Source: Oceanispirochaeta sp.
GTDB lineage: Bacteria > Spirochaetota > Spirochaetia > DSM-2461
NCBI GenBank assembly: GCA_963663385.2
Contig: CAXXXD010000004.1
Location: 768,001 to 832,000 of the forward strand
Length of the DNA: 64,000 nucleotides
Direction: 5' to 3'
Shown: piece after piece, positions 1 to 64,000 of the stretch
Layout of the letters: each line of letters begins with the position of its first letter
Numbering within the stretch: position 1 is the stretch's first letter
Translations under genes and position numbers: made by a program
Notes under the pieces: model-generated
Told to the model about the DNA's origin: nothing
What the model saw: the letters and a program-made list of their open reading frames with translations, nothing else
The model's database searches: none

Positions 1-640
1 ATGGGACAGCATGGAGGACAAACTCTATACGAATCAGGTTGCGGTAGTATTCGGTACAGCCGGAATCATTCTCGATATCTATGAAAATAAACTTATGGAA
101 AACCAGAATGTCGGACTGGTCGCTCTGCCTCCCGCCAAAGGGAAGGGACAAGGATATGCTGTTTCTACTGCCAAGGAAACCAGGGGATGGGCTATCAGCG
201 CTACTTCGAAAAATCCCGGTCTGACATTTGAACTGCTTGAGTTCATGGCAACCGATGAAGGCCAGATAATGGATCGATACGGAGTCGAGGGCATCCATTT
301 TACCAGAAACGGAGATGAAATCGTAAGGACCGAGAAAGCATCGGAATGGTGGCCCAAATTCCATGAAGTCATGACCTGGAACGCTCCCACTCCCCTTATG
401 GGAGAGGTTGGAATGAAGGGCTGGGAGTTTATCGCCGATTATGCGGTCGGCGACCCTGATTTCCCGATTCCTGAAGATTTTTCGGCAACATGGGACGCCC
501 TGGAAAACCTTTATAAAGAGTATAGCTTTAAAATCATAACCGGCGAGTACGGTATCGATAAATTCGATGAGTTCGTCGATAAGTGGTACGATCTGGGCGG
601 AACGGACGTAACAGAATACGCGCAGACAATGATGAAATAA
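1..640 (+). CDS. Carbohydrate ABC transporter substrate-binding protein, C-terminal part (5' end probably outside the window)
   Basis: GWAISATSKNP...YGVEGIHF and the C-terminal KIITGEYGIDKFDEFVDKWYDLGG resemble LplA-like extracellular solute-binding proteins; no signal peptide in the visible part. Confidence 0.8.
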   Translation, partial: WDSMEDKLYTNQVAVVFGTAGIILDIYENKLMENQNVGLVALPPAKGKGQGYAVSTAKETRGWAISATSKNPGLTFELLEFMATDEGQIMDRYGVEGIHFTRNGDEIVRTEKASEWWPKFHEVMTWNAPTPLMGEVGMKGWEFIADYAVGDPDFPIPEDFSATWDALENLYKEYSFKIITGEYGIDKFDEFVDKWYDLGGTDVTEYAQTMMK

Positions 641-642
641 TA

Positions 643-687
643 AGCCTGGTCCCGGATAGGGGTTTACCTGTTATCCGGGATAAGGCT
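643..687 (+). terminator. Intercistronic stem-loop after the binding-protein gene (mRNA stabiliser or partial terminator)
   Basis: TCCCGGATAG(650-659)/TTATCCGGGA(671-680) with outer AGCCT/AGGCT; no U-tract. Confidence 0.6.
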
Positions 688-710
688 GTGAAAACAGTGC
701 AGAGAGAGAA

Positions 711-2792
711 ATGGATAAGACGAGATATTTGGAGCAGGTTTACGGAGGACTTCTGGGTAAATGCGCCGGAGTCAGGCTCGGAGCGCCTGTGGAGCCGACA
801 ATCTGGACGTATAAGCGAATCAGATCGACTTACGGGAACATAACCGGCTATATCAAAGACTACAGGAATTTTGCCGCCGACGATGATGTCAACGGCCCCC
901 TTTTTTTTATCCGGGCCCTCTTCGATAACGACGAGGTAACGGAAAAAGAGATCGCACGGACCTGGCTGAATTATACCCGGGAAGGAATCGGTTTTTACTG
1001 GTGGGGCGGATACGGTGTCAGTACGGAACACACGGCCTACCTCAATCTCAAATCGGGAATGGAAGCCCCCGAATCGGGAAGTATCAGGGTTAACGGATCC
1101 ACTGTGGCCGAACAGATCGGCGGTCAGATCTTTATAGATTCCTGGGGATGGGTTTTTCCCGGCGATGCAGCATCGGCTGCCCGGTATGCGTCGATGGCCG
1201 CCAGCGTCAGCCATGATGGAAACGGTATTTACGGCGGCGTTTTTATCGCTGTATGTATTTCTCTCGCTTTTGGTAACAGAGATGTCCACAGTATTGTCGA
1301 AGAGGCCCTGAAATGGATTCCGGAAGATTCGGAATATGCCCGCGTCGTCACTTCCGTAAGGGATTTTCATAAAGAGAATCCGGAGGACTGGCGATTATGC
1401 CGGGAATATCTGGAAGACAATTTCGGATATGACCGTTATCCCGGAGTCTGTCACATGATTCCCAATGCCGGTGTTTGCGCTCTGGCCCTTTATTACGGCG
1501 GGGGAGACTTTGCCCGCACCATAGAAATCGCAACAATGTGCGGCTGGGATACGGACTGCAATGCCGGAAATGTGGGATCCATTTTAGGTGTTATGAACGG
1601 TCCGGAAGGAATCCCCGTCCGTTACCGGACCCCCATTAATGACTTCCACGCAGCGAGCAGTATCTCCGGGGCTTTGAATATCATTGATCTGCCAACGGCG
1701 GCGAAGGAGCTGGCGATTCTGGGGCTGGAACAGAAAGACGAAGCGATCCCGCAGGAGTGGAAGAGGGGAACATTTTCCGATGATATCTATCTGGATTTCT
1801 CTCTTCCCGGTTCTACATCGGGGTTGAGGACCTCTTCCGCATACCTGGCGCCGATCGGTCCGGGAGAGGAGTTTTTCAGAAAGGACTGCGTCTCCATTCT
1901 TCTGGACCGGCTGGTCCGGGGAGATACGGCGAGAATCTTTTACAAACCCTTTTACCGCCGGGAAGATTTTGATGATGAGCGGTACTCTCCCACTTTCACT
2001 CCTCTGGTGTATTCCGGCCAGAGACTGAGAATTCGGGGGGAGGTAGAGAAGATGAGCGGTCAGAGGATCGCTGTGTCTCCTTATGTCAGGGACAGCTCGG
2101 GAAAGGAAATTTTCAGCGATTCCTCTATTTTCCCGGTGCCGGGAGAAGAATTTGAACTTGACTGGTTAATTCCCGAGGTGCCCTTCGCCATTGATGAAAC
2201 CGGCCTTCTGGTAACGAATTTCGATAGCGAAAAGTATCTTGGAAAACTATCTATTAAGGAGATGGAGATAACCGGGAAAAAATCCTTTTTCATTGATTTT
2301 AAAGAGGAAACAAAAGAGTTCCGGGGGTTGAGCCGATGCTCCTGCATGGGCGGGGCATGGGACCTTGAATTCGGGGGACTTCATGTTCTCACTCAGGATG
2401 AGTTTTATCTCTGTTCCGGTCCCTATTATCTGCGGGACTGCCTGGTGGAAACACGCCTTATTCCGGAAAACGGCGACAGCCATATGGTTATGGCCCGATC
2501 CGGCGGAGCTGAAACAGGGTATTTCTTCGGCCTGTCCGGGGAAAACAGGGCCGGTCTCTACAAAAAAAATCACACACTGGAATTGCTGCGTGAAGTGGAT
2601 TTTACATGGGAACCGGGGAAGGAATACAGAATTTCCCTTGAAGTATCCGGCAGCACGGTCAAGTGCCGTATTGACGGGCAGGAACTGATCTATTTTACGG
2701 ATGAGAAACCGCTTCTCTATGGAATGGCCGGAACAGCCAAGCTGCAGGGCGGGCGAACTCTTTTTCTCGACCTTTCCTGCCGTGAGAACTGA
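711..2792 (+). CDS. ADP-ribosylglycohydrolase family protein with C-terminal beta-sandwich domains
   Basis: Metal-binding motifs AADDD and GWDTDCNAG; N-terminal VYGGLLGKCAGVRLGAPVE; C-terminus looks concanavalin/DUF1080-like. Confidence 0.85.
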   Translation: MDKTRYLEQVYGGLLGKCAGVRLGAPVEPTIWTYKRIRSTYGNITGYIKDYRNFAADDDVNGPLFFIRALFDNDEVTEKEIARTWLNYTREGIGFYWWGGYGVSTEHTAYLNLKSGMEAPESGSIRVNGSTVAEQIGGQIFIDSWGWVFPGDAASAARYASMAASVSHDGNGIYGGVFIAVCISLAFGNRDVHSIVEEALKWIPEDSEYARVVTSVRDFHKENPEDWRLCREYLEDNFGYDRYPGVCHMIPNAGVCALALYYGGGDFARTIEIATMCGWDTDCNAGNVGSILGVMNGPEGIPVRYRTPINDFHAASSISGALNIIDLPTAAKELAILGLEQKDEAIPQEWKRGTFSDDIYLDFSLPGSTSGLRTSSAYLAPIGPGEEFFRKDCVSILLDRLVRGDTARIFYKPFYRREDFDDERYSPTFTPLVYSGQRLRIRGEVEKMSGQRIAVSPYVRDSSGKEIFSDSSIFPVPGEEFELDWLIPEVPFAIDETGLLVTNFDSEKYLGKLSIKEMEITGKKSFFIDFKEETKEFRGLSRCSCMGGAWDLEFGGLHVLTQDEFYLCSGPYYLRDCLVETRLIPENGDSHMVMARSGGAETGYFFGLSGENRAGLYKKNHTLELLREVDFTWEPGKEYRISLEVSGSTVKCRIDGQELIYFTDEKPLLYGMAGTAKLQGGRTLFLDLSCREN

Positions 2793-2796
2793 TGCT

Positions 2797-3063
2797 ATGG
2801 AAAAAAAAGTCGGAACGGATGCAAAACAGGATGCTGTAGTAACGGTATCGGACACTGCTGCGGATTTACAAGTTGAAATACGGTCTCCCCTGGAAGATCT
2901 GTTCGGTAAATCCCTGGAAAAAGCGGCAAGGGAAGAACTCAGTCGTTTGAATGTACGGAACGGGACGGTTCTTATTGAAGACAATCAGGCATTGGATTTT
3001 GTTATCCGGGCCCGGATTAAAGCGGCTGTTTCGATACTCAGAGAAATGGGAGGGGAAATTTGA
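2797..3063 (+). CDS. citD: Citrate lyase acyl carrier (gamma) subunit-like protein lacking the canonical Ser
   Basis: 88 aa from ATG 2797; FGKSL...IEDNQALDFVIRARI aligns with CitD FGDAI...VDDKGALDCILRARL; directly precedes citE/citF homologs. Confidence 0.75.
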   Translation: MEKKVGTDAKQDAVVTVSDTAADLQVEIRSPLEDLFGKSLEKAAREELSRLNVRNGTVLIEDNQALDFVIRARIKAAVSILREMGGEI

Positions 3064-3932
3064 GAAGCTGGCTCTACTGTCCCGGAAACAGTCCCAAAAT
3101 GATCATCAATGCCGGTTTATACGGTGCGGACGCTCTTGTTTTCGACCTTGAAGATTCCGTTGCGGAAAGTCATAAGATCGAAGCCCGTTATCTTCTGGCT
3201 CAGGCTTTTGCCGAGAGGATCATCCCTGTTGAGAAATCCGCTGTGAGAATCAACGGTTTTGAATCGGAACACTGGCGAAAGGATCTTGAGGAGATCATTC
3301 CCGCGGGAGGACGGATAATCCGCATTCCCAAAGTGGAGAGTCCTCAGCAGATCGGCGAGATAAGTGCTGAAATCGATGGCATCGAAGCGGAATCGGGAAT
3401 TCCCCGGGGGGCTGTTACAATTCAGTGCCTTTTTGAAACGCCGACAGGGGTGGAAAACGCCTTTCTGATAGGCAATTCATCCTCCCGGATCAGAGCCTAT
3501 TCTTTCGGCGCCGAGGATTACAGTTCTCTCCTCGGGATCAACCGCGGCGGAGATCTCCTGCCCCTGGATTATCCGAGAAGCAGAATCGCCTCGGCGGCGG
3601 CTGCCTTCGGCTATACCGCCCTGGATACGGTATGGGGATTCCTCAATGATCCTGACGGACTGGAAACGGATACGCTGAGGGGGAAAAGGCTGGGGTTTCA
3701 CGGGAAATCGGTGATTCATCCCGACCAGATTGATATAGTCAACAAACTCTATGCTCCGACGGAAAAAGAGATTGAAACGGCCAGAGCCATACTCGAAAAA
3801 AATAACATGGCAGAAGGCGGTGCGTCGTCGTTCAAGGGAAGGATGATAGATTTACCGGTAGTTGAAAGGGCACGGAAGATCATAGGGGCTGCCGGAATTG
3901 AAGAATTGCAGGACGGGAAAAATGATAAATGA
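3060..3932 (+). CDS. citE: Citrate lyase beta subunit-like CoA-ester lyase (HpcH/HpaI-CitE family)
   Basis: RSWLYCPGN, ADALVFDLEDSV, VRING, IPKVES, FETP, FGAEDY, GFHGKSVIHPDQI. Confidence 0.9.
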   Translation: MRSWLYCPGNSPKMIINAGLYGADALVFDLEDSVAESHKIEARYLLAQAFAERIIPVEKSAVRINGFESEHWRKDLEEIIPAGGRIIRIPKVESPQQIGEISAEIDGIEAESGIPRGAVTIQCLFETPTGVENAFLIGNSSSRIRAYSFGAEDYSSLLGINRGGDLLPLDYPRSRIASAAAAFGYTALDTVWGFLNDPDGLETDTLRGKRLGFHGKSVIHPDQIDIVNKLYAPTEKEIETARAILEKNNMAEGGASSFKGRMIDLPVVERARKIIGAAGIEELQDGKNDK

Positions 3933-5448
3933 CGCCGGGCGGGAGATCCCCGAAACTATCACGGGAATCCGGAATGTCTCTCCTTACAGAAATCAGCAGA
4001 AAGAAAGAGCCGGGAAGAGAATGTCACCCCCGCCGGCAAAGGAAAAAACAACTCAATTTTCACAGTCTCTTGAAGAGGCGATTGCCCGGTCCGGTTTAAA
4101 AAACGGAGACCGAATCAGTTTTCACCATCATCTCCGTCTCGGAGACAGGGTTATGGAACAGGTCCTGGGTGTGCTGGACCGGATGGGGTTCCGGGATCTG
4201 ATTGTATGCCTCTCTTCCGTTATGGGACCCTCCGCCGCTGCCGTACTTAAGGCCGTTGAATCCGGAGTTGTCCGGAGAATCGAAACAACCGGTTTAAAAT
4301 CTCCCCTTTCCGAAGCGCTGCTTGACGGGAAAATTCCCGAGCCTGTCATCTTTCGTTCCCATGGCGGCCGGGCAAGAGCGATTGAGAGAGGAGAAACTCC
4401 TATTAATCTGGCATTTATCGCTGCATCAGCTGCCGATAAGAGGGGGAATCTCACCGGTATGGAAGGGCCTAATCAATTCGGATCCCTCGGTTATGCCATC
4501 GTAGACAGTATATACGCCACCTATGTCATTGGCATTACAGATCATTTTACCGATTCACTGCAGGAAAGAGCCGGTATTACGGGAAATCATGTTGATGAAG
4601 TGGTCCGAATCTCCTCCATCGGTGATAACAAGGGGATTGCCGGAGGTTCTCTGCGTCAGTCCCGCAGTCCTGTTGAAAAGCTGATTGCCCGCCGGACTAT
4701 GGAATTCCTGCTGACGGCGGGAGTTGTCAAAGAGGATTTTTCCTATCAGGCAGGCAGCGGCGGAATCTCTCTGCTTGTTACGAGTTATCTGAAATCCTAT
4801 ATGGAGGAAAACAGCATTAAAGGGAGTTTTGCTTCAGGCGGAGTAACGGGAGATCTTGTGGCAATGCTTAAAAGCGGCCTTTTCAAGACTCTCTGGGATG
4901 TCCAGAGTTTTGATATTGATGCAGTTCAATCTCTGAAGGAAAACCTGTTTCACAGGGAAATGAGCGCTTCCCTTTATGCCAATCCCGACAACGCTGAATG
5001 TATGGCCCACAAACTGGATGTCATGATTCTGTCCGCCACAGAAATCGACAGGGATTTTAATGTGAATTCCATAACCGGAACCAATGGAAGAATACTCGGC
5101 GCGCTGGGGGGAGCCCCCGATACGGCTTACGGTTCCCGATTGACCGTGGTTGTCATGCCGTCGTTCCGGGGACGAATCCCGACAGTCTCGGAGCGGGTAA
5201 GGACTGTCTGTACTCCGGGACCAACGGTAGATGCTCTTGTTACCGAGAGGGGCATTGCTGTCAATCCCCGGCGTGAAGATCTGTTCCATCGATTGAAAAA
5301 CAGTTCTCTGCCGTTAATTTCCATGGATGATCTGATAGGACGGGTCTATCAATTGACAGGCAAACCCGATCTTCCGGAAGAAGGCCATGAGGTTGCGGGA
5401 GTTGTTGAATATCGGGACGGTTCCATTCTCGATTGCATCCGGAGATAG
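3922..5448 (+). CDS. citF: Citrate lyase alpha subunit-like CoA/ACP transferase
   Basis: SLEEAI..SGLKNGDRISFHHHLR, IFRSHGGRARAI, GSLGYA, LSATEID.DFNVN, GGAPDTA, VVEYRDGSILD; start moved to ATG 3922. Confidence 0.9.
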   Translation: MINDAGREIPETITGIRNVSPYRNQQKERAGKRMSPPPAKEKTTQFSQSLEEAIARSGLKNGDRISFHHHLRLGDRVMEQVLGVLDRMGFRDLIVCLSSVMGPSAAAVLKAVESGVVRRIETTGLKSPLSEALLDGKIPEPVIFRSHGGRARAIERGETPINLAFIAASAADKRGNLTGMEGPNQFGSLGYAIVDSIYATYVIGITDHFTDSLQERAGITGNHVDEVVRISSIGDNKGIAGGSLRQSRSPVEKLIARRTMEFLLTAGVVKEDFSYQAGSGGISLLVTSYLKSYMEENSIKGSFASGGVTGDLVAMLKSGLFKTLWDVQSFDIDAVQSLKENLFHREMSASLYANPDNAECMAHKLDVMILSATEIDRDFNVNSITGTNGRILGALGGAPDTAYGSRLTVVVMPSFRGRIPTVSERVRTVCTPGPTVDALVTERGIAVNPRREDLFHRLKNSSLPLISMDDLIGRVYQLTGKPDLPEEGHEVAGVVEYRDGSILDCIRR

Positions 5449-5499
5449 AAAGGGGGATTCTGAATAACGGTTCCGGCAATATTGGAATCGTCTAAAATG

Positions 5500-7050
5500 C
5501 TATGGTCTATCCGACATTACAATCCGATTCCTGCCATTTTCTTTAGCATAATACAGGCATTTATCAGCCTTCTCTATTAAAGATTCAGCATCATCAATGG
5601 TTTCGTCAGCGGCTGCAATCCCGCCGCTAATCGTTATATAGCCGACAATGGCAAATTGATGAGTCTGTATGGTATTTCGGATTTTCTCCAGAATCCCATA
5701 AGCTGTTTCTCTATCAGTCTCAGGCAATAGCACCAGAAACTCCTCTCCTCCATATCTGCCGATAAAATCCGTTACCCTCAGATTTTCGATAATCAGATGT
5801 ACAAGTTCTTTCAGGAGGGAATCACCAGCCGGATGACCGTATCTGTCATTCACTTTTTTGAAGAAATCGATATCTATCATGCATACAGAAAGCAGGGAGT
5901 TGTACCTTTTATGATGATTAAAAAGTTCAGTGACTTTGGTGAACAGATACATCCTCGATAAAGCGCCGGTAAGCTGGTCAAATAATAATAAAGATTCAAT
6001 TTTTCTATTTGAAAAAAAGTAAAAAAGGATAAGAAAGGAGGAAAGCGCCATTAGTAATACAAAAGCTGAACTCATCAGTAGAAATGACGTATTATGCTCC
6101 TTTATTTCATCATCTCCGGATATTGAAAAAATAAAAGCAACTACCTGATCCTGGAGGTTCCTGACTGGTAGAAAAGTTAAAATGGAAGAATTCCCGTTCA
6201 ACCGGACGGGTACGGAAAAGGGGGTATTATCCTTCAGGCTTTTATCCAGAGACCTTGATATCCTGTTCCTATCATTACTGCTGAGGCCTTTGTCCAGTTG
6301 TGAGACTGTGTTAACGTTCTTATCCAATAAATATTTTTCACTGGCGGACCATTCGGTGTAATTGCCTAGTTCGGATTCAAATACTTTTTCCAGTACCACG
6401 GATTTCAGAATGATAAATTCAACTTCCTGATCATCCAGTTTTTTTATCTGATTTATAATGGCGTTTATTGAAATACTCAATTCAACGGAGCCTATATGAT
6501 TTCCTTCAAAAAACAGGGGGTAAACATTTCTGTATCCGTTGAATATACGACCCTCTTCAAATCCGGAGAGCTTTATCTTTTCACTATTCACGGATTTAAC
6601 TGAATACCGGATGGTTGTCAGATCATCGCCGTACTTTTCGGGTTTATGAAACCGAAGAAAAGACACATTCTTTTTGTCATGGAAATGCAGCTGACGAAAA
6701 TCATAGTCCAGCAGACTTTTATACATTGGCATTAATTCCGTCAGAAGATCCTTCCGCAGGATATCAACTCTGCTTTCATCAGCTTCCGAAAAGGCAGTAC
6801 TCAGGTTCGACAATATATCCTGTCTGTTAATCATATTTTTGAAAATCAGATCGGCGGCCTTTGTGTAGCCGGCAACTGTCAAATCATATTCCTTTTGTAG
6901 TTTACTTGAATAGTTCTCATATATGATTTTTTTATTCTCTGAAAAGTTTGAAAAAATGAAGAAATAGGTAAGGGTAAAAACAGCTGGCAGTACCAACAGT
7001 ATTCCGAAGATTATTTTCTTTTTGCTAAACATCTTTCCATCCTGTGGCAT
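5500..7050 (-). CDS. Membrane diguanylate cyclase with periplasmic Cache-type sensor
   Basis: Two TM segments flanking RQLHFHD...SFLRFHKPEKYGDDL; GGEEF active site with RxxD I-site (RVTD). Confidence 0.9.
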   Translation of the reverse strand: MPQDGKMFSKKKIIFGILLVLPAVFTLTYFFIFSNFSENKKIIYENYSSKLQKEYDLTVAGYTKAADLIFKNMINRQDILSNLSTAFSEADESRVDILRKDLLTELMPMYKSLLDYDFRQLHFHDKKNVSFLRFHKPEKYGDDLTTIRYSVKSVNSEKIKLSGFEEGRIFNGYRNVYPLFFEGNHIGSVELSISINAIINQIKKLDDQEVEFIILKSVVLEKVFESELGNYTEWSASEKYLLDKNVNTVSQLDKGLSSNDRNRISRSLDKSLKDNTPFSVPVRLNGNSSILTFLPVRNLQDQVVAFIFSISGDDEIKEHNTSFLLMSSAFVLLMALSSFLILFYFFSNRKIESLLLFDQLTGALSRMYLFTKVTELFNHHKRYNSLLSVCMIDIDFFKKVNDRYGHPAGDSLLKELVHLIIENLRVTDFIGRYGGEEFLVLLPETDRETAYGILEKIRNTIQTHQFAIVGYITISGGIAAADETIDDAESLIEKADKCLYYAKENGRNRIVMSDRP

Positions 7051-7257
7051 AGGATTCCCGGGCCTTTACATTTTTCTTTGTTATTACAAGTGTATCTGGT
7101 AAAATTCTGAATTGCCAGCTAAATAATGGAAAGAACGACGTAACACAGGCATTGACAGACAGGACAATGCAGGAACACTTTAGCCAATTCCAGTACAGGG
7201 CAGGCCGATATGGCTTCCTGAATGATAATAAACTGAAAACCGGTTCCGGCAATACAT

Positions 7258-7359
7258 CTAGAGAGTCTTTTTATCACCCAATTTAATGGAAATTTTCTTA
7301 AAATCTTTCTGTATTTTCAATAATGCTTCAACCAGCACCGGTTGAAAATGTTTTCCAGG
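7258..7359 (-). pseudogene. Remnant C-terminal tail of an HD-GYP protein
   Basis: Manual translation PGKHFQPVLVEALLKIQKDFKKISIKLGDKKTL* resembles the G.HFDP.LVE.F helix ending HD-GYP domains; in-frame stop shortly upstream and no start codon. Confidence 0.5.
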
Positions 7360-7436
7360 AAGCTGTTGTTGAGATAACTGGTGTATCTGTTATCCTGACC
7401 AGTTCTTTGTAAAGAGGGTTGGGATCGCCTGAAAAC

Positions 7437-7570
7437 CAGCGGATTAATACCTTCCATAATTGAAGATTCCGGGCATCTGTTTCAAAGCTTATCGGGGATC
7501 ATGCTGGCTGTTGGGGAAGGACCGTATGTCTCTTATTAAAAAGTCAGCCGTATTGCGTCCTTCAAAATTC
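7437..7570 (+). pseudogene. Decayed fragment of a Y1/RAYT-like HUH transposase
   Basis: QRINTFHN* then frameshifted SGHLFQS..YR ...KDR...VSR, resembling the N...R.GHLFQ.RY...KD.YL...SRY motif. Confidence 0.4.
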
Positions 7571-7614
7571 AGAATCAGGAAGTAGAGGATAATATGCTTT
7601 GTAGCTGATTAGTA

Positions 7615-7637
7615 TCCCGCCCTGTGGAAGGGCGGGA
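7615..7637. terminator. GC-rich hairpin downstream of the PPC-repeat gene
   Basis: TCCCGCCC-TGTGGAA-GGGCGGGA. Confidence 0.55.
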
Positions 7638-7670
7638 CTCAAAATTGAAAATCTATGAATGAACCTTTTG

Positions 7671-9263
7671 TCAGTTCTGAGTGAGTTCCAGCTTCAGATC
7701 GTAGTAGTGATTCTCCTGATAATCAAACTCCTCTCCGTTGAAGGCAGCGATGCCGAAGTACTCTCCGGCGGGAAGATAGGTTTTGATGAGGCCGTTTAAT
7801 CCCTCGCCCGAGTCGTCATCTTCCTCCAGGATATTTTCGATTATATCATCTGATTCCCCTTCCGAGGCACAGATTCCCAGGACCGTATCCGTATCACCGA
7901 ATGTCTGAAGGGTCACCCAGCTCGCCTCTTCCACGGTGAAGCGAAACCAGTCCCAGTCCTGTTCATGGGAGAAGGAACGCCCGCTGAGCCTCTTTCCGGC
8001 GGGAATTCGTGGTGACGTATCGGGGAGGTTGTCCACGTCTTCATAGGCGTCGGAGGCGCTATTAATGAGCATAAGGCTGCCGGTCAGGCCATATTCATTC
8101 CCGTCTCCGTCCAGGCAGTAGGGGGTTACCTTCAGGTAGTAGAGCTCTCCTCCAGTCACAGACTGTACGATCCGGGCGTTCTGTCCCTCCTGTCCCGAGT
8201 CATCATCGGAGCTGATCAGTTCAAGATTCCGGTCATAGAGGGAGAGAAGGGTGTCCAGATTTCCCAGAGTCTCGACTGTCAGAACCCGTATGCTTCCGGC
8301 TTCGCCCGGAATCTCAAGGCTGACCCAGTCCTCATCCTCGCTTGAAGAAAAGTTCCTGTTCTGTATGCTCTGATCCAGGGGGAGGGTGGAAGTCTGTGTA
8401 CTGTCATTATCAGGTTCAAACTCGTCCCTGCTTGACTCCTTCAGTTCCCAGTAGAGGTCGTAGGGACCCTCAGTATCGGAGCTGTAGCCTTTGACATTCA
8501 GATAGTAGATACCGGAGCGATCAAGGACGAAAGAGATCCTTGCGTTGCCGTCGCTGCCCGAATCATCATTCTCCGCCAGGATGGTATAGGGATCTCTCTC
8601 ATGGTAAAGTTTGAGCAGAGTATCCAGAGAACTGCGGGTCTCCACAACAAGCTCAACCCCTTCCCGGGCCTGTTCCTCGGTCACTGTGAACCAGAAGAAA
8701 TCCTCATTTTCCGAGGTCAGGGTCAATCCCTGATTATGATACTGGCTGAGATCGATCTCAGAGGCCTGATTGATGGAGTCGTTGGGCTCCAGCATATCAG
8801 GAATCTGTGAACTGCCGGATACGACACCGGGTCTGAGGATCTGATCCCAGGCCTCGCTGCGGGGGTAGGTAAATTCACGAACCGCGATAAGGGCGGAGCT
8901 TTCCCTCTCTATAAGCCGGAGCATCAGAGAGACGGAAGAGGGAAAGACGGTAGCCGAAAGCTGAATCCGGTACTCCGCAGCGGCACCGTTCAGGATCCGG
9001 ATCTCTGATGATTGCCCGGAGGAGAGAAGGACCTCCTCAAGGCGCTGGCTGACGTAGGCGCTGTAGAATCCCGGGCCGCCGTTAACCTGCAGAGGTATTA
9101 CCTGAACCGTTGCAGGCTCTTCTCCGGATACGGCATCGAATACGATGCTGGCGGCGCCCGACAGAAACTCGTCGAGGACCTTGCTTTCCGCGGCCTGCTG
9201 GGAGTAAAGCAGTCCTCCCGTATAGATAAAAAAGGTCAGAATTAATAAAGATATATGTTTCAT
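7671..9263 (-). CDS. Exported protein with three tandem PPC (pre-peptidase C-terminal)-like repeats
   Basis: Signal peptide; three acidic repeats E(P/D).ND...D.D(F/W)...(E/Q)T...DT.L...DDSG...N..I...G.YY. Confidence 0.7.
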   Translation of the reverse strand: MKHISLLILTFFIYTGGLLYSQQAAESKVLDEFLSGAASIVFDAVSGEEPATVQVIPLQVNGGPGFYSAYVSQRLEEVLLSSGQSSEIRILNGAAAEYRIQLSATVFPSSVSLMLRLIERESSALIAVREFTYPRSEAWDQILRPGVVSGSSQIPDMLEPNDSINQASEIDLSQYHNQGLTLTSENEDFFWFTVTEEQAREGVELVVETRSSLDTLLKLYHERDPYTILAENDDSGSDGNARISFVLDRSGIYYLNVKGYSSDTEGPYDLYWELKESSRDEFEPDNDSTQTSTLPLDQSIQNRNFSSSEDEDWVSLEIPGEAGSIRVLTVETLGNLDTLLSLYDRNLELISSDDDSGQEGQNARIVQSVTGGELYYLKVTPYCLDGDGNEYGLTGSLMLINSASDAYEDVDNLPDTSPRIPAGKRLSGRSFSHEQDWDWFRFTVEEASWVTLQTFGDTDTVLGICASEGESDDIIENILEEDDDSGEGLNGLIKTYLPAGEYFGIAAFNGEEFDYQENHYYDLKLELTQN

Positions 9264-9515
9264 GAATGCTCCTGTTTTGAAAGTGAACGGGACCAGTGTC
9301 CCGGTGCCTGATCATAGTTGAAAAATGAAGGTCCATTCAAGCCTTAACTGCCATACTTTTTTTGCCAATAGAGTTAATGAGCCGATCAGGAAAAAAGGTG
9401 CCAAGATTGATGTTTTAAAAGTTCAACCTTCTTGCCCCCTAAGTATAAAAGACATTCTCATAATGGTAATCCAGGCAAGGTAAGGCTCAACGTGTGTCGA
9501 CAGCTTTCTCAGGAC

Positions 9516-9549
9516 AAAAAAAAGACTGAACCAGTTATGATTCAGTCTT
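9516..9549 (-). terminator. Intrinsic terminator downstream of tRNA-Pro
   Basis: AAGACTGAA/TTCAGTCTT stem followed on the minus strand by a T run. Confidence 0.75.
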
Positions 9550-9557
9550 AATAACGA

Positions 9558-9631
9558 TCGGGCTGAGAGGATTTGAACCTCCGACCCCATGTCCCCCAGA
9601 CATGTACGCTAAACCCCTGCGCTACAGCCCG
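9558..9631 (-). tRNA. tRNA-Pro (anticodon GGG), CCA not encoded
   Basis: Reverse complement CGGGCTGTAGCGCAGGGGTTTAGCGTACATGTCTGGGGGACATGGGGTCGGAGGTTCAAATCCTCTCAGCCCGA folds as a cloverleaf; anticodon arm CATGT-CTGGGGG-ACATG; T-loop TTCAAAT. Confidence 0.97.
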
Positions 9632-9702
9632 TTATTTAAATGCTCCGAAAAATTAGCATAGCCGCTTTAAAATGTCAATCGATTGATTATAAAATAATTT
9701 TT

Positions 9703-11481
9703 TTATTTAACAGAGCTCTTATTCCGGCTTTTCTCGGCAATCATTCCCGCATTTTTAAGAAAGATTTCAAGAAGTTCAGGATCGAATATCTGACCTGACT
9801 GACTCTTCATATAGGATAAAACATCAATCTCCTGCAGAGCCTTTCTGTAGGGCCTCTCTGAAATAAGGGCATCATAAACATCGACCAATGTAAAAATCCG
9901 CGCACACAGGGGAATCTCTTCTCTCAGTAGTCCCTCGGGATAGCCCGTACCATCCCATCTTTCATGATGATTGTAGATGACAGGTATGGAAGGTTGAAGA
10001 AAAGGGATATTTCTTACAGCTTCTTTACCCATCTGAGGATGTTTACGCATAATATCCCATTCTATAGGGCTGAGAGAGGCGTTCTTATGGAGGATGCTGT
10101 CCGGAATACCCAGTTTCCCTATATCATGCAGAAGGGCTCCTCTTTTCAGGTAAATCCGATCTTCCTCAGGCAGGTTCAGCAGATCTGCCAGAGTCATGGC
10201 AATATTGACAACACGATTGCAATGCCCCTTGGTCTCAATATCCCGCAGTTCCAGAATGCCGGCCCAGGCTTTCAGTATCTCATCGTATGAATTTTCCAGC
10301 AGATCCCGGCTGTCTTCCAGCTGATGGATCAGTTCTTCGTTTGTAATGGCGCTGGATAACTGAAAAAGGTTCATCTGAAGGTATTCAAGCTCGATAGGAT
10401 CCGGTTCCCTGTTGAGTAAAAGCTCCAGAAAGCCTTTTCTGCTTTTTGTGTAAAAATGACTGCCGAAGTACACGCCTTCATCATCCAGTCGGTTCATCAT
10501 GGCAGTCTGGTTCCCGATATTCATAAGCTGATATTTATTCATCATCAGAAAGGGACCGGGAAATTGGGGGATTTGAAAGGGGCTTCCCTCCATTTCTTCC
10601 GGTACGGCTGTCAAATAGACTGAATAATCCGTGTTACGCTCCAGAAGGGATATGGCACTGGCCGAAACAGGGAGTTCCGAATGGAGGTTTTTCTGCATCA
10701 TATTCAGTCTTTCGGAAAAATCGAGCCTTGTCTCGGATATGCAATTCCCTATCTGTCTCAGTGATTTGAGAAGACGGATCTGTTTTGAATTTTCTTCGCG
10801 AATCCTCCGGAGTTCTCTGTTCGATCTGTTTTCATTACAGTAGCGCCGTTCCAGTCCCAGGAGTATAATGCTGATCATCTGGGTTATCAGGATATTAATA
10901 AGAACAACATTCACCACAATGACCCACCATGTTGTTCCGTACTCTATTATGGGTAAGCCATCCAGTGCTCCATAAAGGTAGAGAATGCTCAGAACAAGCA
11001 TTATAAGAGCATTAAACGCTATGTGCCTGATATTACTCTCTTTTGATACATTCAGGGACAGGTATACATAGGATGCGCAGAGGTACAAAAGCCCGGCTCC
11101 GTAGGGACCTGTTGTGATCAGCAGCATTATACCGACCACATAGAGGGATATCCCCAGTATGACGAGCCTCGCATAATAGCTGATGAACCTCATGAAAGCC
11201 AGGGAGGCATAAAGAAAATAGAGCAAAAATGTTATAATGCTCAGGAATATTCTGCCTTCTCTGTAGAACTCAAGAGATCCGCTGACAGTTGCGAAGGGTC
11301 CCAGAACAAGGATTATCAGAAGGAGAGTAATAAATATTGTCTGCTGCCAGTAGAGCAGGGAATCCCTGGGACCACGTTCCGACGGTCTTATCATTACTTT
11401 CCTGAAACGGGAAAGGAGGTGTATAATCGAACCGTGTTTTCTCTGTTTTCTCATTAGAAAATACCTGCTTACTACAAGCAT
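9703..11481 (-). CDS. Membrane-anchored HD-GYP cyclic-di-GMP phosphodiesterase
   Basis: About 6 N-terminal TMs; ETKGHCNRV, LHDIGKLGIPDSIL, HHERWDGTGYP, VDVYDAL. Confidence 0.9.
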   Translation of the reverse strand: MLVVSRYFLMRKQRKHGSIIHLLSRFRKVMIRPSERGPRDSLLYWQQTIFITLLLIILVLGPFATVSGSLEFYREGRIFLSIITFLLYFLYASLAFMRFISYYARLVILGISLYVVGIMLLITTGPYGAGLLYLCASYVYLSLNVSKESNIRHIAFNALIMLVLSILYLYGALDGLPIIEYGTTWWVIVVNVVLINILITQMISIILLGLERRYCNENRSNRELRRIREENSKQIRLLKSLRQIGNCISETRLDFSERLNMMQKNLHSELPVSASAISLLERNTDYSVYLTAVPEEMEGSPFQIPQFPGPFLMMNKYQLMNIGNQTAMMNRLDDEGVYFGSHFYTKSRKGFLELLLNREPDPIELEYLQMNLFQLSSAITNEELIHQLEDSRDLLENSYDEILKAWAGILELRDIETKGHCNRVVNIAMTLADLLNLPEEDRIYLKRGALLHDIGKLGIPDSILHKNASLSPIEWDIMRKHPQMGKEAVRNIPFLQPSIPVIYNHHERWDGTGYPEGLLREEIPLCARIFTLVDVYDALISERPYRKALQEIDVLSYMKSQSGQIFDPELLEIFLKNAGMIAEKSRNKSSVK

Positions 11482-11496
11482 AGAATCCCATCCTGT

Positions 11497-12756
11497 TCAA
11501 TTCAAGAGGATAGGCTGATTATCAGTATTTTTCTGAATCCATTTTTTTCGCAAAATGTATCCTTCTTCAACAGGAACGCCCGGTTTGATTATGCATGGTT
11601 TGCCATGATCCGCCTGAGTCAGGATTTCACCTTCCGGGCTGGTGAGCGTAAAGTTCGAGTCTGCCGAATACAGGTGATCCGGACCAATGTACTCTATCTC
11701 CTCTCCCGGGAAAATCTGGTTTTTAACATCCAGTTCAAAAAGGCCGTTCCCAATATCTTTTCCAATGGAGCCGAGGAATTTGTACTGTGCCTGTTCGGGT
11801 TTTTCAGTGGGCTGTTCAATCTCATCTTTTCCAAAGTAGAAACCGGTTGAAAACTTCCTGTGGCTGACCTTGAAGATCTCTTCCCTGTAACCTTCCAGAT
11901 CCGGTATGTCCCTTCCCTCCAGAGATTCAATCATTTTTCTGTAAGCCCTTGTAACAATGGCTGTGTAGTAGATGGATTTCATTCTCCCTTCAATCTTCAG
12001 AGAGTCGATTCCCGCATTTTTCAGATCCCGCAGGTGATCAATCATGCAGATATCCTTGCTGCTGAGGATCGATGTAAAACCGTCGCCTTCGTAGATCGGG
12101 TAGTATTCTCCCGGGCGCTGTTCCTCCTCCAGTACCATCTCTGTATTGGCGGGGCCTTCCAGAGGCCGGAAATCCCAGCGGCAGGAGTGGGCGCAGCTGC
12201 CGTCATTGGCGCTGCGGTCTATCATCCATCTGCTTAAGAAACAGCGTCCCGAGTAGGCCAGGCACATGGCGCCGTGAACGAAGGTTTCCAGTTCTATATC
12301 GGGAACAGCCCTGCGTATCCCTTCAATCTCTTTCAGGGAGCATTCCCGTCCCAGGATTACCCGTTTAAAACCCAGATCCCTGTACAGTTTGACCGATTCG
12401 CTGTTCAGGGCATTGGCCTGGGTGCTCAGGTGCAGGTCTCTTCCGGGAAAGTGCTTCTGCAGCAGCCGGAGGATTCCCATATCGCTAATGATGAAGGCAT
12501 CGAAAGGGTAGGCTTCGAAGGATTCGAGGGATTCCTCAAGCCTTTTCAGATCCTGATTGTGAAAATATATGTTCAGGGCGCAGAAAAGCTTTTTGTCCCC
12601 TTTTATTCTGGCGATTTCCCGGGCTTCCTCCCGGCCGAAATTATCAGCTTTTGCTCTCAGAGAGAAGCTGTGCAGGCCTATATAGGCGGCATCCGCCCCA
12701 TACTGGTAGGCGTATTTCAGTTTTTCCACATTTCCTGCGGGTGATAGTAGTTCCAT
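11497..12756 (-). CDS. U32 peptidase family protein (TrhP/YegQ-like tRNA hydroxylation)
   Basis: MELLSPAG, GADAAYIG, HLSTQAN, FVHGAMCLAYSGRC, CAHSCRW, SLKIEGRMKS. Confidence 0.9.
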   Translation of the reverse strand: MELLSPAGNVEKLKYAYQYGADAAYIGLHSFSLRAKADNFGREEAREIARIKGDKKLFCALNIYFHNQDLKRLEESLESFEAYPFDAFIISDMGILRLLQKHFPGRDLHLSTQANALNSESVKLYRDLGFKRVILGRECSLKEIEGIRRAVPDIELETFVHGAMCLAYSGRCFLSRWMIDRSANDGSCAHSCRWDFRPLEGPANTEMVLEEEQRPGEYYPIYEGDGFTSILSSKDICMIDHLRDLKNAGIDSLKIEGRMKSIYYTAIVTRAYRKMIESLEGRDIPDLEGYREEIFKVSHRKFSTGFYFGKDEIEQPTEKPEQAQYKFLGSIGKDIGNGLFELDVKNQIFPGEEIEYIGPDHLYSADSNFTLTSPEGEILTQADHGKPCIIKPGVPVEEGYILRKKWIQKNTDNQPILLN

Positions 12757-12902
12757 GGCTCCTCATTATCGAAAAAACCGGCGTCAGGTCAACTATATGA
12801 AATGGTAAATCAGGAAAAACCTGTTAATTCAGTGGACTGAAAGTTACCGAGCGGATAAAATAGGTAATTGTGGATTGTATACAATTAATGGAAGGAGCTG
12901 AT

Positions 12903-13982
12903 ATGCGGGAAGATACGATACTCAACTGGTTCGGAACCGATCCTTTCGAAGCCGGAAGAATCCTGATGGAAAAGGCGGAGCAGTGGAAGAACTGGGATAT
13001 CAACGACACAATCGGTTTAAAGCCCAATCTGGTGGTATCCAGAAAAGCTGAATCCGGAGCAACCACGCACCCCGATTTCGTGGCCGGTGTTATAGATTTC
13101 CTCCAGGAAAAAGGGTTTTCCCGGTTGAAAATTGTTGAGGGATCCTGGGTCGGAGACTGTACGCAGAGGGCGTTCCAAGTCTGCGGATACACGGATCTTT
13201 CAGAAAAATACAGTATCCCCCTAGTGGATCTGCAGAAGGATGAATCCGTACTCTGCAATGCCTCAAACGGTTCCTGCAGGATATGCCGCAGTGTTCTGGA
13301 GCTGGACAGACTGATCAATATGCCTGTTTTAAAAGGTCACTGCCAGACTTCTGTAACCTGTGCTCTGAAGAACCTCAAAGGATGCATACCGGACAGTGAA
13401 AAAAGGCGCTACCACCGGGAAGGGCTGCATCAGCCCATTGCCGATCTGAATGAAATTCTCCGGGCCGACCTCATCCTTGTTGATGGACTGCAGGGGGATC
13501 CGGATTTTGAAGAGGGGGGCAATCCCTGCCGGATGAATCTCTTTCTGGCCGGAATCGATCCGGTTCTGATGGACAGCTATGTGACGGGAATCCTTGGACT
13601 GACAGTCAGGGATGTTCCCTATATTGAAAAAGCGGCCGCGCTGGGAGCGGGATCTGTTCTGACCGACAAGTCCCGGATCCTCTTTCTGAACAAGGGGGAA
13701 AAGCTGGAAGGGATTGAGCGGACGGCCCTGGCAGACCGTCTGGGGGGATACATCAAAGAAGACAGCGCGTGCAGCGCCTGCTATGCCTCGTTAGTTCAGG
13801 CTCTTTCCATACTGGAGAAACAGGGGAAACTTCCTGCAGAGCCTGTTTTGATCGGGCAGGGGTATAAGGGAACAAATCCGGAAGGAATCGGTGTCGGACA
13901 GTGCCTCAAAGGGGCCCGCTCTTTTGTCAAAGGGTGTCCGCCTTCCACGGAGGAAATCGTGAATTTCCTTCAGTTCATTTAA
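12903..13982 (+). CDS. DUF362 family Fe-S protein
   Basis: LKPNLV...GATTHP, INMPVLKGHCQT.VTCALKNLKGC, C-terminal ACSACY and VKGCPP; GGAG RBS before ATG 12903. Confidence 0.8.
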   Translation: MREDTILNWFGTDPFEAGRILMEKAEQWKNWDINDTIGLKPNLVVSRKAESGATTHPDFVAGVIDFLQEKGFSRLKIVEGSWVGDCTQRAFQVCGYTDLSEKYSIPLVDLQKDESVLCNASNGSCRICRSVLELDRLINMPVLKGHCQTSVTCALKNLKGCIPDSEKRRYHREGLHQPIADLNEILRADLILVDGLQGDPDFEEGGNPCRMNLFLAGIDPVLMDSYVTGILGLTVRDVPYIEKAAALGAGSVLTDKSRILFLNKGEKLEGIERTALADRLGGYIKEDSACSACYASLVQALSILEKQGKLPAEPVLIGQGYKGTNPEGIGVGQCLKGARSFVKGCPPSTEEIVNFLQFI

Positions 13983-14112
13983 AAAAAATATTATTCTAAC
14001 GGAAATCTCATATATGCCGATATAAAATCATGACATAACTTAATGAAGTTGTTTCAGCCGGCAAGAGGCGATCATTATCGGATCCGATAGAACCGGCTGA
14101 AATAAAATAGAT

Positions 14113-14143
14113 GACCCCGGGACACTGAAGCGGGGTTCTTTTT
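14113..14143 (+). terminator. Intrinsic terminator
   Basis: GACCCCG-loop-CGGGGTT followed by CTTTTT. Confidence 0.7.
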
Positions 14144-14202
14144 ATTTATAAGGCCTCTCTAAATATATTTTTCGGTTTTCCACTTGTGCCATTAACTGTC
14201 TA

Positions 14203-14598
14203 TTATGTAATATTCCTGACAATCCAGAGAACCCGTTCCAGGGGATCGTCTTTTTTCAATCTGAAGGGCAGAATGGTTACATGAAATCTCTGAATGCTCT
14301 CAGGACCTCCGCTGATTGTGTTCATGAAATCGGATAAGCTCAGATTGTACTCTACTTCCAGAACTTCTCCGGTTTGAATAACCCTGTCGATAAGGGACTG
14401 AAAATACGAAGCCTTTTCTTCGCACAGAACTTCGGGGTAGGACTTTCCGATCAGTTTGCTTCCGTCGGAATAGAATCTCCGGTTGGATCCGCCCAGAAGG
14501 GAGAGGTATCTGCCTTTATCGCTCATTATAAAAACGATTACGGTATCAGACTGCAGTTCTTCCATGATGCGAAGTTGAAGCTCATCCGGTAAATCCAT
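14203..14598 (-). CDS. Stand-alone PAS domain protein
   Basis: FIMSDKGRYL, LIGKSY.EVL, IDRVIQTGEVLEVEY; ends VRNIT. Confidence 0.7.
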   Translation of the reverse strand: MDLPDELQLRIMEELQSDTVIVFIMSDKGRYLSLLGGSNRRFYSDGSKLIGKSYPEVLCEEKASYFQSLIDRVIQTGEVLEVEYNLSLSDFMNTISGGPESIQRFHVTILPFRLKKDDPLERVLWIVRNIT

Positions 14599-14688
14599 TT
14601 TTTTCCTCCCCAGGATACTAAGTATATATGATAGGAACGCCTTTTTGGTAGATAAAATTCTGTGGAATGAATCAACGCTTCATTCAGG

Positions 14689-17013
14689 TCAGAACAGATC
14701 CAGCTGCCGCCCGTAGAAAATTTCATCAAAATGAAGGCCCATAAAGGGCAGAACAGCCTCTGCCAGGGGGCGCAGCTGCTTTTCGATGTAGTGATCGTAA
14801 TCGGGCTTCTCCTCCCCTAAAGGCAGCGGACGGGGACCTTCTGTTGTCATTATATAACGGATTTCCCGCAGTTTTTTTCTGTCCTCTTCCGGAAGGAGCA
14901 GGGCCGCGCGGACATGAGGCGGGATGTGGGTCGTATACTCCTCCGGAGCTTTGCTGAGCCCCTTTCTGTAAACCAGCTCATCATCCATTTTCCCCTCCTT
15001 CAGATCCTCCACATAGGAACGGATCCAGATAGCGGAATCATCGTTCCGGGAATCTTCGTTCTGAAAGAAATGGCGGAAGAGTTCATACTGAAAATTACGG
15101 GCCAGATCGGTCCAGTCGGAGCGGACATACTCCATCCCTGTAAACTCCAGGGTTTCCAGCCCGCCCCGCATCAGCATCCCCGCATAGCGTTTCCGGGCTC
15201 CTGTCTCTGTTCCTCTTAAAGGCGGAAGAAAGAAATGACTGTAATGTTTTTCGTATTCGATTTCCAGATGGGAGAAAACGCTGGACTCTTTCATGATTTT
15301 CATTTCCATAAAGTGATTCACCCTGTCTGCCAGATGGATGCCGGATTCATCGGGGCTGCGGGTTTCCTCCTCCTTGAAGCAGACGAAAACAGAGTCCGTA
15401 TCCCCGTAAATCACTTCATATCCTTCCTGTCTCAGCCAGTGAACGGTCTCCTTCAGAACCCACTGCCCCGTTTCCGTAATGGCTTTGGGCAGGTCCTGAT
15501 GATAGAAGCGGCATCCTGTTGTTCCCATGGCGCCGTAAAAACTGTTCATCAGGATTTTCACCCCCTGAGCCAGGTGCTTCTTTCCCTCCTCTTTGGCCTG
15601 CTTTCGTATCTCCATCAGTTCCGCCAGAAATTCGGGAAGGATTATTTCCGATCGGGAAAAACTGTGACCCGATGGGGTGGTTATGCTGTTTTCACTTCTC
15701 TTCAGCCTGGCCAGAGGGTCGATATGGAAGGTCCGGATAACAGTCGGATAGAGGCTTTTAAAGTCCAGAACCGCCACATGACTGTAACGGCCGGGATTCC
15801 CCGAAAAAACATAGCCCCCCGGGGCGCTCTCTCCGGGGCTGATATCCGCTGTATCGGGAGCTACCAGACCATGACGGTGAAGCCGGGGAAGGTAAAAATG
15901 GTCGAATGAGGCAATTGTACGGTTTACCTGATCCAGAGGCATCCCGGTTAATTCGCGGCGGGCACAGATAAGGGAGAGAAGCTGGGTCTTATGAAAGATT
16001 CCCGTCACCAGCCGGCAATCCTCCAGATTGTAACGGGCCAGAGCTTCAGGGTCTTCCCGGTAGCGTCTCTCTATCTCCCCGACCTTGTCTCCCTCCTCGG
16101 AGATATCCTTCCCCCTTCCCAGTATTTCCTGTGAGACCGTCTCCAGTTTGAAGTTCTCAAATTTGAAGAAATTCTGTCTCATAGTCTGGGGGCCGTCTAT
16201 AATCTGTCTTCCCCGTGTCTCCGCCGAGTAAAACCCGGCGCGGTTCTCTTTTATCCGCACCGGCTGGTCCTGCCTTCCCAGGTTGAAAGGAATACCGTGG
16301 AAACGGAAACGCTCTTCCAGAAATCTCAGATCGAATCCGATAACATGCCAGCCGATAATCAGGTCGGGGTCCCATTTGCGGATCCAGGCCATAAACGCGG
16401 AAAGGGTCTCTTTTTCTCCGCGGCAGTACTGGTTCTCTCCTTTTCCGCCGCTGTGGTCCGAGTGGATCAGGACTTTGCAGAACTCTTCTACCACTTTGCC
16501 GTACCCTGTGCCATGCATGGCAATCGAGTAGATCTGACCATTCCGGCCGGTTTCTATATCCAGGGAAAGAACACGGAACGCCCCGTCCATCTTCAGGGCC
16601 TTGAGAGACGGGTTGTAATAGACCCGGCCGGAAGGCGTCTCCTTTCCCGGGCCTTCCCACTCAATACCGCTGTTGATAAACCGTTCCATCAGAAAACGTT
16701 CCGCCGGGTAGACATCCGATTCGTAAAGAGTCAGGCCGTTTGTCCGGATTTTATCCCTGGCCTGGTAAAACTGATGCAGACTGTCAAAATAGAGAGCATC
16801 AATGGACTCTCCTGTAAAGGACGCAAGCTTAAGGGGACGGCGGGCCTGAAAATCCACACCTGTCAGTTCCTGTCCGGAAGGTATAAAGAATACTGGCTGG
16901 TTGTCTGTAATTATGATATGGAACGGTCCCTCTTCTCCGCACCCGGAAAGATGAATTTCGTGTCTGCCCCGGTTGTCCAGGCTTTCCCATGTCAGTATGT
17001 ATCCCTGATGCAT
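14689..17013 (-). CDS. polB: DNA polymerase II (family B)
   Basis: Exo motifs LSLDIET, IIGWHVIGFDL, YNLEDC; pol motifs LDFKSLYP, KILMNSFYG, YGDTDS, RKRYAG; AGGAG RBS before ATG 17013. Confidence 0.95.
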   Translation of the reverse strand: MHQGYILTWESLDNRGRHEIHLSGCGEEGPFHIIITDNQPVFFIPSGQELTGVDFQARRPLKLASFTGESIDALYFDSLHQFYQARDKIRTNGLTLYESDVYPAERFLMERFINSGIEWEGPGKETPSGRVYYNPSLKALKMDGAFRVLSLDIETGRNGQIYSIAMHGTGYGKVVEEFCKVLIHSDHSGGKGENQYCRGEKETLSAFMAWIRKWDPDLIIGWHVIGFDLRFLEERFRFHGIPFNLGRQDQPVRIKENRAGFYSAETRGRQIIDGPQTMRQNFFKFENFKLETVSQEILGRGKDISEEGDKVGEIERRYREDPEALARYNLEDCRLVTGIFHKTQLLSLICARRELTGMPLDQVNRTIASFDHFYLPRLHRHGLVAPDTADISPGESAPGGYVFSGNPGRYSHVAVLDFKSLYPTVIRTFHIDPLARLKRSENSITTPSGHSFSRSEIILPEFLAELMEIRKQAKEEGKKHLAQGVKILMNSFYGAMGTTGCRFYHQDLPKAITETGQWVLKETVHWLRQEGYEVIYGDTDSVFVCFKEEETRSPDESGIHLADRVNHFMEMKIMKESSVFSHLEIEYEKHYSHFFLPPLRGTETGARKRYAGMLMRGGLETLEFTGMEYVRSDWTDLARNFQYELFRHFFQNEDSRNDDSAIWIRSYVEDLKEGKMDDELVYRKGLSKAPEEYTTHIPPHVRAALLLPEEDRKKLREIRYIMTTEGPRPLPLGEEKPDYDHYIEKQLRPLAEAVLPFMGLHFDEIFYGRQLDLF

Positions 17014-17134
17014 CAAACGCTCCTGTAACCCGATTATACAGAATTGCCGCGGATAAAGCAAAAATGGGATAAGGCTATCCCCGCCGGCAAAATTCGAGTA
17101 CAATCTTCTGTCGTATATGAGGAGTTTTTCTTTT

Positions 17135-18727
17135 ATGAAGCAACTATTCACGCGTTATCCCTGGCTGAGCGAAGTTGCCCTTCTGTTATCGGGGGCCCTT
17201 TTATTCGCTTTGGCTTTTCCCAGTTTTGCCTATAGATGGGGATTTGGAATTCTCGGATTTTTCTGTCTGATTCCGGTTTACCTGCTGATCCGGCGGGTAG
17301 GCTATATAAAAAGCGCCGTATACGGACTGCTTTACGGGTATTTCGCTTATACCCTGTTTAATTTCTGGCTGGCGAAATTCAACCCGGTCTCTTTTGTCGT
17401 GGTTCCCATGATCTATGCGGTCTATTTCTTCTTCTGGTTTCCTGTTTTCAAATGGGCCGACAAGGTGTTTCCCCGCTGGGGGTATCTCCTGCAGGTTCTG
17501 TTCTGGCTGGCTTATGAAATATTCCGGGTTCAGGGGTTTCTGGGGTATTCCTACGGGATTCTGGGTTACTCCCTGTTCCGGTGGACTGCTCTTATCGGCG
17601 TGGCTGATCTGACAGGTGTTCTCGGGGTATCCTTTCTCGCTGTTTTCCCCTCTGCCTGGATCGCCCGGTATGTCATCTTCCGCAGGGAGGAAGGAAAGGA
17701 TACTGCTCTTCTCAGGAAAGCCCGTTTTCTTACACTCCCGGCTCTTGTCTATCTGATCCTTCTGGGGAGCAGTTTCGCCTATACGGCTGCGGCCAGAGTT
17801 GATTATTCAAATGTTCCCAAATGGCGGACCTCCCTGATTCAGCATGATATTAATGCCTGGCGGACGGGAATCAAAGTGTACAAGGAAGCCCTGGACAAGC
17901 TGATCGAGGTATCCGATGAAGCTCTGGCAGATACGCCTGATGCGATAATCTGGTCGGAAACCGCTTTTGTTCCAAGTATCAAATGGCACGACCATCACCG
18001 GGAGGAACGGGATAAATTCGAACTGGTGCAGGAACTGAAAGATTTTCTGAAAGACCGGGACACCCCTTTTATTATAGGGAACAATGATACCGTAATGCAT
18101 GCGGGCGAGAGAGAAACCTATAACGCCGTCCTTGTTTTCGAGGGAGAGGAGATTGTCGATACCTATCACAAGATTCACCTGGTCCCCTTTGGAGAGCACT
18201 TCCCCTTTGAAAAGATTTTCCCCCGTTTCTATAAATACATCCTGAACAACGGGGCAACCTTCTATATTCATGGAACGGATTTCACCGTTTTTGATATGGG
18301 GAAAGCCATGGCTTCTCCCCTTGTCTGTTTTGAGGATACCTTCGGCTATCTTTCCCGGGATTTTGTCCGGGAAGGGGCGCAGGTGCTGGTAAATGTTACA
18401 AACGACTCCTGGTCTCCCGCCCAGGCCTGTTCCATTCAGCATGCGGGTATGGCTGTATTCCGGAGTGTCGAAAACCGCCGCTCCATGGTTCGGTCCACCA
18501 ACGGCGGATTTACCTGCCTGATTGATCCCAACGGGAAGATTACGGAATGGCTGGAGCCTTTTACAGCGGATCATCTGACAGTGGATGTTCCGGTTTATGA
18601 TGAAAAACAGACCCTGTATACCCGAACGGGATTCCTGTTTGACCGCTTTGTCATGATGGTCTCTGTCCTGGGCGGTCTGGTGCTGACAGTTTTAACAATA
18701 AGAAAAAGAGGTGGTAATAATGAGTAG
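17135..18727 (+). CDS. lnt: Apolipoprotein N-acyltransferase
   Basis: Multi-TM N-terminus; IIWSETA, YHKIHLVPFGE, VCFEDTF, VNVTNDSW, RSVENRR. Confidence 0.95.
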   Translation: MKQLFTRYPWLSEVALLLSGALLFALAFPSFAYRWGFGILGFFCLIPVYLLIRRVGYIKSAVYGLLYGYFAYTLFNFWLAKFNPVSFVVVPMIYAVYFFFWFPVFKWADKVFPRWGYLLQVLFWLAYEIFRVQGFLGYSYGILGYSLFRWTALIGVADLTGVLGVSFLAVFPSAWIARYVIFRREEGKDTALLRKARFLTLPALVYLILLGSSFAYTAAARVDYSNVPKWRTSLIQHDINAWRTGIKVYKEALDKLIEVSDEALADTPDAIIWSETAFVPSIKWHDHHREERDKFELVQELKDFLKDRDTPFIIGNNDTVMHAGERETYNAVLVFEGEEIVDTYHKIHLVPFGEHFPFEKIFPRFYKYILNNGATFYIHGTDFTVFDMGKAMASPLVCFEDTFGYLSRDFVREGAQVLVNVTNDSWSPAQACSIQHAGMAVFRSVENRRSMVRSTNGGFTCLIDPNGKITEWLEPFTADHLTVDVPVYDEKQTLYTRTGFLFDRFVMMVSVLGGLVLTVLTIRKRGGNNE

Positions 18728-20165
18728 AACAGATAGAATCCTGAATTTTTTTGAAGGGATCAACCGTGTCCCCCGCAAATCGGGAAACAGGGGGCCTATC
18801 ACACAGTATCTGACAGACTGGGCCCACAGCAGAAAATTTACTGTAAAGAGGGACGGGACGGATAATCTGGTTATCTCCGTTCCTGCCACACCGGGTTTTG
18901 AAAATGCTCCCATTGTTGTTCTTCAGGGGCACTCGGATATGGTTTGTGAAAAAACTCCCGAATCGGATCATGATTTTACAAAGGATGCTGTAAAATGCCT
19001 GGTTGAGGGAGACTGGATGCGGGGAGATAACACCTCTCTTGGGGCCGATAACGGTATTGCTCTGGCTCTCGCCATGGACTTGGCTACTTCTGGTGATGTG
19101 GAACATCCTCCCCTGGAAATTCTGATTACCTCGGATGAAGAGATCGGACTGATTGGAGCGAATAATCTGGAGGAAGGATTCCTGGAAGGGCGTATCCTTC
19201 TTAATATGGATTCGGAAGATGAGGGTATTTTCACGATAGGTTGTGCCGGCGGAGCAGACAGCCGTTTTTCCATTCCTCTGGAGATGGAGGATGTTCCGGC
19301 AGATTCCCTCTCATATAAACTGACCATAGGCGGTCTGTTCGGGGGACATTCTGGAATGGATATCAACCTGAACCGGGGAAATGCCCTTAAAATGGCAGAC
19401 CGGATTCTGCTGGATCTCTATGAAAAAGAGGGGGTTAAGCTTGTTTCCCTGGTTGGCGGAAGCGGAGCATCCAATGCCATCTGCCGGGATGCGGAAGCGG
19501 TATTTTCCATCTCCGCCTCCCGGGCGGAACAGGGCAGGGCTCTTGTAAGTGAATGGCGGGAGACCCTTCGGAATGAGAATAAAACCGGTGAACCCGGACT
19601 GACCGTCTCCCTTGAAGAAACAGAGCGCTCTGAAAAGGGCCTGAGCGGTGCATCCTGCCGCAAACTTCTGCAGGTGGTCCGGCTGATCCCCCATGGAGTG
19701 GAGAAAGTGTCCTCCGATATAGAAGACCTGGTGGAAACCTCAAGCAATCTGGCCTGGATGGAGATAAGGGAAGACCGGGCGTATTTTCTTACCAGCCAGC
19801 GCAGTTCCGTAATGTCCGAACTGAGGGATATGAACCAGAGGATGATTGATGTGGCTGAGATAGCCGGGGGAATATGTGAAACCGTGAACAAGTATCCCGC
19901 CTGGCAGCCGAATATGGATTCCGCTCTGTTGCAGCGCTGTACGGATATCTATAAAAAATTGATGAAGAAGGATCCTGCTATAGAAGCGATTCATGCCGGA
20001 CTGGAATGCGGTCTGATAGGGGACATGTATCCCGGAATGGATATGATCTCCATCGGGCCGACCATTAAACACCCCCATACGCCGGAAGAAAGACTGTATC
20101 TTCCCTCTCTGGAGCCCTTCCGGGATTTTATGGTGGAGCTTCTGAAGTCATTTAAAGAGGGATGA
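18720..20165 (+). CDS. pepD: Aminoacyl-histidine dipeptidase (M20C)
   Basis: LQGHSDMVCEK, LGADNGIA, DEEIGLIGA, LNMDSE, GGHSG, IHAGLECG, HPHTPEE. Confidence 0.93.
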   Translation: MSRTDRILNFFEGINRVPRKSGNRGPITQYLTDWAHSRKFTVKRDGTDNLVISVPATPGFENAPIVVLQGHSDMVCEKTPESDHDFTKDAVKCLVEGDWMRGDNTSLGADNGIALALAMDLATSGDVEHPPLEILITSDEEIGLIGANNLEEGFLEGRILLNMDSEDEGIFTIGCAGGADSRFSIPLEMEDVPADSLSYKLTIGGLFGGHSGMDINLNRGNALKMADRILLDLYEKEGVKLVSLVGGSGASNAICRDAEAVFSISASRAEQGRALVSEWRETLRNENKTGEPGLTVSLEETERSEKGLSGASCRKLLQVVRLIPHGVEKVSSDIEDLVETSSNLAWMEIREDRAYFLTSQRSSVMSELRDMNQRMIDVAEIAGGICETVNKYPAWQPNMDSALLQRCTDIYKKLMKKDPAIEAIHAGLECGLIGDMYPGMDMISIGPTIKHPHTPEERLYLPSLEPFRDFMVELLKSFKEG

Positions 20166-21076
20166 TGGAAATTGATGTTGCCGTTCTGGATGTGGAGACA
20201 ACCGGCTTTTCCCGGTTCGACAGGATTGTTGAAATCGCCATACTCCGCATCGACCGGCAGTGCAGGATAACCCGTGAGTATCAGACCCTGATTAATCCCC
20301 TGCAGGATGTGGGGCCGACTCACGTACACAATGTAACGGCTACCATGGTCAGGGATGCACCGGCCTTCAAGGATGCAGCACGGGACATTCTTGCCTTTCT
20401 TCCTGAAAAGACTCTGGTGGTGGGGCACAATGTCAGTTTTGATCTGAAGTTTATTGAAAGGGAGCTGAGCGCAGAACTGGGGCGGCCTGTCAGGTACAAC
20501 TCTTTCTGCACTCTGAAGCAGTCCCGGAAATACCTGACATCGCCCTCCTACAAGCTGGGGGAAATCTGCCGTCGTTACGGTATTTCCAATGATGAAGCCC
20601 ATGCCGCCATGGGTGATACAAAAGCCACGCTCAAGCTCTTTGAAATCCTTCTGGTAGAGATCGAAAAAAAGAGCCGGGTGAATCTGCTGTCCAATTACAG
20701 GGAATATCCGGTTCCCCGTGAAGAGGTCCGTTTCGTCAAGAAGAGGTCTGCCTGTTCAGAGCGGTCTTCCCGGAGCTTTACTCTGAAAGATCAAAAGGTC
20801 GCATTTGCTTCGCCTCTGGCAGGGAAGTCTGTCTGTTTTACAGGGTCTTCCAGAGCTATTGACTGCGATGGAAAGAGTCTGAAACGGGGCGATCTGGAAG
20901 CTCGTGTCCGCCGGGCCGGGCTTTCTGTGCAGTCCTATGTCAGTCGAAGCCTGGACATCCTGGTGGCTGCGGATAAAAACTCCCTGTCCGGAAAGGCCAG
21001 AAAGGCCCGCCAGTACGGCATCCTCATAATGGATGAAACCCGTTTCTGGCAGGAAGCCGGGTTTTTGTCTGAGTAA
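20162..21076 (+). CDS. DEDDh 3'-5' exonuclease (DnaQ-like) with C-terminal BRCT domain
   Basis: LDVETTG, GHNVSFD, AHAAMGD; BRCT-like LAGKSVCFTG...SGKARKARQYGILIMDE..FW. Confidence 0.85.
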   Translation: MMEIDVAVLDVETTGFSRFDRIVEIAILRIDRQCRITREYQTLINPLQDVGPTHVHNVTATMVRDAPAFKDAARDILAFLPEKTLVVGHNVSFDLKFIERELSAELGRPVRYNSFCTLKQSRKYLTSPSYKLGEICRRYGISNDEAHAAMGDTKATLKLFEILLVEIEKKSRVNLLSNYREYPVPREEVRFVKKRSACSERSSRSFTLKDQKVAFASPLAGKSVCFTGSSRAIDCDGKSLKRGDLEARVRRAGLSVQSYVSRSLDILVAADKNSLSGKARKARQYGILIMDETRFWQEAGFLSE

Positions 21077-21182
21077 CTGCACAGGGGATTGATCGATCAG
21101 GGGTGTTGAACGTTTGTGCAAATATTAAGTTGAACTTAGGATTTACACAAAATGTAAAGGCTTGGAATACTCTCTCCGTCGC

Positions 21183-22160
21183 TCATTCTCCCGGTTCAAC
21201 CAATCTGGGTTTGTGTGTAAGAGCCACTGAATCGGTCTCCTGCCGGATCAGTTTCAGCAGAGCATCCGCCGCATCGCGGTATATTCCGGAGATTCCGATT
21301 TCCACGGTGGCCGGTTTCTCTTCCAGAACCTGAAGCTCCGTACTGTTGTCGTAGCCGATGAGGGGGTAGAGCTCCTGAATGGCGAGTTTTCTCCTGTACA
21401 TGCCGGTTACGGTTTTAACCATCATCATATCATTGACAAAGGCGATACCGTCGATCTCCTTTTTTTCGATAGACTCCTGCAGTCTGCTGTGAGTTTCATC
21501 CGGTTTGTCCGAGTTTATGATCAGGCAGTCCGGGAAGATTCTGGAAAATCCCTCCAGCCTCAGCTTGTGGGAAAAGGGGTCCTCTTCATCCAGGATGTAG
21601 AGGGGGCGGGTACAGCCCCGGCTTTTCAGATATTCCCCCTGGAGCTCTCCTCCGCTTCTGTTATCGGTGGCGCTGAAATTGACACCGCTCAGGTGGTGGG
21701 CCCTGTGGCAGATCACATAGGGAAGGGACCACCCGGCAATATAACGGGATTCCTCGGCGCTTACGAAATCAAAGACAAGAACGCCGTCACAGTGCTCCCG
21801 GATCTCCGCTTCCTTTATACTGAAAACCGACTTTACCTGTTTGACCTCAAAGATATAGGGCTGGGTTTCAAAATACCTCGTCAGCGCCAGGACCGCTTCC
21901 GAAAAGATCCAGAAATTCCTCTTAACATTGGTCCAGTAATGACCGTCGTCCCTTTTTATATAGAGCAGGAGGATCGTATTGGTCCCCTTCCGGCGGAGGG
22001 CGCTGGCATTCTTGTCCAGTTTGTAGCCCAGAGACTCTGCGGTTTCCATTATTTTCCGCCGGGTTTTTTCCGAAACCTTATCCGGCCGGGAGAAAGCCCG
22101 TGAAACTGTTGCCTGGGAGACTCCCACTATTTTGGCAATAACATAGCTGTCAACTTTCAT
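21183..22160 (-). CDS. LacI family transcriptional regulator
   Basis: HTH IAKIVGVSQATVSRAF...LGY..DKNASAL; C-terminal IGYDN; start moved to ATG 22160. Confidence 0.9.
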   Translation of the reverse strand: MKVDSYVIAKIVGVSQATVSRAFSRPDKVSEKTRRKIMETAESLGYKLDKNASALRRKGTNTILLLYIKRDDGHYWTNVKRNFWIFSEAVLALTRYFETQPYIFEVKQVKSVFSIKEAEIREHCDGVLVFDFVSAEESRYIAGWSLPYVICHRAHHLSGVNFSATDNRSGGELQGEYLKSRGCTRPLYILDEEDPFSHKLRLEGFSRIFPDCLIINSDKPDETHSRLQESIEKKEIDGIAFVNDMMMVKTVTGMYRRKLAIQELYPLIGYDNSTELQVLEEKPATVEIGISGIYRDAADALLKLIRQETDSVALTHKPRLVEPGE

Positions 22161-22175
22161 TGAATCCTTCTGATT

Positions 22176-22301
22176 ATACATTCGTATGCAGTTAAATGAA
22201 TTATATTGATATTTTATATCATATTATTATTGATAAAGCAAATAAAAGAGAATAATGTTGACAAATGGGTTGTTTTGGGAATAAAATGTATTCGAATGCA
22301 T
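22176..22301. promoter_or_regulatory. Two LacI-type operators and the sigma70 promoter of the ABC/sulfatase operon
   Basis: ATACATTCGTATGCAG (22176-22191) and ATGTATTCGAATGCAT (22286-22301), both near the palindrome ATGCATTCGAATGCAT; TTGACA 22258-22263 and TAAAAT 22282-22287. Confidence 0.75.
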
Positions 22302-22320
22302 AACAAATAAGGAGTCTATT

Positions 22321-23592
22321 ATGAAAAAGATGACAGTACTGATTCTACTGTGTCTGCTGGCATTTCCCGTCTTCGCATCCGGTTCTCAGGAAGAATCTTC
22401 CGATGGGCCTGTAACACTGAAATTCGCCAGCTGGAGCGTCCGGGAGGACCGCTTCAAAGAATATTTTGCCGATCTGAAAGCGGATTTTGAAGCTGCCAAT
22501 CCCGGTATTTCCATAGAGTTTAACGGTTATCCCTATGGGGAGCTGAAGAAGCAGGTTCTGATTATGGCCAATGCAGGCGAAGCACCCGATCTGATTCAGA
22601 GTGAGAGAGGCTGGTACGCCAGTTTTGTCAACGGAGGGTATGTGGCCGAACTGGACAGTCTCCTGGGTCCCGAATATATAAGTGAAATCTATCCTGCTAT
22701 CGCCGGAGATATGAAGGTTGACGGAAAACTGTACGGTGTTCCCTGGATCGCCAGCCCCTTTGTCATGTTCTATAACAAGGCTCTCTTTGAACAGGCCGGG
22801 CTGAATCCCGCGGAAGCTCCTGCTTCCTATGAAGAAGCTCTGGCATATTCCGCCAGGCTCTCCTCTCTGAAAGATGCTGACGGCAATGCTGTTTACGGTC
22901 TGGGACAGAGTACCGCCTCCGTTCCTGTCAGCGGAAGCGCAGTGTTGAGTATGTTTTTCAGTTACGGCGGCGGAATCCTGGACAATTCAGGTAAACCCAA
23001 TGCTGTTAATGCCGGAAACAAAGCTGCTCTGGAAGCCTTGAAGGCCATGCATGAAAATAACTGCAACCCGGAAGGGGCAAAACTGAAAGATCTGAGAAAC
23101 CTCTTTGCCATCGGCCGTCTGGGTATGTATTTTGATACACTCTGGGGAATCGGGGGCGCCTATGCCATCAATCCCGATATTGCCCCCAGTGTCGGTGTGA
23201 CCACACCTCTCAGCGGAAACAATGCTCCTGCCGGATCAACCCTGGAAGCCCATATGCTGCTGGTAAGCGAAGACTCGGCCAACAAGGAAGCGGCTGTTAA
23301 ATTTATCAAGTTCGCCACAAGCCCCGAACAGATGGCAAAGTATGTGGACATAGCTCCTTTCCTCTTTCCCAAATGGGATCAGGTGGATGCCAATCCTTCC
23401 TACAGCTCCAACCCGGGCATAGCTCCTGTACTGGACTATCCCGAAACCATTCACTCCATTCCCAAACATCCTGAAATGGAGAATGTCTTCCTTGCCCTGA
23501 CTACAGCAGCCCAGTCTGTAACCGTAGGCGGTATGTCCAGTGATGAAGCCCTTGCCAATCTGGACAAAGAGCTTAAGACGCTTCTAAAATAA
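22321..23592 (+). CDS. Sugar ABC transporter substrate-binding protein
   Basis: Leader ...FASGSQEES; APDL, DGKLYGVPW, MFYNKALFEQAG; AAGGAG RBS. Confidence 0.92.
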   Translation: MKKMTVLILLCLLAFPVFASGSQEESSDGPVTLKFASWSVREDRFKEYFADLKADFEAANPGISIEFNGYPYGELKKQVLIMANAGEAPDLIQSERGWYASFVNGGYVAELDSLLGPEYISEIYPAIAGDMKVDGKLYGVPWIASPFVMFYNKALFEQAGLNPAEAPASYEEALAYSARLSSLKDADGNAVYGLGQSTASVPVSGSAVLSMFFSYGGGILDNSGKPNAVNAGNKAALEALKAMHENNCNPEGAKLKDLRNLFAIGRLGMYFDTLWGIGGAYAINPDIAPSVGVTTPLSGNNAPAGSTLEAHMLLVSEDSANKEAAVKFIKFATSPEQMAKYVDIAPFLFPKWDQVDANPSYSSNPGIAPVLDYPETIHSIPKHPEMENVFLALTTAAQSVTVGGMSSDEALANLDKELKTLLK

Positions 23593-23598
23593 TGTCTG

Positions 23599-23634
23599 AT
23601 GGGGAGTTGCGAAGAGGACTTTGCAATTCCCTAT
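23599..23634 (+). terminator. Intercistronic stem-loop after the binding-protein gene
   Basis: GGGAGTTGCGAAG-AGGA-CTTTGCAATTCCC. Confidence 0.6.
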
Positions 23635-23664
23635 TCATATACCGATTCAAAAAGAGATAGAAAT

Positions 23665-24555
23665 ATGACACTCAAAAGTAAAACCGGTGACAAGGTGTTC
23701 GGGACACTGCTGCTCCTGCCTTCGATCCTGATAGTGGGGGGATTTATCTTTCTGCCTGTGGTCCAGTCTGTTTTTTACAGTTTTTTCAACTATAAGCTGA
23801 CCCGGAAAAAGATGCCCCTTGTATGGAATAACTTTGATAACTACAGGAGTCTGTGGGAGAGCGGAAAGCTGCAGAACGCCTTTGCTATAACTTTTAACTT
23901 CATGTTTATCGTTGTTCTGGCAGCCTTTGTGCTGGGACTGATAATGGCGCTTTTTATGAACCGCGGAAAATCGGGAGAAAGAACTACCCGCAGTCTGGCT
24001 CTGCTCCCCTGGGGAACGCCTACGGTAATAGTCGCCCTGCTCTGGTCCTGGATGTTTCAGGGCGAGTACGGGGTTGTGAACTTTATCCTGCTGAAGCTTC
24101 ACCTTATAGCCGAGCCTATCAGCTACCTGGCCAATCCTCAAACCGCGCTGGGAGCTGTTGCGGTTGCGGCTACCTGGCGTCAGCTCCCCTTTATGTTTAT
24201 TATGCTGCTGGCGGGACTGCAGGGAATCCCTACGGAGATGTACGAAGCCGCCCATATAGACGGCGCTTCAAAAGCCCAGTCCTTCTGGCATATTACCCTT
24301 CCTTTTTTAAGGAATGTTATTCGCTCCAGTATCCTGGTAACCATTATAACCAACTTCAAACAGTTCCCTCTGTTCTGGACCATGACCGGGGGCGGCCCGA
24401 TGGACAGTACCGAAACCCTTGCCATCCTTACTTACAAGAACGCTTTTGTGAATTTGAATTTCGGCGTAGGGGCCGCTGTCGCAGCCGCCTGGATGGCTGT
24501 CCTGATTGTTTTTTCTCTTCTGTATAACAGAATTTTCAAGGAGGCGGAGTACTGA
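23665..24555 (+). CDS. Sugar ABC transporter permease (MalF-like)
   Basis: EAA motif LQGIPTEMYEAAHIDGAS; MTGGGP; TM helices. Confidence 0.92.
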   Translation: MTLKSKTGDKVFGTLLLLPSILIVGGFIFLPVVQSVFYSFFNYKLTRKKMPLVWNNFDNYRSLWESGKLQNAFAITFNFMFIVVLAAFVLGLIMALFMNRGKSGERTTRSLALLPWGTPTVIVALLWSWMFQGEYGVVNFILLKLHLIAEPISYLANPQTALGAVAVAATWRQLPFMFIMLLAGLQGIPTEMYEAAHIDGASKAQSFWHITLPFLRNVIRSSILVTIITNFKQFPLFWTMTGGGPMDSTETLAILTYKNAFVNLNFGVGAAVAAAWMAVLIVFSLLYNRIFKEAEY

Positions 24556-24556
24556 T

Positions 24557-25393
24557 ATGAATATGAAATTCAAACCTTCATCCGTAATTTCCGTACTGGT
24601 CATTACCCTTTTGGGGCTTTTTCTTCTCTTTCCTCTCTACTGGATTCTGGTTACTTCCTTTAAGAACAACCTGGATATATATAAATTCCCGCCCCGGTTT
24701 ATCCCCGTGAATTTCACCCTGGATAACTATCTGGAGATATTCAGGGACAATTCGGTGGGCCTTTATCTGTGGAACAACCTTCTTGTTTCCATCGGGACAA
24801 CGCTTCTGACCCTTGCGGCGGCCTCTCTTGCCGGATACTCCCTGTCCCGTTATCCCACGCCCTTTGGCAATTTTGTCAAAACCTCACTGCTTTCCACGCA
24901 GATGTTCCCTATTGTGGGGCTTATCCTGGCACTTTACGTCATTTTCCGGAATATGAGCCTGATCAATACCCGGTTCAGCCTGGTACTGTCTCTTTCCGCT
25001 GTAACCATTCCCTTTTGTGCCATCCTTATCAAGGGATTCTTCGATGATCTCCCCCGTTCCCTGGAGGAAGCTGCCCGGATTGACGGCTGTTCCAGATTCA
25101 GAACATTTCTGTCCATTATCATGCCTCTGGCAAAACCGGGGCTTCTGGCTATCGGTCTTTTTACCTTTATGCAGGCATGGGATGACTTTCTGTTCGCCAT
25201 TACTTTTATTCTGAAAGATTCGAAAAGAACTCTTTCTGCAGGGATCGCCATGAAATTTCTGGGGGAAGTTTCCTATGACTGGGGAATGGTTACGACTGTT
25301 TCCGTTGCGGGCGTTCTACCCATGTTTATCCTTATTTTTCTTTTTCAGCAGTATATGGTTGCCGGTCTGACAGCCGGTGCGGTGAAAGGATAG
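24557..25393 (+). CDS. Sugar ABC transporter permease (MalG-like)
   Basis: FFDDLPRSLEEAARIDGC; ends GLTAGAVKG. Confidence 0.92.
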   Translation: MNMKFKPSSVISVLVITLLGLFLLFPLYWILVTSFKNNLDIYKFPPRFIPVNFTLDNYLEIFRDNSVGLYLWNNLLVSIGTTLLTLAAASLAGYSLSRYPTPFGNFVKTSLLSTQMFPIVGLILALYVIFRNMSLINTRFSLVLSLSAVTIPFCAILIKGFFDDLPRSLEEAARIDGCSRFRTFLSIIMPLAKPGLLAIGLFTFMQAWDDFLFAITFILKDSKRTLSAGIAMKFLGEVSYDWGMVTTVSVAGVLPMFILIFLFQQYMVAGLTAGAVKG

Positions 25394-25402
25394 GTAGCTT
25401 GA

Positions 25403-26995
25403 ATGGAAAATACAAATACGATGAAAAAAACTTATATAGACGGAAAAACCGGAAAGGGGCCGTTTTTTTACGACCCTGAAAAAATCCTTCCCAATATCCT
25501 CCTGGTTACCATGGATATGGTCCCCCCCGAGTTTCATAACGGGACGGTGGCCATGGAGACCCCATGTCAGAAAAGTCTGGCATCGGAAGGGGTATCTTTT
25601 GAAAAAGCCTTTGCCACATCGCCCCTCTGCGGTCCCTCCCGTACCTCCATTCTGACCGGGCGTTTCTCCTATGTCACGGGGAACTCGGAACGCTCCCATG
25701 ACGGGCATCTGACCCACCTGCGCTCGGAGGATATTATCTGGCCCGAATACCTTAAGGCCCGCGGTTATCACTGCCGGCATGTGGGGAAATCCCATGTGGG
25801 AACCGAACATTTTATGAGAGCTTTTTCGGAGAACAGCTCTCCCTGGGACCGCTGGTCTCCTCCCTGGTACAACGAAGATGCGTATATCCGGTTCCTGAAG
25901 GAAAAAGGGCTGGAGCGCTTCAGTTTCAAAAAAGAAATTCGCGGCCAAAGCTGGGACGGTACCCGGAACGGCAACTCCTACGGCGGCTGGCTGGCTGATC
26001 AGAACGGCAAGGTTTTTCCGGAGGACGCCCTGTATCCCTCCTTTCTGGTGGACAGGACAATCAGTGCAATTGACTGCCGGGAGGACGATGGAAAACCCTT
26101 CTATATGCAGCTGGATTTTTTCGGCCCTCATCAGCCTTTTGCCATCCCCGGTGGGTGGGAGGAGCGTGAAGCTGAGATCCGACGGAACCTGAAACTGCCT
26201 GAAAGCTGGCTGGAGTGGGAAAACGCCGGGTTCCCCACTGAGAGTGATGATCCCAGGGTGTATGATCTCTACCGGAAAAACTGGGGGATGAAGAACCGGC
26301 AGGATCTGGAGGATTATCTGACCGCCAATCAGCTGCAGTATGAAATCCTGGACCGGCAGCTGGGTAAACTGCTGGATTATCTGAAGGCGGCCGATCTTTA
26401 TGATTCAACCATGATACTTTTTACGGCGGACCATGGTGAAATGAACGGCAAGAAGGGCTGTGTGGACAAGGGGGCTTACCTGAATCCTCAGGTAATGCAG
26501 GTTCCCCTCTACCTGAAACCGGCGGCGGGACAGTCCCTGCCGGCAGGCGGGGCCATAGGCGAACCCTGTTCCCTGGCGGATATCTGCCCGACCATAGCCG
26601 AAGCGGCAGGGCTTTTCCTCCCCGAGCGGATGGACGGTATAAGCCTTTTTACTTCGGCCTCCGGAGAGAAAAGGCCTTCTGAAAATCCTGTTATGTTCGA
26701 TGTGTGGAATCATGTCGTGCCCAACCCCTGCGTCGGGCGGATCTGCCGGCTGGAAGGACAGGACTGCCTTTACAGCTACAATACCACCTCAGGACGGGAC
26801 GAACTGTATAACCTTGAGGAGGCAGGGCTGATCCGTAACCGCATCGATGAGGAAAGACTGCGGAAGGCAGCCCGGAAAAGTATGCTGGAAGCCCTTTCGG
26901 GGGATCCCCGCTGGGATGTGTATAACTGCTATTTCAAACTGGAATACGGTGAAGAGTTGGCTTTGATGCCTGGGGATAATCAGAAGTTCGAGTAA
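25403..26995 (+). CDS. Cys-type sulfatase-like hydrolase
   Basis: PNILLV, SPLCGPSRTSILTGR (CxPxR), VGKSH, GPHQP, TADHGEM. Confidence 0.88.
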   Translation: MENTNTMKKTYIDGKTGKGPFFYDPEKILPNILLVTMDMVPPEFHNGTVAMETPCQKSLASEGVSFEKAFATSPLCGPSRTSILTGRFSYVTGNSERSHDGHLTHLRSEDIIWPEYLKARGYHCRHVGKSHVGTEHFMRAFSENSSPWDRWSPPWYNEDAYIRFLKEKGLERFSFKKEIRGQSWDGTRNGNSYGGWLADQNGKVFPEDALYPSFLVDRTISAIDCREDDGKPFYMQLDFFGPHQPFAIPGGWEEREAEIRRNLKLPESWLEWENAGFPTESDDPRVYDLYRKNWGMKNRQDLEDYLTANQLQYEILDRQLGKLLDYLKAADLYDSTMILFTADHGEMNGKKGCVDKGAYLNPQVMQVPLYLKPAAGQSLPAGGAIGEPCSLADICPTIAEAAGLFLPERMDGISLFTSASGEKRPSENPVMFDVWNHVVPNPCVGRICRLEGQDCLYSYNTTSGRDELYNLEEAGLIRNRIDEERLRKAARKSMLEALSGDPRWDVYNCYFKLEYGEELALMPGDNQKFE

Positions 26996-27023
26996 AGTTC
27001 TCATGATTCGTCCTCTCTTGCCA

Positions 27024-27149
27024 GACCCCTCTCAATCTCCCCTCTGGGGGAGAAGTAGTAATGTTTCTCACGATAAGCTGATCCAATCTCTACGATAGGA
27101 AAAAATAGTACATTTTCCCTCTCCTCGGGGAGGGGGCCAGGGGGAGGTC
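27024..27149. repeat. REP/BoxC-like palindromic element between convergent genes
   Basis: Hairpins TCTCCCC-TCTG-GGGGAGA and TTCCCTCTCC-TCG-GGGAGGGGG enclosed by imperfect outer arms GACCCCTCT/AGGGGGAGGTC. Confidence 0.55.
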
Positions 27150-27174
27150 CGGAACGGGGGATTGTATTCTTTTC

Positions 27175-27927
27175 CTATTTAAATCCCCCCAGCAGGATCT
27201 CCAGCACCGCATTGCCTATATGCAGGCCGAACATACCTGTTATGGTGGGCAGGCTGCCCAGAACACGCCGCTCCCGGCCCCGGTCCAGCTCCTGTTCGTT
27301 TCCTTCGGGTTTTTTCTCTTCGGACGGGTCCAGGTAGTTGTAGTCCACATGTTCGGAAGAATAGATTGCGGTAATCCCCCTGCCGACGCCCCGGCGGCGC
27401 AGTTTCTGCCGGACCTGCCGGGCCAGGGGGCAGCTGTGGGTTTTCATCAGGTCCGCTTTATGAATGGCAAAGGGGTCGGTCCGCAGGGCGGCCCCCATTG
27501 AGGAGACTATGGGGATGTCCCGTTTCCAGGTCTGTTCCAGCAGGGTGAGTTTGGGGGCCATGGAATCGATGGCGTCTACCAGAACATCCGGCTCTTCCTT
27601 CAGTATTTCATCCATGGTTTCGTTATGGGCGAATCCGGGGTAGATATCCACCCGGCACCCGGGGTTTATATCCAGAATACGCCGTTTGGCCGCTTCCACC
27701 TTCAGGGCTCCCAGGGTGGATTCCAGGGCAAGGATCTGCCGGTTGATATTTGTCAGGTTCACCCTGTCGAAATCGACCAGCAGGAAATGCCCCACGCCGC
27801 TGCGGGCCAGGGACTCAAGGGCATACCCTCCGACGGCCCCCATCCCGACAATGGTAACCATTTTATCCCCCAGGGACTGCCTTTTTTCTTCGCCGATCAG
27901 GCGGTCAATTCTTAAAAACCTTTCCAT
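27175..27927 (-). CDS. tcdA: tRNA threonylcarbamoyladenosine dehydratase (ThiF family)
   Basis: GMGAVGGYALESLARSGVG, DFDRVNLTNINRQ, VDAIDS, SSMGAA, CPLARQVR. Confidence 0.9.
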   Translation of the reverse strand: MERFLRIDRLIGEEKRQSLGDKMVTIVGMGAVGGYALESLARSGVGHFLLVDFDRVNLTNINRQILALESTLGALKVEAAKRRILDINPGCRVDIYPGFAHNETMDEILKEEPDVLVDAIDSMAPKLTLLEQTWKRDIPIVSSMGAALRTDPFAIHKADLMKTHSCPLARQVRQKLRRRGVGRGITAIYSSEHVDYNYLDPSEEKKPEGNEQELDRGRERRVLGSLPTITGMFGLHIGNAVLEILLGGFK

Positions 27928-28618
27928 TGTTTTTTACTATATCCAATAATTCCTCCCTGTCAATTCCAAGTACAGCGGCAGCTGTTTCATAGAGGATTTT
28001 CATGGTTTTCTCATAGGGCGGATCCGTATAGGGCCAGTCGCTTTCCAGGAGAATCCTGCTGCGGGGGAGGCGTCGGACCATGCTGCAGAAACTGCTGTCG
28101 TTCCACTGCCTGCCCGGCCCGAGGGAGAGGAAGGCTCCCGTTTTCAGGTAGCGTTCAGCTGTTTCAGGTTTCTCCTTGAAGCCATGGAGGATGAAAGGGG
28201 TGTCCGGTTTCTCAGCTTCCAGCAGTTCCGCCAGAGCCCCTGCCGCTTTAACCTGATGGAGGCTGACCGGACGGTTCAGCTGTACAGCAAGCCGGAGCTG
28301 GTGAATCAGAACTTTTTCCTGTAAGCTCCGGGGAATCTGTTTGTAGTATCTCCGGTCCAGACCGCACTCTCCCACACCGCAGCGGGGGGATGATTGTACG
28401 GCCCTGTCAAACTGATCAAGAAGGGGCGGAATCTCTTCCGGGACCTGCGGAATTGCCATGGGGTGGATCCCCAGAAAAGGGCGAATTTCCGGGCGGTTTT
28501 CTTTTTTGAGGAGGGGCCAGTCTTCCGGACCGGCCGCACAGCTCAGGTAGCAACCGCCCGGTGCAGGTACAAAATCCGGAACAGGACTGCTATGCATATG
28601 GGCATCGAAAATATCCAT
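27905..28618 (-). CDS. TatD family hydrolase
   Basis: DAHMH, LGIHP, VGECGLD, PVSLH, ILHGF, LLESDWP; start ATG 28618. Confidence 0.88.
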   Translation of the reverse strand: MDIFDAHMHSSPVPDFVPAPGGCYLSCAAGPEDWPLLKKENRPEIRPFLGIHPMAIPQVPEEIPPLLDQFDRAVQSSPRCGVGECGLDRRYYKQIPRSLQEKVLIHQLRLAVQLNRPVSLHQVKAAGALAELLEAEKPDTPFILHGFKEKPETAERYLKTGAFLSLGPGRQWNDSSFCSMVRRLPRSRILLESDWPYTDPPYEKTMKILYETAAAVLGIDREELLDIVKNNGKVFKN

Positions 28619-28640
28619 ATCCCGGATTATATCACAACAG

Positions 28641-30044
28641 TTACTGGTTGGCTTTGGCCGGATCCACATGTTTTTCAACAGGACCCACAGGCTCTTCCCT
28701 GTAGATCAGGGGTTTATCTGCGGGGATCTTTCCTCCCATTACAGGAATCCACTCCTTCTGGGCTTCCATCAGTTCCCGGGTCATGGCACGGATCTGGTCC
28801 AGGGTGCAGCTCATTCCGGTAAGGGGATCCATGGCCATGGCCTGGAAAACCATTTCCGGATCAGCCTGCTGGGCGGCCTTTACAGCCAGGTCCTGAACAA
28901 TGAGCTGGGTTGTGTTAAGAGCGGCCAGGTGAACAGGAAGTTTTCCTGTGCGGAGCGGCTGCAGACCGTTTTTATCAACCACGCAGGGCACTTCCACTAC
29001 CGCATCGTCGGGGAGGTTTTCGATACATCCTCTGTTTATGATATTTCCATAGATCACAGTCGTTTCTCCGGTTTCCATGGCATGGATTATCTGTGAGCCG
29101 TATTCAACGCTGCGTTCCAGGTCGATGGGATCTTCCCAATCGGCCATTTTTTTCATCTGTTCCTGCCAGTCCGGTCTGTCGTACAGTTCCTTTATATAAC
29201 CGTGTCCGCCGTTCCAGTCGGAAAATTCCGTATGACAGTAGCGTTTTACCATCTCTTCGTTTTTACGGAACCAGGTGTTGTACTCGGACACATGACCGCT
29301 CGACTCGGTAACCGGGAATCCCAGGTGTTTTACATACTCCATCCTGGCCGAATCGCCGTACCATATCTCCGGTTTTTCAGCCAGTTCCCTGATACGGGGA
29401 AGAAGATCCTGACCGTTGTGCTCGAACTTTGTGTACCAGGCCTCATGATTGATGCCGGCGCATTGAAAATTGATCTCTTCCAGCGGAATTCCCAGCCTGT
29501 TGGCCCACTCTTCCGCCGTATGCTGTACAGAGTGGCAGAGTCCCACATACTTCATCTGCGGGGCGTGTTCCATAATCCCCCTGGAAAGCATCCCCATAGG
29601 ATTGGTGTAGTTTAAAACCATGGCATCCGGACAAATAGCCATAATGTCGTCGGTTATCTCTTCCAGTACGGGAAGGGTCCGGAGGCAGCGCATGATTCCT
29701 CCGGGTGTCAGGGTATCGCCGATGCATTGGTCAATGCCGTATTTCCGGGGAATATCAATCTCTTTCTCTATCGCCTCGAATCCGCCGATCAGTATGCTGA
29801 TTATCACATAATCTGCGCCGTTCAGGGCTTCTTTTCTGTCGGAGTAACTGCTGACAGATGCCCTGCTGTAATTCCCTTCCCTGAAAATTCTTTCAACGAT
29901 CTGATGGGCGTATTTCAGTCTGATAGGGTCCGTATCAACAAGCCGGAAATGGGTATCCGCCAGTTCCGGGTAGGTAAGGATATCAGCTGTCAGGCGGCTG
30001 GAAAATACCAGACTCCCTGCTCCTATAATTACGATTTCTGCCAT
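28641..30044 (-). CDS. melA: Family 4 glycoside hydrolase, alpha-galactosidase-like
   Basis: IGAGSLVFS, IPRKYGIDQCIGDT, LNYTNPM, GLCHSV, AGINH, TESSGH.SEY. Confidence 0.9.
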   Translation of the reverse strand: MAEIVIIGAGSLVFSSRLTADILTYPELADTHFRLVDTDPIRLKYAHQIVERIFREGNYSRASVSSYSDRKEALNGADYVIISILIGGFEAIEKEIDIPRKYGIDQCIGDTLTPGGIMRCLRTLPVLEEITDDIMAICPDAMVLNYTNPMGMLSRGIMEHAPQMKYVGLCHSVQHTAEEWANRLGIPLEEINFQCAGINHEAWYTKFEHNGQDLLPRIRELAEKPEIWYGDSARMEYVKHLGFPVTESSGHVSEYNTWFRKNEEMVKRYCHTEFSDWNGGHGYIKELYDRPDWQEQMKKMADWEDPIDLERSVEYGSQIIHAMETGETTVIYGNIINRGCIENLPDDAVVEVPCVVDKNGLQPLRTGKLPVHLAALNTTQLIVQDLAVKAAQQADPEMVFQAMAMDPLTGMSCTLDQIRAMTRELMEAQKEWIPVMGGKIPADKPLIYREEPVGPVEKHVDPAKANQ

Positions 30045-30184
30045 TGTGCACCTCTGTATCTTATAATTGAACCGATTTACTAACGGTTAATTAGGATTTT
30101 AGACCTGGAGTATTCTCTGTGAAACTGTCTATTTGTTGTTTTTATATGGTAAAATGCGTCAATATGCCGTAAAATCATGTTATT

Positions 30185-31009
30185 GTGTTGAAACAACAAT
30201 TTTATTCCAACTCTAAGGTCCCTCAGGTGAACCTCCTTTTCTGCGGAGAAGAGCATTGCTCCCCCTCTCATGAATTCGGAGGGCACCGGCCCTATCTGAT
30301 TCTGCATATTGTAAGGAAGGGGAGGGGGAGTTTTTCCTGGAGAAGTAAATCCTGGTTTCTGGGTGAGGGGGATGCCTTTCTGATCTTTCCGGAAGAAGTG
30401 CATCTCTATCAGGCGGATGCGGTAGATCCATGGCATTACTTCTGGCTGGCTCTGGACAGGTCTATTGTTCCCTATCTGGAGGATCAGGGGTTTTCCCAGG
30501 AGTCTCCCATTCTCCGTTCCTCTGACCCTGACAAGATTTATTGCCTGTATAAAAGTATGATTCCGGGACGGGAGGAGCGGGAGGCCGGATGGGATCTGAA
30601 GCAGTATGCTGCTGTGTATGGAATTCTGGCGGATCTTTTATCGCACAGGGAGAATAGGGGAGCCGTCTTATCTCCTTCTGTGCGTCCTGACCATGTAAAA
30701 GCCATGACAACGTTTATGGGAGAGTATTTTCATACACCTATTGCGGTACAGGATGTGGCCGACTATGTTCATCTGGAAAGAACCTATGCTTCCCGTATTT
30801 TTAAAACTGAAACAGGGTACGGAATTGCCGGATATATTAGGATCCTGCGTCTGGAAAAATCCCGGGAGTATCTCCTCAAGGGGTTTTCTGTCAAACAGGC
30901 TGCCTACAGTTCCGGTTTTCAGGTGTATGAGAATTTTCTTAAACTGTTTAAAAAAACCTATGGTCTCAGTCCCGGAGTCTTTCAGAAGGACCAGGGCATT
31001 AGAGAGTAA
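30185..31009 (+). CDS. AraC family regulator divergent from melA
   Basis: Cupin CGEEHC.PSH.FG...LHIV..G.G and C-terminal double HTH. Confidence 0.9.
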   Translation: MLKQQFYSNSKVPQVNLLFCGEEHCSPSHEFGGHRPYLILHIVRKGRGSFSWRSKSWFLGEGDAFLIFPEEVHLYQADAVDPWHYFWLALDRSIVPYLEDQGFSQESPILRSSDPDKIYCLYKSMIPGREEREAGWDLKQYAAVYGILADLLSHRENRGAVLSPSVRPDHVKAMTTFMGEYFHTPIAVQDVADYVHLERTYASRIFKTETGYGIAGYIRILRLEKSREYLLKGFSVKQAAYSSGFQVYENFLKLFKKTYGLSPGVFQKDQGIRE

Positions 31010-31015
31010 AAGGAT

Positions 31016-31780
31016 TCAGAAAAACTCGTTCCAGAACAGACGGATAATAGTCAGGGCCACAACAGCGAGGAAGAAGATTCTGACAAACCGTGTTCCCCTG
31101 CGGATTACCAGGTGTGAACCGATCCAGGCCCCGCAGACCTGTCCCAGTCCCATTACAATCCCGGCAATGAATATGACCTTTCCTCCTATCAGAAATACGG
31201 TAAGAGATACAATATTGCTGGTAAAGTTTGTAATTTTGGTATTGGCCGTTGCCGACTTCAGATCCAGTCCCACCATGGTGACCAGGGCGATGGTCCAGAA
31301 AGACCCGGTTCCGGGGCCGAAAAATCCGTCATAGAAACCGAACAGCAGCCCGGCAATAATATAAAATAACCAGAGAGACAGACGGGCGTGCTGTTCCTTC
31401 TTTCCCAGATCGGGTGAAAACAGGGTGTAAAAGAATATCGCCGTCAGGATAAAGGGGATGAAACGTCCCAGAAAATCGGCGGGGATATGCTGTATGAGCC
31501 AGGTTCCCAGAGCCGCCCCGACAAGTGTCGCCCCAACACCTATCCACAGTTTCTCCCTTTTTAAAAGCCCCGAACCTGTATAACGGACTGCTGCTGTAAA
31601 GGAGCCGAAACTGGACTGCAGTTTATTTGTTCCCAGGGCAAGGTGAGGGGGAATTCCTGCTGCCAGCAGGGATGGGACGGTAATCAGTCCTCCTCCTCCT
31701 GCAATGGAGTCCACAAAACCGGCGACAAAGGCCATGGCTGCCAGAAACAGCAGTTTTATAAGGGATAGTTCATATTCCAT
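31016..31780 (-). CDS. TSUP (TauE/SafE, YfcA-like) transporter
   Basis: AGFVDSIAGGGGLITVP, ALGTNKLQ, GFYDGFFGPGTGSF. Confidence 0.92.
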   Translation of the reverse strand: MEYELSLIKLLFLAAMAFVAGFVDSIAGGGGLITVPSLLAAGIPPHLALGTNKLQSSFGSFTAAVRYTGSGLLKREKLWIGVGATLVGAALGTWLIQHIPADFLGRFIPFILTAIFFYTLFSPDLGKKEQHARLSLWLFYIIAGLLFGFYDGFFGPGTGSFWTIALVTMVGLDLKSATANTKITNFTSNIVSLTVFLIGGKVIFIAGIVMGLGQVCGAWIGSHLVIRRGTRFVRIFFLAVVALTIIRLFWNEFF

Positions 31781-31906
31781 AAGGCTATCCTACTCCTGCA
31801 GTCTTTTTTTGTACAGCACTGGGGTTTTTCGCCGTTCTATAGTGAATCAGACCTGGTTGTTAAATTAGTCATGGATTTTGGTCGCTTAAAAAAGAAAAAC
31901 AGATTT

Positions 31907-31921
31907 TGGCACGTTTATTGT
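31907..31921 (+). promoter_or_regulatory. Putative sigma54 -24/-12 promoter
   Basis: TGGCACG-TTTA-TTGT versus consensus TGGCACG-N4-TTGC, ~60 bp upstream of the small membrane gene. Confidence 0.65.
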
Positions 31922-31981
31922 TTAATAGAGTAACAGAGAATGGTATGAAAGGCTTCATTAGTCTTTCCAAGGAGATAAAGG

Positions 31982-32239
31982 ATGTTTGAACTGCTGTTTC
32001 TGGGAATGATTTTGATTATGGGAGGATTGCTGATACTGAAAGTCCTGTTTCTTCTGCTTGGACTGATCTTTACGGGAGTCGGTTTCTTTCTGAAAATAAT
32101 ACTGACGGTTGTTTTCTGTGTCATATTCTTTCCCCTGGCGGCTACCGTACTGGGTGTTGTCTTTTCAGGAGGATTTTTCATTGTCCTTATGATATTGATC
32201 GGTCTGGGGGCTCTGGTCGGAGAGAAGAACCCCGGCTGA
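31982..32239 (+). CDS. Small integral membrane protein, possibly PspG-like
   Basis: 85 aa, almost wholly hydrophobic; AAGGAG RBS; N-terminus MFELLFL resembles PspG MLELLFV. Confidence 0.7.
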   Translation: MFELLFLGMILIMGGLLILKVLFLLLGLIFTGVGFFLKIILTVVFCVIFFPLAATVLGVVFSGGFFIVLMILIGLGALVGEKNPG

Positions 32240-32241
32240 TG

Positions 32242-33918
32242 TTAAAGGGTTTCCCCGTAGGCAATGGCATCCTGTATTTCAGGAAATATATTTGTTTCCT
32301 CAATGGTACCCATTTTGTTAAACTTCTCTTTTAATCGGTCATTAACCCCCGAAAAGAGGATATGAATGTTCTTTTTTTTCATATCTTTCAGGAATACCTC
32401 CAGTTTCGTGAGACCTGAAGTATCAATCAGAGGAACATAACGGAATCGGAGGATCAGAACCCGGGTGTCTTTTTTTATACTCCCTTTCAGGTTGAGCAAA
32501 TGATGAACCGAGCCGAAAAACATGGGGCCGTTCAGCTCGAAAATCCGGATATGCCGGGAGTATTCTCCGATTTCCTGGGAGAATATCTTCTGGTCATTAA
32601 CCTTTGATGTCATCAAAGGTGTGAGTTCCATGGAATCCGACATCCTTTTCATAAAGAGGATGGTCGACAGGATAAAACCGGCCGGAATGGCAACGGTCAA
32701 ATCCGTTATCAGAGTGAGGGCGAATGTGGTCAGCAGAACAATTGACTCATAGCGGTTGATTTTCAATGTGTTTCTGAATACATGGAGTTCGCTCATATTC
32801 CAGGCAACAATTATCAGGATACCCGCCAGGGTGCTCATGGGGATAAAACCCACGACAGGCATGGCCACCACGTAAATCAGAAGCAGGGTCGCGGCATGAA
32901 TAATACCGGCCAGGGGCGTTCTGCCGCCATTATTGATGTTGGCAGCTGTCCGGGCTATGGCCCCTGTTGCCGGTATGCCCCCGAAAAGGGGCAGGATGGC
33001 ATTGGCGGTGCCCTGGGCAATCAGTTCAATATTGGAACGATGATGGCCGCCGATCATGCTGTCTGCCACAACGGCAGACAGAAGGGATTCCAGAGCGCCA
33101 AGCAGGGCAATGGTAATCGCCGGAGGGAGGAGCTCTGCGATACGGGACGGATTAAGATTGAAGTGCTGCAGATGAGGCAGGGAAAAAGCCAGATTGCCAA
33201 AACGGCTTCCGATCGTTTCTACAGGAAGCCCGGCCAGTTTCGCCGCCAGTGTGGTAAGGATAAGGGCGGCAAACGCAGGCGGAACCTTCCCGGATATTCG
33301 GGGTATTAAAAGGATCAGTATTATGGTTGTCAGTCCGATGGTGAGAGACCAGGGATCGGCGCAGTGGATATGGCTGATGTAATACCCCCACTTTCCCAGA
33401 AAGGATTCGGGTATCCCCGCAGCAGGCAGACCGAGGAAGTCCTTGATCTGTGTTGTAAAGATAATAGCTCCGATGGCAGTGGTAAAGCCGGTTATCAGGG
33501 TCTGGGGGATGTATTTTAAAAGAGAGCCCATCCTGAAGAGTCCCATTAATATGAGGATAATGCCGGCCAGAAAGGTGGAGATAAGCAGGCCATCCATACC
33601 ATACCGTTTTATAATTGAAAAAATAATGACAATAAAAGCCCCCGTTGGGCCTCCTATCTGTACGCGGCTTCCTCCCAGGATGGAAATGATTAAACCGCCG
33701 ATGATGGCTGTCTGTATCCCTACTTCCGGAGAAACACCTGATGCGATAGCAAAAGCTATGGCCAGGGGAAGGGCGATAATCCCTACCATAATTCCGGCTG
33801 TTATATCTTTCTGTATCTGTTTTTTAGTTATCCCTTCTTTTAAAAGGGTAAATAGTTTTGGCTGCCATTCTGTGGATATCATGGTTGATGGTTTAATCCT
33901 TTTTTCAGGATTAGGCAA
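32242..33918 (-). CDS. SulP family anion transporter with STAS domain
   Basis: DITAGIMVGIIALPLAIAFAIASG, GGSRVQIGGPTGAF, ATGAIART, STAS GPMFFG...DTSG. Confidence 0.93.
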   Translation of the reverse strand: MPNPEKRIKPSTMISTEWQPKLFTLLKEGITKKQIQKDITAGIMVGIIALPLAIAFAIASGVSPEVGIQTAIIGGLIISILGGSRVQIGGPTGAFIVIIFSIIKRYGMDGLLISTFLAGIILILMGLFRMGSLLKYIPQTLITGFTTAIGAIIFTTQIKDFLGLPAAGIPESFLGKWGYYISHIHCADPWSLTIGLTTIILILLIPRISGKVPPAFAALILTTLAAKLAGLPVETIGSRFGNLAFSLPHLQHFNLNPSRIAELLPPAITIALLGALESLLSAVVADSMIGGHHRSNIELIAQGTANAILPLFGGIPATGAIARTAANINNGGRTPLAGIIHAATLLLIYVVAMPVVGFIPMSTLAGILIIVAWNMSELHVFRNTLKINRYESIVLLTTFALTLITDLTVAIPAGFILSTILFMKRMSDSMELTPLMTSKVNDQKIFSQEIGEYSRHIRIFELNGPMFFGSVHHLLNLKGSIKKDTRVLILRFRYVPLIDTSGLTKLEVFLKDMKKKNIHILFSGVNDRLKEKFNKMGTIEETNIFPEIQDAIAYGETL

Positions 33919-34054
33919 TATGTTCTGTAATACTTTTTATGGATATAAAATATTCCGGTATTACTAATATTTTGATAGATGACGGGAAGATCAGGAGCCG
34001 AAACCGCAGGTATGGGATCTTGCCTGTTTTGCCGAAGCGTGATTTGATAGAGAC

Positions 34055-35509
34055 ATGACCTTACTCTGGTACGACCTTGAAACTTTCGGGAAAAATCCCC
34101 GCTGGGACCGTGTGGCTCAGTTTGCCGCTGTCAGAACAAATGACCGGTTTGAACCGGTAGAGGACCCCATCGTCCTTTACTGCCGGATTACTCCCGACTA
34201 TGTACCCGATCCCTATGCCTGTCTGGTCACAGGCATCACTCCCCAGGAAACCCTTGATAAAGGCCTTAGAGAGTATGATTTTATCAAGGCTATCGACAAG
34301 GAGTTCTCCCGTCCGGGGACCTGCACTGTAGGGTACAACAGTATCCGTTTCGATGACGAGTTTATCCGCAACCTCTATTACAGAAATTTTTTCGATCCCT
34401 ATCGAAGGGAGTGGGCAGATGGGAATTCCCGCTGGGATATTCTGGATCTTGTCCGGGCAACACATGACCTCAGGCCGGAGGGGATCAACTGGATTAAACA
34501 TGAGGACGGGCGACCCCTGTTCAAGCTTGAAAAACTGACAGAAGCAAACGGCATTTCCCATGAACATGCCCATGACGCCCTCTCCGATGTTTATGCAACC
34601 ATTGCCATGGCAAAACTTATATCCGACAAGCAGCCCAAGCTGTTCCGCTGGGTATTCCATAACAGGAAAAAGGACGATCTGCGGCGGATAATCAATCTGG
34701 ATACCAGGGAGCCTGTCGTTCATACCTCGGGTATGCTGACCGGCATGAAAGGCTGCACGTCTCTGATGGCTCCTCTGGTAACAGACCCGGTTGTCCGCAA
34801 TATGGTACACTGTTTCGATCTGCGTTACAGTCCCATCCCCCTGATGGAGCTGTCTGTCGAGGACATCCGTCACCGTCTGTTTACACCCCGTAAACAGCTG
34901 GAAGAGGAGGGGGTTGAACGCATTCCTCTTAAGGGAATTCATCTTGGCAAGTGCCCGGTTGTGGCTCCTCTCGGTACTCTGGACGATGAAGCGGCGGAGC
35001 GTCTTGAGATTGACCGCAGTAAATGTATGCAGCACTGGGACATGCTGCAGAGTGATCCCTCCCTGCTGCAGAAAGTTCGTAAAGTATTCGAAAAAGAGAA
35101 GCCTGCTTTCCCTTCCGAGGAAGATCCTGATATGCAGATCTATTCGGGAGGGTTCTTCCGGGATGACGACAAGGCACGCCTGAGTATTATCCATGAAACC
35201 GAACCGGAGGAACTGAAAAATCTGACCCTCAATTTTCATGATCCCAGGATATCCGAAATGCTCCGCCGTTTTATCGGACGGAATTTTCCCCAGACTCTGG
35301 ATGAAGAGGAAATGCGCATCTGGAAGAGTTCCTGTGCTGCCCGCATCCTCTTTCCCAAAGGGAAAGGTTTGATGGATCACGGGGAGTTTCTGAAAATTCT
35401 GGAACAGCTTAAGTATTCCACCGATGTCACACCGCGGCAGAAAGTCGTGGTTAAAGCCCTGGCCGATTATGAACAGATTCTTCAGAAGCAGGTTCTGTCG
35501 CATAAGTAA
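34055..35509 (+). CDS. sbcB: Exodeoxyribonuclease I
   Basis: WYDLETFG..PRWDRVAQFA, GYNSIRFDDE, NSRWDILD, RPEGINW, AHDALSDVYATI, YSGGFF. Confidence 0.95.
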   Translation: MTLLWYDLETFGKNPRWDRVAQFAAVRTNDRFEPVEDPIVLYCRITPDYVPDPYACLVTGITPQETLDKGLREYDFIKAIDKEFSRPGTCTVGYNSIRFDDEFIRNLYYRNFFDPYRREWADGNSRWDILDLVRATHDLRPEGINWIKHEDGRPLFKLEKLTEANGISHEHAHDALSDVYATIAMAKLISDKQPKLFRWVFHNRKKDDLRRIINLDTREPVVHTSGMLTGMKGCTSLMAPLVTDPVVRNMVHCFDLRYSPIPLMELSVEDIRHRLFTPRKQLEEEGVERIPLKGIHLGKCPVVAPLGTLDDEAAERLEIDRSKCMQHWDMLQSDPSLLQKVRKVFEKEKPAFPSEEDPDMQIYSGGFFRDDDKARLSIIHETEPEELKNLTLNFHDPRISEMLRRFIGRNFPQTLDEEEMRIWKSSCAARILFPKGKGLMDHGEFLKILEQLKYSTDVTPRQKVVVKALADYEQILQKQVLSHK

Positions 35510-35531
35510 TTGTTTTTTTGGGGGACTTTTC

Positions 35532-36365
35532 GGGGACGGAGGTTACATTTTTGTTTTATTTTAATAATTTCTAACGATATTAGCAGGGCTGATGGCTCGA
35601 AAGGATTTCAGGATGCTGGAAGGTGCTGTTGATATTATTAGAATCCGGCTGATTAATGAACAATAGAGCGGATCTTCTTGTTAATTGATCGGTTTGAATT
35701 AGGTTTGCTTTTGAAGTTGACGGTTCTCAATTGTTTTCATGATTTAGTGGGAAATCGATTATAGAGAATATTTTGGAAAGCTTGACAGGATATTTTGTTA
35801 GCTGAATACCAGTTTTATCCAGTCATCGGGAGGATCCATTATCTTGTATCTTCCCCTGACTAATTCATATAGACCACAATAGATGTATTTTCTGGCATCC
35901 ATACAAATTCCGGCTTTAACGGGATTGTTGGTAATATAGTTGAAGGTGTTGATAAACTGAATGAAGTTTCTGACTATGACACTTTTAAAGCGGTCATACC
36001 ACACATGTCCTTTAAAGCCGTTTATTTTATTAAAGCGGATGGCAAAAACACTCAAAATCCATTGCATCAACTTTGACAGGCTCGTTCCGGTTCCCGGTTC
36101 TATCAACAAATGAATATGATTACTCATTACACTGTAATGCAATATCTTAAAGCTGTACTTCTTTTTCGCAGAAGATAAAACGGTTATGAACAGCTCTTTG
36201 ATTTCATCGTGATCCAAAACGAATTCTCCTCGATTGATTTTAGCCGTAATATGGTAAGTGGCTCCTGCCTGGATGATTCTTGCCTTTCTCATACTGAATT
36301 AACTGATGAATATTTAGTGGTGATTCAATCCTGTTGCAAAAGTTAAAAACAAAACCTCCGTCCCC
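35532..36365. mobile_element. Y1-transposase element bounded by subterminal inverted repeats (STIR-type)
   Basis: GGGGACGGAGGTT (35532-35544) and its exact reverse complement AACCTCCGTCCCC (36353-36365); AT-rich interior; extra GGGGAC at 35521-35526. Confidence 0.7.
35798..36292 (-). CDS. Y1 HUH tyrosine transposase (IS200/RAYT superfamily)
   Basis: YHITAK, YSVMSNHIHLLI (HUH), GHVWYDRFKS, YITNNPVKAG. Confidence 0.92.
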   Translation of the reverse strand: MRKARIIQAGATYHITAKINRGEFVLDHDEIKELFITVLSSAKKKYSFKILHYSVMSNHIHLLIEPGTGTSLSKLMQWILSVFAIRFNKINGFKGHVWYDRFKSVIVRNFIQFINTFNYITNNPVKAGICMDARKYIYCGLYELVRGRYKIMDPPDDWIKLVFS

Positions 36366-36379
36366 TCCAGAAATTCCTC

Positions 36380-36419
36380 TTGACCTCCGGTATAGACCAT
36401 GCTATTAATGGACTATACC
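36380..36419 (+). promoter_or_regulatory. Promoter with overlapping inverted-repeat operator for the GntR/glutamate mutase operon
   Basis: TTGACC 36380-36385, 17 bp, TATTAA; operator GGTATAGACCAT-N7-ATGGACTATACC (11/12 palindromic). Confidence 0.7.
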
Positions 36420-36437
36420 AATTTTACGGTGGTACAT

Positions 36438-37427
36438 ATGATCAAGGTGGAAATAGATAAAAGCAGCGCTGTCCCCGTCTACAGGCAGCTTATGCAGAAT
36501 ATTGTCCGGCAGGTTAAAGACGGGCAATTGAAGCCGGGGGACAAACTGCCTCCCGAAAGGGAGCTGGCCCTTGAGCTGGATGTGGCCCGGGGGACGGTAA
36601 AGAAAGCCTACAGCGAGCTGGAAAATACCCGCATTATTGACGTTATTCAGGGGCGGGGCAGTTTTGTCGCCAGAGCTCAGGATGTGGTTGTTCAGAGCCG
36701 GAAAGACAGGGCTGTTTCCCTGATCGATCATGCCCTGGACGAGCTGGAAGATCTGAAATTCTCCAGGCAGGAAATCCAGACTTTTTTTCACCTTCTGATG
36801 ATGAAGCGGGAGCAGCGTATCCTGGATTTCAATGTGGCCGTTATCGACTGCAATATGGAAGCCCTTTCTGTTATAGAAAAGCAGCTGCAGTATATTTCCC
36901 GCATTAAAATTCATAAATACCTGCTGGATGATCTGAATAACGAAAACGATCCCCAGCAGAGGCTGAGCGGGTTTGACATCATCATTACAACATCCACTCA
37001 TTTCAGTGAGTTGACGGGACTTCTTCCCGATCTGGCGGACCGGATTGTGCAGGCGGCTCTCTCTCCCAGTCAGCAGACAATTATTGATCTGGCTTCCATC
37101 AAGTCGGAGAACAGTATCGGTATTATCTGTCACAGTAACCGCTTCCGGGATATTATTAAATCCAGACTGAAAACCTTCGGAATCCCCACAAAATCCATTC
37201 CCACCCTCAGAGCGGAAAAGGAGAAGGATTACCATGCTTTTCTAAAGGATAAACAGGTTATTATCGTTCCTCCCGACAGTTCGATCGGAGAAGGAAAAAT
37301 CCGGGCCGCCGCTCTGCAGGATTTTACCACACGGGGCGGGACGGTTATCCCTTTCAACTATCAGATAGACAGGGGCTCCCTGATCTATATCGAGGAGCAG
37401 ATCTCCGAAAGGCTGAATAAAAAATGA
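36438..37427 (+). CDS. GntR family regulator with an uncharacterised C-terminal domain
   Basis: PVYRQL...[26 protein letters not shown]...QGRGSFV; start moved to ATG 36438, downstream of the promoter. Confidence 0.88.
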
Positions 37428-37846
37428 GTGCAGAAGGAAGAACGATTGTATTGGGTGTAATCGGGGCGGATTGCCACTCCGTAGGGAACAAGATCCTGGA
37501 CCGCTTTTTTACAGAGGCCGGGTTTAGGGTGATTAATCTGGGAGTCATGGTCAGTCAGGATGAATACATTGATGCGGCCATTGAGACAGATGCGGACGCC
37601 ATCCTGGTATCTTCCCTCTACGGCCATGGCGAGATCGACTGTCAGGGATTCCGGGACCGCTGCATTGAACGCGGACTGGAGGATATAGTGCTCCATGTGG
37701 GGGGGAACCTGGTTATCGGAAAAGCAGATAAAGAGGCAGTCCGGAAGAAATTCCATGATATGGGATTCGACCGGGTTCATATTGCAGGGACACCTCTGGA
37801 GACAGCTCTGGCGGACTTGAAAACAGACCTGCATATTCAGGACTGA
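37424..37846 (+). CDS. glmS: Glutamate (methylaspartate) mutase S subunit, B12-binding
   Basis: [16 protein letters not shown] (DxHxxG), [23 protein letters not shown]. Confidence 0.96.
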
Positions 37847-37861
37847 AGGCAGCGCAGGCAG

Positions 37862-39253
37862 ATGGTTATCAGCATCGACATCGGTTCCACCTGGACGAAA
37901 GGGGCTCTCTTCAAACCTGTCCGGGGGCGTCTGGCTATGAGGCAGCGGGAAGTCCTGCCGACCACAGTCCGGGACCTTTCCCGGGGATTTCAGATTGTTC
38001 TGGAACGACTGAAAGGGAAAGCCGAAGCAGATCCCGGCTGGGACGGGAGTCTTTCGGTCTGCTGTTCTTCCTCCGCTCACGGCGGACTGAAGATGGCGGC
38101 TATCGGTGTGGTTCCGGGATTAACCCTTAAAGCCGCCCGGCTGGCTGCGCTTTCGGCGGGGGCTAAACTGGTTTTTTCCCGTTCCTACAGGATGATTCGG
38201 GATGATCTGACGGCTCTGGAAGAAGCCGGTCCGGATATGATACTGCTTACGGGAGGTACCGACGGCGGGAACAGAAGTTTTATTCTGCATAATGCCGAAC
38301 TTCTGAATGAATTGTCCCTGTCGGTTCCCATTCTCTATGCGGGCAACAGGGATTTGAGGGATGATGTAGCCCGCATACTGAAAAACAGGGAGCTCCACCT
38401 GGCGGAAAATGTCCTGCCGGACCTGGAGAACCCCCGTCCCGATGAAGCCAGAGGGCGGATCCGGGAACTTTTTCTTTCCCGGATTATTCAGGGGAAGGGA
38501 TTAACCGGTGTCCGTGATCTGTCCGGTGCTGATCCGGTTCCGACCCCGGCTTCCCTCTATGATTTTCTGCGTCTGGTTGATCAATCCGGAAAGGTGAAGG
38601 AGCCCTTCTGTCTGGTTGACATGGGCGGAGCAACCACCGACTGTTATTCCGTTCGAAGGGATATCCCCGATTCCCGTACGGTGCTGAAGGGCTTGAGGGA
38701 GCCGGATCTGAAGCGGACCGTTGAAGGAGACCTGGGCCTCCGGGTCAGTGCTGCCTCCGTTCTGGAGGCTGAAGACGGGAGCATCTTTTCCGTTATTGAC
38801 CGGGAAGGACTTGACCGGGAGGAATTCAAATCCTATGTAAAACGGATCAGTGCTTCAACCGAATACCTCCCGCAGAATACAAAGGAAAAATCCTATGACC
38901 GCATTCTGGCTGATTTCTGTTTCAGGACAGCCCTTCAGCGCCATGCCGGCCGTGTCCGGGAGGTCTATACCAATCAGGGACAGACCTTTCTGCAGGAAGG
39001 AAAAAACCTGAATGCAGTAAAACTGATTATCGGTACGGGAGGGTATCTTGCTGCATCAGAAGACTATCATCCGGAACAGATACCGCTGACCGGTTTGGAC
39101 AGAAAGGGGCTTCAGATACTGGGACCTGAAGAATTTACATATAGAACGGATAGGGGGTATGTCCTTCCTCTGCTGGCCAATGCCGGCCGGGTCTATCCGG
39201 AAGAATCAGTTAATACAATGCTTGCTCTTTGTGAGGGGAATCTATGGAATTAG
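37862..39253 (+). CDS. glmL: Glutamate mutase reactivase/accessory protein GlmL (MutL)
   Basis: DIGSTWTK, CSSSAHGGL, GGTDGGN, VDMGGATTD.YS, KRTVEGDLGLRVSA. Confidence 0.93.
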   Translation: MVISIDIGSTWTKGALFKPVRGRLAMRQREVLPTTVRDLSRGFQIVLERLKGKAEADPGWDGSLSVCCSSSAHGGLKMAAIGVVPGLTLKAARLAALSAGAKLVFSRSYRMIRDDLTALEEAGPDMILLTGGTDGGNRSFILHNAELLNELSLSVPILYAGNRDLRDDVARILKNRELHLAENVLPDLENPRPDEARGRIRELFLSRIIQGKGLTGVRDLSGADPVPTPASLYDFLRLVDQSGKVKEPFCLVDMGGATTDCYSVRRDIPDSRTVLKGLREPDLKRTVEGDLGLRVSAASVLEAEDGSIFSVIDREGLDREEFKSYVKRISASTEYLPQNTKEKSYDRILADFCFRTALQRHAGRVREVYTNQGQTFLQEGKNLNAVKLIIGTGGYLAASEDYHPEQIPLTGLDRKGLQILGPEEFTYRTDRGYVLPLLANAGRVYPEESVNTMLALCEGNLWN

Positions 39254-40692
39254 AGAATAAAAATCTGAGCCGGGAAGAGTATCTGTCGGAGCGGGAGTCT
39301 GTCATGACCGGCTGGCGAACCGGTGAGGGAGTCTCTCTGGAAGAGGGCTTCCGTTACCAGCACAGCCTTCCGGAAGGGAAGAAATTCGCCCATGTGTTAA
39401 ACAAGGCTGTTGAGAACAATAAGGTGCTGATTCAGCCACGGGCGGGAGTAGCTCTTGTGGACGAACACATTAAACTGCTGAAATATCTGGAGGAGGAATC
39501 GGATCTTCTCCCCACGACAATAGATGCCTATACCCGGCAGAACCGTTATGCCGAAGCGGAAGAGGGAATCAGAAAATCCCGGGAGGCGGGGCACTCCCTT
39601 CTTAACGGATTTCCGGCGGTCAACCATGGACTTGATTCCTGCCGTCGTATTGTGGAAGCCCTGGATAAACCGGTTGAGATCCGTCACGGAACCCCCGATG
39701 CCCGGCTTCTGGCGGAAATATCTTTTGCCGCCGGATTCAACTCCTTTGAGGGGGGCGGGATCTCCTACAATGTTCCCTACGCCAAAAGTGTTCCCCTGGA
39801 AAAGTCCATCCGGGACTGGCAGTACTGCGACCGCCTTGTGGGGATATATGAACAGGAGGGGATCCGGATAAACCGGGAACCCTTCGGGCCTCTTTCGGGG
39901 ACGCTGGTTCTGCCCTTTATCAGCCACTCCGTTGCCATTATCGAAGGGCTCCTCGCCCTGGAGCAGGGGGTGAAATCCCTGACCCTGGGGTACGGACAGG
40001 CCGGAAATATGGTTCAGGATATCGCAGCCATTCAAACCCTGCGTGAATTGGCTCATAAGTATTTCGGAGAAGCCGGTTATGAGGATTATGAACTCTCTAC
40101 CGTATTCCATCAGTGGATGGGCGGATTCCCCGAGGATGAAGCCCGGGCCTTCTCGGTTATCTCCTGGGGCGGAGCTGTGGCGGCTTTTGCCGGAGCTACC
40201 AAGGTAATTGTTAAAACTCCCCATGAGGCAATGGGAATCCCTACCAGGGAAGCAAACCTGCAGGGGCTCAAGACGACCCGGCAGATTATTCAGATGCTGG
40301 GGGATCAGTGTCTGATCAATATCCGGGAACTGGAGCAGGAAAAAGCCATGATCCACCGTGAAGTGGATGCTGTTCTGGATGCTGTGTTCAAGGCGGGAGA
40401 CGGGGATATCGCCAGAGGGGCCGTTAAAGCTTTTGAAGGAGGCATTATCGATGTTCCCTTTGCCCCGGCTGCCTGTAATGCGGGAAAACTTCTTCCTGTC
40501 CGGGATGATCAGGGAGCTGTGCGGGTCTTTGATCCGGGAAACACCCCTTTCCCGGCGGATGTTCTGGATTTTCACAGGGACAAGGTTCGGGAACGGGCGG
40601 ACAGCGAAGAGCGGGAACCCTGTTTTCAGATGGTAATTGATGATATCTACGCCATAAGCAAAGGGCGACTGGTTGGGAGGCCGCAGAATTGA
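39244..40692 (+). CDS. glmE: Glutamate (methylaspartate) mutase E subunit
   Basis: QPRAGV, LPTTIDAYTRQNRY, LLNGFPAVNHG, RHGTPDARLL, FHQWMGGFP, KTPHEA. Confidence 0.97.
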   Translation: MELENKNLSREEYLSERESVMTGWRTGEGVSLEEGFRYQHSLPEGKKFAHVLNKAVENNKVLIQPRAGVALVDEHIKLLKYLEEESDLLPTTIDAYTRQNRYAEAEEGIRKSREAGHSLLNGFPAVNHGLDSCRRIVEALDKPVEIRHGTPDARLLAEISFAAGFNSFEGGGISYNVPYAKSVPLEKSIRDWQYCDRLVGIYEQEGIRINREPFGPLSGTLVLPFISHSVAIIEGLLALEQGVKSLTLGYGQAGNMVQDIAAIQTLRELAHKYFGEAGYEDYELSTVFHQWMGGFPEDEARAFSVISWGGAVAAFAGATKVIVKTPHEAMGIPTREANLQGLKTTRQIIQMLGDQCLINIRELEQEKAMIHREVDAVLDAVFKAGDGDIARGAVKAFEGGIIDVPFAPAACNAGKLLPVRDDQGAVRVFDPGNTPFPADVLDFHRDKVRERADSEEREPCFQMVIDDIYAISKGRLVGRPQN

Positions 40693-41942
40693 AGATTGTA
40701 AAAGTACTGTTTTCTCCGGGTGTGACCGGATTCTTTTTTGATGATCAGAAAGCTATAAAATCGGGTGCCGAACACGATGGGTTTATCTATAAGGGCGAGG
40801 CTGTGACTCCCGGATTCCGGAGTATCCGTATGGCCGGAGAGTCCATTTCGATTCAGCTTGTAATGGAGAACGGCCGGATAGCCCGTGGGGACTGCGCAGC
40901 AGTTCAGTACTCCGGGGCCGGAGGACGGGACCCCCTCTTTCTGGCGGAAACCTATATCCCTTTTCTGGAGAAACATATCAAACCCCCTCTGGAAGGCCGG
41001 AACATCCTCTCTTTCCGGGAGGAAGCTGAGTATTTTGATGCTCTGGAAGTGGAGGGCGGCAAGCTTCACACAGCCCTGCGTTACGGGATTTCCCAGGCCC
41101 TGCTGGATGCGGCGGCTATCGCTTCGAATTGCCTGAAAAGCGAAGTTATCTGCCGGGAGTATGATCTGCCTGTCGTAGCCGAAGGAGTTCCCCTGTTCGC
41201 TCAGACCGGAGACGACCGCTACAATGCGGTGGATAAAATGATTCTGAAAAATGTGGATGTCCTGCCCCACGGGCTTATCAACAATGTGGATGAGAAACTG
41301 GGCCGGAAGGGTGAGAAACTCCTGGAATATGTGGCCTGGCTCCGGAATCGCGTAGGGACTCTGCGGCAGGATGTTTCGTATAAACCGGATCTCCATATCG
41401 ATGTGTACGGAACAATCGGGCTGATTTTTGAGGGTGACACGGATAAAATGGCCGATTATTTCCTGCAGCTGGAAGAGGCGGCCGGAGATTTGCAGCTCTA
41501 TATCGAAGGCCCCGTGGATATGGGAGAGAAACAGGCTCAGATCAAAGCCATGGGAGACCTGAAGAGGGCTCTTGAAGAACGGAACTGCCGTGTTAAAACC
41601 GTAGCGGATGAGTGGTGCAATACCTGGGAGGATATCCGGGATTTTACCGATGCGGGCTGCTGCCATATGGTGCAGATTAAAACCCCCGACCTGGGGAGTG
41701 TGCATAATATTGTGAAAAGCGTGCTCTACTGCCGGGAGAAGGGGATGGAAGCCTATCAGGGGGGGACCTGTAACGAAACGGATATTTCGGCTCAGACCTG
41801 CACCCATATTGCCCTGGCGGTAAGAGCCGAGCGTCTACTTGTTAAGCCCGGGATGGGGTTTGACGAAGGGTTGACTATCGTCAGAAATGAAATGGAACGC
41901 ACCCTTGCGGTTCTTAAATACAAAGCCGGGGAGGACGTCTGA
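40689..41942 (+). CDS. mal: 3-methylaspartate ammonia-lyase
   Basis: GFFFDDQKAIK, GDCAAVQYSGAGGRDPLF, LPHGLIN, HIDVYG, VADEWCNT, QIKTPDLG, KPGMGFDEG. Confidence 0.97.
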   Translation: MKIVKVLFSPGVTGFFFDDQKAIKSGAEHDGFIYKGEAVTPGFRSIRMAGESISIQLVMENGRIARGDCAAVQYSGAGGRDPLFLAETYIPFLEKHIKPPLEGRNILSFREEAEYFDALEVEGGKLHTALRYGISQALLDAAAIASNCLKSEVICREYDLPVVAEGVPLFAQTGDDRYNAVDKMILKNVDVLPHGLINNVDEKLGRKGEKLLEYVAWLRNRVGTLRQDVSYKPDLHIDVYGTIGLIFEGDTDKMADYFLQLEEAAGDLQLYIEGPVDMGEKQAQIKAMGDLKRALEERNCRVKTVADEWCNTWEDIRDFTDAGCCHMVQIKTPDLGSVHNIVKSVLYCREKGMEAYQGGTCNETDISAQTCTHIALAVRAERLLVKPGMGFDEGLTIVRNEMERTLAVLKYKAGEDV

Positions 41943-41943
41943 A

Positions 41944-43308
41944 ATGGAAAACAAAGTGAAAAAAGAATTTACCGTGCTGTCTCCCACAGCTATTCTGGGA
42001 TACGGGTTTCCTGAGGAATCCTTCTACAGGGGGCTGGAAGCTTCTCCCGATCTGATTGCCGTAGACGGCGGTTCAACCGATCCCGGCCCCTACTACCTGG
42101 GAGCGGGAAAGTCCTTTACAGACAGGACCGGTGTAAAACGGGATTTGCGCTATATGATTACCGAAGGGGTCAAGCGGGGTATCCCCGTGGTTGTCGGAAC
42201 AGCGGGCGGCAGCGGGGCGGCTCCCCATCTGCAGTGGTGCCGGCAGATCGTGGAGGAGATTGCCCGGGAACAGGATCTCTCCTTTAAACTGGGGCTGATT
42301 CACTCGGATATAGACCGGGAGGTTGTCCGCACAGCCCTGAAAGCCGGGAAGATTACCCCTCTGGAATATGTGCCGGAGCTGACGGAAGAGGCTCTGGATG
42401 AAACGGATAATATTGTTGCCCAGATAGGCGTGGAGCCCATGATACGCGCCCTGGAAGAGGGGTGTCAGGTTATCCTTTCGGGGAGAGCCTACGATCCCGC
42501 CTGTTTCTCCGCTCTGCCCATTATGAAGGGGTATGATCCGGGACTGGCGACCCATATGGGCAAAATTCTGGAGTGTGCCGCCATTGCCGCTTCGCCCGGT
42601 TCCGGTTCCGACTGTGTTCTGGGCATACTGGAGGAGGACTCTTTTCGTCTGGAAACTCTCAGTCCGGAGCGCCGTTTTACCGCAGAATCGACGGCAGCCC
42701 ATACGCTTTATGAAAAATCCGATCCCTATCATCTGCATGGTCCGGGAGGTATCCTGAACCTGGAGAGTTGCCGGTTTGAGGAAATCCCGTCCGGAGTCAG
42801 GGTGAGGGGCAGCCGGTTTGAACCCTCAGGTTCCTATACGGTAAAACTGGAAGGAGCCCGCCTGATAGGTTACAGAACCATCAGTATTGCCGGAACCCGT
42901 GACCGGATCCTTATCAATCAGATCGAATCCGTGGCGGATCTGGTAAAGAAACGGGTGGAGGACCTTCTTAAAAAAGAGAACCTTCAGGGGGATGTCTCTT
43001 TTCATCTCTACGGAAAAAACGGTGTTATGGGAGATCTGGAACCGGAGAAGAACTCAGTCGGCAAAGAGCTGGCCATTGTAATTGAAGCGATAGCCCCGGA
43101 ACAGGAGATGGCCGACACCATCTGCAGCATGACCCGTTCAACCTTTCTGCATTACGGGTACGACGGCCGGATCTCTACAGCCGGAAACCTGGCTTTTCCC
43201 TTCTCTCCCTCGGATATCCGGGCGGGAGAGGTGTATACATTCTCCCTCTATCATATAATGGAAGTAAATGATCAGGAACTTTTCAAAGTCGAGGTATGCG
43301 AATTATGA
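41944..43308 (+). CDS. AtuA-like (acyclic terpene utilization/DUF1446) family protein
   Basis: LSPTAILGYGF, DGGSTDPGPYYLG, GTAGGSG, GRAYDP, HMGKILEC, AHTLYEK, TAGNLAFPFSP. Confidence 0.85.
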   Translation: MENKVKKEFTVLSPTAILGYGFPEESFYRGLEASPDLIAVDGGSTDPGPYYLGAGKSFTDRTGVKRDLRYMITEGVKRGIPVVVGTAGGSGAAPHLQWCRQIVEEIAREQDLSFKLGLIHSDIDREVVRTALKAGKITPLEYVPELTEEALDETDNIVAQIGVEPMIRALEEGCQVILSGRAYDPACFSALPIMKGYDPGLATHMGKILECAAIAASPGSGSDCVLGILEEDSFRLETLSPERRFTAESTAAHTLYEKSDPYHLHGPGGILNLESCRFEEIPSGVRVRGSRFEPSGSYTVKLEGARLIGYRTISIAGTRDRILINQIESVADLVKKRVEDLLKKENLQGDVSFHLYGKNGVMGDLEPEKNSVGKELAIVIEAIAPEQEMADTICSMTRSTFLHYGYDGRISTAGNLAFPFSPSDIRAGEVYTFSLYHIMEVNDQELFKVEVCEL

Positions 43309-43619
43309 GAAAAATAACCGATCTGGCCCGTGTTATCCGGTCCAAAAATGCCGGTCCCTTCGAACTGACACTGGATGTTATATTCCGGGAAGCCGCCGAT
43401 TATAATAAAATCAAGGAGAGAAAGCTTATCAATGAGGAGCTCATAGCCGGGTTGTACAAGATAGAGCCTTCTCTGGTTAAAAATCTGGTCTATTTTGATC
43501 CCGCCCATGCGGTGAAGGTTACCATGAAGCGGGAAATCCCCTCCGGTTCTCCCGGCGATACGGATATCTACGGGGCACAGCAGCATGCGCCGCTTCTGGA
43601 TCTGGAGTTTGATATTTAA
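43305..43619 (+). CDS. DUF4387-like protein
   Basis: LARVIRSKNAGPFELTLD...GDTDIYGAQQHAPL; ATGA overlap with the upstream gene. Confidence 0.85.
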   Translation: MRKITDLARVIRSKNAGPFELTLDVIFREAADYNKIKERKLINEELIAGLYKIEPSLVKNLVYFDPAHAVKVTMKREIPSGSPGDTDIYGAQQHAPLLDLEFDI

Positions 43620-44561
43620 ATGTATACCCAGAGCAATCCTGTCAGTGAAAACCTGATCTATTCCACCTATTATGCCCCCCGGGGGAGGAAACGACTCTAC
43701 CAGCTGGGAAGTATGCTATCCCAGCGGTATATTTCGCCGGAAGATAAGCTGATAGGTGTGATCGGAGCGGAGGGCGCCGGGAAATCAACCCTGATCAAAG
43801 CCCTGTTCCCCGGTCTGGAACTGACCAATGACGATGACGGTGTCAATCTGAGACCCACTCCGATCTACGATTTCGATCAGGGGAATTTCTTCTCCGGCCA
43901 GACCTTTCATATTGACTACCGTTACGAATCGGCCTTTCATCAGAAGTTCGAAATTCTTGATGCCATCAACCGGGCCATTGAAGACGGGCGGCGGGTCATA
44001 ATTGAGCACTTCGATCTGGTCTATGAAGCCCTGGGGTACAATGCCCAGATTCTGTTCGGTATAGGGGAGGAAGTGATTGTTGCACGGCCAACCGTATTCG
44101 GACCATCCCCCCTCTCGATTCGTGAAATTGTTAACCGTACCATAAAATACCGGTTGATGGCCCATACGGCAGAAGACATAACCAGCATGGTTCTGGAAAA
44201 AGAGTACAACTACCATAATCCGGTCCTCCACTCCGATGTAAAACACGGTTTTGTGATCAGTTTTCCCGAAGAACCGAAAATCCCGATAGCCGAGCTGGAA
44301 GCCAAGGTCCTGGATATCATAGCGCAGGATGTCAAAGTGACCATAGCCCGGGATAAGCATATCCATATCGGGGATTACGATATGTTCTGCACCGGTCCCC
44401 GGACCCACGTCAAGTCCTCCGGTCAGATCAGGAACTTCAAGCTGCGGAAGGAGTACTCCTACGATCCTCTGACCAGGCAGTACTATCTGATCGGAAGGGT
44501 GGGGAACCGGGAAATCGCAGGGTATGAGAATATACTTCAGGAACCCGACATCCCCACTTAG
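43620..44561 (+). CDS. P-loop domain fused to an AlaRS/ThrRS second additional (editing-type, tRNA_SAD) domain
   Basis: Walker A GAEGAGKS; RLMAHTAED and FCTGPRTHV resemble the HxxxH and CxGTH motifs of AlaX-type editing domains. Confidence 0.75.
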   Translation: MYTQSNPVSENLIYSTYYAPRGRKRLYQLGSMLSQRYISPEDKLIGVIGAEGAGKSTLIKALFPGLELTNDDDGVNLRPTPIYDFDQGNFFSGQTFHIDYRYESAFHQKFEILDAINRAIEDGRRVIIEHFDLVYEALGYNAQILFGIGEEVIVARPTVFGPSPLSIREIVNRTIKYRLMAHTAEDITSMVLEKEYNYHNPVLHSDVKHGFVISFPEEPKIPIAELEAKVLDIIAQDVKVTIARDKHIHIGDYDMFCTGPRTHVKSSGQIRNFKLRKEYSYDPLTRQYYLIGRVGNREIAGYENILQEPDIPT

Positions 44562-44692
44562 GAGCACAGGCGGTACAGCTGCCGCGTCGTTCCTTATCCG
44601 CCGTATAATTCGGATTCGTCTCTTCTTGCGTTTGAACCGTCTGTTGTCCTCTGTTTTCTTTTCTAGACGGAGAAGGCGCTGTGTCGATCCTG

Positions 44693-44817
44693 TTGACGGC
44701 CTGCCTTTCCGGGAGTAGTATGGGACTGTAGTCCGGGTCGATTCCTGTGAACGGTACCGGACGGAAAAATATCTTATCACTATCAAATCAGGCTTGATTC
44801 GGGGAGGACAGGTGCTG
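44693..44817 (+). promoter_or_regulatory. Sigma70 promoter and pan-motif-like tandem bulged-A hairpin leader of coaX
   Basis: TTGACG-17bp-TAGTAT; hairpins GTCCGG-GTCG-A-TTC-ctgt-GAA-CGGT-A-CCGGAC (44731-44762) and CAGGCTTG-A-TTC-gggga-GGA-CAGGT-G-CTG (44789-44817). Confidence 0.6.
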
Positions 44818-44840
44818 AAAAACGTAAAGACGAAATTGCC

Positions 44841-45614
44841 ATGATCCTGGCGCTGGATGCAGGGAGTTCCCGCCTGTTCGGCGGGATTCTGCAAGAGGGC
44901 ATACTGATTGCTTCATTCAGAAAAAACAGCTCAACCGGTATCACCGCCGATGAGATAGGTCTCTTTCTGCTGCAGTGGCTGCAGGCTAAAGACATGGATG
45001 CTTCCGATGTGGAAGGCTTTGTTTTCTGCTCTGTTGTCCCGGAGCTGAACGGGATTCTGGAAGAGTGCAGCCGGATCTATTTCGGCCTGGATGCTCTGAC
45101 CCTGAGAGCCGGAGTTAAAAGCGGGCTGCAGGTAAAGTATACCAACCACCATGAGTTGGGTGCTGACCTTATTGCCAATGCTGTAGCCGGTGTAAAACTG
45201 CATCCCGGAAAGAATCTTATTATTGTAGATTTTGGAACAGCTACCAGTCTGTGCGGGGTCAGTGCTGCCAGAGAGTATCTGGGAGGCACCCTTATCCCGG
45301 GGCTGGATATTACCATGGAGGCCCTGGCTGATAGAACAGCCAGACTGCCGGCGGTGGAAATCTGCCCGGTACAGAAGGTCTGCGGAAGGGATACGGTCAG
45401 CGGTATTCAGGGGGGACTGTTTTTCGGAACCCTGGGGATGCTTAAAGAGCTGATCTACCGGATGCGCCGCGAGTGCTTTGCAGATGATGAAGTAACTGTT
45501 ATTGCGACGGGGCAGCATGCCGGCCTGTTCAGAAAATTTCGTTTATTCGATTACATAGTACCGGAGCTTGTACTCCTCGGTTTGGAAGAAATCAGAGAAC
45601 TCAACCTGATTTGA
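44841..45614 (+). CDS. coaX: Type III pantothenate kinase homolog with divergent motifs
   Basis: [43 protein letters not shown]. Confidence 0.85.
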
Positions 45615-45631
45615 CTAGGCTGGAGGACGCT

Positions 45632-46537
45632 TTGAGCGAACAGACCTGGTCTGAGAAACAGACCGCAACATGGAAGAGTAAAGTAGGATTGGCAGAGATG
45701 CTGAAGGGCGGAGTTATTATGGATGTGGTAACTCCCGAACAGGCTGTCATAGCAGAAGAAGCCGGAGCATCGGCTGTAATGGCCCTGGAACGGGTCCCTG
45801 CTGATATCAGGCAGGACGGCGGGGTGGCGAGAATGTCCGATCCCGAAATGATCAGGGGAATTCAGGACGCCGTCAGCATACCTGTTATGGCAAAATGCCG
45901 AATCGGCCATTTTACCGAAGCCCGCATACTGGAAGCTCTTGAAATTGATTTTATTGATGAATCCGAAGTCCTTACTCCGGCGGATGACCGCTATCATGTT
46001 CTAAAGGATGATTTTCGGGTCCCCTTTGTCTGCGGATGCCGGAACCTGGGAGAAGCCCTCAGGCGGATCGGCGAAGGAGCCGTTATGATCCGGACGAAAG
46101 GAGAAGCCGGAACGGGAGATATTTCCGAGGCCGTCCGGCATATGCGGACGCTTAAGGAAGATATCGCCCGTCTGGCAGGGCTTCCGAAAGAGACCCTCAT
46201 GACTGCCGCAAAAGAGATGGGGGCTCCCTACGATCTGGTTCTCGAAGTAGCCCGTACGGGAAAGCTGCCAGTTCCCAATTTCTCGGCAGGAGGGGTAGCA
46301 ACACCGGCGGATGCCGCATTGATGATGCATCTGGGGGCGGAAGCCGTATTTGTCGGTTCGGGGATCTTTAAATCTGAAAATCCGGCTAAAAGAGCCCGCG
46401 CGGTTGTAGAAGCTGTCACTTTCTATCAGGATCCCTGCAAGCTGGCTGAGATCTCACGGAATCTGGGTGCCCCCATGACGGGTATCGGAATGGATGATCT
46501 GCCCACAGATCAGCGTCTGGCAACAAGGGGCTGGTAA
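45632..46537 (+). CDS. pdxS: Pyridoxal 5'-phosphate synthase lyase subunit
   Basis: [62 protein letters not shown] before TTG 45632. Confidence 0.97.
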
Positions 46538-47097
46538 TGACGGTTCCCGGGATATTGGCTCTTCAGGGAGGATACGCGGCCCATGGTCAAGTTCTGAAAA
46601 GGATGGGATATAATCCTGTCGAAGTCAGAACCCCGGAAGATCTGAAAAAGGCTGATTGCCTGATTCTGCCGGGAGGTGAAAGTACGGTGATGATAAAACT
46701 CCTGAAGCGTTGCGGTCTTTTCATACCCCTGAAGAGGAGCATTCAGGAGGGGATGCCTGTGTTCGGAACCTGTGCCGGCATGATTCTTCTTTCTTCCGGT
46801 ATCGAAGGTCTTGCCCAACCGGTGCTGTCAGCTATGGACTGTAGAGTCAGGCGGAATGCATACGGACGGCAGATCGACAGTTTTGAGGCACAGTTGAATT
46901 GGGGAAAGCATTCTATCCCTGCGTTATTTATACGGGCTCCGCAGGTAAGCAGCACGGGAAAGGATGTGGAAATCCTGATTCGTTTTGAAAACAGTCCCGT
47001 ACTGATAAAACAGGGGAAAAGACTGGCTGCCAGTTTTCATCCGGAATTAACCGGATCAGACCTGGTACACCGGTATTTTATGGAATCAATCTGCTGA
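46537..47097 (+). CDS. pdxT: Pyridoxal 5'-phosphate synthase glutaminase subunit
   Basis: GILALQGG, LPGGEST, GTCAGMIL, RRNAYGRQIDSF, FIRAP, SFHPEL. Confidence 0.96.
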   Translation: MTVPGILALQGGYAAHGQVLKRMGYNPVEVRTPEDLKKADCLILPGGESTVMIKLLKRCGLFIPLKRSIQEGMPVFGTCAGMILLSSGIEGLAQPVLSAMDCRVRRNAYGRQIDSFEAQLNWGKHSIPALFIRAPQVSSTGKDVEILIRFENSPVLIKQGKRLAASFHPELTGSDLVHRYFMESIC

Positions 47098-47109
47098 TGT
47101 TCTGATTTA

Positions 47110-47146
47110 TAATTAACCGGTTCCTTTTTGGGGATCCGGTTAATTA
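47110..47146 (+). terminator. Hairpin after pdxT
   Basis: TAATTAACCGG...CCGGTTAATTA inverted repeat. Confidence 0.6.
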
Positions 47147-47238
47147 CCCTTCTGAAATTTGCGTTTTTTTCAAATAAACTGGAATCCATTATTACTTTCA
47201 CCTTATAATTTGTAATGAGAGAACCGGGGAAAATATAA

Positions 47239-47793
47239 ATGGATGAATATATTAAAAAAAAAATAGGCGACGGTCAAAAATTGATTGAAACAAGAATTTT
47301 TATCAAAAAAAGGGATTTCAAATATATTTACTGTAATGATATTTTTGCAGCGGATCTTTGCATGGAAAAAGAGGATATTCTTGGAAAGGATGATTTTTTC
47401 CTCTACCCTGCAGGGATCGCAGAAAAATATAAGTATGATGATGGAAAAGTCTTCCAGTATGGAAAATTTCATGATTGTCATGAAATGTATATGCTTTCAG
47501 GGAAAATGTACTGGGCTAATACAGCCAAGATTCCCATCTTTGATCAGGATGGGAATGTTACCGGGGTTCTGGGTCTTGTTTCGGTAGCCGTGAAAACGCA
47601 TTCCCGAACAGAAGAATCCTCCTCGGTACAAATTTCGAACCAGTACGAAGGGTTCAGTAAAGGGGAGTTTCGAAAACACTTTACTGAAGAGGATCTGAAA
47701 GAGATTATGCATTTTTCCAGCTTCAATCAAACCGAACAGAACAGAACAATCAGCGGGATTGTGGATGCGGTTCACTTCTATGAGGCTGTGTAA
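47239..47793 (+). CDS. PAS/PAC domain protein without a recognisable output domain
   Basis: IFIKK...YIYCN..FA...EDILGKDDF..YP..IAEKY..DD; KIPIFDQDGNVTGVLG. Confidence 0.7.
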   Translation: MDEYIKKKIGDGQKLIETRIFIKKRDFKYIYCNDIFAADLCMEKEDILGKDDFFLYPAGIAEKYKYDDGKVFQYGKFHDCHEMYMLSGKMYWANTAKIPIFDQDGNVTGVLGLVSVAVKTHSRTEESSSVQISNQYEGFSKGEFRKHFTEEDLKEIMHFSSFNQTEQNRTISGIVDAVHFYEAV

Positions 47794-47916
47794 AAAAGGA
47801 ATATCCCCTCTATATAAATTGATGCTTGTTCTGGATGTATTCTTGAATAAGCCCTCCCCCATGGAATGAGGGGCGCAATATGAAAGATCTACCTGTTATG
47901 GGTGTTATAAAATAGT

Positions 47917-48438
47917 TTATTTGAAAATACTGTTCCCCTTGCTGTCGATGGCAACGAATACGGGAAAATCGGTTACTTCCAGTTTATAGATTGCTTCAGG
48001 TCCCAGATCTTCAAATGCTATAAGTTCACAGGAGGTAATCCGGTCCGAATAGAGAGCCCCGCATCCTCCGAAGGCATAGAGAAATACAGCCCCGTTCCGT
48101 TTGATAGCCTCATAGACATCCCTGTTCCGGTTGCCTTTGCCGATCATTCCGGTAAGCCCCCGGTCAAGCAGGGCAGGGGCAAAGGGGTCCATCCGTCCGG
48201 CTGTCGTCGGCCCGGCGGAACCTATGACCCGTCCCTCCGGTGTAGGGCTTGGCCCCATGTAGTAGATGATGTTCCCTTTCAGTTCTATCGGGAGGGGTTC
48301 ACCCTTATCCAGAAGTCCTATCATCCTCTGATGAGCCTGGTCGCGGCCCACAAAAATGGTCCCGTTCAGCCTCAGTTCCTCTCCGGCTTTCAGTTCTTTT
48401 ACAAAGGATTTTTCAAGGGGGAGTTGTATCTTTCTCAT
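47917..48438 (-). CDS. Class I Fe-S fumarate hydratase, beta subunit
   Basis: GRDQAH, YYMGP.P, SAGPTTAGRMD, MIGKG, GGCGAL, DLGPEAI, AIDSKGN. Confidence 0.92.
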   Translation of the reverse strand: MRKIQLPLEKSFVKELKAGEELRLNGTIFVGRDQAHQRMIGLLDKGEPLPIELKGNIIYYMGPSPTPEGRVIGSAGPTTAGRMDPFAPALLDRGLTGMIGKGNRNRDVYEAIKRNGAVFLYAFGGCGALYSDRITSCELIAFEDLGPEAIYKLEVTDFPVFVAIDSKGNSIFK

Positions 48439-49277
48439 AGGGTTACCACCAGTTTTCTATCGGCCCAGCAGTTGACGCTTACCGCGACGGGGAGGCCTGC
48501 AATATGGGTCGGGTATTTTTCAATTTTCACCCCCAGGGCTGTTGTCTTTCCCCCCAGCCCGCCCGAACCGATCCCTGTCGCGTTGATGCGGTTCAGAATT
48601 TCATCTTCCAGTTCGGCGTACCAGGGGTCGCTGTGATGTTCATCCAGGTTCCTCAGCAGGGCTTTTTTGGATAACCGGGCGGCATAATCCATGGTTCCTC
48701 CCATTCCCACTCCCAGAACAACCGGGGGGCAGGGGGCTCCGCCGGCCTCTTTGACCACGTTGACAACCGATTCAATGACTGTTTCCCTGTCAGCTGTCGG
48801 TTTATGCATTATAATGCGGCTGCAGTTTTCACTGCCGAATCCCTTGAGAAGTCCCTGGATCACCAGTCTGTCTCCGGGGATGCTGTCATAGTAGATAATG
48901 GGGGGAAGGTTGTTCCCCGTATTCTTTCTCTCTTTAAGAGGATCCTCCACTACGGATTTTCTGAAAAATCCTTCTTTATAGGCATCTTCTACCGCACGCT
49001 GGATCAGGGCTTCCAGAGGCTCTCCCTCCAGTTGAAGTTCCCGCCCGGTAGAAACAAAGAGGATCACCATCCCCGTATCCTGACAGAGAGGTATCTTTTT
49101 TTCCCGGGCAATGACCAGATTTTCCAGGATATGTTCCAGGACGCTTCTGGCCGGTCCTTCCTCCTTGTGCTTTGCCTTCTCTATGCCGGAGAGGATGTCT
49201 TCAGGCAGAACGACACCGGCCTGTATGATCGCCTCTTTCAGGGGGGTGTAAATTTCCTGTGAGTTCAGCTTTCTCAT
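48435..49277 (-). CDS. Class I Fe-S fumarate hydratase, alpha subunit
   Basis: PLCQDTG, KGFGSEN, GGAPCPP, GLGGKTT, PTHIAGLPVAV..NCWA.R. Confidence 0.92.
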   Translation of the reverse strand: MRKLNSQEIYTPLKEAIIQAGVVLPEDILSGIEKAKHKEEGPARSVLEHILENLVIAREKKIPLCQDTGMVILFVSTGRELQLEGEPLEALIQRAVEDAYKEGFFRKSVVEDPLKERKNTGNNLPPIIYYDSIPGDRLVIQGLLKGFGSENCSRIIMHKPTADRETVIESVVNVVKEAGGAPCPPVVLGVGMGGTMDYAARLSKKALLRNLDEHHSDPWYAELEDEILNRINATGIGSGGLGGKTTALGVKIEKYPTHIAGLPVAVSVNCWADRKLVVTL

Positions 49278-50086
49278 TTATTTGCGTATCCTTTAATATT
49301 TTCCAGTTCGGTTTTTGTCTGACTCAGTTCCTTCATAAGGGAGAGCATTCTGACGCTGTTTTTCATTCTGGCCATAAAAAGATTCACATCGAAGGGTTTC
49401 ATAATATAATCATCTGCTCCAAAGAGGAGAATCTGGGACATGGCTTTATAGCTTCTGATTCCGGATATGGCAATGATGACTTTATCTCCCTCCTGTTTCC
49501 GGAGTTCCATTACCACATCCTCCCCCGACAGGTCCGGCATTATCAGATCAACCAGATAAATGGCGTATTTTTTACTGCTTTTAAGCAGATCTCCGGGATT
49601 CTGGAAATAGTCCACATGCCGGATTTTATTCAGTTCGAATATGCTCCGTATGGCGCTCAGGGCCAGTTTGCTGTCATCCAGTACGGCTATTTCCAGTCCC
49701 TGCAGCTCCCGGGTGAACCCGTCTTCAGAAATAAAAATATCAAAATATTTATCCAGTCGGTTCTGGGACAGTTCCGATTTAAGAATATAGTCCACTACAC
49801 CCATATCAAAAAGTTCCTCCCTTGATTCCAGGGAGTTGTTGGATGTTACAGCGATGACAGGGACTTTTGCCCAGGGGGATTTCTTCAGGTTCCGGATAAA
49901 CTCCTCACCATGACAGTCTGCCAGTTCCAGTCCGGTAATTATCAGGTCTACTTCTTCCTTTTTTAATATCTCCATAGCAGTAGCGGCGCTGTCTGTCTCT
50001 TCAAACTGCAGCCCTTTTTCAATGGCAATATTACGGATAATTTTTCGTACGAACTGACTGTTATCTATGTGCAGTATTCTTTTCAT
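49274..50086 (-). CDS. Tandem receiver-domain response regulator (first domain atypical)
   Basis: REC1 ILHIDNS...DLIITG (phospho-Asp replaced); REC2 VLDDS...LVDLIMPD...GADDYIMKPF. Confidence 0.85.
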   Translation of the reverse strand: MKRILHIDNSQFVRKIIRNIAIEKGLQFEETDSAATAMEILKKEEVDLIITGLELADCHGEEFIRNLKKSPWAKVPVIAVTSNNSLESREELFDMGVVDYILKSELSQNRLDKYFDIFISEDGFTRELQGLEIAVLDDSKLALSAIRSIFELNKIRHVDYFQNPGDLLKSSKKYAIYLVDLIMPDLSGEDVVMELRKQEGDKVIIAISGIRSYKAMSQILLFGADDYIMKPFDVNLFMARMKNSVRMLSLMKELSQTKTELENIKGYANK

Positions 50087-50137
50087 TTGTTCATCCTTCC
50101 GTGAGTCTTTCCATTATAGTATGAGAGGCGTTCAGGA

Positions 50138-50196
50138 TAAACATAAAAAGCAACAGAAACAATAAAAGAATTCAGTTTATGTTTATACTCTGTTCA
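50138..50196. promoter_or_regulatory. OmpR-type tandem direct-repeat boxes in the divergent promoter region
   Basis: TAAACATA(50138)/GCAACAGA(50150) on + and TATGTTTA(50178)/TCTGTTCA(50189), the same motif on -, 11-12 bp period. Confidence 0.55.
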
Positions 50197-50219
50197 TATT
50201 TAGTTGTATAGTATTAATC

Positions 50220-50921
50220 ATGACGAGAATACTGGTTGCAGAAGATGAGAAGAAAATTAACGATATGATTTGTGACTATCTGGAGGCGCTGGGATTTGAA
50301 ACCGATTCCGCTCCGGATGGGCGGGAAGCCCTGAAACAGTTCCGGAAGAATCCCCCGGATCTTGTCCTTATGGATATTATGATGCCTGTTCTGGATGGTA
50401 CGGATGTCCTCCGGGAGATACGGAAGGAGAGTCGTGTCCCTGTAATAATGGTAACGGCCAGGGCAGATGAAGGGGATAAGGTCCTGGGGCTTGAACTGGG
50501 TGCGGACGATTATATAACCAAGCCTTTCAGTATGAAAGAGATGGCCGCCCGTATCAGAGCGGTTCTCAGACGGGCTGAGCCGGTTCCGGGTCCGGATGGA
50601 TCCGCAGCTGAAGAGGAACCAGTCTCTCTCCGGGAATTAACCCTCGATCCGGTCAAGAGGAGTGTCCGTATCGGCGGGAAGTCTGTGGAAATGACAGCCG
50701 CCCAGTTCAGTATTCTCCATAAGATGATTCGAACACCCGGCAGGGTCTATACCCGGATGGATCTGCTCAAGTCTTTTCAGGAGGATCCCTATGAGGGGTA
50801 TGAGCGATCGATTGATGTACATATCAAAAATATCCGGAAACTCATAGAGTCCGATCCGTCTCATCCCGGGTATATACAGACCGTATGGGGTGTCGGGTAT
50901 AAAATGAAGGAAGAAGAGTGA
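50220..50921 (+). CDS. OmpR family response regulator (BaeR-like)
   Basis: VAEDE, LMDIMMP, GADDYITKPF; winged helix RSIDVHIKNIRK...TVWGVGY. Confidence 0.95.
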   Translation: MTRILVAEDEKKINDMICDYLEALGFETDSAPDGREALKQFRKNPPDLVLMDIMMPVLDGTDVLREIRKESRVPVIMVTARADEGDKVLGLELGADDYITKPFSMKEMAARIRAVLRRAEPVPGPDGSAAEEEPVSLRELTLDPVKRSVRIGGKSVEMTAAQFSILHKMIRTPGRVYTRMDLLKSFQEDPYEGYERSIDVHIKNIRKLIESDPSHPGYIQTVWGVGYKMKEEE

Positions 50922-52336
50922 AGTTCTCCCTTTCGTTAAAACTGGTGTTTCTTATTGCCGGCACTATCCTGATCAGCAGTCTGGTTACAATTGTGCTGGT
51001 TAACTCCTACTCATCCCGCCGGTTCAAAGGGTACGCTCTGCAGCGTGATATCAATATTGCCCTGACCATCGCCGGATACCTTACCGATGCGGCGGAACAG
51101 GGACAGCTGGAAGAAGCCGTTCAATCCTTCTCCCTGATTCAGAACACTCCGGTTCCCGCCATGAACAGGGCTCCCGGAATGATGGGAGGCGGGCGCATGG
51201 GAATGAGACAGGATGAACAGCGGATCGCACCTGTCCCCTTTGTAATCGCCGATGAATCAGGCCGCATCCTCAGAAAGAACTTCCCCGATGTTGAAGATCA
51301 TAAATTTCATCTCTCCAGAGAGACTGTTTCAGAAGGGGTTCTGTATTATGATCAGAACCATCAGCCGGCCGGCTATGTACTGGCCGGTTCCATGATAGGA
51401 GGAAAACTGTCTGAAAATGAAGCTGTTTATCTGAAATCCCTGTCATCGGGTATCCTGTTTTCCTCCTTCCTTGCCTTGATTCTGGCATGTCTCATTGGTC
51501 TGGCTGCTCTCGGCAGGATTCTTAAACCCCTCAAATCCCTGAACGAAGGTGTCCGTCAGTTAAGCCGTGGAAACTACTCCTGTCAGGTCGAGAACCCCGG
51601 GAGCGGGGATGAAATCAGTCAATTGGCCGAAGGATTTAATGAAATGGCCCGCTCCCTGCAGGCTTCCGAACAGTGGAAGAAACAGATAATTTCCGATACG
51701 GCCCACGAACTGCGCACTCCTGTAAGTCTGATCATGGGGAATCTGGAAATGATGCTGGAAGGGGTTTATCAGGCAGATGAAACAAGATTGCGTTCTCTTT
51801 ATGATGAAAGCGCTCTTCTGGCAGAACTGATACAGGATCTGCATGAACTTTCAAGCGTTGAATCATCCATGACCAGCCTGGAGAGAGAGCCTTTTGAGCC
51901 GGATACCCTGCTGCGGCTCAGTGCAGAGGGATTCAAGGCGGTCTCGCGGGATAAGGATCTTAAGCTTGTGGTGGAGGCCGGCTTCGGGAGGTCCTGGAAC
52001 GGGGACCGCAGAAAGATTCAGCAGGTTATTAAAAATCTCCTGTCCAATGCAGTGAAGTTCACTCCTCCCAGGGGGACTATTTTTCTGCGATCCTACCAGT
52101 TGAACAGGGAGCTTGTCATTGAGGTGGAGGATACGGGACCGGGGATTCCGGAAGAAGAGAGAAGCAGAATATTTGACCGTTTCTACAGGATGGACAGGTC
52201 CCGTAACAGGAAAGACGGGGGGGCCGGTTTAGGGCTGGCTATCAGTAAAGCCATAGTAGAACTGCATAACGGAACCATTGGCGTGTACCCGGGAGAGAAG
52301 GGGGGAGCCCTTTTCAGGATAAAATTATCGATTTAA
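50918..52336 (+). CDS. HAMP sensor histidine kinase (BaeS-like)
   Basis: 2 TM, periplasmic GMMGGGRMGM stretch, HAMP DEISQLA, AHELRTP, NLLSNA, DTGPGI, GAGLGLAI. Confidence 0.95.
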   Translation: MKFSLSLKLVFLIAGTILISSLVTIVLVNSYSSRRFKGYALQRDINIALTIAGYLTDAAEQGQLEEAVQSFSLIQNTPVPAMNRAPGMMGGGRMGMRQDEQRIAPVPFVIADESGRILRKNFPDVEDHKFHLSRETVSEGVLYYDQNHQPAGYVLAGSMIGGKLSENEAVYLKSLSSGILFSSFLALILACLIGLAALGRILKPLKSLNEGVRQLSRGNYSCQVENPGSGDEISQLAEGFNEMARSLQASEQWKKQIISDTAHELRTPVSLIMGNLEMMLEGVYQADETRLRSLYDESALLAELIQDLHELSSVESSMTSLEREPFEPDTLLRLSAEGFKAVSRDKDLKLVVEAGFGRSWNGDRRKIQQVIKNLLSNAVKFTPPRGTIFLRSYQLNRELVIEVEDTGPGIPEEERSRIFDRFYRMDRSRNRKDGGAGLGLAISKAIVELHNGTIGVYPGEKGGALFRIKLSI

Positions 52337-52389
52337 CATAATTCTTGACAGGAACTTCATGAAAACTTAACAGAACCGGTTTATATTAT
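52333..52389 (+). promoter_or_regulatory. Four phased direct repeats plus a -10-like box downstream of the kinase gene
   Basis: TTAACA(52333), TTGACA(52345), TTCATG(52356), TTAACA(52367); TATATT at 52382. Confidence 0.6.
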
Positions 52390-52452
52390 CCCCATCAAGT
52401 AGCTGAATGCATACAAAAACAGGGTCAAACATTGAAAAAATGCCTGACTTTA

Positions 52453-52481
52453 TTGACTTTTAGTCATGAGATTATTATATT
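52453..52481 (+). promoter_or_regulatory. Near-consensus sigma70 promoter with overlapping palindrome
   Basis: TTGACT-17bp-TATATT; palindrome TGACT-TTT-AGTCA (52454-52466). Confidence 0.7.
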
Positions 52482-52487
52482 TCAGGT

Positions 52488-52663
52488 ATTAGAGACGGTA
52501 TTTGCTGCTGTTCCAAGTTTTCCCTCCTTTTCTTGGCAGCAGTTAAAGATAAGGTAGGATTTGTTGTTAACTTATTCTATCGGAAGAAGAGCTTGATTAA
52601 CTTTTTTTCCATTTTGCTTTTGGGCCCCTGCAGTTTCCTCCTTTTCTGCAGGGGCTTTTTTTT
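52488..52663 (+). ncRNA. Candidate small RNA with four hairpins, two carrying anti-SD (CCUCCUU) loops
   Basis: Own promoter; hairpins 52504-52543, 52548-52581, 52582-52610 and terminator 52622-52663 ending in T8; no credible ORF. Confidence 0.65.
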
Positions 52664-52767
52664 ATCCAAAATTATTTTCGCATCAGTTCTTACATTTGTA
52701 AAGGAAAAAAGATAAAATATTCCCGCTAGGTGTTTTAGTACACAGGGCGGGAATAAGAAAGGAAGAA

Positions 52768-53484
52768 TTATACAGGAAGAAGACTCATAACAAGACCGAT
52801 CAAGCCCCCGAATACACCGCCCCAGAGGACCAGCCATCCCAGGTGCTTGCGGATCATATCCTGTATTATTTCTTTAACCATCCCGGGAGTCAGTTCTTCC
52901 AGGCGTGTAAAAACAATATTTTCCACTTTTGAAATAATGTCTTCGGCAGCGGTTCCTGTATCAATCGCGGAGGCAAGGGTTTTGTGAAATTCAGGGGTGG
53001 CCGTTTCCGTCAGGATAACTTCCCTGGTTTTCTCCTTGAAAGGAGCTCTGAATCCCTCAATAACCGAGGCCCCTCCGAACATCCCCAGCATCCCTCCAAA
53101 GGAGGAGGTTAGAATCGTTTCACTTAGCCCATCAAAAATCCTGTCATAGTTTACAGCTTCAGCTGCTGCCCTGAAATCTACTTTTGCCGTCAGAACACCT
53201 GCCTCATCATTCATAATGCGGGAAACATTCTCTTCTGTAAAAAACTGATCCATTATCATCTGATGGATCCCTTTTTTAAAATCCTCAAAATGGAGGGGGA
53301 TGACGCCGGAACCATAAAGGCCGGGTACTCTTTCAAAAAGCATATGGATAGCCAGCCAGTTTGTTACGGCTCCGGAAAGGGCAAAGAATCCCATAGACCG
53401 GATCTGTTCCTGAAACCAGGGGCTGACATATCCTGCTGCAACAACCACAAGGGTAAAAAGGGTTGTCATACTGCTCATATTCAT
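52768..53484 (-). CDS. DUF445 family membrane protein
   Basis: FALSGAVTNWLAIHMLFE.VPGLYGSGVIP; HLGWLVLWGGVFGGLIG. Confidence 0.88.
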   Translation of the reverse strand: MNMSSMTTLFTLVVVAAGYVSPWFQEQIRSMGFFALSGAVTNWLAIHMLFERVPGLYGSGVIPLHFEDFKKGIHQMIMDQFFTEENVSRIMNDEAGVLTAKVDFRAAAEAVNYDRIFDGLSETILTSSFGGMLGMFGGASVIEGFRAPFKEKTREVILTETATPEFHKTLASAIDTGTAAEDIISKVENIVFTRLEELTPGMVKEIIQDMIRKHLGWLVLWGGVFGGLIGLVMSLLPV

Positions 53485-53541
53485 CTGTTTTATCCTGCTT
53501 CTCTGTCAAAAAGATTTTTCTTCCGATATATTAAATGAGTC

Positions 53542-54624
53542 ATGGTAGTAAAAGCAATACGGTCCTGCCGGGTATTTGTTCTCCTGTTTATTCTCTTCCT
53601 GGGGCAAGGTCCCCTGATCAGCGAAGATTCTTCTCCTGAGGGACCGGTTCCCATACCTGAATTCTCTTTTGATGTGCTGGATTTCTACTCTATAGGGTGG
53701 TCCAGGCAGGGGCGGATCGCCTTCGGCGTCAGTTCTCCCGGAGAAGGCGGGGGGCGTTCATGGATCTGGTATGTTCAGGATCTTGTGGAGGATAAACTCC
53801 TCTTCTCAAGTCCCCGCTGGACTTTGATGGACGGCCAGACCCCTGCTGATCTCTGGGTACGCCATCCGGAATGGTACTCCCAGTTGATTCGTTTCGGAAT
53901 TACGCCGGACGATACTATAATCCGGGGGGAAAAAATCTTCCGTCTGAATGATATCCCCTACAGGATGGAAGTGAGTATGGACCGGTCGGAAACAGCTGAT
54001 GAACCGGAAGGGCTGACCAGGAACATCTCCATACAGTTTTACCGTAATAATGATACAGTCAAGGCTATCTATACATATCAGCCGGATCCGGCCAGAGAGG
54101 TTGTGGATGATATGGTGCTGAAGGGGTATGTTAAAAATCCTTTTGAAAACAGGATCGCCGTTATCGCCCTGGAAAGATCCGGTCCCCGTTCCGGGGAGAC
54201 CGAGTGGAAGTACCGTGTTTTCGGCGCCCACCTCTCAGTGGGGTTCTCTCCCCTGATCAGAAAGGGCAGCGAGCTGGCTGAAGCTGTGTTGAACGGGCAG
54301 TATTACGTAAGCCGCATGTACCTTCAGAACGGCGCAGATCCTGATGAAGAGGATCTGCGGGGGTATCCGGCTCTTCTCCTGGCAGCGAGACGAGGCCTGT
54401 GGGATATCGCTTCCCTTTTACTGGATGCCGGAGCTGATCCGGACCGGGCTGATGATACGGGAAGGACCCCCCTCCACTATGCCGTGGCAGCCCAGGAGGA
54501 AGAGGTCGTATCTCTTCTGCTGGAGAGAGGAGCTGATCCGGATCGAAAAGATTCGAAAGGTCTTTCTGCCAGGCAGGAAGCCGCCATAAAAGGGAATCCG
54601 GTCATAATACGGGAATTCCGGTAA
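53542..54624 (+). CDS. Exported protein with C-terminal ankyrin repeats
   Basis: Hydrophobic N-terminus; GYPALLLAA, LLLDAGADP, GRTPLHYAV, LLLERGADP. Confidence 0.85.
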   Translation: MVVKAIRSCRVFVLLFILFLGQGPLISEDSSPEGPVPIPEFSFDVLDFYSIGWSRQGRIAFGVSSPGEGGGRSWIWYVQDLVEDKLLFSSPRWTLMDGQTPADLWVRHPEWYSQLIRFGITPDDTIIRGEKIFRLNDIPYRMEVSMDRSETADEPEGLTRNISIQFYRNNDTVKAIYTYQPDPAREVVDDMVLKGYVKNPFENRIAVIALERSGPRSGETEWKYRVFGAHLSVGFSPLIRKGSELAEAVLNGQYYVSRMYLQNGADPDEEDLRGYPALLLAARRGLWDIASLLLDAGADPDRADDTGRTPLHYAVAAQEEEVVSLLLERGADPDRKDSKGLSARQEAAIKGNPVIIREFR

Positions 54625-54649
54625 CTGTTCAGGAATTGCAGACAGATCC

Positions 54650-56146
54650 CTATAGGGAGAAGTTAAGACCTTCGGTTTTCAGTTCTTCAATAAAGAGATC
54701 AAAGTCCCTTTCCTTCTCCAATCTGAAAAACTGCAGAACCATATAGTTCAGATCATGAAAGTCCCGCTCTTTTCTATCATAGTAATAGATTTCGTTACCC
54801 AGATAAACGGCATAGGTCAGGGCCCTGTTCTCTTCACTGCACTCCAGAGGGGTATGATGATACAGGATAGCCTGTATGAATTTTTCCGGAAAATCCCATT
54901 TTTTCATCAATTCCGCGCCGATAATTGTATGGTTGTATCCTTCTGCCAGGTCTTCCAGCAGAGTAATGGGGATATGTTTTTCCTTGCATATTTCGGTCAG
55001 TTTTTTTTCAAGGTCCGCACTGAGAGCGTTCACAATGATTTTTCCAAAGTCATGAATAAGGGCTGATATGTAAATGTCTTCAGCCAGTGTGCGGAGACCC
55101 CTGTACTTCGCCAGAAAACTGGCAATCAGGGCGACATGGAAGGAGTGGCTGTTCACTTCCTTTACCATGTTTTTGTTGTACCGTTTTTCAAATACCTTTT
55201 TTGCGCCATAGTTATAGAGTATGGATTTTACACCGAGCATACCAATCATGCTGACTGCGGCGGAAACATCCGAGATCTTGTCTCCTCTTCTGTAAACAGG
55301 AGAGTTGGCAATCCTGAGAATTTCTGTGGCAAGGGAAGGATCGGATGTAATGGTTTCGGATACGGATTCAAAGGTGCAGGCAGGATTGCTGAGTTCTTTC
55401 TGAAGGATCTGTATATTTTCGGGAAACTGGGGCATCTGATCAACTTCCCTGACGATTTCTGCTGCCAGTATATTCCCCTGTTCTCTTGATACATGGTGCA
55501 ATGGGATTGTCATTCCGGTACATCCCGAATCCCCTACATTCTGAAAGGTGAGGGACTTTTCGTCCAGATTGACCTTCCGTAACATCTGAAGGATCACAAT
55601 CAGTCCATAACCGGCCCCCTCCGTATCGTCAAACCCGTAGGCGAGGACTTCAGCAAGGGACTGAAACTGTCTTGCGACTTTTATCCGTTCTGCAATTCTC
55701 AGTTTCTCTTCATAAACCATGGGACTGTTATTCAGGATCTTTATCTCAAGCTTTTCCTCATGGATTTCATATCTGATTCGTACATAGGTGTTCTGTTCCC
55801 TGTGGGCCGCCTCATATTTTTCAAAATGATCGAACACATCCTTTTTAAAGCTGCTCATCCCTTTTCTGTAATCGGCCTCGTTATTAATATCCAGGCCCTG
55901 CATCTGAAAATAGAGTCTTTTGGAATTGGCTTTGCTGGCATTCATGCAGAGTTCATTCTGGGCGTATTCCAGATAGGAGTGGAGCTTCTCCTGACTGATT
56001 TCTGATAATACGGCTTTTAATATACGGGATAGCCCCCTGTCGCTCTCCCTGTTTACGTAAGGGATTGTGCATATAAAGTGCCTGTTCTTTTTAAACTCTT
56101 CTCTTACCGTGTCTTCCGAAACACCCAGGATATCCGTGAATTCCAT
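54650..56146 (-). CDS. HDOD domain protein with N-terminal HATPase-like domain
   Basis: ELCMNASKAN and GAGYGL; MPQFP, DPSLATEILRIANSP, LIHDFGK, NHTIIGAELMKKW.FP, YHH. Confidence 0.88.
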   Translation of the reverse strand: MEFTDILGVSEDTVREEFKKNRHFICTIPYVNRESDRGLSRILKAVLSEISQEKLHSYLEYAQNELCMNASKANSKRLYFQMQGLDINNEADYRKGMSSFKKDVFDHFEKYEAAHREQNTYVRIRYEIHEEKLEIKILNNSPMVYEEKLRIAERIKVARQFQSLAEVLAYGFDDTEGAGYGLIVILQMLRKVNLDEKSLTFQNVGDSGCTGMTIPLHHVSREQGNILAAEIVREVDQMPQFPENIQILQKELSNPACTFESVSETITSDPSLATEILRIANSPVYRRGDKISDVSAAVSMIGMLGVKSILYNYGAKKVFEKRYNKNMVKEVNSHSFHVALIASFLAKYRGLRTLAEDIYISALIHDFGKIIVNALSADLEKKLTEICKEKHIPITLLEDLAEGYNHTIIGAELMKKWDFPEKFIQAILYHHTPLECSEENRALTYAVYLGNEIYYYDRKERDFHDLNYMVLQFFRLEKERDFDLFIEELKTEGLNFSL

Positions 56147-56159
56147 GTTTTCTCCATTT

Positions 56160-57404
56160 TTAAATAGTAACTCTGTTTTTTCCCAGTTCTTTTGCTTCGT
56201 ACATTTTTTTGTCCGCTGCAGTTATCATCTCGGAAAAAGTCGCTCTCTTCTCCAGGCAGAGGCCGATGCTGGCCGTCACATTAAAGACGGTTTCATTATT
56301 CTGGAATTCTATCTTGCTGATCTTGTCCCGTATTTCCTCAAAAAGCACAAGCGCATCCTTGGGGTGCATATTGTTTCCAACGATGCAAAACTCTTCTCCC
56401 CCGTACCGGCTGATTATATCAGACTCTCTTATACTTTTTTCCAGTACTTCCGAAACCTTTTTCAGTACCTGATCGCCCGCATCATGGCCAAGGGTATCAT
56501 TGATCCATTTGAAGTTGTCCAGGTCCATCATGGCAACAATCAGGTACTGACCGGTTCTCATGGCGGATTTGAGGAGAAGATCTCCTGTTTCGTAAAGGTA
56601 TCTGCGGTTGTGAAGCCTGGTTAACGGATCAATAAGCGCTTCCTCTTTTATCAGTTCAAAGCTGTCCACCAGCTTCAGATTCTGATAGATCCGGCAGAAC
56701 AGAAGATCGCTGATAAAGGGTTTTGTAAAGAAATCATTGGCTCCGTATTTGATGAATTTGATCATCATGGAGTGGTTTCCCTTTGCGGATATTCCGATAA
56801 TGGCAAGGCGGTCGGTGGAAAAACTCTGCCGGATTTTCCTTGTCAGGTCAAATCCGTCGCAGCGGGGCATGCTGTAATCGGTCAGAACCAGTTTAATATC
56901 CATCTGTCTTTCAAGGATTTCCATCGCCTCAATCCCGTCTCTGGCTTCATATACCCTGAATTGATGGATATTCAGAAGTTGACGGAGATGTTTACGGGCA
57001 ACAGTGGAGTCATCTACCACAAGAATTCCGACATCTTTATTTTTAAAGAATCGCTGTATCATTTCCAGCAGATAGTTAATACAGTTGCTGTCTTCTTTTA
57101 AGACATAATCAATAACCCTTCTCGACCAGGTGGATTCCTGCACGTCTGGAGAAAATCTGCCGGTCATGACAATGGTCGGGATCTTCTTTGATATGCAGAG
57201 GTCTACAATTTCCCCTTCCTGTGCATCGGGAAGGTGAAAATCCAGCAGGGCAAGGGACACCTTGCCGATTTCATCCAATGCTTCCCGGGTCTGGGCCAGA
57301 GTTTTATACCAGAGAACCGTGTATCCTAACCGTGATTCAATATTATGTTTTAATAATTTACCAAAGAATTGACTGTCTTCAACGATTAGAATCTTAACTT
57401 CCAC
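56160..57404 (-). CDS. REC-REC-GGDEF diguanylate cyclase
   Basis: Two receiver domains (LLDFHLPD; LTDYSMP); DPLT.LHNRR; RESD I-site; GGEEF. Confidence 0.93.
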   Translation of the reverse strand: MEVKILIVEDSQFFGKLLKHNIESRLGYTVLWYKTLAQTREALDEIGKVSLALLDFHLPDAQEGEIVDLCISKKIPTIVMTGRFSPDVQESTWSRRVIDYVLKEDSNCINYLLEMIQRFFKNKDVGILVVDDSTVARKHLRQLLNIHQFRVYEARDGIEAMEILERQMDIKLVLTDYSMPRCDGFDLTRKIRQSFSTDRLAIIGISAKGNHSMMIKFIKYGANDFFTKPFISDLLFCRIYQNLKLVDSFELIKEEALIDPLTRLHNRRYLYETGDLLLKSAMRTGQYLIVAMMDLDNFKWINDTLGHDAGDQVLKKVSEVLEKSIRESDIISRYGGEEFCIVGNNMHPKDALVLFEEIRDKISKIEFQNNETVFNVTASIGLCLEKRATFSEMITAADKKMYEAKELGKNRVTI

Positions 57405-57656
57405 TTTTTCACCTGTTTCTCAAGAATATAACTTTTCCTGCAAGTATCCAATATGTAATGAATTTTATCTGAATGCAATCCCGGATCACGATCTTTTTTC
57501 TGATCCAGGGTATGAAATAAAGATAATGCTAATAAACAGGCAATTCCAGAAGAACATAAAAATAATCCTGCCGGATTAATTGAAGAAGAACTGTGGAAAT
57601 AGTAATCTGAAATCATCTTTACAGTTATGTGTATTTTTATAAACGGGGGAGAAATT

Positions 57657-58682
57657 ATGAAAACAGCGGACTTCAGGAGTGATACGGTTACTCTGCCGAC
57701 AGAAAATATGTACAGGGCAATGATGAGTGCCGTATTGGGAGATGATGTCTATGATGATGATCCAACTGTTAAAGAGCTGGAAGAGTATGCGGCCAGCCTG
57801 CTTGGAAAAGACGCGGCCCTCTTTGTTCCTACTGGAACATTTGCCAATCAGCTGGCTATCATGACTCATACCCGGAGGGGGGATGAAGTTATTGTTGGAG
57901 AGAATACCCATATTCTCCAGCATGAAGTCGGGGGAGCCGCCGTTCTTTCCGGTGTTAATCTGAGGGCTGTTTCTCCCGATACGGGAATCATCTCCGCAGA
58001 AGCGGTAAAGCGGTGCATAAGGGATGAGGATATTCACTTTCCCCGAACAGGATTGATCTGCGTTGAAAATGCCCACTCTCTTGGTGTTGTTATGCCGGAA
58101 AAGGTCATGAAGGATATTAAAAATCTGGCTGATGAACGGAATATCCCTGTTCATATGGATGGAGCCCGTTTCTTTAATGCCGCCACGGCTCTGGAGCTGG
58201 ATTACAAGCTGATGGCATCCTATGCTCACTCCATTAATATCTGTCTTTCCAAGGGGCTGTGCGCTCCTGCAGGGTCCCTGCTTGTGGGAGAATCCGACTT
58301 TATAGGAAGGGCGAAGAAGAATCGGAAACTTCTGGGAGGAGGGATGCGGCAGGTCGGTATACTGGGGGCTGCCGGGTTGATCGCGCTGAAAGAGATGATT
58401 CCCCGTCTGGCAGAGGATCATGATAATGCCCGCTATATGGCTGAAAAACTGAGCGGTCTGCCGGGGATTTCCGTTATGAATAACCGTCTGGACATCAATA
58501 TGGTCTTTTTTACTTTAAAAGGGGCTTCCTGCAGTAATGATGACCTGGTCATAAAACTGAAGGGTAAGGGATTTAAGGTTAATGGCCCTGAGGGGGAAGA
58601 GTGGCGTTTCGCCGCCAACAGGGGGATCGATAAAGGTGATATCGACCGTTTAGTTTCCTGCCTGGCCGATTTCCTCGGGTAG
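57657..58682 (+). CDS. ltaE: Low-specificity L-threonine aldolase
   Basis: DFRSDTVTLPT, GDDVY..DPTV, HMDGARFFNA, CLSKGLCAP.GS, GGGMRQ.G. Confidence 0.95.
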   Translation: MKTADFRSDTVTLPTENMYRAMMSAVLGDDVYDDDPTVKELEEYAASLLGKDAALFVPTGTFANQLAIMTHTRRGDEVIVGENTHILQHEVGGAAVLSGVNLRAVSPDTGIISAEAVKRCIRDEDIHFPRTGLICVENAHSLGVVMPEKVMKDIKNLADERNIPVHMDGARFFNAATALELDYKLMASYAHSINICLSKGLCAPAGSLLVGESDFIGRAKKNRKLLGGGMRQVGILGAAGLIALKEMIPRLAEDHDNARYMAEKLSGLPGISVMNNRLDINMVFFTLKGASCSNDDLVIKLKGKGFKVNGPEGEEWRFAANRGIDKGDIDRLVSCLADFLG

Positions 58683-58685
58683 ATC

Positions 58686-59165
58686 CTACTTATGATAGGG
58701 TTCGTTCCGGTTAATCCTGTAGGCCCTGTATATCTGTTCCAGCAGTATTACCCTCATCATCTGGTGGGGAAATGTCATGGAGGAAAAGGAGAGGGCCATG
58801 TCACTCCTGGTGCAGATAGTCTCATCCAGACCGAGAGACCCCCCAATGACAAAGCAGATGTGGTCCTTTCCCTGATGGGGGACTCTGTCCAGCCAGGAGG
58901 CCAGCTGTTCCGAGCTGAAGGATTTCCCTCTGATCTCAAGGGTTACCAGGAGGGCCCCCCGGGGAATAAGCCGGGCTATCCGTTCGCCCTCTTTCTGTTT
59001 GACAATTTCCCTGTCTGCGGGGCTTATGTTTTCCGGGCATTTTTCATCCATTGTTTCCAGCAGTTTAATGGTGCAGTACCGTCCCAGCCTTCTGCTGTAC
59101 TCCTCAATAGCGCCTTTCCAGTATTTTTCCTTGAGTTTGCCAACGGATATAACAGTAATCTTCAA
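58686..59165 (-). CDS. rlmH: 23S rRNA pseudouridine-1915 N3-methyltransferase
   Basis: 159 aa from TTG 59165: KITVISVGKLKEKY, FVIGGSLGL, MTFPHQMMRVILLEQIYRA, PYHK. Confidence 0.97.
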   Translation of the reverse strand: MKITVISVGKLKEKYWKGAIEEYSRRLGRYCTIKLLETMDEKCPENISPADREIVKQKEGERIARLIPRGALLVTLEIRGKSFSSEQLASWLDRVPHQGKDHICFVIGGSLGLDETICTRSDMALSFSSMTFPHQMMRVILLEQIYRAYRINRNEPYHK

Positions 59166-59355
59166 AATTGTCTCCCCGGGAATTGTAGCATTTTCAGCTG
59201 AAAATGTGCAAACGCTTGCTTCGTCAGACAAAGGATGGAGCAACTCTTTACTACCGAACCCTTTGATTCAGTGAAATGAACAAACCAAATGTGCTGGACA
59301 GAAAGGGGCAGTCTGTGTATTTATATAAGGACGTTTAGTACGCAGGGGGAAGAGA

Positions 59356-60669
59356 TTGACAGCAGCAAAAGAAAAAGTAACGGCATTCCTGAAAAAGTAC
59401 GGGATGCATTTCGAAGATGTTGATATGAACCGGTGTGTCCGGGATTTTATGGATGAAATGGAAAAAGGGTTAACACCGGAAGGCAGTTCCATTGCCATGA
59501 TTCCAACATATATTGAAACAGGAAATCCCATTCCTGTGGGAAAGAAAGTAGTCGTTCTGGATGCGGGGGGGACTAACCTGCGTACAGCTCTGGTCTCCTT
59601 TGATGAAAACTATAAACCTGTAATTGAGAAATTTCAGAAGAATCCCATGCCCGGTACAGGAGGGGCTGTCAGTAAGGAAGATTTCTTTAAGATACTGGGA
59701 GACTATATTATTGATCTTGTCCCCGAGGGAGATAAAATAGGATTCTGCTTCTCCTATCCCACCGAGATATATCCCAGCAGGGACGGACGCCTGATTAAAT
59801 TCAGTAAAGAAGTTATGTGTCCGGAAGTTCATGGAGAGATGATAGGGGAGAATCTTCTGGCTTATCTTGAAGAACGAGGTGTAACGGAAAAAAGAGAAAT
59901 TGTTATTCTCAACGACACGGTTGCTACTCTTCTGACCGGGATGATCTCCTTTCCCGACGAGGTATTCAGCGATTATATCGGTTTCATTTTCGGTACGGGG
60001 ATTAATAGCTGCTATATCGAATCCAACCGGAATATTCTTAAAGCGGATAATCTTGATCCCGAGCATAATCAGATAATAAATACCGAGTGCGGGTCTTTCA
60101 ATAAACCCCCGAGGGGGTTTATTGACAGGACACTGGATGAGGGAACAAGTGACCCCGGAGCCTATCTGCTTGAAAAAATGACTACCGGAGGTTATTTCGG
60201 ACTGGTCATTACCAAAACCCTTGAGCAGGCGCTGACAGATGGATTATTCAGCGAAAAGGCTGCCGTGCTGTTAAGAGGCGCAGGTCGTCTGAGTACAAAG
60301 GATGTAGACGATTACTGCCATAATCCTCACGATAAAAGCAATAAACTGGTGAACATAATGTCAGATCAGTCTGTGGAAGACCGGGAAACCCTCTTCCTCC
60401 TGATTGATTATCTGCTGGAGAGAGCCGCCCGTCTGGCCGCATCCGCTATGGCCGGAACAATCCTGAAAGGGGGAAAGGGAATGTCTCCCCTGGAACCTGT
60501 CTGCCTGACTGTCGACGGCACAACATTCTACTGCTTCTTTCATTTCCGGTTCAGGGTGGAGGAGTATTTAAGAGAGATCCTCTCCGGAGAGAATCAGAGG
60601 TATTACAAGATTGTCCGTGTTGAGGATGCCCCTCTTCTGGGCGCTGCGATAGCTGCTCTAACCAATTAG
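59356..60669 (+). CDS. Eukaryote-type hexokinase
   Basis: MIPTYI, LDAGGTNLR, GFCFSYP, LNDTVATLL, IFGTGINSCY, INTECG, EKM..G.Y.G, GAAIAA. Confidence 0.92.
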   Translation: MTAAKEKVTAFLKKYGMHFEDVDMNRCVRDFMDEMEKGLTPEGSSIAMIPTYIETGNPIPVGKKVVVLDAGGTNLRTALVSFDENYKPVIEKFQKNPMPGTGGAVSKEDFFKILGDYIIDLVPEGDKIGFCFSYPTEIYPSRDGRLIKFSKEVMCPEVHGEMIGENLLAYLEERGVTEKREIVILNDTVATLLTGMISFPDEVFSDYIGFIFGTGINSCYIESNRNILKADNLDPEHNQIINTECGSFNKPPRGFIDRTLDEGTSDPGAYLLEKMTTGGYFGLVITKTLEQALTDGLFSEKAAVLLRGAGRLSTKDVDDYCHNPHDKSNKLVNIMSDQSVEDRETLFLLIDYLLERAARLAASAMAGTILKGGKGMSPLEPVCLTVDGTTFYCFFHFRFRVEEYLREILSGENQRYYKIVRVEDAPLLGAAIAALTN

Positions 60670-60687
60670 GCACATCTTTAAGAATAT

Positions 60688-60719
60688 AACGGGGCAGTTC
60701 TTTTCTGCCCCGTTTTTTT
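60688..60719 (+). terminator. Intrinsic terminator after hexokinase
   Basis: CGGGGCAG-TTCTTTT-CTGCCCCG followed by T7. Confidence 0.85.
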
Positions 60720-60821
60720 GTAAAACTCTTCGTTTTTGATGGATTTTCATCTGGAATTCGCTAAGGATAATTACGATACTTATACAGGTAGGGAATACTG
60801 GCATATTCCGGGAGAATCTGA

Positions 60822-61217
60822 ATGGACGTTAACCCTGTGCTTAAGGGGAAAAAAATTATTATTGCCGATGACGAAGCGTTTATCAGACAGCATCTCACAA
60901 GAAAGCTTTCATCACTTGGTTTGACGGTATTTGAAGCGGGAACCGGGATGGAAGTGCTGAGTTTATTGTGCAGTAAGCCCGATCTGATTCTGATGGATGT
61001 CAAAATGCCTGGAATTGACGGCTATGAGACCACAAAACAGATCAAATCTCATCACACTACAAGCAATATACCTGTTATACTGATTAGTGCCCTTTCCGGG
61101 TATGATGATATTGAGTATGGGTTCCGGGTTGGTGCAAATGATTTTCTGACAAAACCTGTTACATTTGCCATTATTCTGGAAACCATCAACAGACAACTGA
61201 ATTCTGTCTGTATATGA
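60822..61217 (+). CDS. Single-domain response regulator
   Basis: IADDE, PDLILMDVKMP, GANDFLTKPV. Confidence 0.9.
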   Translation: MDVNPVLKGKKIIIADDEAFIRQHLTRKLSSLGLTVFEAGTGMEVLSLLCSKPDLILMDVKMPGIDGYETTKQIKSHHTTSNIPVILISALSGYDDIEYGFRVGANDFLTKPVTFAIILETINRQLNSVCI

Positions 61218-61273
61218 TGTATTATTGAATATCCCCCCATACAACTGACTCTGGATAATGAGGATACTGAATA

Positions 61274-63295
61274 ATGAATAAAGAGCGGATGACCGAACTT
61301 GAGCGCAGAAAAATTCAAAGGCAGATGTTCGCTCTCGAAGATGAGAAGGAAGCTGTCGAAGCCCGGTATCGCTTCCTCCTGGAACAGGCTCAGGTCGGTA
61401 TTTTCAGAATGTCCCGCAACAGTGGAGAAGTACTTGAGGCAAATAATGAAGCAATCCAGATGTTCCATTGTGACAACTTCTTTGATCTGAAACAGTTCCT
61501 GTCTCCGTCGAATCCGGGGGATCCGCGGTTTGTAGACCCTCAGCAGTTTCAGAATATGGAAAACGGCGATGCCGTCTCTTTCTCCATGCATGCAACAAAA
61601 AAAGACGGCGAATCCTTCTGGGCACGGGTTATCCTTCAACGCCTGAATCATATTGACTACCTGGAAGGGATCATTTCCGATATTTCAGAACAGGTCAGGA
61701 TGGACATCGAACTCCGGAAAGCTATTGTTTCGGCAGAGAATGCCAGAAAGGATGCGGAAGAGGCCAACAAGGCAAAAAGTGATTTTCTGGCTAATATCTC
61801 CCATGAGATCCGTACCCCCCTGAACGGCATTATAGGCTTTACCGAGATTATAATGGCTTCCATCGACTCGCCCGAAGGCCATCTCTATGCGGGAAAGATA
61901 CTGGATGAATCAGATAATCTGATGACCCTCATTAATCAGCTGCTGGATATTTCCAAAATTGAAGCAAAACAGCTTCAGCTGAATAGGGAGCCGTTCTATT
62001 TAAGGAATCTTCTGGCCGAAACCATCAGCTTTATACGCCTGCGGGCCAGGAATAAAGGGTTAAAGCTGAGTGTCCAGTACGATGACAAGCTGCCTGTCTG
62101 CATACTGGGTGATTCTTATCGTTTAAGGCAAATTCTGCTGAATCTGCTTTCCAATGCACTCAAGTTTACCAGTCATGGTGAGATCAGTCTCAGCGCCTAT
62201 CTTGAAATGAAGACCGGTGAAGAACTGACTATCCGGTTCGAGGTTAAAGATACGGGAATCGGTATCCCCGCTTCCATGCATGATGCTATCTTTGAGAGCT
62301 TTGTTCAGGCTGACAGTTCAATCTCCCGGCAGTACGGAGGTTCGGGCCTGGGGATCTCTATCTCCAGGGAACTGGTTGAGATTATGGGTGGAAATATCTG
62401 GTTTGAAAGCCGGGAAAATGTAGGGACAACATTTTACTTCACAATAAAGAGCCGGAAGATGGAAGCCTTTAATCCGGATGATCCTGCTACAGGTGTGAAT
62501 AAAGGTGTTCAGACAAGGGAGTTAAACGGCGCATCGGTCCTGATTGTTGAGGATTACCCGACGAACAGGGAAATCGCCCAGCATCATCTTGAATCGGTTG
62601 GGTGCCTTGTGGATATGGCCTCCGACGGTTTTCGGGCCATCCATGCGGTACAGGAGAATCATTATGACCTGATTCTGATGGATGTCCATATGCCGGATAT
62701 GAATGGTCTGGAAGCAACCCGGAAGATCCGGGAAATGGATATCTGTTCGGACACTCCCATTATTGGAATGACAGCTAATGTCATGCCGGCAAACCGGCAG
62801 GAGTGCAAGGCTGCAGGGATGGTGGATTTTATCCCCAAGCCCCTGAGAAAAAGAGAGCTTCTGGAAACACTTGAATACTGGTACACCCATAAGCTTGGAA
62901 GTCCCCGGAATTCCAGTCCGGAGGCAGAAGAACCGGATTCCGGGAGTTCCCTTCTTCTTCCTTTTGATTTTGACCGTTTCCTTGAGGATATGGATGGGGA
63001 CAGATCCGGAGCCCTGGAGATTGTATATGGATTTCTGGGGGAACTGGACAGACAGATGGAGCTTATTGAAAAAGCCCTGGCTGAAGAGAACTGGGAGCTG
63101 CTGCACCGGGAAGCTCACTCCATAAAAGGGGGCGCAATGAATCTGGGCGCCGAAGAACTGTCAGAATGGGCCATGGCTCTGGAAAGAGCCGCAGGGGATG
63201 CTGTCCTTTCCGTAATCCCCCTATTATTGAGGAATCTTAAACAGTCTGTGGAAACCCTTAAAAGTTACTGCGGAGAATCTCTTCCATCCCTTTGA
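61274..63295 (+). CDS. Cytoplasmic hybrid histidine kinase (PAS-HisKA-HATPase-REC-HPt)
   Basis: FLANISHEIRTPLNG, NLLSNALKFT, GGSGLG, LMDVHMP, AHSIKGGA. Confidence 0.95.
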   Translation: MNKERMTELERRKIQRQMFALEDEKEAVEARYRFLLEQAQVGIFRMSRNSGEVLEANNEAIQMFHCDNFFDLKQFLSPSNPGDPRFVDPQQFQNMENGDAVSFSMHATKKDGESFWARVILQRLNHIDYLEGIISDISEQVRMDIELRKAIVSAENARKDAEEANKAKSDFLANISHEIRTPLNGIIGFTEIIMASIDSPEGHLYAGKILDESDNLMTLINQLLDISKIEAKQLQLNREPFYLRNLLAETISFIRLRARNKGLKLSVQYDDKLPVCILGDSYRLRQILLNLLSNALKFTSHGEISLSAYLEMKTGEELTIRFEVKDTGIGIPASMHDAIFESFVQADSSISRQYGGSGLGISISRELVEIMGGNIWFESRENVGTTFYFTIKSRKMEAFNPDDPATGVNKGVQTRELNGASVLIVEDYPTNREIAQHHLESVGCLVDMASDGFRAIHAVQENHYDLILMDVHMPDMNGLEATRKIREMDICSDTPIIGMTANVMPANRQECKAAGMVDFIPKPLRKRELLETLEYWYTHKLGSPRNSSPEAEEPDSGSSLLLPFDFDRFLEDMDGDRSGALEIVYGFLGELDRQMELIEKALAEENWELLHREAHSIKGGAMNLGAEELSEWAMALERAAGDAVLSVIPLLLRNLKQSVETLKSYCGESLPSL

Positions 63296-63339
63296 GCGGC
63301 GGGATTGCTCAGTCCGTCTCCATCCGGTAAGATGGTTAT

Positions 63340-64000
63340 ATGAAATTACAATCTCTTGTACTCTACAAACAGGTTCCTGCAAAGGTTGCAGAGATCAATA
63401 GTGATAAAATAACCATAACTCTCCCCGACGGAAAGCAGAAGAAAGTCCGTCCAAAGGATATCATTGTTCTCCATGACGGTCCGGTGGGAGAAACAGGGAA
63501 TATACAGGTCCCGGACGCCGATCCCTCCGAAGCCTGGGAACTCCTCCAGGGAGAATCTCCCTCGCTGGAAGAACTGGCCGAACTTGTATTTGGCTGTTAC
63601 ACTCCCGAAACCGCCTGGGGGGCTTTTCTGCTTTTGAACAGGACCCCCTGGTTCCGGGGAACCCCCGGTGAGATCCTTGTCCGTACACCTGAAGAGGTGG
63701 ACGCCATACAGAAAGCTGAAAAAGATAAAAAAGAGGCTGAACAGCGTTGGGCGTCCTTTATAGAGGCTTTAAAAAAAGGAAACATCCGGGAGGAAGACCG
63801 CGGGTTTCTTACCGATCTGGAACAGTATGCGCTCCAGCAGAGTAAAAAATCCCGTATCCTTCAGGACCTGGGAAAACAGCAGTCTCCCGAGAACGCCCAC
63901 CGTTTCCTATTGAAACTCGGTATCTGGGACCAGAGAAAAAACCCCTGGCCGGATCGGTATCAGATGCCGAAGGAAGCTCCCGAATTCCCCCTGGAAGAGG
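63340..64000 (+). CDS. RNB-domain (RNase II/R family) exoribonuclease, N-terminal part, runs off the window
   Basis: Not in the ORF track (no stop); manual translation MKLQSLVLYKQVPAKV...KKVRPKDIIVLHDGP...PENAHRFLLKLGIW resembles spirochaete RNB protein N-termini. Confidence 0.7.
   Translation, partial: MKLQSLVLYKQVPAKVAEINSDKITITLPDGKQKKVRPKDIIVLHDGPVGETGNIQVPDADPSEAWELLQGESPSLEELAELVFGCYTPETAWGAFLLLNRTPWFRGTPGEILVRTPEEVDAIQKAEKDKKEAEQRWASFIEALKKGNIREEDRGFLTDLEQYALQQSKKSRILQDLGKQQSPENAHRFLLKLGIWDQRKNPWPDRYQMPKEAPEFPLEE

Follow-up and report, generated by a model that had tools for sequence, protein, structure and literature searches.

Gene X, the subject of this analysis, lies in a window of 64,000 nucleotides (the whole stretch of Oceanispirochaeta sp. 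DNA that was analysed), where it ends a series of genes that abut or overlap one another, the others being a GntR regulator, glmS, glmL, glmE, mal, an AtuA-family gene and a DUF4387 gene. The genes of the region, with coordinates in the window, strand and the evidence for each assignment, are as follows:

36399..37427, + strand, GntR-family regulator (PF00392)
37424..37846, + strand, glmS, glutamate mutase B12-binding subunit (TIGR01501, over its cut-off)
37862..39253, + strand, glmL, mutase accessory protein (TIGR01319, PF13941)
39244..40692, + strand, glmE, glutamate mutase large subunit (TIGR01503)
40689..41942, + strand, mal, methylaspartate ammonia-lyase (TIGR01502)
41941..43308, + strand, cmlA (AtuA/DUF1446), citramalate lyase subunit A (PDB 9erq_A, E 1.5e-186)
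43305..43619, + strand, cmlB (DUF4387), citramalate lyase subunit B (PF14330; PDB 9erq_B, E 4.3e-36)
43620..44561, + strand, gene X, open reading frame of 313 amino acids, TsaE-like ATPase plus AlaX/AlaRS/ThrRS-type editing fold, both predicted (open reading frame, homologs, model, profiles)
47917..49277, − strand, two genes, split class I fumarase, probable mesaconase (37% and 24% identity to E. coli Sakai ECs_0757)

The two genes directly upstream of gene X (AtuA/DUF1446 and DUF4387, 41941-43619), which had passed as “unknown”, are, as judged from their database matches, those of the citramalate lyase CmlAB (PDB 9ERQ/9EVF); DUF4387 was not mentioned among the matches listed in our literature search. 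Since the main steps of the methylaspartate pathway are all present (mutase, lyase, a mesaconase candidate and citramalate lyase), none of them is missing. The gene order glmS-glmL-glmE-mal-cmlA-cmlB is that described for the E. coli Sakai methylaspartate cluster with CmlAB (PMC4682846; PDB 9ERQ, 9EVF), whereas the Sakai chromosome has no gene X. The split fumarase is located 3.4 kb downstream of gene X on the opposite strand, and a fumarase pair is found near gene X in 45 of 77 loci. A type III pantothenate kinase gene, of which the genome has three, lies in the segment at 44841-47097; behind it come two genes that we take to be pdxS and pdxT.

The frame of gene X is open over 313 codons and ends with TAG. 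Its ATG at 43620 directly follows the TAA stop codon of the DUF4387 gene (43617-43619) with 0 bases between them, as the original prediction had placed it. A scan for promoters and terminators returned nothing informative. Of the 3166 candidates in the homolog search, 2137 passed as homologs at E<=0.001, and their names are automatic only (“alanine-tRNA synthetase second additional domain-containing”, “TsaE”, “GTPase SAR1” or “hypothetical”). No Pfam or NCBIfam family matched gene X over its cut-off: the match to tRNA_SAD (PF07973) at residues 249-280 had an E value of 0.005 and 17.2 bits against a cut-off of 24, which one homolog exceeds (25.8), and the score with PF02367 (TsaE) was 14.2 against a cut-off of 26.6. 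Assignment to ABC transporters was rejected, as the PDB and NCBIfam matches of this kind cover mostly the Walker A region and fall far under the cut-offs. No fused forms were found among 7994 longer candidates, which is weak evidence; two odd fusions (P0347 and P0277) look chimeric, and shorter forms are mostly fragments on short contigs. The ESM Atlas returned only gene X's own clusters at a similarity of at least 0.9, and the C-terminal domain alone gave leads of at most 0.82. The pattern of motifs and homology is far beyond chance. No paper on the gene X family was found in the literature searched, where coverage of subscription journals was thin and cluster figures or supplements of pathway papers might show the gene, and the annotation phrase of its homologs was absent among the matches listed.

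The original prediction had described gene X as a fusion of a P-loop domain with an editing domain, and both folds were obtained from structure prediction and from profile comparisons. The AlphaFold2 model, built with 112 homologs, had a mean pLDDT of 89.8 and a pTM of 0.87. The predicted domains and the motifs within them, including the Walker A, HTAED and CTGPRTH motifs that had been pointed out originally, map to the following positions:

43653..44108, + strand, N-terminal TsaE/YjeE/YdiB-like P-loop domain, residues ~12-163 (Foldseek, VIA, hhalign)
43764..43790, + strand, Walker A GAEGAGKST, residues 49-57, with G49, G54, K55 and S56 invariant (alignment)
43824..43835, + strand, TNDD loop, residues 69-72, in place of the TsaE SPT switch I (alignment)
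43908..43922, + strand, HxDxR, residues 97-101, the TsaE switch II HxDxYR minus Tyr (hhalign, alignment)
44004..44009, + strand, E129-H130, Walker B, counterpart of TsaE EW (alignment, hhalign)
44133..44510, + strand, C-terminal editing-type domain, residues ~172-297 (VIA, hhalign)
44151..44177, + strand, R178 and HxxED (residues 182-186, HTAED), an altered HxxxH (72/72, 77/77 and 112/112 sequences)
44388..44408, + strand, CxGxRxH (residues 257-263, CTGPRTH), an altered CxGxH with an invariant Arg (72/72 and 77/77; Cys in 111/112)

Among the Foldseek matches of the model, YjeE/TsaE chains took the first five places (E 3e-5 to 7e-5), ahead of AlaX-M, ThrRS, YdiB and AlaRS; matches of the N-terminal domain had E values of 3e-5 to 1e-4 overall. 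In VIA-align comparisons of the predicted model, the N-terminal domain gave Z scores of 9.2-9.9 with YdiB, TsaE and YjeE (9.9 with 5np9, rmsd 3.5 over 127 residues) and of at most 7.8 with ABC ATPases. The editing domains of AlaX, AlaRS and ThrRS gave Z scores of 11.5-13.8, with 12.6 for the C-terminal domain against AlaX 1v7o (rmsd 3.3 over 121 residues). For hhalign, we used a gene X profile of 72 sequences (the window and 71 of the 77 loci with a long match) and reference sets parsed from 30 of 31 TsaE loci and from 24 of 32 loci with editing domains. Residues 1-170 matched the 30 TsaE sequences with a probability of 94.7 (E 6e-8), and residues 165-300 matched the 24 AlaRS/ThrRS/AlaX editing domains with a probability of 97.9 (E 3.6e-13), while crossed comparisons, in which each domain was aligned with the other family, gave 0.4 and 0.2. 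The P-loop domain is thus predicted to be specifically TsaE-like, which the original prediction had not recognised. In the model, a long helix (164-196) joins the two sites, and the linker residues R156, G161 and P162 are invariant.

Of the TsaE motifs, the Lys, Ser, His, Asp and Glu persist at the predicted ATPase site of gene X. According to PMC13241743 and PMC6614819, Walker A, SPT/S, HxDxYR and EW are the defining motifs of TsaE/UbK. The switch I position reads [TSC]N[DE]D in all 72 gene X sequences and SP[TS] in none, against SPT/S in 30/30 of the TsaE set; switch II reads HxDxR in 71/72 and HxDxYR in 0/72; EH stands for EW in 72/72. Residues K55, S56, H97, D99, E129 and H130 were invariant in all 77 full matches from 80 metagenome loci, which were collected with search patterns that omitted these residues, save one pattern that covered H97. 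Compared with TsaE/YjeE/YdiB (UbK; PF02367), gene X therefore shares the predicted fold, Walker A, the His and Asp of HxDxYR and the Walker B Glu, and differs in the lack of the SPT loop and of the switch II Tyr and in EH for EW. By these motifs, its product is classed as a homolog of TsaE and not as TsaE proper. Its distribution is also not the near-universal one of a t6A subunit, since it occurs in 3 of 251, 7 of 201 and 13 of 301 genomes of the samples described below, while a canonical TsaE was found in 30 of 30 genomes tested and in the genome of the window, which carries tsaE elsewhere together with three separate tRNA_SAD proteins.

At the editing-type site, R178, H182, E185, D186, C257, G259, R261 and H263 were invariant in 72/72 and 77/77 sequences and, in the alignment of 112 homologs, in 112/112, except for the Cys (111/112). 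The set of 72 had been gathered by patterns of the ATPase domain only and spans pairwise identities of 35-98%, and the metagenome set of 77 involved one search pattern that contained HTAED. The motif alterations proposed in the original prediction were borne out by hhalign, which pairs HxxxH with HxxED and places a two-residue insertion in CxGxH. Canonical HxxxH is absent, its first His being kept within HxxED (72/72), and in the second motif Cys, Gly and His are kept around the insertion with its invariant Arg (72/72). The Cys is crucial for editing in both AlaRS and ThrRS, H73 of ThrRS activates water and C182 binds the 2′-OH of A76, and AlaRS and AlaX-M can edit without the second His of HxxxH, as stated in PMC12003907. 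As read from the alignments, gene X alters exactly the dispensable second His and keeps the other three editing residues.

Compared with AlaX and the editing domains of AlaRS and ThrRS (PF07973; PDB 1v7o, 9iuw, 3kew, 1tje), gene X shares the predicted fold, the first His of HxxxH, the Cys, Gly and His of CxGxH and a ThrRS-like GF strand. Unlike them, it has Asp for the second His and the Arg-bearing insertion, lacks a segment of ~25 residues that hhalign shows in canonical domains, is fused to an ATPase and stands in a metabolic operon. It may also differ at the tRNA-facing Arg that precedes the last strand (R693 in E. coli AlaRS); all 24 canonical domains carry this Arg, as recognised by pattern in 23 and by eye in 1. 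In a manual register set on the invariant G292, the corresponding position 289 is Arg in 0/72 gene X sequences, whereas the global hhalign register, which points to position ~286, gives 14 Arg and 25 Lys among 72. This Arg is not universal in AlaX: eukaryotic AlaX proteins with a hydrophobic residue at that position still deacylate, and act on many tRNAs (PMC11260482), which is why its loss would speak against specificity for tRNA-Ala and not against deacylation. The protein carries no known appended tRNA-binding domain, and proteins that do not edit can also have the editing fold, an example being the mitoribosomal chain 3j7y_7 (Z 9.8 to the gene X model). As judged from sequence, gene X belongs strictly to neither AlaX nor TsaE. 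The pairing of a TsaE with an AlaX domain was not found in print in the literature searched. Two divergent singleton homologs were noted, one (P0251) that has lost ATPase residues and R261 and keeps most of the editing-type site, and another (P0265) that has lost both sites.

Profiling against glmE and mal, which the original prediction had suggested, was carried out on several collections and showed that gene X tracks these two genes. Among 79 loci from species genomes, gene X was present in 77, with MAL in 56 and GlmE in 50 of these. The other 27 genomes, with no GlmE in the locus, have GlmE elsewhere in 21 cases and MAL in the locus in 3 more; the last 3, which are MAGs of unstated completeness, have neither. 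In 80 metagenome loci with gene X, MAL was found in 50 and GlmE in 47. When only metagenome loci of at least 9 kb were considered (n=46), glmS, glmE or mal was present in 38; in 4, the contig ends close to gene X and other genes of the pathway are present, and in 4 (L204, L218, L225 and L227) gene X is alone. Intact gene X with no pathway gene nearby was observed in L204, L207, L218, L225, L227 and L194.

Taxon-wide samples gave 3 genomes with gene X and 15 with GlmE in the window's own phylum (251 genomes), 7 and 10 in the order of G251 (201 genomes), and 13 and 13 in the order of G254 (301 genomes), where the correspondence with true GlmE is one-to-one (12/12). The pooled counts omit the three centre genomes, which had been chosen for having gene X, and so cover 750 genomes. 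Far from being mostly unlinked to the mutase, all 19 intact copies of gene X in the three samples are in GlmE-positive genomes, of which there are 35 by GlmE match; the sole copy among the 715 GlmE-negative genomes (in G667) is frameshifted, internally deleted and part of a decayed cluster. That cluster (G667:C29, L267:6400-11500) consists of a fumarase pair, citrate-lyase-like fragments and the broken gene X, in a genome without glmE. We give no P value for the link because kin genomes are not independent. Conversely, 16 of the 35 GlmE-positive genomes lack gene X; 9 of the 16 belong to one genus, and the 16 also include one contig that ends after mal and two distantly related GlmE proteins (33% identity) that have no MAL in their vicinity. 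The latter, in G763:C5 (L266:6290-9675, a GlmE-GlmS fusion) and G148:C54 (L265:8478-10347), are possibly mutases of another substrate. Full methylaspartate operons without gene X occur in G048, G418, G441 and the E. coli Sakai chromosome, and inspection of gene X-negative regions by eye, using N-terminal sequences, revealed no substitute editor.

Gene X follows glmE and mal and not CmlAB, CitDEF, GlmL or GntR, the last being near it in only 26 of 77 loci. Several more specific associations were considered and rejected. A partnership with CmlAB or a CitDEF-type lyase does not fit, as gene X occurs with either or neither. Replacement of glutamate racemase does not fit, as murI is over its cut-off in 4 of 5 genomes of the rph-rdgB type and, in L059 and L068, also precedes the operon. 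A tie to the non-discriminating AspRS route does not fit, as AsnRS is present in 26/26 gene X-positive and 6/8 gene X-negative mutase genomes; bacterial AspRS, found in 24/26 and 8/8, respectively, shows no pattern. We conclude that gene X is accessory to the methylaspartate pathway and is found almost only in bacteria with glutamate fermentation via 3-methylaspartate. It is a real gene with a conserved sequence and, as far as sequence data can tell, is functionally tied to this pathway, which is a classic B12 route and with which it is carried, uncharacterised, across several phyla of anaerobes.

The intermediate common to the genes linked with gene X is 3-methylaspartate. We propose, with a probability of about 0.4, that the gene X protein is a deacylase of 3-methylaspartyl-tRNA (probably tRNA-Asp), with the ATPase possibly gating its activity. 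High flux through glutamate mutase would raise the methylaspartate pool, and AspRS would sometimes charge this amino acid. The retained His182 and Cys257 would then hydrolyse the ester as in ThrRS and AlaRS, the new invariant Arg178 and Arg261 may hold the acidic side chain, and ATP turnover may switch or reset the editing-type site. Deacylation appears the simplest reading because it makes use of the two new Arg residues and of the catalytic His and Cys that are kept, and fits the accessory distribution, and the dispensability of gene X might fit a guard role. E. coli AspRS is described in PMC1989143 as accepting β-substituted aspartate, namely threo-β-hydroxy-Asp, with the β-methyl ester also listed. 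We found no paper on charging of 3-methylaspartate by AspRS, AsnRS or GluRS in the literature searched, which included few subscription journals, nor one that combines methylaspartate, tRNA synthetase and misincorporation. Since the cognate aspartate is smaller than methylaspartate and would fit into the same pocket, ATP switching would be of use; that a TsaE-type switch and an AlaX-type site together spend ATP to tell 3-methylaspartyl-tRNA from aspartyl-tRNA, and so guard the proteome, seems to us rather improbable.

The logic has precedents, so that of the original claim that either proposed role, deacylase or repurposed sensor or enzyme, was undescribed, only the part concerning the gene X protein itself stands in the literature searched. 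CtdA lies before or beside a canavanine catabolic operon and edits canavanyl-tRNA (PMC10018355), and the fluorothreonyl-tRNA deacylase FthB is mentioned in PMC11295145. Like these stand-alone editors of non-protein amino acids, gene X is linked to the pathway of its presumed amino acid; unlike it, they have B3/4 and ProXp-related folds without an ATPase domain, and their activity has been demonstrated, while that of gene X is a proposal. The predicted editing fold, the conservation of the site and the pathway link agree with the function first suggested. Against deacylation, ATP is unneeded for this reaction and yet the ATPase residues are invariant (77/77), ~25 residues of the canonical domain are missing, many users of the pathway lack gene X, and no association of gene X with AspRS type or with absence of AsnRS was seen.

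Because an invariant ATPase is not needed for deacylation, readings in which the protein is a sensor or an NTP-dependent enzyme have to be weighed. The editing fold could bind methylaspartate, glutamate or a metal and control the TsaE/UbK-like ATPase (or protein kinase), which in turn would adjust the GntR regulator or an enzyme of the pathway. TsaE works as an ATP switch and has homologs reported to be protein kinases (PMC13241743, PMC6614819), D99, E129 and K55 correspond to the catalytic Asp, Glu and Lys of the kinase, the long modelled helix links the two sites, and an accessory distribution suits a regulator. We nevertheless regard this role as unlikely, since the SPT autophosphorylation loop and the Tyr of HxDxYR are absent (each 0/72), GntR is too seldom a neighbour, and the hydrolase-like His/Cys pair, being strictly invariant, suggests catalysis. 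Catalysis on a small molecule, with both domains serving ATP-dependent repair or salvage of a by-product such as the wrong methylaspartate isomer or an adduct formed by an aspartate-using enzyme, strikes us as improbable to the same degree. It would account for the co-invariance of the two sites and of R156, G161 and P162, for the well-defined domain packing (as judged from the pTM), for two new Arg residues suited to a dicarboxylate and for the loss of the tRNA-facing Arg (in the manual register) and of the 25-residue segment, but no main-line step awaits an enzyme and no candidate substrate was indicated by any analysis.

Somewhat less likely still, the protein would be a chaperone of GlmS/GlmE that uses ATP to load or exchange their cobalamin. 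A parallel is the GTPase MeaB, which has this role for methylmalonyl-CoA mutase; PMC10356863 concerns its human homolog. The one-to-one occurrence with true GlmE in one order, the resetting of a partner enzyme by TsaE through ATP hydrolysis, as reported in the TsaE literature cited above, and the place of gene X, which follows glmL in L072, L169, L174, L201 and L203 and is flanked by glmL and glmE in L006, would agree with upkeep of the mutase. Entire mutase operons do without gene X, however, and the editing-type site is given no role. The accessory slot is, moreover, already occupied by GlmL, the presumed reactivase of glutamate mutase. A partnership specifically with GlmL is unlikely and was rejected, as no GlmL was found, in the operons or elsewhere, in 3 of 5 gene X-positive genomes tested (completeness not given).

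Should methylaspartyl-tRNA deacylation be the function, proofreading would extend to a catabolic intermediate, and an AlaX fold controlled by ATP would have an acidic amino acid as its target; an ATP-driven proofreader would protect the cell's proteins from a non-protein amino acid that its own energy metabolism produces as a main-line intermediate. If gene X instead serves the mutase or regulates flux, it would be a missing helper relevant to engineered methylaspartate routes such as those of bioRxiv 10.1101/2025.11.12.688011.

Some further features of these genomes were observed. The genome of the window carries a second GlmL-like gene, 33% identical, at G000:C3:1035232-1036554, and, immediately before asnS (G000:C3:831569-834877), a second AsnRS/AspRS-like gene, which is shorter; C1 carries a bacterial AspRS as well. 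In several Bacillota (L032, L035, L036, L040, L054, L059, L060 and L232), the cluster lies just upstream of rph-rdgB, with murI sometimes before the cluster; in L032, gene X is still beside rph-rdgB while glmE is on another contig. A single frame of 427 amino acids at L059:2799-4079 combines glutamate racemase with a GlmS B12-binding domain, an apparent MurI-GlmS fusion whose GlmS coordinates recur in L233 and L236. Extra genes, by eye dehydratase-like, ATP-dependent activator-like and metallo-hydrolase-like, stand between mal and cmlA at L040:2013-6149, and gaps at the same place are seen in L161, L170 and L219.

Follow-up and report, generated by a model that had tools for sequence, protein, structure and literature searches.

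The segment between a sensor kinase gene and a convergent DUF445 gene in Oceanispirochaeta sp. raises the question of whether it encodes an RNA of its own and, if so, what this RNA acts on and what controls it. All positions given below without a contig label refer to the window, i.e. the whole analysed stretch of 64,000 nucleotides.

A non-coding RNA gene with its own promoter and terminator

From the letters of the window, an earlier note had proposed an unannotated stand-alone RNA of ~175 nt, and every sequence feature on which that proposal relied was found in place. In this free-living marine spirochaete the locus constitutes a small RNA gene that is conserved, does not code for protein and has its own promoter and terminator (Table 1). 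It is matched by our covariance model R1 from end to end with 166.9 bits, and the unit occurs once in the genome, short terminator look-alikes aside (a weak R1 match at C2:1243933, considered as a paralog, turned out to be an ordinary terminator). No conserved ORF was found within the RNA: an ORF of at least 25 aa is absent from three of the 11 genomes compared, and the remaining genomes differ in its frame and length. According to Pfam, the nine ORFs between 47917 and 57404 encode fumarase, regulators, a kinase, and DUF445, ankyrin, HDOD and GGDEF proteins. The two-component pair upstream of the RNA has no NCBIfam equivalog at the cut-off, its top matches being YycF- and BaeS-like.

Table 1. 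Features of the RNA locus and its flanks (positions in the window)
Feature	Position	Strand	Description
Promoter of two-component operon	50182..50222	+	Direct repeats TTTATA-N5-TTCATA, 8 nt, -10 TATAGT, 7 nt, ATG of response-regulator gene
Response regulator gene	50220-50921	+	OmpR/PhoB-type (Pfam)
Sensor kinase gene	50918-52336	+	HAMP-HisKA-HATPase (Pfam)
Putative upstream promoter P2	52345..52387	+	TTGACA, TTCATG, TTAACA (11-bp period), 9 nt, -10 TATATT
Hairpin between P2 and P1	52424..52448		A-run upstream, T-run downstream; terminator-like in both directions
Promoter P1	52453..52481	+	TTGACT (52453-58), 17 nt, TATATT (52476-81)
Small RNA gene	52487..52663	+	~177 nt; start deduced from the -10, end at the U8 tail
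H1	52504-52543	+	Bipartite stem GCTGCTG-tt-CCAAG, TTTTCCCTCCTTTT, CTTGG-CAGCAG; 14-nt loop UUUUCCCUCCUUUU (anti-SD site 1)
H2	~52553-52581	+	Variable stem, conserved apical GUUGUUAAC
H3	52582-52610	+	GGAAGAAGAG, CTTGATTAA, CTTTTTTTCC
Linker H3-H4	52611-52621	+	AUUUUGCUUUU
H4, intrinsic terminator	52622-52663 (stem-loop to 52657)	+	GGGCCCCTGCAG, TTTCCTCCTTTT, CTGCAGGGGCTT; 12-nt loop UUUCCUCCUUUU (anti-SD site 2); T8/U8 tail at 52656-63
Promoter-like block	52674..52702	-	TTTACA, 17 nt, TGn-GAAAAT; aimed antisense through the RNA gene
DUF445 membrane-protein gene, convergent	52768..53484	-	Pfam; terminator-like hairpin at ~52716-52752

The predicted minimum free energy of the RNA is -56.8 kcal/mol (z = -4.59), and none of 200 shuffled sequences folds equally well. 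All four hairpins described previously are present, the register of H2 defined by covariation being slightly off the one first read. The claim of two near-identical anti-Shine-Dalgarno (anti-SD) loops is likewise borne out for H1 and H4, both of which are unpaired in the MFE structure as well as in the centroid structure. H3 pairs GGAAGAAGAG with CUUUUUUUCC around the loop CUUGAUUAA; it is nearly invariant and contains two G·U pairs.

Conservation and covariation within the genus

Homolog and covariation searches, which the earlier note had suggested, were carried out on 11 genomes of the genus (the source genome and 10 relatives); they revealed conserved loops and compensatory changes in the stems. 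An ortholog of the RNA is present in each of the 10 other genomes, and R1 scores range from 150 to 190 bits over all 11. The order kinase / RNA / convergent DUF445 / ankyrin is held in 11/11 genomes, in agreement with the tie to the upstream two-component genes that had been claimed, and the DUF445 neighbour is 70-85% identical in all 10 relatives. In 10 records from more distant spirochaetes, R1 detected no ortholog next to the DUF445 genes.

The proposed base pairs are formed in 95.0% of 440 cells, against 47-66% when the partners are slid, and compensatory changes on both sides are seen in 14 of the 40 base pairs; none of 500 shuffles reaches the observed values. The outer stem of H1 varies between GCUGCUG/CAGCAG, CUGAUG/CAUCAG, ACUGUC/GACAGU and CUUCAG/CUGAAG over an unchanged loop, all six outer pairs of H2 exhibit compensatory changes, and H4 alternates between GCAG/CUGC and GAAG/CUUC. 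Pairing also distinguishes the strands, with 95.0% paired on the plus strand vs 84.3% on the minus strand and 51 G·U cells vs 4 A·C cells, and a tail of U7-9 is present in all 11 genomes. This conservation shows that the locus is more than a chance arrangement. The loops UUUUCC(C)UCCUUUU and UUUCCUCCUUUU are invariant across the genus, and their invariance over covarying plus-strand stems suggests that the loops themselves are functional.

Promoters and the probable link to the two-component system

P1 matches the consensus at 10 of 12 positions, and both its hexamers and its 17-nt spacer are identical in 11/11 genomes. The additional P2, which begins 9 nt past the stop codon of the kinase gene, has its layout (box, 9 nt, TAnnnT) retained in nine of the 11, and its triple-box TTSAYA pattern is matched nowhere else in the 5.3-Mb genome in a strict search. 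The promoter of the two-component operon is organised similarly: TT(C/T)AYA-N5-TTCAYA, 8-9 nt, a -10 hexamer, 7-9 nt and the ATG are found in 11/11 genomes, the TTCAYA boxes resembling those of P2 and lying at an equal distance from the -10. In all 11 genomes the operon starts without a Shine-Dalgarno (SD) sequence, i.e. it is of the leaderless type. Searched for across the genome in a degenerate form, a pair of boxes gave 10 matches vs 3-10 in spacing controls, which amounts to no enrichment. Since the boxes carry little information and are not enriched, the link to the regulator is drawn solely from conservation across genomes and from adjacency.

The hairpin between P2 and P1 has stems that vary in sequence with pairing kept across genomes, as judged by eye, and its 3' arm coincides with the -35 hexamer of P1 in most relatives. 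As P2 lies upstream of this terminator-like hairpin, its transcripts may end before the RNA is reached. The palindrome TGACT-N3-AGTCA over the -35, previously taken for the operator of a dedicated repressor, occurs in this genome only and in none of the 10 orthologous promoters, which speaks against that role. P2, with its three direct repeats of the type used by response regulators, would likely couple the output of the RNA to the sensor, probably in the form of a 5'-extended transcript. Expression of the RNA is thus probably turned on by the two-component pair next to it.

Predicted mode of action

The 3' end of the 16S rRNA of this organism reads GGAUCACCUCCUUUC, and CCUCCUUU is common to this tail and to the loops of H1 and H4, whose exposed sequence is complementary to the SD consensus of the organism. 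This sharing is most simply read as a capacity for pairing with SD sequences: the first and the last hairpin loop copy the sequence with which the ribosome docks on mRNA, hence the RNA probably blocks ribosome-binding sites. We propose, with a probability of about 0.6, that the RNA acts in trans under two-component control, its two CCUCC loops pairing with the SD regions of mRNAs to block the initiation of translation. The H1 and H4 loops would provide a redundancy of seeds like that of LhrC (see below), and the U-runs on either side of them would bias pairing towards A-rich sites like AAAGGAGG. The mRNA of the two-component operon, being devoid of an SD sequence throughout the genus, would escape the RNA. 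An Hfq gene was not found in the genome, so pairing would be independent of this chaperone and would proceed directly from loop to SD.

Duplex energies of both loops calculated for 8551 ORF starts (ORFs of at least 100 aa) form a continuum with a median of -12.3 and the top 1% at -20.5 kcal/mol, and many of the top matches are internal false starts. Restriction to ribosome-binding sites (RBS) of the AAGGAGG type left 114 sites, of which the top 20 are a mixed set comprising a Crp/Fnr regulator, permeases, a periplasmic binding protein, an outer-membrane efflux protein and Rnf subunits, together with false starts inside PGK and EF-G. For the Crp/Fnr-type gene with the best site (C3:1553704), which had been considered as a conserved target, a search of the 10 relatives at E <= 1e-30 detected no ortholog. 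The RBS of the DUF445 gene is purine-rich but is no specifically conserved extended complement of the loops. Target prediction thus singled out no conserved target.

Related RNAs in Spirochaetia

A search for paralogs, likewise suggested beforehand, found sibling RNAs with the same anti-SD terminator loop in every genome of the genus. Beyond the genus, uncatalogued units whose terminator loop is of the anti-SD type are present in 25 other genomes of Spirochaetia from 17 families (the class-level inspection left seven weaker genomes aside). Some of these units have two such loops; this form, ~113-130 nt long with loops resembling the 16S tail, was found in seven of the 25 genomes. Related RNAs from other families also have an H3-like hairpin ahead of their anti-SD terminator; in one type of relative, such a hairpin is combined with a CCUCC linker and the terminator. 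No Rfam family covers the relatives of this RNA. Several matches were rejected on inspection: the family-level matches in G015 and G043 are without CCUCC, and the class-level matches in G025 and G182, as well as the second match in G104, are spurious. When aligned, the terminator modules of the relatives have stems of unequal length and run out of register.

Antisense transcription and other explanations

The flank facing the DUF445 gene calls for separate consideration. The minus-strand block listed in Table 1 is conserved as TTTACA-17-GAnAAT with a preceding TGn in nine of the 11 genomes, just past the terminator of the RNA. In view of this convergent promoter-like block, antisense transcription may contribute to the mechanism or even constitute the main one. 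The RNA could then be one half of a sense/antisense pair. A transcript initiated at the minus-strand block, or else an extended 3'UTR of the DUF445 mRNA, would traverse the RNA gene and stop at the hairpin that precedes P1, and both partners would neutralise each other by duplex formation and cleavage or by transcriptional collision; the plus-strand RNA would be directed chiefly against this partner in cis and not against distant mRNAs. The hairpin upstream of P1 is indeed followed by T5-T8 on the minus strand. In one relative (G006) the DUF445 stop codon abuts the block and, as judged by eye, the gene has no hairpin of its own, with two further genomes (G009 and G010) looking alike. A search for sequencing runs found none of RNA from the organism itself; one metatranscriptome run yielded a single contig of 156 nt from a 92%-identical relative, which connects DUF445 with 52677 across the block (covering 52677-52800 and beyond, but not the RNA gene, for whose expression it is neutral) and fixes neither the strand nor the ends of the transcript. 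We nevertheless consider this explanation unlikely: perfect antisense pairing would not need invariant loops over covarying stems, siblings in the genus and relatives in other families have the same loops without a convergent arrangement, and the -10 hexamer on the minus strand is weak. Alternatively, the minus strand could itself be the functional RNA, with two hairpins displaying AAAAGGAGG(G)AAA as an SD mimic or as a GGA site of the CsrA type, and would sequester ribosomes or CsrA. CsrA is encoded in the genome, and the block is conserved along with the terminator-like hairpin; the idea is nonetheless improbable, for the minus strand pairs less completely than the plus strand, on it the 51 G·U cells would turn into C·A, H4 with its U-tail terminates on the plus strand only, and P1 is perfectly conserved. 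A small minus-strand ORF (13 codons past an SD-like loop) is not conserved.

SD masking by the plus-strand RNA, our preferred reading, assigns no role to the H2 and H3 loops. Their apical sequences equal the anti-SD loops in conservation, and base pairing leaves them unexplained. They could be protein-binding sites (UUG(A)UUAAC), or the anti-SD loops could titrate a factor that binds pyrimidine loops, or ribosomal protein S1; protein-sponge RNAs, too, can present identical loops twice on a single molecule. We know of no candidate protein for these loops, the GGA recognised by CsrA is absent from the plus-strand loops although the protein is present, and CCUCCUUU in the loops points to the 16S tail, so that protein binding appears quite unlikely as the principal function. 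The locus might also be just the far end of the two-component operon, a structured 3'UTR with a terminator, and have no function in trans, given that no strong terminator lies between the stop codon of the kinase gene (52336) and the RNA, and that elsewhere in the genome two protein genes (C4:418277 and C4:433104) end in identical 3'UTR hairpins with loops of the same kind. A consensus promoter immediately upstream of the RNA in 11/11 genomes, loops that stay invariant as the stems drift, and the existence of stand-alone siblings and relatives make this very improbable. Two look-alike loops complementary to an RBS sequence also recall an IS110-type bridge (guide) RNA, here aimed at ribosome-binding sites, but that reading is already contradicted by the context, with no recombinase among the nine neighbouring ORFs and a single-copy unit at a fixed syntenic position in 11/11 genomes, and its likelihood is negligible.

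Returning to SD masking, a broader scheme may tentatively be outlined. The RNA could be one of an uncatalogued superfamily of small RNAs spread across the class Spirochaetia, whose loops imitate the 16S 3' tail (UCACCUCCUUUC in one subgroup) and which would compete with ribosomes for SD sites, throttling SD-led messages as a group and sparing those that are SD-less or leaderless. Within the genus, one member would have been captured by a two-component system with an immune, SD-less mRNA, and would be kept in check by a fully complementary anti-RNA encoded in cis and transcribed from the conserved convergent promoter.

Comparison with known systems

The literature on regulatory RNAs of spirochaetes that we found concerns Borrelia, a single study of flagellin in Treponema denticola aside, and beyond Borrelia these RNAs are almost unexplored. 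Related RNAs are indicated here across 17 families of Spirochaetia, and the present gene, with a plausible sensor input and a plausible RBS-masking output, would make up a complete and testable circuit from sensor to translation. A scan of positions 52300-52800 against Rfam, another of the checks proposed earlier, gave no family match; among its 18 matches up to E = 10 the models of csRNA, RsaE/RoxS (RF01820) and the cuckoo/alpha-r14 type are absent. The top match, to LhrC (RF00616), reached 29.6 bits and E = 0.016 against a cut-off of 110, with the terminator hairpin alone aligned.

LhrC1-5 of Listeria monocytogenes is nevertheless an instructive analog. Its CU-rich sites are redundant, one being placed in loop A and another in the loop of the terminator, and it relies on LisRK and can dispense with Hfq (PMC4132741; Sievers et al. 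2014). The CU-rich motifs are flanked by U residues, as are those in the 5' hairpin and terminator loops of the spirochaete RNA; pairing with the SD region blocks translation, as is proposed here; and an OmpR-type two-component system controls several sibling copies, paralleled by the OmpR-type system that adjoins the present RNA and by its siblings. LhrC has its seeds in a 5' loop, an unpaired segment and the loop of the terminator, two of which three positions are occupied in our RNA, an analogy that does not prove common descent; the two RNAs belong to different phyla and have no sequence homology. As described there, LhrC RNAs are also shorter (111-114 nt with two hairpins vs ~175 nt with four) and carry the motif UCCC instead of CCUCC. 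Unlike LhrC, the spirochaete gene lies directly behind the presumed two-component operon.

The streptococcal csRNAs of the CiaRH regulon carry anti-SD stretches, and direct repeats for CiaR are placed in their promoters at 10 nt from the -10 (PMC3091779; Marx et al. 2010). Their promoters resemble P2 in that hexamer-N5-hexamer repeats ~10 nt from the -10 replace the -35, with TTTAAG-N5-TTTAAG and 10 nt in the csRNAs vs three TTSAYA boxes with N5 spacers and 9 nt in P2, and both groups combine an anti-SD sequence with several types and copies per genome. In the csRNAs described there, however, the anti-SD/anti-AUG sequence lies in an unpaired linker between two stem-loops instead of in two hairpin loops, and no counterpart is described of the canonical P1 that intervenes between the spirochaete boxes and the RNA.

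The likeness to RNAs of Firmicutes claimed in the earlier note thus reduces to analogy, the organism being a spirochaete and no Firmicute family model matching its RNA. RsaE/RoxS and RNAIII of Staphylococcus aureus use C-rich hairpin loops as SD-masking seeds, in the manner proposed here, and RoxS/RsaE are under the control of the two-component systems ResDE/SrrAB; to our knowledge, their motifs are CCCC/UCCC, as opposed to the spirochaete CCUCC, and they are confined to Firmicutes. The cuckoo or alpha-r14-type RNAs of Alphaproteobacteria (CcsR, NfeR1) are multicopy families of repeated hairpins with anti-SD loops of the CCUCC type, alike in their loops but different in phylum, architecture and genomic context, and without homology to our RNA. 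By comparison with all these systems, the RNA probably represents a new family within a type of regulator that is already well known. As the mechanism is familiar from LhrC, the csRNAs and RoxS, its value lies not in a new principle but in a new phylum and in the unusual arrangement with a convergent promoter.

Structure and conservation of the RNA gene

The earlier note had described an unannotated small RNA with four hairpins and two anti-Shine-Dalgarno (anti-SD) loops in 52453-52663; its account of the sequence is exact, and every element it listed is there. The RNA unit is flanked by the sensor-kinase gene, whose stop codon is at 52336 (+ strand), and by a convergent DUF445 gene that ends at 52768 (- strand). 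The DUF445 protein has its closest database relatives (79-51% identity) among entries titled Spirochaetales, Spirochaetaceae or Spirochaetia, so the organism is a spirochaete and no Firmicute. Folding prediction for the 180 nt from position 52488 yields four hairpins in a row, with a minimum free energy of -56.8 kcal/mol and a z-score of -4.59; none of 200 dinucleotide shuffles was as good. No conserved ORF was found in the RNA: three of the 11 genomes have no ORF of at least 25 codons in either strand, and the ORFs in the remaining eight are unlike in frame and length.

Features of the RNA locus and of its siblings in the same genome (window coordinates, except where contig C4 is indicated)
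Feature	Position	Strand	Description
Divergent two-receiver gene	49274-50086	-	270-aa protein
Two-component operon promoter	50182-50222	+	TT(C/T)AYA-N5-TTCAYA, 8-9 nt, -10, 7-9 nt, ATG; 11/11 genomes
P2 (putative upstream promoter)	52345-52387	+	three boxes with 11-bp period, then TAnnnT hexamer
Hairpin 5' of P1	52424-52448		terminator-like; T-run follows on the minus strand
P1 (promoter directly 5' of the RNA)	52453-52481	+	TTGACT-17-TATATT; top match of the region in a promoter scan (10/12)
H1	52504-52543	+	loop UUUUCCCUCCUUUU
H2 apex	52563-52571	+	GUUGUUAAC, holding the palindrome GUUAAC
H3 apex	52592-52600	+	CUUGAUUAA
H4	52622-52657	+	loop UUUCCUCCUUUU, then U8
Convergent promoter-like block	52674-52702	-	TTTACA, 17 nt, TGn-GA(G/A/C)AAT; 9/11 genomes
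Tandem sibling units (L002 / L051)	C4:684983-685135 and 685259-685422		stand-alone
Identical hairpins	C4:418277-418308 and C4:433104-433135		directly behind two unrelated protein genes

Orthologs of the RNA were detected by BLASTN in all ten other genomes of the genus (75-86% identity), and tblastn shows that in each of them the kinase is followed by the RNA, then by the convergent DUF445 gene and an ankyrin-repeat gene. From all 11 sequences we built a covariance model, R1, against which they score 150-190 bits. In the alignment fitted to this model, which is hence biased towards structure, standard pairs occupy 95.0% of 440 cells, versus 47-66% with the partners slid by 1-3 columns, both-side changes occur in 14 of 40 base pairs, and the observed pairing or covariation was reached in none of 500 column shuffles. 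RNAalifold, applied to a plain MAFFT alignment, independently recovered H2, H3 and H4 with 10 compensatory pairs, and missed H1 only because a one-base indel in the loop shifted two subgroups out of register. Depending on the species, the arms of the outer H1 stem are GCUGCUG/CAGCAG, CUGAUG/CAUCAG, ACUGUC/GACAGU or CUUCAG/CUGAAG, around a constant loop. The homolog and covariation check proposed in the earlier note comes out in its favor, with loops kept and stems covarying across 11 genomes.

Promoters and the adjacent two-component system

The putative promoter P2 begins 9 nt past the kinase stop codon. Its boxes are TTGACA, TTCATG and TTAACA in this genome and typically TTGATA, TTCACA and TTGACA in the relatives, with spacers of the AATC type, and the final box is separated from the TAnnnT hexamer by exactly 9 nt. 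The layout is kept in nine of 11 genomes, and P2 is the sole match to the triple-box pattern across the 5.3-Mb genome. Direct repeats with such a period and distance to the -10 element are characteristic of promoters that regulators of the OmpR/PhoB family activate. The promoter of the two-component operon has a related build, found also at the genus loci L188-L197, and the likeness of the boxes suggests that one regulator binds both sites. The response-regulator mRNA lacks a Shine-Dalgarno sequence in all 11 genomes of the genus and is of the leaderless type; the TTCAYA direct repeats preceding it suggest autoregulation, and a message of this type would escape an anti-SD RNA. Control of the RNA by the sensor is probable, given that the two are neighbors in all 11 genomes and that the boxes of P2 resemble those of the operon promoter; transcripts from P2 would have to pass the hairpin upstream of P1 to yield a 5'-extended RNA. 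The suggestion that a TGACT-N3-AGTCA palindrome marks the site of a dedicated repressor finds no support, as the palindrome is confined to this genome. The protein encoded divergently from the operon contains two receiver domains and no Pfam-recognised output domain.

Related RNAs in the genome, the genus and the class

A search for paralogs, as the earlier note advised, revealed four further copies in this genome of a terminator with a GC-rich stem, the loop UUUCCUCCUUUU and a U-run. The two tandem siblings, equivalents of which are present in the other genomes of the genus, end in a terminator with a GC-rich stem and the loop UUU(U)CCUCCUUUU; one has in addition a purine/U hairpin resembling H3 and an unpaired AUUUCUCCA, and the second has an extended -10 element (TGTTATAAT). 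The other two copies belong to an identical element of ~60 nt in the 3'UTRs of both protein genes, ~50 nt past the stop codon, composed of CTTTGAATA..TGTAGCTTC and the hairpin, whose loop reads GUUCCUCCUUUU; the two copies may represent a small repeat or anti-SD RNAs derived from the 3'UTRs. Weaker R1 matches (25-50 bits), from one to five in every genome of the genus, can be sorted into recognisable sibling types, some with an extra UUCUCC stretch. In the other five genera of the family, 27 genomes gave only two matches, both without CCUCC, and none was found beside the DUF445 genes in 10 more distant spirochaete records.

A class-wide scan under stricter filters gave R1 matches (E <= 0.001) in 34 of 147 genomes of other genera. 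We inspected 28 matches from 27 of these genomes, the other seven having weaker matches; the terminator loop carries CCUCC (ACUCC in one) in 25 genomes from 17 GTDB families. Matches in two inspected genomes and the second match in G104 are spurious. An RNA type of ~113-130 nt (genomes G104, G079, G029, G176, G136, G061 and G114) has ACCUCCUUUCC in both hairpin loops, and its 5' loop, GUUU(U)CACCUCCUUUCC, copies 12 letters of the 3' tail of 16S rRNA. A consensus promoter precedes RNAs of this type (loci L138, L149, L155, L140, L142, L143 and L153); in G104, G079 and G029 the next gene lacks an SD, and its -10 element lies ~9 nt away from the ATG. The second type (G089, G057, G156, G105, G112, G069, G170 and G081) comprises an H3-like hairpin (GAAGAGAG...CUUUUUUC), followed by CAUCGACCUCCUUUU and by the anti-SD terminator. 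A UGUAAC(C) motif recurs in the 5' part of many related RNAs, e.g. TTTTTTGTAACTTTT or CGTAACCATTCC (L150, L156, L157, L164, L145, L158, L161, L162 and in-genus siblings). The RNA studied here appears to be a four-hairpin form, specific to the genus, within a far wider, uncatalogued set of spirochaete RNAs, and common descent of the H3-H4 module of all types is likely.

Rfam has no match for the RNA, and at the gathering score it matched none of 20 class-level loci. Among the papers listed in literature searches, those on spirochaetes concern Borrelia small RNAs, plus a Treponema denticola flagellin paper, and none was found on such an RNA in free-living spirochaetes. The novelty lies in the family and not in the kind of regulator, which is well known.

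Alternative explanations

On the opposite strand, the convergent promoter-like block sits just past the RNA terminator and is directed back through the RNA gene. Together with the hairpin upstream of P1, whose 3' arm is the P1 -35 element in most species, it could set the bounds of a ~250-nt antisense transcript, or mark where a long DUF445 3'UTR ends; in G006 at least (with a similar picture in G009 and G010) the stop codon of DUF445 abuts the block and the gene has no terminator of its own. This bracket may correspond to a cis-encoded anti-RNA or to a long DUF445 3'UTR, and that the RNA acts chiefly as the partner of either in a cis-antisense pair is unlikely, though the most serious of the alternatives. 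That the minus strand is the functional one, presenting GGA loops as a decoy, is very improbable: read in this direction only 84.3% of cells are paired, versus 95.0% on the plus strand, G·U cells outnumber A·C cells by 51 to 4, and H4 with its U7-9 works as a terminator in the plus direction only. By these comparisons the conserved RNA gene lies on the plus strand.

Action of the RNA through protein binding is decidedly unlikely; what could speak for it are the conserved apical UUG(A)UUAAC sequences of H2 and H3, which may bind a protein or engage in loop-loop pairing. The two apices are mutually similar, and their conservation equals that of the anti-SD loops. A 9-nt complement, GUUAACAAC, is found just 3' of the sibling terminator at C4:685140, although its number of occurrences would be compatible with chance. 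It is also very improbable that the region is merely the 3'UTR of the two-component operon; P1 is identical in all 11 genomes. An IS110 bridge RNA was also considered and rejected, since no recombinase was found nearby and the locus is single-copy and syntenic.

Proposed mechanism and comparison with known systems

All five 16S rRNA copies end in GGAUCACCUCCUUUC, and CCUCCUUU is common to this anti-SD tail and to the H1 and H4 loops. The most economical reading is that of a trans-acting RNA that would mask ribosome-binding sites by means of two redundant loop seeds, with the U-runs beside CCUCC lengthening the pairing at A-rich sites. GGAGG occurs 1169 times ahead of starts of ORFs of at least 80 codons, versus only 29 times for AAAGGAGG and once for AAAAGGAGGAAA; since extended sites are so rare, the loops could be selective. 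Target prediction over the ORF starts of the genome made no target stand out, and the best candidate shows no conservation within the genus. An Hfq domain was not found in the genome, which is 98% complete; CsrA is encoded by one gene.

We conclude that this is a solid, conserved small RNA, probably sensor-controlled, with a function proposed by analogy. The promoters of streptococcal csRNAs share the build of P2, being alike in the direct-repeat period and in the distance to the -10 element (PMC3091779). The best-studied parallel for the proposed mechanism is LhrC of Listeria, a multicopy RNA under control of the LisRK two-component system that does not need Hfq; its loop A and its terminator loop carry CU-rich, U-flanked motifs, both competent in target binding (PMC4132741).
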